Below, one piece after another: positions 1-17,539 of a stretch of DNA of 17,539 nucleotides (position 1 is its first letter; every line of letters starts with the position of its first letter). The notes below the pieces were generated by a model that saw only the letters and a list, made by a program, of their open reading frames with translations, made no database searches and was not told where the DNA came from. Origin of the DNA: an uncultured Methanosarcinaceae archaeon (GTDB lineage Archaea; Halobacteriota; Methanosarcinia; Methanosarcinales; Methanosarcinaceae); the NCBI GenBank assembly GCA_963721455.1, contig CAVRJG010000035.1, forward strand, positions 1 to 17,539, read 5' to 3'. The translations under genes were made by a program, and so were the position numbers.

Positions 1-202
1 AATACCTACGTACCTTCTTTTCTATTTCAGGAGAATATTCATGTACCCATCTCATGATTGTTGTATGATCGACTTTTATTCCTCTTTCTGCCATTATTTC
101 CTCTAAATTTTTATAATTCAATGCATATTTTAAGTACCATCTAACGTTTAATAAGATGATTTCTCCTGCAAAGTGTTTCCATTTAAAGGAATTTACTGGC
201 AT
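1..202 (-). CDS. IS6-family transposase, N-terminal 67 aa (partial, window edge)
   Basis: Hand translation from ATG at 202 gives MPVNSFKWKHFAGEIILLNVRWYLKYALNYKNLEEIMAERGIKVDHTTIMRWVHEYSPEIEKKVRRY, the typical IS6/IS26/IS240 N-terminus. Not in the ORF track. Confidence 0.93.
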   Translation of the reverse strand, partial: MPVNSFKWKHFAGEIILLNVRWYLKYALNYKNLEEIMAERGIKVDHTTIMRWVHEYSPEIEKKVRRY

Positions 203-267
203 AACATATACTCCTACATTTCTATTATTTCAGTAAATCCCTATCATAATTTTTTTGCAACGGAACC
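1..267 (-). mobile_element. IS6-family insertion sequence, left end (runs off the window)
   Basis: Terminal IR GGTTCCGTTGCAAAAAA (minus strand, tip at 267) is followed by an AGGAG RBS (211-215) and an IS6 transposase N-terminus. Confidence 0.92.
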
Positions 268-516
268 CTCAGATTTATTGTTTTTCCTCTTTTCCGGAAT
301 AGGATAATTTAGAGTCATTTTCTCCGTGTAAGTACAACTTCCAGACCAAATCCCATAGAATTTATATAGCTAACGATCAAAAGAAACAGACTTATTGGAT
401 TTATTCGATCAAAAGAATATTTGATATACATAATCAGAGACAAGTTTACAAGAATGTCAAATATTATCATTTACAAAGAAACGGATAAAACTTTCCTTCC
501 ATAGATAATAAATATA

Positions 517-604
517 GAGAATTTCGATGAACCTCTTATTTTAACACATTGCCTATAACCCATTATAAGCAACTATCCAATGATTGGAGTTTTTCGAAAT
601 CATT
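517..604 (+). repeat. ~88-bp MITE-like repeat (family C), copy 1
   Basis: Imperfect TIRs GAGAATTTCGATGAACC...GGAGTTTTTCGAAATC; collinear with 3470-3556, sharing an internal CATTATAA. Confidence 0.65.
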
Positions 605-615
605 TATATTTAATA

Positions 616-722
616 GGATTTACGCGTTTGAGGAATTAAATCAAGTGCAAGCAGATTGCCATTAATGTCATGATGACAGTTTGAAGTTTCCACTATTAAT
701 TTTCAAATAATCGCGTAAATTA
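616..722 (+). repeat. ~110-bp MITE-like repeat (family D), copy 1
   Basis: TIRs GGATTTACGCG...CGCGTAAAT; aligns with the reverse complement of 7546-7660. Confidence 0.65.
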
Positions 723-874
723 AATTTTATTATTTAAGTACCAGAATAACCCGAGTTGAGATAACTATATTCCTCTGCATTTATTTTTAGGAGTTTTTTG
801 GCAATCCATCCCATTTCCGGGCGAAGAACTCAAAATTCGAAAGTGCGATGAGGATATGAGCTATTACGGCAGGT

Positions 875-3433
875 ATGAAAAAAATGGAAACAACATTCGA
901 TCCAGAACATATAACTGGACTTTCAGAAGACGAGGCCACTAGAATACTTCAGATGGAAGGCTATAACGAGCTGCCTTCCCAAAAGAAACAGAGCCTTTTT
1001 TCCATCTTACTGAATGTTCTTAAAGAACCTATGTTGCTTCTTCTTTTAGGTGCAGGTCTGATTTATCTGTTCCTAGGGGAAGTAAAAGATGCGCTGATAT
1101 TATTGGTGTTCGTTTTTGTGGTCGTCGGTATAACATTTAACCAGGAGAGAAAAACCGAAAGGGCATTAGAGGCTTTGAGAGATCTCTCAAGCCCAAGGGC
1201 TCTTGTAATAAGAGACGGAGAACAGAAGAGAATTCCAGGGCGGGAAGTCGTTAAAGGCGACATATTGATTTTAAGAGAGGGAGACCGTATCCCGGCAGAT
1301 GGAGTTGTGCTTTCCTGTACTAATCTTCTGGTAGACGAATCTCTGCTCACAGGCGAATCCCTTTCAGTCAGAAAATCCGAATATGGTGGCTTAAGCCAGT
1401 CTATGTTGCCCAGGCAACCTGGAGGAGATGATCTTCCATTTGTGTATTCCGGGACACTGGTAGTTCAGGGCCATGGAGTATCCCAAGTAAGTTCAACAGG
1501 AATACACACTGAAATGGGCAAAATCGGAAAAGCTCTGGGAACTATTACAGAGGAAGACTCTCTGCTAAAGAAAGAGACCGCCCTAATTGTAAAGAATTTT
1601 GCTATTTTCGGAGGAATACTCTGTGTCCTTGTAGTTGTAATCTACGGACTAACCAGAGGAGATTGGCTGCACGGCGTGCTGGCAGGACTGAGTTTGAGCA
1701 TGGCCCTTCTCCCTGAAGAGTTTTCAGTGGTTTTGCTTATATTCCTGAGTATGGGTGCCTGGCGCCTGTCCAAAAGGAATGTTCTGGTACGGCGCATGCC
1801 CGCTATTGAGACACTTGGCTCTTCGACAGTGCTCTGCGTGGATAAAACAGGGACTTTGACACAGAACAGGATGAACTTAAGTTCCCTGTATGCAGGAAAT
1901 GAGAATTGTGAGATTGATAAAGATAAGTGCCTGTCTGAGAAGTTCCACGAACTACTCGAATTCGGCTACCTGGCAAGTCTGCAAGACCCCTTTGATCCGC
2001 TGGAGAAAGAGATCAAAAAAAGCACTGAAAAATTCCTTCCAGACCATGAGGACATACATCGTGAATGGAAACTTGTCCGGGAGTATCCTCTTTCTAAAAA
2101 TTTACTTGCACTCTCAAACGTGTGGGAATCTAACGACCACCGGAAACACGTTATCGCTGCAAAAGGCGCTCCGGAAGCTATTATCGATTTATGCCATCTC
2201 AATGAAGCAGAGAAAGATAAATTGCTGTCCCATGTCCAGGAGATGGCAAACAGAGGTCTGAGGCTTCTTGGTGTGGCTAAAGCCAGTTTTCAGGATGACT
2301 CTTTGCCTGAAAAACAGCATGAGTTCGAATTTGAATTTATAGGATTGCTTGGCTTTGTCGACCCTGTCCGGCCATCGGTTGCCCAATCGGTAAAGGAATG
2401 CTATACAGCCGGATTAAGAGTAATTATGATTACGGGGGATTATCCCGGTACAGCCCAGCATATCGCAAGACAGATCGGTTTAAAAGATCTGGATAAGTAC
2501 ATTACAGGCCCTGAGCTTGCTAAAATGAGTGAGAGTGAGCTTGCAGAGAAGATAAAAACAACAAATATTTTCGCCCGGGTTGTGCCTGAACAGAAACTAC
2601 TAATTGTAAATGCCTTAAAATTAAACGGTGAAGTTGTCGCAATGACAGGAGATGGGGTAAATGATGCTCCCGCCTTGAAATCAGCTCACATCGGGATTGC
2701 AATGGGGGAAAGAGGTACGGACGTGGCCCGCGAGTCTGCATCAATTGTCCTTCTAAACGATGATTTCTTTTCCATAGTTGCAGCTGTAAGGCTTGGGAGG
2801 CGGATTTTCGATAACCTCAAGAAAGCAATCAGTTACATATTTTCGGTCCACATGCCTATTGCAGGGCTTGCCCTGTTTCCCATATTGTTTGATTTGCCTC
2901 TGGTCCTTTTGCCTGCACACATAGCTTTCCTCGAGCTGATTATTGACCCTGCCTGTTCAACAGTCTTTGAGGCTGAACCTGAAGAGAAAAACATAATGAA
3001 CAGGCCGCCTCGAAATTTGCAGGAAAGAATGTTCGGAAGAAAAAACCTGGCTCTGAGCTTAGTGCAGGGAATAAGCATGCTTGCAGGAGTAATTGCTATT
3101 CTCGTGTATGCATTACACATGGGAAAGGGTGAAGACGAAGTACGCACACTTACTTTCGCCACTCTGGTAATTTCCAACCTTACTTTAATTGTGGCAAATC
3201 TTTCCTGGTCACAGAGCATGATAAAAACCCTGAAGTCAGAAAACAAAGCATTGAGATACGTGCTTTTAGGAACTCTTTCAGGCCTTCTTCTGGTTCTGTA
3301 TGTGCCGGCTTTGAGAAGTCTATTCCGCTTCTCACTGCTGCATGGTGACGACTTGTTGATCGTATTTGTTGTGGGAATTTTAAGTATTGCGTGGCTTAGA
3401 TTACTTAAAAGCAAAATAAACAATCATATCTAA
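875..3433 (+). CDS. Cation-translocating P-type ATPase (type II, Ca2+-ATPase-like)
   Basis: 852 aa with TGES, the DKTGTLT phosphorylation motif, KGAPE, TGD, GDGVNDAP and multiple TM helices. The M4 motif reads PEEF. The true start may be ATG 884. Confidence 0.95.
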   Translation: MKKMETTFDPEHITGLSEDEATRILQMEGYNELPSQKKQSLFSILLNVLKEPMLLLLLGAGLIYLFLGEVKDALILLVFVFVVVGITFNQERKTERALEALRDLSSPRALVIRDGEQKRIPGREVVKGDILILREGDRIPADGVVLSCTNLLVDESLLTGESLSVRKSEYGGLSQSMLPRQPGGDDLPFVYSGTLVVQGHGVSQVSSTGIHTEMGKIGKALGTITEEDSLLKKETALIVKNFAIFGGILCVLVVVIYGLTRGDWLHGVLAGLSLSMALLPEEFSVVLLIFLSMGAWRLSKRNVLVRRMPAIETLGSSTVLCVDKTGTLTQNRMNLSSLYAGNENCEIDKDKCLSEKFHELLEFGYLASLQDPFDPLEKEIKKSTEKFLPDHEDIHREWKLVREYPLSKNLLALSNVWESNDHRKHVIAAKGAPEAIIDLCHLNEAEKDKLLSHVQEMANRGLRLLGVAKASFQDDSLPEKQHEFEFEFIGLLGFVDPVRPSVAQSVKECYTAGLRVIMITGDYPGTAQHIARQIGLKDLDKYITGPELAKMSESELAEKIKTTNIFARVVPEQKLLIVNALKLNGEVVAMTGDGVNDAPALKSAHIGIAMGERGTDVARESASIVLLNDDFFSIVAAVRLGRRIFDNLKKAISYIFSVHMPIAGLALFPILFDLPLVLLPAHIAFLELIIDPACSTVFEAEPEEKNIMNRPPRNLQERMFGRKNLALSLVQGISMLAGVIAILVYALHMGKGEDEVRTLTFATLVISNLTLIVANLSWSQSMIKTLKSENKALRYVLLGTLSGLLLVLYVPALRSLFRFSLLHGDDLLIVFVVGILSIAWLRLLKSKINNHI

Positions 3434-3469
3434 AACAGCTAAGTTAACAATAAGGAGTATATTATTCAA

Positions 3470-3556
3470 GAGAATTTCGATAAACCCCTGAATTCAATAT
3501 TGTTTATGTATTCATTATAATCAATCGGCAAAATGTTGGGGTTTATTGAAATCCTC
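3470..3556 (+). repeat. 87-bp MITE-like repeat (family C), copy 2
   Basis: 19-bp TIRs GAGAATTTCGATAAACCCC / GGGGTTTATTGAAATCCTC (2 mismatches). Confidence 0.72.
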
Positions 3557-3592
3557 CCAAATATGAATTAAAAGAGCTACACACTGAATAAA

Positions 3593-3724
3593 TAAACTCT
3601 CCCAAAACCAATTTAATTATCAAGTTAGTGAAATATTGGAACCATTTTTACATACGATTCAAAACTCGATTGATTTTTCTGAAAAAGAGATTTAGAGGAG
3701 GATTTTGAGTTTTGAGATTACTCT
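3593..3724 (+). repeat. Degenerate copy of the 131-bp MITE (family E)
   Basis: TCCCAAAACC...AAACTCGATTG...GAGATTTA...ATTTTGAGTTTTGAGAT is collinear with 9841-9971. Confidence 0.6.
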
Positions 3725-3837
3725 CTCGATTCAAACCAATAGAGTAATCATATAGTAGTGGATGAGGAAAAACACTAGGCGAGACAATTTTGTTCAGCCA
3801 ATTATATAGGTAATATATATTTTAAAGAAGTGTTCAT

Positions 3838-4485
3838 ATGGAGAATATAAACTCTCTTATAAACTTTTTTTTGCATCTTGACATGCATTTAAGCGCAATA
3901 ATAAATGAATACGGTCTATTGACATATTTACTGTTGTTTGTCATTGTCTTTTGTGAGACCGGTCTGGTGATAACTCCTTTCTTACCGGGTGATTCTCTCA
4001 TCTTTGCAACTGGAGCTTTGGCAGCGCGCGGTTTGCTCAATTTATCAACTCTATTAATTATTCTGTGTATTGCAGCTATTGCAGGAGATACTGTCAATTA
4101 TCATATAGGTCATTTATTAAGAAACAAGATCGAAAATCATGACAATCTATGGTTTATTAAAAAGTGGCATCTTAATCGCACACAATCATTTTTTGAAAAA
4201 TATGGAGTAAAAACTATAATAATCGCCCGATTTGTTCCTATCGTCCGTACCTTTGCACCTTTCGTAGCAGGGGTAGGAACAATGCCTTATTCAACATTCA
4301 TTAGCTTCAATATCATTGGAGGAATTGTATGGGTAACGTCATTTCTTTTTGGAGGATACTTTTTCGGAAACTTGTCGGTTGTAAAGGATAACTTCAGCTT
4401 TGTAATAATTGGAATTATTTTTGTTTCAATACTTCCAAGTGTTATTACATATATTCAGAGCAAACGTGATCCAAAAAGTGCATGA
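3838..4485 (+). CDS. dedA: DedA family (SNARE-associated/VTT domain) membrane protein
   Basis: 215 aa with FCETGLVITPFLPGDSLIF, GDTVNY and ARFVPIVRTFAPFVAG signature motifs. Confidence 0.95.
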   Translation: MENINSLINFFLHLDMHLSAIINEYGLLTYLLLFVIVFCETGLVITPFLPGDSLIFATGALAARGLLNLSTLLIILCIAAIAGDTVNYHIGHLLRNKIENHDNLWFIKKWHLNRTQSFFEKYGVKTIIIARFVPIVRTFAPFVAGVGTMPYSTFISFNIIGGIVWVTSFLFGGYFFGNLSVVKDNFSFVIIGIIFVSILPSVITYIQSKRDPKSA

Positions 4486-4553
4486 TAAAGTTAGGCTGAG
4501 CGCATATCTCCAAATATTTGTCATCATTAAAAAGTTTTCAGGATTTATATATA

Positions 4554-4684
4554 GAGCCGGTCCCAAAACTCAAAATTTGCTTCTCTGAATCTCGTATTCT
4601 AATCAATCAATCATGTTTCCGGTCATGGAAAATAATTTTGAAACTCTTACTGATCGGGGACAAAATGGGTTTTGGGATAGGCTC
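4554..4684 (-). mobile_element. 131-bp MITE (family E) with 3-bp target duplication ATA
   Basis: TIRs GAGCCGGTCCCAAAAC / GTTTTGGGATAGGCTC, flanked by ATA on both sides (4551-4553, 4685-4687); inverted homolog of 9841-9971. Confidence 0.85.
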
Positions 4685-4722
4685 ATAGAGAACTTACAGG
4701 AGGACACCAGTCTGTAATAATG

Positions 4723-4913
4723 TTACTGGGTTCCTCCAGATAAGGCTTTCTGCCATGGGAAATCTGTTCTTAATGATTCGTTTTCAATCACCTGTTCTAC
4801 ATACCCCTTATCAACGTTAACGTCGGATGTGGAATTTGCATATAGATAGTTTCCACCGGCATTATTTGAAAGGCAGTTGTTTTCCAGAATGAAGGCATGG
4901 GTGTTGTTTAGCT
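4723..4913 (-). pseudogene. 3' remnant of a probable beta-helix/cell-surface protein gene, cut by an IS6 MITE
   Basis: NNTHAFILENNCLSNNAGGNYLYANSTSD resembles the Asn-rich parallel beta-helix C-termini of Methanosarcina surface proteins. The apparent start in the ORF track lies inside the MITE IR. Confidence 0.5.
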
Positions 4914-5021
4914 GGTTCCGTTGCAAAAATAATATTTCTGCAATTTGACACTATAATTTTCACCTTTATGTGCCATTTTCTTTCTAATGAAAATGATTAA
5001 CTTTCCTAATTGTGAAGGTTT
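4914..5021 (+). mobile_element. IS6-derived MITE subtype A, truncated (one end only)
   Basis: Begins GGTTCCGTTGCAAAAATAATATTTCTGC, is nearly identical to 13725 onward for ~108 bp, then diverges. Confidence 0.85.
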
Positions 5022-5039
5022 GTTGTCGAGTTGGTTTTT

Positions 5040-6047
5040 TCATTTTACAGGGACAATAATGTTTTTAAGGTCGGCCAACTCTTTTGTGTAACCTGCAAGC
5101 ATTAGATCGGTAAAGACCTGTATCATTTCTACATTTTGATTATTATTGCCTGATGTCAGGGCTGAAATATATGCTTCCCTAGATTCTTTTGGAATAATCA
5201 GTTGTGGATATCTTTCTTTTTTCAAAAGATAATTCAAAACTTCACGCCCAGTTCTTCCATTACCATCAGAAAAGGGATGGATCAATTCAAACTTGTAATG
5301 AAACAATATAGCCTGCTCGAAAGGATGCTTTTTATTTTTAATGGCATCATAATAGCTGTTAATTAGATCCTTCAAGTCTACCTCAATCATATTAGCAAGC
5401 GTAACGCTTAGATCACAACCACCTATATAGACAAGGTTGTGCCTTCTGAAAGTTCCCCGGCTCTCAAAACGCATGTCAATATTATTCATTATCAAAGAGT
5501 GCAATTTTCGAATAAACTGCAGATTTACTTTACCTTTGTACTTTTCCACATAAGCCTTTACATATTTGTAATTTTGAACCTCATTTATTTCTCTCAAAGA
5601 TTTTTCTTTTGGCACAATCTCTTCATTTAAGAGATAGTGTGTTTCCTGCAATGTCAATGTGTTTCCTTCTATTGCAGTAGTGCCATGGATATACAAATTT
5701 TCGTTTTGCTGTGTATAGACTTCAAGTTCTATTTTGTTGAGCGATGAAATGTATGAATTGTGTAGGAATCGAAGCTTCTCAATTTTCTTAATTTCTGATT
5801 GATTAAGATAATCTGCCGTGTAATAAGAATAAGCCATATCTGCTACTTTCTCGGCAGCTTTCAATTCAAGATCATAAGCATAGTCTCTAATGGCTTTTGC
5901 TAGGGCTTCAGAAGTAGGCTCAGTGGTGCCTAAATATTGTCTCACCCTGCTATTCTTTCCCTTAAATGAAATATAGCGTACCAGGAAATACTTAGGGGAT
6001 CTATTCTCGGACTTTTCTGATTCTAATTTATACCTTAAAGGTTCCAT
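5040..6047 (-). CDS. Fic family protein (AMP transferase) with N-terminal inhibitory motif (class II)
   Basis: Canonical HPFSDGNGRTGR motif and an upstream (S/T)xxxE(G/N) inhibitory motif TTAIEGN. Confidence 0.93.
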   Translation of the reverse strand: MEPLRYKLESEKSENRSPKYFLVRYISFKGKNSRVRQYLGTTEPTSEALAKAIRDYAYDLELKAAEKVADMAYSYYTADYLNQSEIKKIEKLRFLHNSYISSLNKIELEVYTQQNENLYIHGTTAIEGNTLTLQETHYLLNEEIVPKEKSLREINEVQNYKYVKAYVEKYKGKVNLQFIRKLHSLIMNNIDMRFESRGTFRRHNLVYIGGCDLSVTLANMIEVDLKDLINSYYDAIKNKKHPFEQAILFHYKFELIHPFSDGNGRTGREVLNYLLKKERYPQLIIPKESREAYISALTSGNNNQNVEMIQVFTDLMLAGYTKELADLKNIIVPVK

Positions 6048-6058
6048 GATGTTGAATA

Positions 6059-6104
6059 TGGGTGGCGTACAATTTTAGTCTTTTGGTATAAAACACGCCA
6101 CCCA
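6059..6104. promoter_or_regulatory. 10-bp perfect inverted repeat bracketing the putative Fic TATA box
   Basis: TGGGTGGCGT (6059-6068) - 26 bp - ACGCCACCCA (6095-6104); minus-strand TTTATA at 6087-6092. Confidence 0.5.
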
Positions 6105-6139
6105 AAACATAAGATGTAAGTTTTTGTTCTTTTCTGACA

Positions 6140-6246
6140 GCTACGTTTATTCATAAAACGTAGCCATTTCTTTGATTTTAAGCTAATTTTCTAGGCTAAT
6201 AACTAATATATAAGCTAAAAACAGCTACCTTTTAATATTTTGTAGC
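6140..6246 (+). other. Putative bipartite recombination/res-like site A
   Basis: GCTACGTTT-ATTCATA-AAACGTAGC (6140-6164) plus a 23-bp GCTAC...GTAGC (6224-6246) abutting the recombinase ATG; same geometry as 8868-8974. Confidence 0.6.
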
Positions 6247-6247
6247 T

Positions 6248-6827
6248 ATGATCTTCTTCATGGAAAATGGATTAGTTACTGCAGATGGAACCAAGGTCCT
6301 AACTGTAGAGGAATATAATAGGTTTATAAATGCCATTCCTGAATCAATGAAAGCTATTTTTGAGATTAACACAATAACAGGCCTTCGATACATCGAGCTT
6401 CAAAGACTCTATGAAAATCCTCAATGGTACTACAAAGAAAGAAATCAGATAATACTGCCTAAGGAAGCACAGAAAAAGGAAAAGCAAAAGCTCCCTAAAA
6501 GGACTATTGATAAATTGCCTTCAACTTTCTCTTACGTGTTTTCACATTTTATTGATGGTAAGAAACCACCTTATAGATTAAGTTGGAATAAGGATCTTGC
6601 CAGGTGGTCAGAGAAAGCAGAGATAAGCCCAAAAGTAGGAACAAAGACATCCAGGAAAACAATTGAAAGCTGGATGCTAAAAACAGGAGTTCCAGAGATT
6701 GAAATATATTCCAGACAAGGGACATGACCCCATAACATCTCTGAAGCATTACCAGAGCCTTTCCTTTACAGACTATGAGCTACGGGACATTAAGAAGAGA
6801 CTTACAGAATGGGGGATTTTAAAATGA
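6248..6827 (+). pseudogene. Small (~190 aa) catalytic-domain-only tyrosine recombinase with a +1 frameshift
   Basis: TGLRYIEL (Arg I) and KTSRKT (Arg II) are present. Removing one G from GGG at 6719-6721 gives RQGHDPITSLKHYQSLSFTDYELRDIKKRLTEWGILK* (His and catalytic Tyr), stop at 6825-6827. The paralog at 13020-13195 reads through this point in frame. Confidence 0.85.
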
Positions 6828-7093
6828 GTAGTCTTCTTCTTGCATACCAAGAAGTGTTGAACGGCGTTGAGCTCGAAAACCTGCCTTTGAAGGAATCCGC
6901 AAAAGATAAAATCAGGAAATTTCGACCATTCGAAGCGCTGACAGGTATGTTGTATTCAGACGTCGCACAAAACGCGGGCTTAAAAAAGACAACAGTTAGA
7001 GGGTTTTCAAAGGTGTACATGGCCCACAAAAACAATAAAACTATGGTTCGAAAGAATGGAGTATACATAATTGTGAGCAATGTGGAGGTTTAA
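6824..7093 (+). CDS. Hypothetical 89-aa basic protein, possible HTH DNA-binding protein, coupled to the recombinase
   Basis: ATG at 6824 overlaps the corrected recombinase stop (ATGA). YSDVAQNAGLKKTTVRGF is HTH-like. Confidence 0.6.
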   Translation: MSSLLLAYQEVLNGVELENLPLKESAKDKIRKFRPFEALTGMLYSDVAQNAGLKKTTVRGFSKVYMAHKNNKTMVRKNGVYIIVSNVEV

Positions 7094-7098
7094 TCCCA

Positions 7099-7398
7099 AT
7101 CGCAGAATCAAATTTAGTTTTAAGACACCCTCTAAGGTATTTTAGTTTTGGGATCAATATGCTGTGATTATTTTCCCCAAAAAGCGCAGAGTGGACAGGG
7201 CTTACAACGGGCAGTGAGGTTTCGTTTCTACTTAACGCAGATAACAAACTCAGGATGGTTCAAGGCGATGCGGATAATGGAAATGAATCTTCCAGTGTGA
7301 CACTGCCATCCAAACGACACAACAATTTCGGCGACATAGACCAAAACGACACTATGAAATCAACTGTCAATTTTTTTTCGCTTTCGTCTATAAGTTAA
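7099..7398 (+). pseudogene. Possible degraded AbrB/MazE-like small DNA-binding gene
   Basis: GGAGGT RBS (7084-7089) is followed by ATC instead of ATG. The frame reads AESNLVLRHPLRYFSFGINML*LFSPKSAEWTGLTTGSEVSFLLNADNKLRMV with one internal TGA (7165). The resemblance is by eye only. Confidence 0.3.
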
Positions 7399-7510
7399 TT
7401 ATATGGGGACGAACGGTTCGGTGTCGTCGTCGTTCTAGGGCATTTGCTTCACAAGCGACGCTGATTCATTAATAAATTGAGTGTCGTTTTAGGGGTTTTT
7501 CGTGTCGTTG
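7312..7510. repeat. Convergent array of ACGACAC motifs around an AT-rich core
   Basis: ACGACAC at 7314 and 7346, variant GCGACAT at 7331; reverse GTGTCGT at 7421, 7481 and 7502. Confidence 0.65.
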
Positions 7511-7545
7511 ATTAGCTTGAAATACGGTGTTATTTTACAATTATA

Positions 7546-7660
7546 AGATTTACGCAGTTGAAATGAAAAATCAATAGTGTTGAACCTTTATCTGTCCAAA
7601 ATGAAAATTTAAACCACAGTGTTTATCGTACTTAATTTTGTACCTCAATCGCATAAGTCC
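7546..7660 (-). mobile_element. 115-bp MITE-like repeat (family D), copy 2
   Basis: TIRs AGATTTACGC / GCATAAGTCC, flanked by TATA on both sides; inverted homolog of 616-722. Confidence 0.7.
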
Positions 7661-8010
7661 TATAAATATTATTTTTATTCACCTCAAAACAGTGAAGATC
7701 CATAAAATGAATTTAATTTAGGCTCAGTTAGATATAAACTAATTTTTCAGTTTACTTCCTGTCGGCTGATACCTTGGTACCATACTGTTTGACCAATAAT
7801 TACCCAGATTCATTTCTGATGTATTATTGGTTGATTCTGCTTCATTTATATGCCGATGAAAGCAACTTTAAATTAACATTGAAGGGAATTATATCCAGAA
7901 TATATAATATCTAAAGAAATATAAATCAGAAACCAATATTAATTAAAGACCGATGTTATATAGTCTACTTCTCCAGATATATTCTCTAATTGGGGTCTGG
8001 CAACAATTTG

Positions 8011-8255
8011 GGTTCTGGTGCAAAAAAAGGTTCCGTTGCAAAAAATCGGCTTTTTCACAAAATCAGTAAAACCCATCACAATTCGGAAAGTTAACCATTT
8101 TTATTCGGGAGAAAATGATACATAAAGGTGAAAATTATAGTGTCAAATTGCAGAAATATTTTTTTGCAACGAAACCTCAAATTGGGGTTAAAATAACATT
8201 TAAAGGAAATAATAATAGCCTCAAAGTACAAAAAAATTATTTTTGCAACGGAACC
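8011..8255 (+). mobile_element. Nested IS6-derived MITEs: 18-bp IR stub, complete subtype A (8029-8176) and right part of subtype B (8177-8255)
   Basis: Four IS6-type ends with tips at 8011, 8029, 8176 and 8255. 8029-8176 aligns with 12228-12377, and ~8190-8255 aligns with the end of 12872-13019. Confidence 0.85.
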
Positions 8256-8508
8256 ATATTTCATTATTAATCAGTCCTCGGTGGCCTTAAAAGTCCTACA
8301 GCTGTAATGATCCAGACAAATACATTGGTTTTACTGTAAAACCGATCCATTTTTCCAATTCAGCGACAACATGCCTACATTCTTGAATATGCGAAATCAT
8401 TTCAGGATACAACACTAAATAGAAAGGGGAAAATAATAGGCCAGAAAACGTTACATTTAGAATTTGATTGATCCAGCAAATTACATTTGAAATGGGGAGT
8501 TAATAGAG

Positions 8509-8754
8509 ATGTATACGTTAGAAGCTATGGAAATTGAAATACTTACTCATCTGTATGAATTGGGGATACTTAGTCTATATGGGGGTTGGGAAAGGCAATC
8601 AAATTTAGATAAAAATGCAGTTGAGAGATTATACCGTGCTAAACTTGTGGAAAAAAATATTTCATCACCTGGATTTATACGTTTGTCAGAACGTGGCGTT
8701 GGCACAGTGTTATTTGGGTTCTATAATGCAGAAAAAATTACAGAGCTATTATAA
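8509..8754 (+). CDS. Hypothetical 81-aa protein, winged-helix-like
   Basis: GGGGAG RBS upstream; AVERLYRAKLVEK...FIRLSERG resembles a wHTH recognition helix plus wing. Confidence 0.6.
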   Translation: MYTLEAMEIEILTHLYELGILSLYGGWERQSNLDKNAVERLYRAKLVEKNISSPGFIRLSERGVGTVLFGFYNAEKITELL

Positions 8755-8867
8755 ATTTTGGAAGGGATTGAACACATTCGGCAATGTAACAAAAGTTCTG
8801 TTAATATAAGAGGGTGAAAAGTCACTGGCTATGGTAACAAAGTTCCTGTTTTTCTATTTCATTAATG

Positions 8868-8974
8868 CATAGGTTTTGTGCTAAAACCTATGTATATTCT
8901 CCAGTATTCCTGGCAATTTGGCGCTGGAATTGGAAAAAACGAGCTAAAATACATAGGTTTTATGAAAATCAATG
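8868..8974 (+). other. Putative bipartite recombination/res-like site B (orphan)
   Basis: CATAGGTTT-TGTGCTA-AAACCTATG (8868-8892) plus a 23-bp CATAGGTTTTATGAAAATCAATG (8952-8974); same 84-bp offset as site A. Confidence 0.55.
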
Positions 8975-9201
8975 TAGAAAGTAGGCGGGCATCTGGTCTA
9001 TAAGCACATCGGGAAGAGGAAGGTTATAGCAGACAGGCCAGAAAATCCCGCATGATAACTATTACCTCTGCATTCAGTTAATTCCTGTCGAAAAACATGT
9101 CAGAAGCTACAAACAGGTCAGAAAAATTCAGTAATTTTCCTACAAAACAACTGCATTCCGATGTGCCTGCAACCGACTTCTTAAAAGTCTAAACGAGCCG
9201 T

Positions 9202-9420
9202 TCATTCATTCGGCCGATGTTTTCCATGTCGTTGAAGACCAAAGTATATGAGTGTGAGTGTGCCTGCTGCGATTGTTAAGCCTATGATTATGTACATTAC
9301 GTCGTTTTCGGTCACACTGTAATATTGCCGGACAACTTTTATAAATTTATTCTTCTGTTTGGCATGCTTGCAGGTATGGCTCCGGACTGTATACTTGCCG
9401 TCTTTACATCATGGCAGCAT
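9202..9420 (-). pseudogene. Possible small basic membrane-anchored protein gene with a premature stop
   Basis: Hand translation: MLP*CKDGKYTVRSHTCKHAKQKNKFIKVVRQYYSVTENDVMYIIIGLTIAAGTLTLIYFGLQRHGKHRPNE*, with one clear hydrophobic helix. Its upstream region is replaced by an IS6 end. Confidence 0.35.
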
Positions 9421-9424
9421 TTTG

Positions 9425-9482
9425 GGTTCAGTTGCAAAAAATTCAAAATAAGCAAATAAATCTATGAATAATGAATTAAAAG
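9425..9482 (-). mobile_element. Solo IS6 right-end fragment
   Basis: GGTTCAGTTGCAAAAAATTCAAAA...TAAATCTAT...TAATGAAT matches the reverse complement of the IS6 right end at ~17481-17538, not the MITE interiors. Confidence 0.8.
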
Positions 9483-9840
9483 CTCTCCGAGATAGTTTAA
9501 ATTCTGAAATGCCTGAAAATAGGGTGTATGTTTCTTGAAATTATTTTGTATTTGATAGGACACTTATCGAAGGTAAAAATACCAATGTCGAAATATCAAG
9601 GCTATTGCTAACGATTTTTAAAATATTGTCTATAGTCTTTAGAATAGTTGTAAACAAATATACATAGACACGTTTAACCGATAGCGTTTATTTTTGTTGA
9701 GTGAACAAAATTAGAGAAAAATCCCGGTTTAATTTGTCATTTTTTACGACTTCCTTAAAACCCATTTTTCCATAGGAAACGAAGGTAAACCCCGGACTTG
9801 TTTATAAGTGAATGTTACGAATTATTTTATTTTTCATACT

Positions 9841-9971
9841 GAGCCTATCCCAAAACCTACTTTTATTCTCAATTATCAGAATTATTCAGGATTTATTTCA
9901 TGATCAGAAACTCGGTTGGTCACTCAAATACGAGATCTAAATAAGCAAATTTTGAGTTTTGGGATCAGCTC
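9841..9971 (+). mobile_element. 131-bp MITE (family E) with 3-bp target duplication ACT
   Basis: TIRs GAGCCTATCCCAAAAC / GTTTTGGGATCAGCTC, with ACT at 9838-9840 and 9972-9974. Confidence 0.85.
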
Positions 9972-10167
9972 ACTAATAATGTTATTGAGTTATTGCAATA
10001 TTCCCAGGTGAATTTTTCAGGATTTAGTCTAATTTTTGATCTGGTTACCTGAACTAATACGCACTTATAAAAAAGCCTCTCTAAAGGGCTCAGAATCGTT
10101 CAGTCTCTTGTTATCGTTTTTACTGACATATTACTATAAGTAACGCCATGTAGTTAATTATATATAC

Positions 10168-10449
10168 ATGGAACGCCTTTTAGTAAATAGAGAAAGAACA
10201 ATGAGCGCAACAAAGTTGAGAATGGGAACAGCACAGAAACAAAATATCAGTGTTCAGCATGCATACTTTTACAAGCACGGCGGAAGAAGAACACAAAGAC
10301 CTACTCCAATGAACTTTAAAGAATGGCTCCGGGCTGGAATGGATCACTACAAAAAAGGATATGGTTTTACCTATGAGCTTGTAACCCCTAGCTTTGAGGA
10401 TAAACAGACCAGGGCAGGAAAGCTTGTTAAGAACTTGTGCAAATTTTAG
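10168..10449 (+). CDS. Hypothetical basic protein (start may be ATG 10201)
   Basis: 93-aa ORF, first of four co-directional ORFs, followed by a hairpin and T-tract. Confidence 0.55.
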   Translation: MERLLVNRERTMSATKLRMGTAQKQNISVQHAYFYKHGGRRTQRPTPMNFKEWLRAGMDHYKKGYGFTYELVTPSFEDKQTRAGKLVKNLCKF

Positions 10450-10500
10450 AGAGGAATACGAAACCGAATACCTCTCTAAGTTCTAACTTCTTTCTTTTCC
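10446..10500 (+). terminator. Hairpin plus pyrimidine tract, putative terminator
   Basis: TTAGAGAGG (10446-10454) / CCTCTCTAA (10471-10479), followed by TTCTTTCTTTTCC. Confidence 0.45.
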
Positions 10501-10550
10501 GAAAGTGGTATATGTTGCGCTCCGCTTTAGAACAGATAAGAGGCTAACCA

Positions 10551-10781
10551 ATGACTGAAACAAAAAAGCGAAGACAGGGACAGATTAAACCGGATGGTAA
10601 ACAGGCAGCCCCTAAACCGATTTGTAAGAAATGCGGTGAAATCATGATCCGCGCATACATAAGAGGAAGTGCAGAACGGAAGCGGGCTTATATTGGCTCA
10701 GGCTGGATGTGTCCCTCTTCTATCTGTGATTGCATTGTTAAAGACTTTGTAGAGCTGGGAGATCTGGAAGACGAGGCTTAA
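10551..10781 (+). CDS. Small zinc-ribbon-like protein
   Basis: GAGG RBS; CKKC...WMCPSSICDC cysteine pattern, basic N-terminus and acidic tail. Confidence 0.7.
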   Translation: MTETKKRRQGQIKPDGKQAAPKPICKKCGEIMIRAYIRGSAERKRAYIGSGWMCPSSICDCIVKDFVELGDLEDEA

Positions 10782-10783
10782 AT

Positions 10784-11074
10784 ATGGACATTGATACAGC
10801 AAAGAAACTAAACGAGGCATTAAAACCGCTTGGCTACACTGTGGGAAGGATATTCCTTGAAATGGGACAGTATGAAGCGGCAATTGAAATTGCTAAAAGT
10901 GATTTAAAGTACTCAGATTTGACGAATGATGAATACCAAAAGAAAAATGAGAAGATCAAATCACTTGAAGACGAATTTAGAGAAATCACCTGGACCGGAA
11001 ACAGAGACTTACCTCAGTCAACATTTCATTATAGAGACATATTAAAGAAGTTGGAAGGAGAGCCGGAGGAATAA
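10784..11074 (+). CDS. Hypothetical protein
   Basis: 96-aa ORF starting 2 bp after the previous stop, with a GAGG RBS. Confidence 0.7.
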   Translation: MDIDTAKKLNEALKPLGYTVGRIFLEMGQYEAAIEIAKSDLKYSDLTNDEYQKKNEKIKSLEDEFREITWTGNRDLPQSTFHYRDILKKLEGEPEE

Positions 11075-11078
11075 AAGT

Positions 11079-11321
11079 ATGAAAATGTCAATAATTGAAG
11101 CACTTGAAAAATTGGCAGAGCTCAACAACTACGAAGAAATTTTAGTAAAAATCAAAGATGAAGAACCTACTTTAATTGATTTAGAAATTGATGATATCCG
11201 AAGGTTCGCGGATGATCCGGACCAAACTTTTGATTTGATAGTCACAGAGTACACGATACGAGAGCTAGATGAAAACGGAAATGAAAAGTTAGGAGAACCT
11301 CTCTATAGAGTGGTTAAATAA
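11079..11321 (+). CDS. Hypothetical acidic protein
   Basis: 80-aa ORF with a GGAGG RBS, 4 bp after the previous stop and followed by an oligo-T tract. Confidence 0.7.
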   Translation: MKMSIIEALEKLAELNNYEEILVKIKDEEPTLIDLEIDDIRRFADDPDQTFDLIVTEYTIRELDENGNEKLGEPLYRVVK

Positions 11322-11325
11322 TCTA

Positions 11326-11345
11326 TTTTTTTTCTTTCCTTTTTG
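11326..11345 (+). terminator. Archaeal oligo-T terminator (duplicated at 11861-11879)
   Basis: TTTTTTTTCTTTCCTTTTTG immediately after the stop codon. Confidence 0.6.
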
Positions 11346-11419
11346 TGCTCTTCACTCAGTCCGGATCTATGCAGGCCTGACCGGGTAACACACTAAAAAA
11401 GTAATGAAAGGCTTTTCCT

Positions 11420-11531
11420 AAAATGAGAATAGAAAAGTCGAGGGGCTTGCAAAATCGGATTGCAGACGATATATGCAGATTAGATAATGCAGATGAACGA
11501 TTAGAGATGATAACTGGATTGCAAGCCCGGT
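11420..11531 (-). ncRNA. Candidate small RNA with a closing stem and internal TCTGCA repeats
   Basis: Minus-strand BRE/TATA (AAAAG-TTTATA, 11553-11563), a 10-bp IR GGGCTTGCAA/TTGCAAGCCC and a downstream T-rich tract. No expression evidence. Confidence 0.3.
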
Positions 11532-12227
11532 GTACTTCTTAACTTTATAAGTTATAAACTTTTATTTTTGTGTTGGAAAATAGAAGCGGAGTAAGCTTTC
11601 AAGTGCAGGCTTGTTTTCTCAAAAACTGCCCAAATAAATTATTATTGTTGTGAACTTCATTAAGTTTTATATTCACTCCATGCGTCGTTGTGAATACGGT
11701 GGATTCTCTATTTCCGGGATAATATTAACATTGGGTCCTCTCGCATATTATCCCGGCCTCCGTTTGAGTATTCTGTAGATCATTTCTATTGTGGATTTTA
11801 TAGAACTCGAAGAAGAAACAGAGCCAATCAACGAGTTAGAAAACGATTAATTCACTTTTCTTTTTTTCTTTCCTTTTTGCGCCATCTATCAGCTCCGGAT
11901 CCGCGCAATCCTGACACTAAAAAGGCATTCTTTCAATATGCTTATACGCTATACAAAAAGGAAGTTTTTCACAGGTTGGTAATGGTTGATGATTTAGTTC
12001 TTTTGTTCCGATATATTCAGGTTTTGAACTATCTTCGTGCTGATACACAATTTGTGGAGTTGCATCAAGGCCTAGTAGATGGTACCAAATTTGAATCGAC
12101 TCTGTACCCCTTGTTTTCAACCGCAAAAATCAGGATTTTCTGAATATCCCAGTCTGTATCCTTCTTCTTCCATGAAGATTTTACAGATAGCGTTGGCCTA
12201 CTTTGCGCTTTGTAACAGCTTCGCTGG

Positions 12228-12377
12228 GGTTCCGTTGCAAAAAATCTGACTTTGTTGCAAAATCAGTGAAAACCTTCACAATTAGGAAAGTTAATCATTT
12301 TCATTAGGGAAAAAATAATACATAAAGGTAAGAATTATAGTCTCAAATTGCAGAAATATTATTTTTGTACCAGAACC
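12228..12377 (+). mobile_element. IS6-derived MITE subtype A, complete (150 bp), no TSD
   Basis: TIRs GGTTCCGTTGCAAAAA / TTTTTGTACCAGAACC. Confidence 0.9.
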
Positions 12378-12592
12378 CCTTTTTCTGCATGCTCTGGAAG
12401 AAGCCTAAAATTTAACCTGCTATTCTCCTGGATTAAGGTTTGAATGTGGACCGCCTGTTTATGCATGTTCTCATTGAGCTTTTCTATCTGGTCGTCCTTT
12501 GTGTGCAGCTGATCATAAAGGGCCTGGACCTGTGTTTTTAGGTTTTCGATTCTTTCCTGTTGATTCTCATAGTTCTTTTCTGCAGCTTTCAA
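12378..12592 (-). pseudogene. Coiled-coil protein gene fragment, truncated at its 3' end by a MITE
   Basis: Heptad-rich ERIENLKTQVQALYDQLHTKDDQIEKLNENMHKQAVHIQTLIQE. The last codons in the ORF track come from the MITE, and there is no convincing start. Confidence 0.55.
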
Positions 12593-12871
12593 AGTATCCA
12601 GATTTTTACATCTTCCTTACTCCGAGGACCCACCGCACACATAGTAATTAAATTTAAATAGTTTCGAATCTTATTGGTTTTTATGCAGGCCCAATAAATC
12701 GGTCTGGGTCGGCACTGCAGTTTGGGGTAGGTCTGTGGTGATTCCTGCCCCTCGTCTCAAGCCAGAGCTGGTCAGTTTCTCCCCACCCATCTACCTTTTA
12801 CTCAGTCTCTATTTTTCTTCTGAAGCTTTTCAAGCAAAGTCGAGACTCTTTCTTTTGCAGTCTCTGTTTCC

Positions 12872-13019
12872 GGTTCTGTTGCAAAAAATCTAGCTGTTTT
12901 ACCAAACCAGTGAAAAACATCATAATTGGGATATTAAGATGTCATAAGCAGGTCAATAATAACACAAAAAAAGTTATTATAGCCTAAAAGGGTAGAAAAA
13001 TTATTTTTGCAACAGAACC
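12872..13019 (+). mobile_element. IS6-derived MITE subtype B, complete (148 bp), no TSD
   Basis: Perfect TIRs GGTTCTGTTGCAAAAA / TTTTTGCAACAGAACC; the interior aligns with the reverse complement of 14708-14856. Confidence 0.9.
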
Positions 13020-13195
13020 CCATAGAGAGCTGGATACTAAAGATTGGAATACCAGAGATTGAAATCTATTCCAGACAATGTCATGACCCTATAACATCTC
13101 TAAAGCATTACCAGAGCCTTTCTTTTACAGATTACGAAATGAGGGATATAGAAAAGAGACTCATAGAATGGGGAATTCTTAGAAGGGTAATTTAA
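13020..13195 (+). pseudogene. C-terminal remnant of a second small tyrosine recombinase
   Basis: IESWILKIGIPEIEIYSRQCHDPITSLKHYQSLSFTDYEMRDIEKRLIEWGIL is nearly identical to the 6662-6827 region; the 5' part is removed exactly at the MITE tip. Confidence 0.85.
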
Positions 13196-13284
13196 CTGTT
13201 TATGACCATTCCTACGGTAATATAAAATAGAATTGCAACAAATATTTAATGAAAAACATGTGAAAACTAGGCTTGGAGTCGACC

Positions 13285-13500
13285 ATGAGACAATTTCTCG
13301 TAGCTATAACAAAAGAAGATGACTTCTTTATTGCAAGATGTCCTGAACTCAATGTGACTTCTCAGGGTGAGACCCTTGAAAATGCAGAAAAAAATATTAA
13401 AGAAGCTATAGAACTATATATTGAGAGCTTTGGGACTGAGGACCTTCCGCAACATGTTTCCAAACCTTATCTGACCCTTGTGGAAGTTGCCCATGTCTAA
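13285..13500 (+). CDS. hicB: HicB family antitoxin (short form, no C-terminal DNA-binding domain)
   Basis: FIARCPELNVTSQGETLENAEKNIKEAIELYIE is the HicB/UPF0150 pattern; GGAG RBS precedes ATG 13285. Confidence 0.9.
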   Translation: MRQFLVAITKEDDFFIARCPELNVTSQGETLENAEKNIKEAIELYIESFGTEDLPQHVSKPYLTLVEVAHV

Positions 13501-13720
13501 ATTACCAGTTGTATCTGGAAAAGAACTTCTAAATGCATTAGAAAAGGCTGGATTTATTGTTGTGAGGCAAAAAGGAAGTCACGTGTCACTTCAAAAAATC
13601 ACTGATGAAGGAACTTACAGAACAATTGTTCCTTTACATACAAGACTTGCTAAAGGGACACTTCTTGATATTCTTCATCAAACTGGCTTAAGCAAGGAAG
13701 AATTAATAGATTTACTCTAA
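13493..13720 (+). CDS. hicA: HicA family toxin (mRNA interferase)
   Basis: MSKLPVVSGKELLNALEKAGFIVVRQKGSHV...VPLH...KGTL with the catalytic GSH motif; overlaps hicB by 8 bp. Confidence 0.92.
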   Translation: MSKLPVVSGKELLNALEKAGFIVVRQKGSHVSLQKITDEGTYRTIVPLHTRLAKGTLLDILHQTGLSKEELIDLL

Positions 13721-13724
13721 ATAT

Positions 13725-13938
13725 GATTCCGTTGCAAAAATAATATTTCTGCAATTTGACACTATAATTTTCACCTTTATGTGTCATTTTCTTCCTAATG
13801 AAAATGATTAACTTTCCTAATTGTGAAGATTTTCACTGATTTTGTAAAAAAGCCAGATTTTTTGCAATGGAACCATTTTTGCACCAGAACCAGAATTATA
13901 GTGTCAAACTACGGAAATGTTATTTTTGCACCACAACC
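13725..13938. mobile_element. IS6-derived MITE cluster: complete subtype A (13725-13874), 17-bp IR stub (13875-13891) and subtype A terminal fragment (13892-13938)
   Basis: Ends GATTCCGTTGCAAAAA, TTTTTGCAATGGAACC, TTTTTGCACCAGAACC and TTTTTGCACCACAACC. Confidence 0.85.
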
Positions 13939-14148
13939 TAATTGGCTCAGTTGCAGATCTAGCTAAATTAGCCAACATGTCATAGAAGAATCATCTTAGT
14001 CTACAAAGCGCTAATGACCCGTTTTGGCGGGAGATCCAAAAATACCCATTTTGTACAAATCTTTACTCTATTCAATAATAGGACAAGTTTATTGACCATT
14101 GATAGTTATTGGGGCTGAAATCACTTATAGAGAATAGCCGCCTATTAA

Positions 14149-14439
14149 ATGATACAAATGGATCCGATGGATAAAATCTTTGGAAAAACCGCACAGATGA
14201 CAGTCCTTAAGAACCTGATCGAAAAACAGAACGAACCAACCTACCTTTCAGGAATAGCTGAGGAAACTGGATTGTCCCACTCGAGCGTATCAAGGGTTAT
14301 CACCCCTCTGATCGCGTCAGGTATTGTCATAGAAAAACCACTCGGAAAAAATATCAGAACTTTCCAGCTAAATATAGAAAGTGAAGCAACAAATGCGATA
14401 GTTGATTTTTACAACAAAATCAACCAGATAATAGATTAG
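14149..14439 (+). CDS. Winged helix-turn-helix transcriptional regulator (ArsR/MarR-like)
   Basis: TYLSGIAEETGLSHSSVSRVITPLIASGIVIEKPLGKNIRTFQLN. The start may be 14158. Confidence 0.85.
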   Translation: MIQMDPMDKIFGKTAQMTVLKNLIEKQNEPTYLSGIAEETGLSHSSVSRVITPLIASGIVIEKPLGKNIRTFQLNIESEATNAIVDFYNKINQIID

Positions 14440-14570
14440 GCCTAAGAGCTTGTCTGGAAATTAAATTTGAATGTACACTTGGATAATGAGCAACGTTAAC
14501 TTTAAATTCGTATAGTAAATTTTCCGAAATTCAGGTACACATTCCCTTAAGAATGGCGCTTTATCCCATA

Positions 14571-14600
14571 GGACTTACACACTCGGTGCATAAAATCAAG
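14571..14600 (+). repeat. Left end of a family D MITE, truncated by an IS6 MITE
   Basis: GGACTTACACACTCGGTGCATAAAATCAAG resembles the family D end GGACTTATGCGATTGAGGTACAAAATTAAG (reverse complement of 7631-7660). Confidence 0.5.
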
Positions 14601-14856
14601 GGTTCTGATGCAAAAAATCTGCCTTTGTTGAAAAATCAGTGAAAAACTTCACAATTAGGAACGTTAATCATTCCTATCACCGGGAAAATGGTACACAAAG
14701 ATAGAATGGTTCCGTTGCAAAAATAATTTTACTGCCTTTTTAGGCTATAACTATTGCTTTTTGTATCATTATTGACCTGTTTATGGCATATAAATATCCA
14801 ATTTGTGATGTTTTTCACTGGTTTTGTAAAATAACCAGATTTTTTGCACCAGAACC
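14601..14856. mobile_element. IS6-derived MITEs: truncated subtype A (14601-14707) and complete subtype B (14708-14856)
   Basis: Ends GGTTCTGATGCAAAAA (14601), GGTTCCGTTGCAAAAA (14708) and TTTTTGCACCAGAACC (14856). Confidence 0.87.
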
Positions 14857-15036
14857 TCATGGAGAGTTGATGAAACCTACATCAAAGTAAAAGGTAAATG
14901 GAAATATTTTTACCGAGCAGTTGACTCAAATGGAGATACAATTGATTTCATGTTGAGTGCAAAACGAAATCGAAAAGCAGCGAATAGATTCTTCAAAAAA
15001 GCTTTGAGCTCTAATCATAATCAAATTCCAAGAGTA

Positions 15037-17147
15037 GTTGAATAGGAAGGAAAGATTACTCTTTCCCTCCCTTCCAGGAACGAACCGTGCGACTTTCACC
15101 GCAGTTCGCTCGCGCATTTCACAACCCTATAGGGCGGCTTTAAACGAAAAATGGAAGTCTGGTTTGAATCCATGGTGTCTGCCTTTTGATACGCTTCTTT
15201 CTGTCTAGGAAATAGTTTCTATCCAAGTAAGGATTGGCATCAAGTTTAGGCATTGCATGTCGACGGATTTGGGCATCTGAAAAATTTAGAAGTTTGGTCA
15301 CCTTGGTTCGGAATACCCAGTTTCTGTTACCTTCAGAATACCAATATTTGCTTGCAATCCATTTATGACCTTTATTAGGATGTCTCCGTTTTCCCCATTG
15401 CCAAGTGACTTCCCATAAATAGAAATCAAGTTTCATGAACGTATTCTTAGCCGCTATGTGGCGATGATAATTTGTCCATCCCTTAATTATCGGGTTAAGA
15501 GTTTTGATAAGTTCATCCTGGGTCCATGCTTTAGCCTTACTAACAATAGTCTTGAGCTTCTGAGTGATCGATTTAATTGACTTAGGAGATGGCTTAGTCA
15601 GAAGTATTCCTTTGTATTTGCGGAAGTTCCATCCAAGAAAGTCAAAACCATCGTCAATGTGAGTAATTAATGTTTTTTCAGGAGAAAGTTCAAGACCCCT
15701 AATTGCCAGAAAGTCACGGATGATTTCACATACTTCTTCTGCTATTTTCTTTGATGGAGCAGTGACCAGAAAATCATCTGCGTAGCGGATAAAGTGTACT
15801 TTCTGTCTAGGAAAACGATCATCTAAAGCCTTTTCGATCCCATCTAATGTCATGTTGGCAAGGATGGGAGAGATAATGTTCCCCTGAGGTGTACCATTAT
15901 CAGTATGGTAGAATATACCATTAGAAATGAAACCTGATTTCAGAAATTGAGACAGTATTGATCTGTCCATTGGAATATTATTTTTGAGCCAGGAATGAGC
16001 AATGTTGTCGAAGCATCCTTTTATATCTCCTTCCAAGATCCATTGACTTGATGTCTTTCTCCAAAGGCATGTGAATGCATATGTTGATGCATCTTGTGCA
16101 CACTTAAAAAGACGAAAACCGAACGAACGAGGATCGGCAGTAGTTTCTGCTACAGGCTGAAGAGCTAGAGCATAAAGTGCCTGCATAGCTCGATCATTCA
16201 TGGTCGGTATGGAGATCGGACGTTTGGTGGATTTTCCTGGTTTAGGGATATAGATACGACGTAATGGAGATGCTCGGTACTGTTGATCAGTGAGACTGAG
16301 TACTGCACGCATCTTGTCAGACGCAGCAGTCCAGAGCTGACCGTCGACACCCGCAGTTCGTTTTCCATGGTTTTGTGTAATAATACGCACTGCAAGTAAT
16401 TTAGCAGAGTGCGAATGGATCAGCAGGTATGTGAGCCTTTTAACCAGATTCCAGTTTTCGTTGTGTGTTGCCTTTGCAATCCGGGTCTGTAGCCTGTTAA
16501 CTCGAAATTTAATTTCTTCCCAGTCGATGGAACTCCATTGACGGAAAAGATTCCGGTCAGTACGCTTCTCGCTATAGGGCGTAGTTGAATCTCGCACTTT
16601 CACTGGTATACCTCCCTTTTTTGCCGTGAAACACCTGTTTCAAGTCAGCGCCTTTTCAGGCTAAGGTATAAGCCTCTATCCTGTCCATTACAGGCAGGCG
16701 TTCGCTTTTTGAAACATCCTCTTCCGTCTACACCATTTGTAGGTCTTGTGACTTCCATACCTCTTTTAGAGGAGCGCATACGGGTTACCAAGTTCCGTAT
16801 CAGAGATACTTTTGACGCTTTAGGAGCCATCTTTAGACCGAGAATCGCTTTGTCCGTTTGCCATCCTGTAGTTATACCAGAATAGCCGGATTCCATGCCA
16901 TTTTGGCTCAAGTGTATCACCCTGTTTTCACTTGTCTATCATTACGATCCTTGCAATGATTCAGCGTTTGCTTCTCCATGACGTCTTTTCTCTTGCAGAT
17001 TGAATAGATCAGGGTTCTATTCTTCTCCACGTTGTCTTGTGGGCTTCACACCCTCCCGTTAACCAGGAACGCATGCCACAATAGAGACACCCTAAACGGA
17101 TAGGGGACGGTTTGACCCGTAATCTTAGATACAACTTCTTGTCGCAC
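15037..17147 (-). mobile_element. Group II intron (2111 bp), probably IIB/chloroplast-like lineage
   Basis: 5' end GTGCGACAAG at 17147 and 3' end CCTATTCAAC at 15037. Domain V is GAGCGAACTGCGGTGAAAGTCGCACGGTTCGTTC (15078-15111; AGC triad, GAAA loop). Domain VI is a hairpin with a bulged A. Precise removal restores the transposase frame. Confidence 0.95.
15140..16603 (-). CDS. ltrA: Group II intron reverse transcriptase/maturase lacking an HNH endonuclease domain
   Basis: GTG start with AGGAG RBS; RT motifs EGDIKGCFD, GTPQG, RYADD and GFDFLG; maturase X domain (LNPIIKGWTNY). The ORF ends shortly after DANPYLD with no HNH. Confidence 0.95.
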   Translation of the reverse strand: MKVRDSTTPYSEKRTDRNLFRQWSSIDWEEIKFRVNRLQTRIAKATHNENWNLVKRLTYLLIHSHSAKLLAVRIITQNHGKRTAGVDGQLWTAASDKMRAVLSLTDQQYRASPLRRIYIPKPGKSTKRPISIPTMNDRAMQALYALALQPVAETTADPRSFGFRLFKCAQDASTYAFTCLWRKTSSQWILEGDIKGCFDNIAHSWLKNNIPMDRSILSQFLKSGFISNGIFYHTDNGTPQGNIISPILANMTLDGIEKALDDRFPRQKVHFIRYADDFLVTAPSKKIAEEVCEIIRDFLAIRGLELSPEKTLITHIDDGFDFLGWNFRKYKGILLTKPSPKSIKSITQKLKTIVSKAKAWTQDELIKTLNPIIKGWTNYHRHIAAKNTFMKLDFYLWEVTWQWGKRRHPNKGHKWIASKYWYSEGNRNWVFRTKVTKLLNFSDAQIRRHAMPKLDANPYLDRNYFLDRKKRIKRQTPWIQTRLPFFV

Positions 17148-17453
17148 ATAACCGTTGATAAGAATCCAGCTTATCCACCTGCTATAAATGAACTGAAAAA
17201 TGATAAAATATTACCTATAAACGTAGGAATTCGACAAATCAAGTATTTGAATAACATTATAGAACAAGATCATAGATCTATAAAACGAATCGTTAATCCA
17301 ATGTTAGGATTTCAGTCTTTTCGATCTGCTAATAAAACTTTAAAAGGAATTGAAGCTATGAATATGATTAAAAAAGGACAAGTGAATGATCTAAATTATT
17401 CTGTTCTTAATGAAGTCAAATACATTAATCAATTATTTGGTATAATTTTATAA

Positions 17454-17538
17454 TGTTGGTATGTTTCCCTTGGATCTTTTGACTTTTATTCATTACTTAT
17501 AGATTTACATATTTTTTTGAATTTTTTGCAACGGAACC
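17454..17538 (+). mobile_element. IS6 right end with terminal IR
   Basis: TTTTTTGCAACGGAACC ending at 17538, downstream of the transposase stop. Confidence 0.92.
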
Positions 17539-17539
17539 A

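Follow-up and report, generated by a model that had tools for sequence, protein, structure and literature searches.

A candidate site-specific recombination module with paired palindromic sites in Methanosarcinaceae

We propose that the DNA analysed here, a Methanosarcina contig of 17,539 nucleotides that we call the window, carries a copy of a site-specific recombination module that occurs across Methanosarcinaceae. The module would comprise a recombinase of ~190 aa that amounts to a catalytic domain, together with a cis region of ~107 bp upstream of its gene, in which a distal palindrome would be the place of crossover and a proximal pair of arms would act as accessory site or operator. We put the probability of this reading at roughly 0.6. 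The support for the module is comparative throughout, and it is from such comparisons that we infer binding and recombination.

In such a module, recombinase subunits would bind all four half-sites. The distal palindrome, whose general form in the family is arm5-S-TTTTA-NNN-TAAAA-S-arm5, would be the core for strand cutting and exchange, and the proximal pair would clamp the TATA/BRE of the recombinase gene's own promoter. By sitting on these elements, the proximal pair would be expected to repress transcription, and it may also help to build a defined synapse, as DR1/DR2 do for TnpI. On plasmids, each of which has a single gene with a single site, the module would most likely serve multimer resolution, and chromosomal copies would represent integrated or exchanged remnants. 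The features of the window are collected in the following table.

Features of the module, its sites and related elements in the window
Feature	Position	Strand	Description
Conserved module	6139..7088	+	Distal site, promoter region, recombinase and orf94; extent from blastn and metagenome contig breaks
Distal site A	6140-6164	.	GCTACGTTT-ATTCATA-AAACGTAGC; 9-7-9 palindrome, GCTAC arms; proposed crossover core
Proximal site A'	6224-6246	.	GCTAC/GTAGC arms around TATA-like centre CTTTTAATATTTT; proposed accessory site or operator
Tyrosine recombinase, catalytic domain only	6248..6827	+	Frameshifted; probable true start 6260; Pfam PF00589, E 3.2e-5
orf94	6809..7093	+	Small helical protein; begins inside the 3' end of the recombinase gene; optional accessory gene
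Third family site	8323-8347	.	CATTG-GTTTTA-ctg-TAAAAC-CGATC; core perfect, arms mutually mismatched
Distal site B	8868-8892	.	CATAGGTTT-TGTGCTA-AAACCTATG; CATAG arms, perfect palindrome, 10-5-10; orphan
Proximal site B'	8952-8974	.	CATAGGTTTT-ATG-AAAATCAATG; no recombinase gene downstream
Fourth, weaker site	9129-9153	.	CAGTA-ATTTTC-cta-CAAAAC-AACTG
Second recombinase, C-terminal fragment	13007..13195	+	CGAAC family, 92% to L018

A compact tyrosine recombinase had been predicted next to site A, and catalytic residues, Pfam family and fold all agree with this. R47, K77/K79, K133, R136, H159 and Y168 are invariant across 27 sequences; K133 occupies the usual position of the first His, and the distances from R136 to H159 (23) and from H159 to Y168 (9) are those of XerD. 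Only ~45 residues precede the box I arginine in the 192-aa protein. The truncated ORF of the window scores 24.2 bits against PF00589, just below the cut-off of 27.1, and a precomputed match to this family is present in nearly all of 120 homologues among the matches listed. An AF2 model has a pLDDT of 86.9, and its top Foldseek matches, at a probability of 1.0, are XerH (5jjv), XerA (5hxy), Tn1549 Int and the catalytic domain of the HP1 integrase.

The copy of the gene in the window is not intact. Its frame shifts after residue 158, ahead of H159 and Y168, at a 1-nt insertion near 6719, and the extra base is missing from all contigs covering 6719 in runs X1, X3 and X19. Because of the frameshift, module A is dead as a gene; an intact 192-aa copy, 98% identical, lies on contig C34. 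The second ATG of the ORF is the start that is kept in 25 of 34 near-clade loci, as counted by eye on the alignment. In RNA run X19, assembled contigs cover 6280-6787 and 6862-7311; such contigs cannot show where transcription starts.

Sites A and B had been described as perfect palindromes, and on rechecking their coordinates we find that they are, with the refinement that site B is really 10-5-10, because its pairing reaches one base further inward. As also predicted, a second copy of each site's own arm follows 84 bp after the distal site, and AGCTAAAA stands ahead of both proximal sites (6213-6220 and 8942-8949). Two details of the original prediction fail. An ATG (6248) does lie 1 bp beyond the end of a site, but of the proximal site rather than of site A, and this adjacency is not conserved: ATG 6248 is present only in the window, on C34 and at L005. 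In the proximal A site, palindromy is confined to the outer 5-7 bp (GCTAC...GTAGC). As a separate observation, two more sites of the same kind, the third and fourth of the table, had been missed; the CAGTA arm type of the fourth also occurs on contigs C3, C49, C44 and C53.

The two-site geometry of ~84 bp recurs upstream of homologues, as had been anticipated. A strict automatic test found the site pair at 15 of 50 homologue loci, compared with 5 of 1000 shuffles, and a relaxed version at 18 of 50 loci, compared with 7 of 1000 shuffles; no more than 30-39% of loci thus pass such tests, and many sites are degenerate. Spacings within the pairs are 83-86 bp, except for one of 92 and one of 103. 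An identical half-site (arm+N+TTT) is found again 82-88 bp away at 15 of 50 loci, and likewise at 7 of 18 that were fetched later and include other genera, whereas each of 11 other offset windows gave 0-3 recurrences. By eye, the paired layout is also seen in other genera, at 38-48% identity and with new arm types.

The four half-sites within one module carry one arm sequence, and this sequence tracks the protein clade, as the original prediction had proposed. On the protein tree, the families with CCAAC (10 rows), CGAAC (7), GCTAC (4) and ATCAG (3) arms each require one change, and all 9 arm labels together require 10 changes, compared with a mean of 30.1 for shuffled labels (0 of 200 shuffles were as good). 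However, the tree test alone is not proof of co-evolution, because gene and site share ancestry. It had further been suggested that the families may be orthogonal in specificity. Against this, arms of two families are combined in one site at L007, L013, L023, L035 and L063 and in the proximal site on contig C72, which argues that the families have exchanged DNA.

The mixed-arm sites have lost their pairing and kept their core and position. Where the mixed site is a distal one, the cognate arm faces the gene at L013, L019, L023 and L063 and, by eye, at L007 and L035; L046 and L050 show the reverse polarity, with a cognate left arm (by eye). The left flanks of these hybrids match those of the supposed donor family at 71-72%, compared with a background of 60-69% (global alignment), values that are too close to use.

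It is important to consider whether the palindromes might instead belong to a MITE, arise by chance in AT-rich DNA, or form RNA hairpins, as a terminator or small RNA would. Inverted repeats with perfect 9-bp arms are indeed not rare in themselves: allowing a spacer of at most 12, 4 pairs occur in the window, at 3 places, and 300 Markov shuffles have a mean of 1.76, with 17.7% of them reaching 4. High-copy, MITE-like repeat families are also common around the sites. However, a 9-bp inverted repeat with a spacer of exactly 7 is expected only 0.12 times per window, none of 529 chance palindromes from the shuffles had its arm repeated at +84 (at most 1 mismatch), and two random 9-mers of the window are within 1 mismatch of each other with P ~3e-4. 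Rfam has no match in 5900-9600, the regions have few copies in the genome (two others for region A, one for region B), and the mixed-arm sites lack the pairing that a hairpin would need. We therefore regard this explanation as hardly credible.

The signal lies in the palindromic arms. The TTTTA-NNN-TAAAA core alone is not enriched, with 290 occurrences in the genome of 3.94 Mb compared with 174 in 2 Mb of Markov sequence, whereas perfect-arm sites number 8 in the genome and 1 in the 2 Mb. A dictionary of arm half-sites is uninformative, because the background is ~1 per kb.

Conservation ends at or within the distal site, as predicted from the putative crossover function. In blastn comparisons with the closest loci, homology begins at 6139 (L005, L006), 6143 (L035), 6153 (L007) or 6156 (L036) and stops at 6997-7089, and metagenome contigs break at 6137/6139 (two runs of one study) and at 7088/7089. 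Among 53 locus pairs with homology that extends to the distal site, the homology stops within 3 bp of the left edge of the site in 16 and inside the site in 14, and in none of the 53 does it run more than 60 bp past the site. The whole palindrome, including the left arm, lies at the homology boundary in the window, L005, L006, C72 and a solo copy in L057; for a crossover at the centre to give such a boundary, the partner site must have had identical arms. On its right side the module ends imprecisely, and a site is found there in L035 only, not in the window. The central three bases vary between sites, and the C34 copy of site A has kept its arms with an altered spacer. Classical tyrosine recombinases, by contrast, require identical overlap regions, which counts against our reading.

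These boundaries bear on a different explanation, in which integration and excision or module exchange is the main role and multimer resolution is secondary, the sites being att-like or pdif-like junctions at which small circles or plasmids join and leave further sites and thereby build up mosaic islands. One contig carries 6 sites (at most 1 core mismatch) within 10.9 kb, compared with ~0.8 expected from the genome-wide 290 per 3.94 Mb. At L011, in M. spelaei, two sites 805 bp from each other enclose the recombinase gene, and the module of L035, a locus with three sites, is placed between a CCAAC/GCTAC and a GCTAC/GCAAC site. In 7 genomes, a constant right half-site moves with its homologous right flank, beside a ydjM-like gene, and the left half and left flank vary. 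The placement of the L035 module and this half-site linkage are equally signatures of recombination that favour our main reading. However, only a single site is present on each of the two scanned plasmids, modules have ragged right ends, and no excision product, circular junction or matched empty site was found in the sequence data compared. For the L035 module, no empty site was found, the left flank being confined to the genome of that locus. A back-joint from 7131 to 6166 in run X2 is not taken as a circle junction; it has a depth of 2.3 in one run, with 2 letters between the ends and no site. We thus consider this explanation doubtful.

A broader idea is somewhat easier to entertain, although it too is tentative. 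Methanosarcinaceae may have an element-encoded exchange of cassettes, akin to pdif modules or integrons, in which minimal recombinases, with at least a dozen specificities and with recognition arms that can be read in their own promoter regions, exchange gene modules between dispersed 11-3-11 sites and thereby produce the mosaic islands observed. If this were true, nature would have supplied a panel of small recombinases and sites that differ in specificity, for use in archaeal genetics.

The proximal site raises the question of regulation. Its TATA-like centre, TTTTAATATTT, lies 25 nt ahead of the conserved ATG in the near clade, which is the usual archaeal distance from TATA to start. Because the arms of the supposed accessory site enclose such a promoter-like centre, the case for an operator is no weaker than that for an accessory site in the manner of resolvases. 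The palindromes might even be an operator pair and nothing else, bound by the recombinase or another regulator and controlling the promoter of the recombinase gene and perhaps that of the Fic gene, with recombination occurring elsewhere or not at all. The fixed distance between the arm-bracketed centre and the start codon fits this, as do copies of the region on C72 and in L057 that have no recombinase gene and instead precede other genes. So does the divergent Fic gene, which is preceded by a TATA-like centre between unrelated inverted arms (6069-6094); promoters flanked by arms may therefore be a general operator design here.

An operator pair alone is nevertheless unlikely in our view. The distal site is shaped like the core site of a tyrosine recombinase, conservation ends at it, some sites have mixed arms and others flank modules, and at least 12 single family palindromes in the genome are far from any such promoter. 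Moreover, no regulator gene is common to all modules; the recombinase is the only gene shared by all that we compared. The other gene of the module, orf94, follows the recombinase in the window, and a homologue does so at all 3 GCTAC-family loci listed and at 2 of 9 loci of the CCAAC family; an orf94-like gene is absent from the CGAAC (0 of 7) and GCAAC (0 of 3) families, all other families, the distant clade and the plasmids. Its product matches nothing in Pfam or NCBIfam, and its AF2 model (pLDDT 79) has no significant match in the PDB, the best being an ArsR repressor at E 0.33.

A promoter between inverted repeats also recalls invertible switches. FimB and FimE are tyrosine recombinases of ~200 aa that have no N-terminal domain and act beside a promoter, and by analogy the ~59 bp between the palindromes, a promoter-like stretch beside a gene for a similarly small enzyme, might flip. 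However, the segment keeps a single orientation across the GCTAC-family loci listed, and four runs contain no strand-changing joint at it. In addition, the TATA-like centre is within the proximal site rather than between the sites, and a loop of 59 bp is very short for a synapse. A switch of this kind is thus very improbable, and we return to a recombination module with a distal crossover site.

Site B had been interpreted as an orphan from a sister element, and this interpretation stands. Its CATAG arms and 84-bp layout are also found at L051, L053 and L076, which belong to a sister clade of ~47% identity, and no gene of that clade was found in the genome, which is 98.5% complete. Region B is not a MITE, since its single other copy in the genome (96%) is on contig C44. 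B is best read as a site pair that has lost its gene.

Genes for the recombinase are widespread, with 1-7 matches in each of 51 of the 59 Methanosarcina species genomes searched and occurrence in 8 of 23 genera sampled within the order. They are multi-copy, often decayed, and located on plasmids or mobile islands. Matches among plasmids were, in 5 of 5 records, to Methanosarcina plasmids with one gene each. Two plasmids were scanned in full, and each has one convincing site, adjoining the gene; on the M. barkeri 227 plasmid, ParA is annotated as well. The phage collection searched gave no match. Plasmid pC2A is not among the plasmid matches; a passage in one paper (PMC9569500) describes a 20-bp perfect inverted repeat right behind its ssrA gene.

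Existing annotation calls the proteins merely "tyrosine-type recombinase/integrase", and full-text literature searches, with terms sought within tyrosine-recombinase papers, found no account of the sites of these genes. The cognate arm can be read upstream of each gene, which provides many natural enzyme/site pairs. These could serve the study of how a catalytic domain alone recognizes DNA and how this recognition changes, and methanogen genetics might draw compact recombination tools from the family. The family also suggests a specific hypothesis of how Methanosarcina maintains its plasmids and how its islands became mosaic.

Several known systems invite comparison. The module shares its catalytic fold and a palindromic core site with archaeal XerA/dif and other Xer systems of a single recombinase. 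However, Methanosarcina has many mobile and frequently decayed genes in place of a single housekeeping gene, and the NCBIfam XerA model gives only 21.4 bits against a cut-off of 220, over positions 94-257 of its 263. Cre/loxP of P1 and ResD/rfsF of F resolve plasmids at a site beside the gene, and the arrangement here is similar, in that each low-copy plasmid has a single recombinase gene with a palindromic site next to it. Unlike these systems, the present enzyme is ~190 aa long and has no core-binding domain, and its sites include an extra pair that overlaps the promoter and come in many arm variants.

In pdif modules of Acinetobacter plasmids, the subject of two papers (PMC6449649, PMC13141974), and in integron cassettes, short sites likewise bound gene modules, and the two half-sites can be passed on beside different neighbouring DNA. 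Chromosomal islands here contain arrays of sites and show linkage of half-sites to flanks. By contrast, the recombinase here is encoded by the element, whereas XerCD is encoded by the host, and the scanned plasmids are single-site. Integrons differ in that the sites here are simple palindromes at the DNA level, with no attC-like folded site. We rejected identity with an integron given these palindromes and a protein of 192 aa; the integron integrase structure 2a3v is just one of many equal structural matches.

A close parallel is TnpI/IRS of Tn4430. There, a cis region of 116 bp contains a core with 14-bp arms and a 4-bp spacer, and accessory motifs that are direct repeats; TnpI is a two-domain protein, and the IRS is just upstream of its gene. 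Differences are clear: the accessory pair here is inverted around a TATA-like centre, an N-terminal DNA-binding domain is missing from the enzyme, the module resides in archaea, and no Tn3-type transposase is linked (the sole transposase match in a Pfam scan of 16 ORFs of the window is an IS240-type DDE fragment). In both systems, though, a tyrosine recombinase would act on a cis region of ~110 bp (107 bp here) beside its gene, with four motifs of one recognition sequence arranged as an inverted core pair and an accessory pair. On our best reading, the paired sites of the family are thus much like TnpI/IRS.

Re-checking the sequence of the window, which is the complete contig C35 (17,539 bp) of a 3.94-Mb genome in 73 contigs, bore out the coordinates originally given for two bipartite sites, A and B. 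At both sites the offset from the distal palindrome to its downstream (proximal) partner is exactly 84 bp, and AGCTAAAA lies ahead of both partners. Site B, described as 9-bp arms around a 7-bp spacer, is a perfect palindrome, but its pairing goes one base further in and thus makes it 10-5-10. In AT-rich DNA such as this, perfect 9-bp inverted repeats are no rarity in themselves; the window has 4 pairs, versus 1.76 in shuffles (n=300). From such shuffles one expects 0.12 repeats per window with a spacer of exactly 7, and the arm was repeated at +84 in 0 of 529 shuffled repeats. The pairing of the two arrangements is therefore not due to chance.

Features of the window and their positions
Feature	Position	Remarks
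Distal site A	6140-6164	Downstream partner 6224-6246
Distal site B	8868-8892	Downstream partner 8952-8974
Recombinase ORF	6248-6727, then other frame to 6827	Pfam Phage_integrase, E 3.2e-5
Inverted repeat upstream of divergent Fic gene	6060-6103	Perfect, 9 bp: GGGTGGCGT...ACGCCACCC, spacer 26 nt
Third perfect 9-bp inverted repeat	14401-14424	GTTGATTTT-TACAAC-AAAATCAAC; unrelated to recombinase sites
MarR-like winged-helix ORF	14149-14439	Third inverted repeat at its 3' end
MITE-like repeats	4914-5021, 8029-8176, 13727-13874, 14601-14856	Several high-copy families, 100-150 bp; dozens of copies genome-wide, many on small contigs
HicB-like and HicA toxin-antitoxin pair	13273-13720	Overlapping (Pfam); just downstream of a recombinase C-terminal fragment
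487-aa ORF	15140-16603 (-)	Group II intron reverse transcriptase-like by eye; inside IS240-type DDE transposase remnant, halves of which match at both contig ends (17112-17453, 2-202)
P-type ATPase gene	875-3433	89% identical paralogue on contig C53

The window's recombinase gene is frameshifted by one extra base near 6719, which is absent from every covering contig in three metagenome runs. Contig C34 of the same genome carries an intact copy (192 aa, 98% identical). An alignment of 27 family members has R47, K77/K79, K133, R136, H159 and Y168 as invariant residues. The first arginine comes after only ~45 residues, so the protein has no N-terminal DNA-binding domain. Its AF2 model (pLDDT 86.9) matches XerH, XerA, the Tn1549 integrase and the isolated HP1 integrase catalytic domain; its score falls far short of the XerA equivalog cut-off (21 bits vs 220). 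The recombinase is the sole protein common to all modules, i.e., to units of distal palindrome, proximal palindrome and gene. A small overlapping gene, orf94, follows it only in the family with GCTAC arms (the type of site A) and in 2 of 9 loci with CCAAC arms. The C34 copy, elsewhere 97-98% identical, lacks the 86-bp stretch directly after orf94 (7094-7179). While the window module retains its site geometry, the C34 module has a ~124-bp MITE between its two sites, which puts them 208 bp apart instead of 84. This MITE (C34 9684-9801; terminal inverted repeats GGACTTACGCA/TGCGTAAGTCC) lies in a TA-rich stretch and is related to window 7540-7664.

One check originally suggested was whether the two-site geometry recurs upstream of homologues, and it does. 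We examined 140 bp of upstream sequence for 48 homologues and found the paired layout with differing arms, of types GCTAC, GCAAC/ACAAC, CGAAC, ACAAT, AGTAC, CCAAC, CATAG (that of site B), ATCAG and CAGAG. In three families, counted from window position 6248, the distal site begins between -107 and -110 and the proximal one between -23 and -25. The CCAAC family has its proximal palindrome 12 bp further upstream and its distal one between -139 and -157. An automatic pair test found the layout in 15 of 50 loci under strict settings (5/1000 shuffles) and in 18 of 50 under relaxed ones (7/1000). We later sampled 20 further loci from other genomes, of which 18 were counted, as two duplicated earlier contigs. 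Seven of these 18 have an identical half-site again with an offset of 82-88 bp; 11 other offset windows gave 0-3 each. By eye, most loci from other genera have the layout at ~84-86 bp, with additional arm types, e.g., TTGTCG, CCTGTYA, CACAG and CCCATA. No recognisable site pair was found upstream of L017, L031, L032, L041, L045, L055 and L056.

Arm sequence also co-varies with protein clade, another point originally suggested for checking. In a maximum-likelihood tree of 45 proteins, the CCAAC, CGAAC, GCTAC and ATCAG arms each correspond to one clade, and arm labels change 10 times overall, versus 30.1 when shuffled. However, the tree test alone is no proof of co-evolution, because gene and site are inherited together. 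More telling is that all four half-sites of one locus change together between clades.

Related loci come from Methanosarcina, and the homologous proteins found make up 237 clusters. Among 59 Methanosarcina species genomes, 51 have 1-7 matches each, many with stop codons; in an order-wide sample of 151 genomes and 23 genera, 24 and 8, respectively, have a homologue. Five plasmid records matched, all of Methanosarcina plasmids with a single copy each, and no phage record did. Close homologues (66-76% identity; L045 47%) also occur on short contigs binned as Clostridia, Proteiniphilum, Patescibacteria, Prolixibacteraceae or Cloacimonadota (L017, L028, L031-L033, L038, L039, L045). These are probably mis-binned Methanosarcina DNA rather than transfers.

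Site B was proposed to be an orphan from a sister element. Its arms and 84-bp layout match a clade at ~47% identity (L051, L053, L076). We regard B as an orphan pair because this genome has no gene of that clade and the only other copy of B, on contig C44, likewise lacks one. Gene-less A-type regions occur on contig C72 and in locus L057, each upstream of an unrelated gene.

The constant centre of the proximal site, CTTTTAATATTTT, lies 25 nt ahead of an ATG that most near-clade homologues keep (window 6260), and the intervening sequence is not conserved. We infer that this centre is a putative TATA box, that the transcript is leaderless or nearly so, and that the arms lie on the flanking BRE side. 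Binding at the proximal site would then repress the recombinase gene. A TATA-like centre flanked by separate arms, TAC(A/C)-ATTTTA.TCTTTT-GGTA, lies in the spacer of the Fic-upstream repeat, and homology to the C49 copy of Fic stops inside this repeat.

Several findings are consistent with recombination at the distal site. The window and its closest relatives are homologous from 6139-6156 to near 7088; metagenome contigs end or start at 6137|6139 in two runs from one study, and also diverge at 7088|7089. Homology reaches the distal site in 53 of 294 locus pairs, stopping within 3 bp of its left edge in 16, inside it in 14, 4-60 bp beyond in 23 and further in none. Several boundaries coincide with the outer edge of an intact palindrome instead of falling at its centre, which argues against recombination there. 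So do the ragged right ends of modules, central triplets that vary from site to site, and reversed arm polarity in L046 and L050. Sites with arms from two families, a further sign of recombination, occur in six loci (L007, L013, L023, L035, L040, L063), and the C72 proximal site is likewise mixed (GCTAC|GCAAC). The L035 module lies between a CCAAC|GCTAC and a GCTAC|GCAAC site, and it is flanked on the right by a widespread ydjM-like gene region. This region also starts with a right half-site in six other places, where the left half and the DNA further out differ. L057 and L035 share a MAG contig (1-10858), whose 10.9-kb island has at least six good sites of different arm types; the ORFs between them (including a 257-aa one, a 523-aa one and several small ones) are unannotated. 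Single palindromes of this family number at least a dozen in the genome of the window. A further point against recombination is that neither a circle nor an empty site was found in metagenome contigs or in a search around the L035 module.

Our literature search, which included term searches within papers on tyrosine recombinases, found no published description of this recombinase family's sites. The site arrays of the island resemble pdif modules. The presence of one gene and one site per fully scanned plasmid (n=2; at least one with ParA) fits multimer resolution. The closest architecture is that of TnpI and the IRS of Tn4430, whose core pair and two accessory motifs lie within 116 bp.
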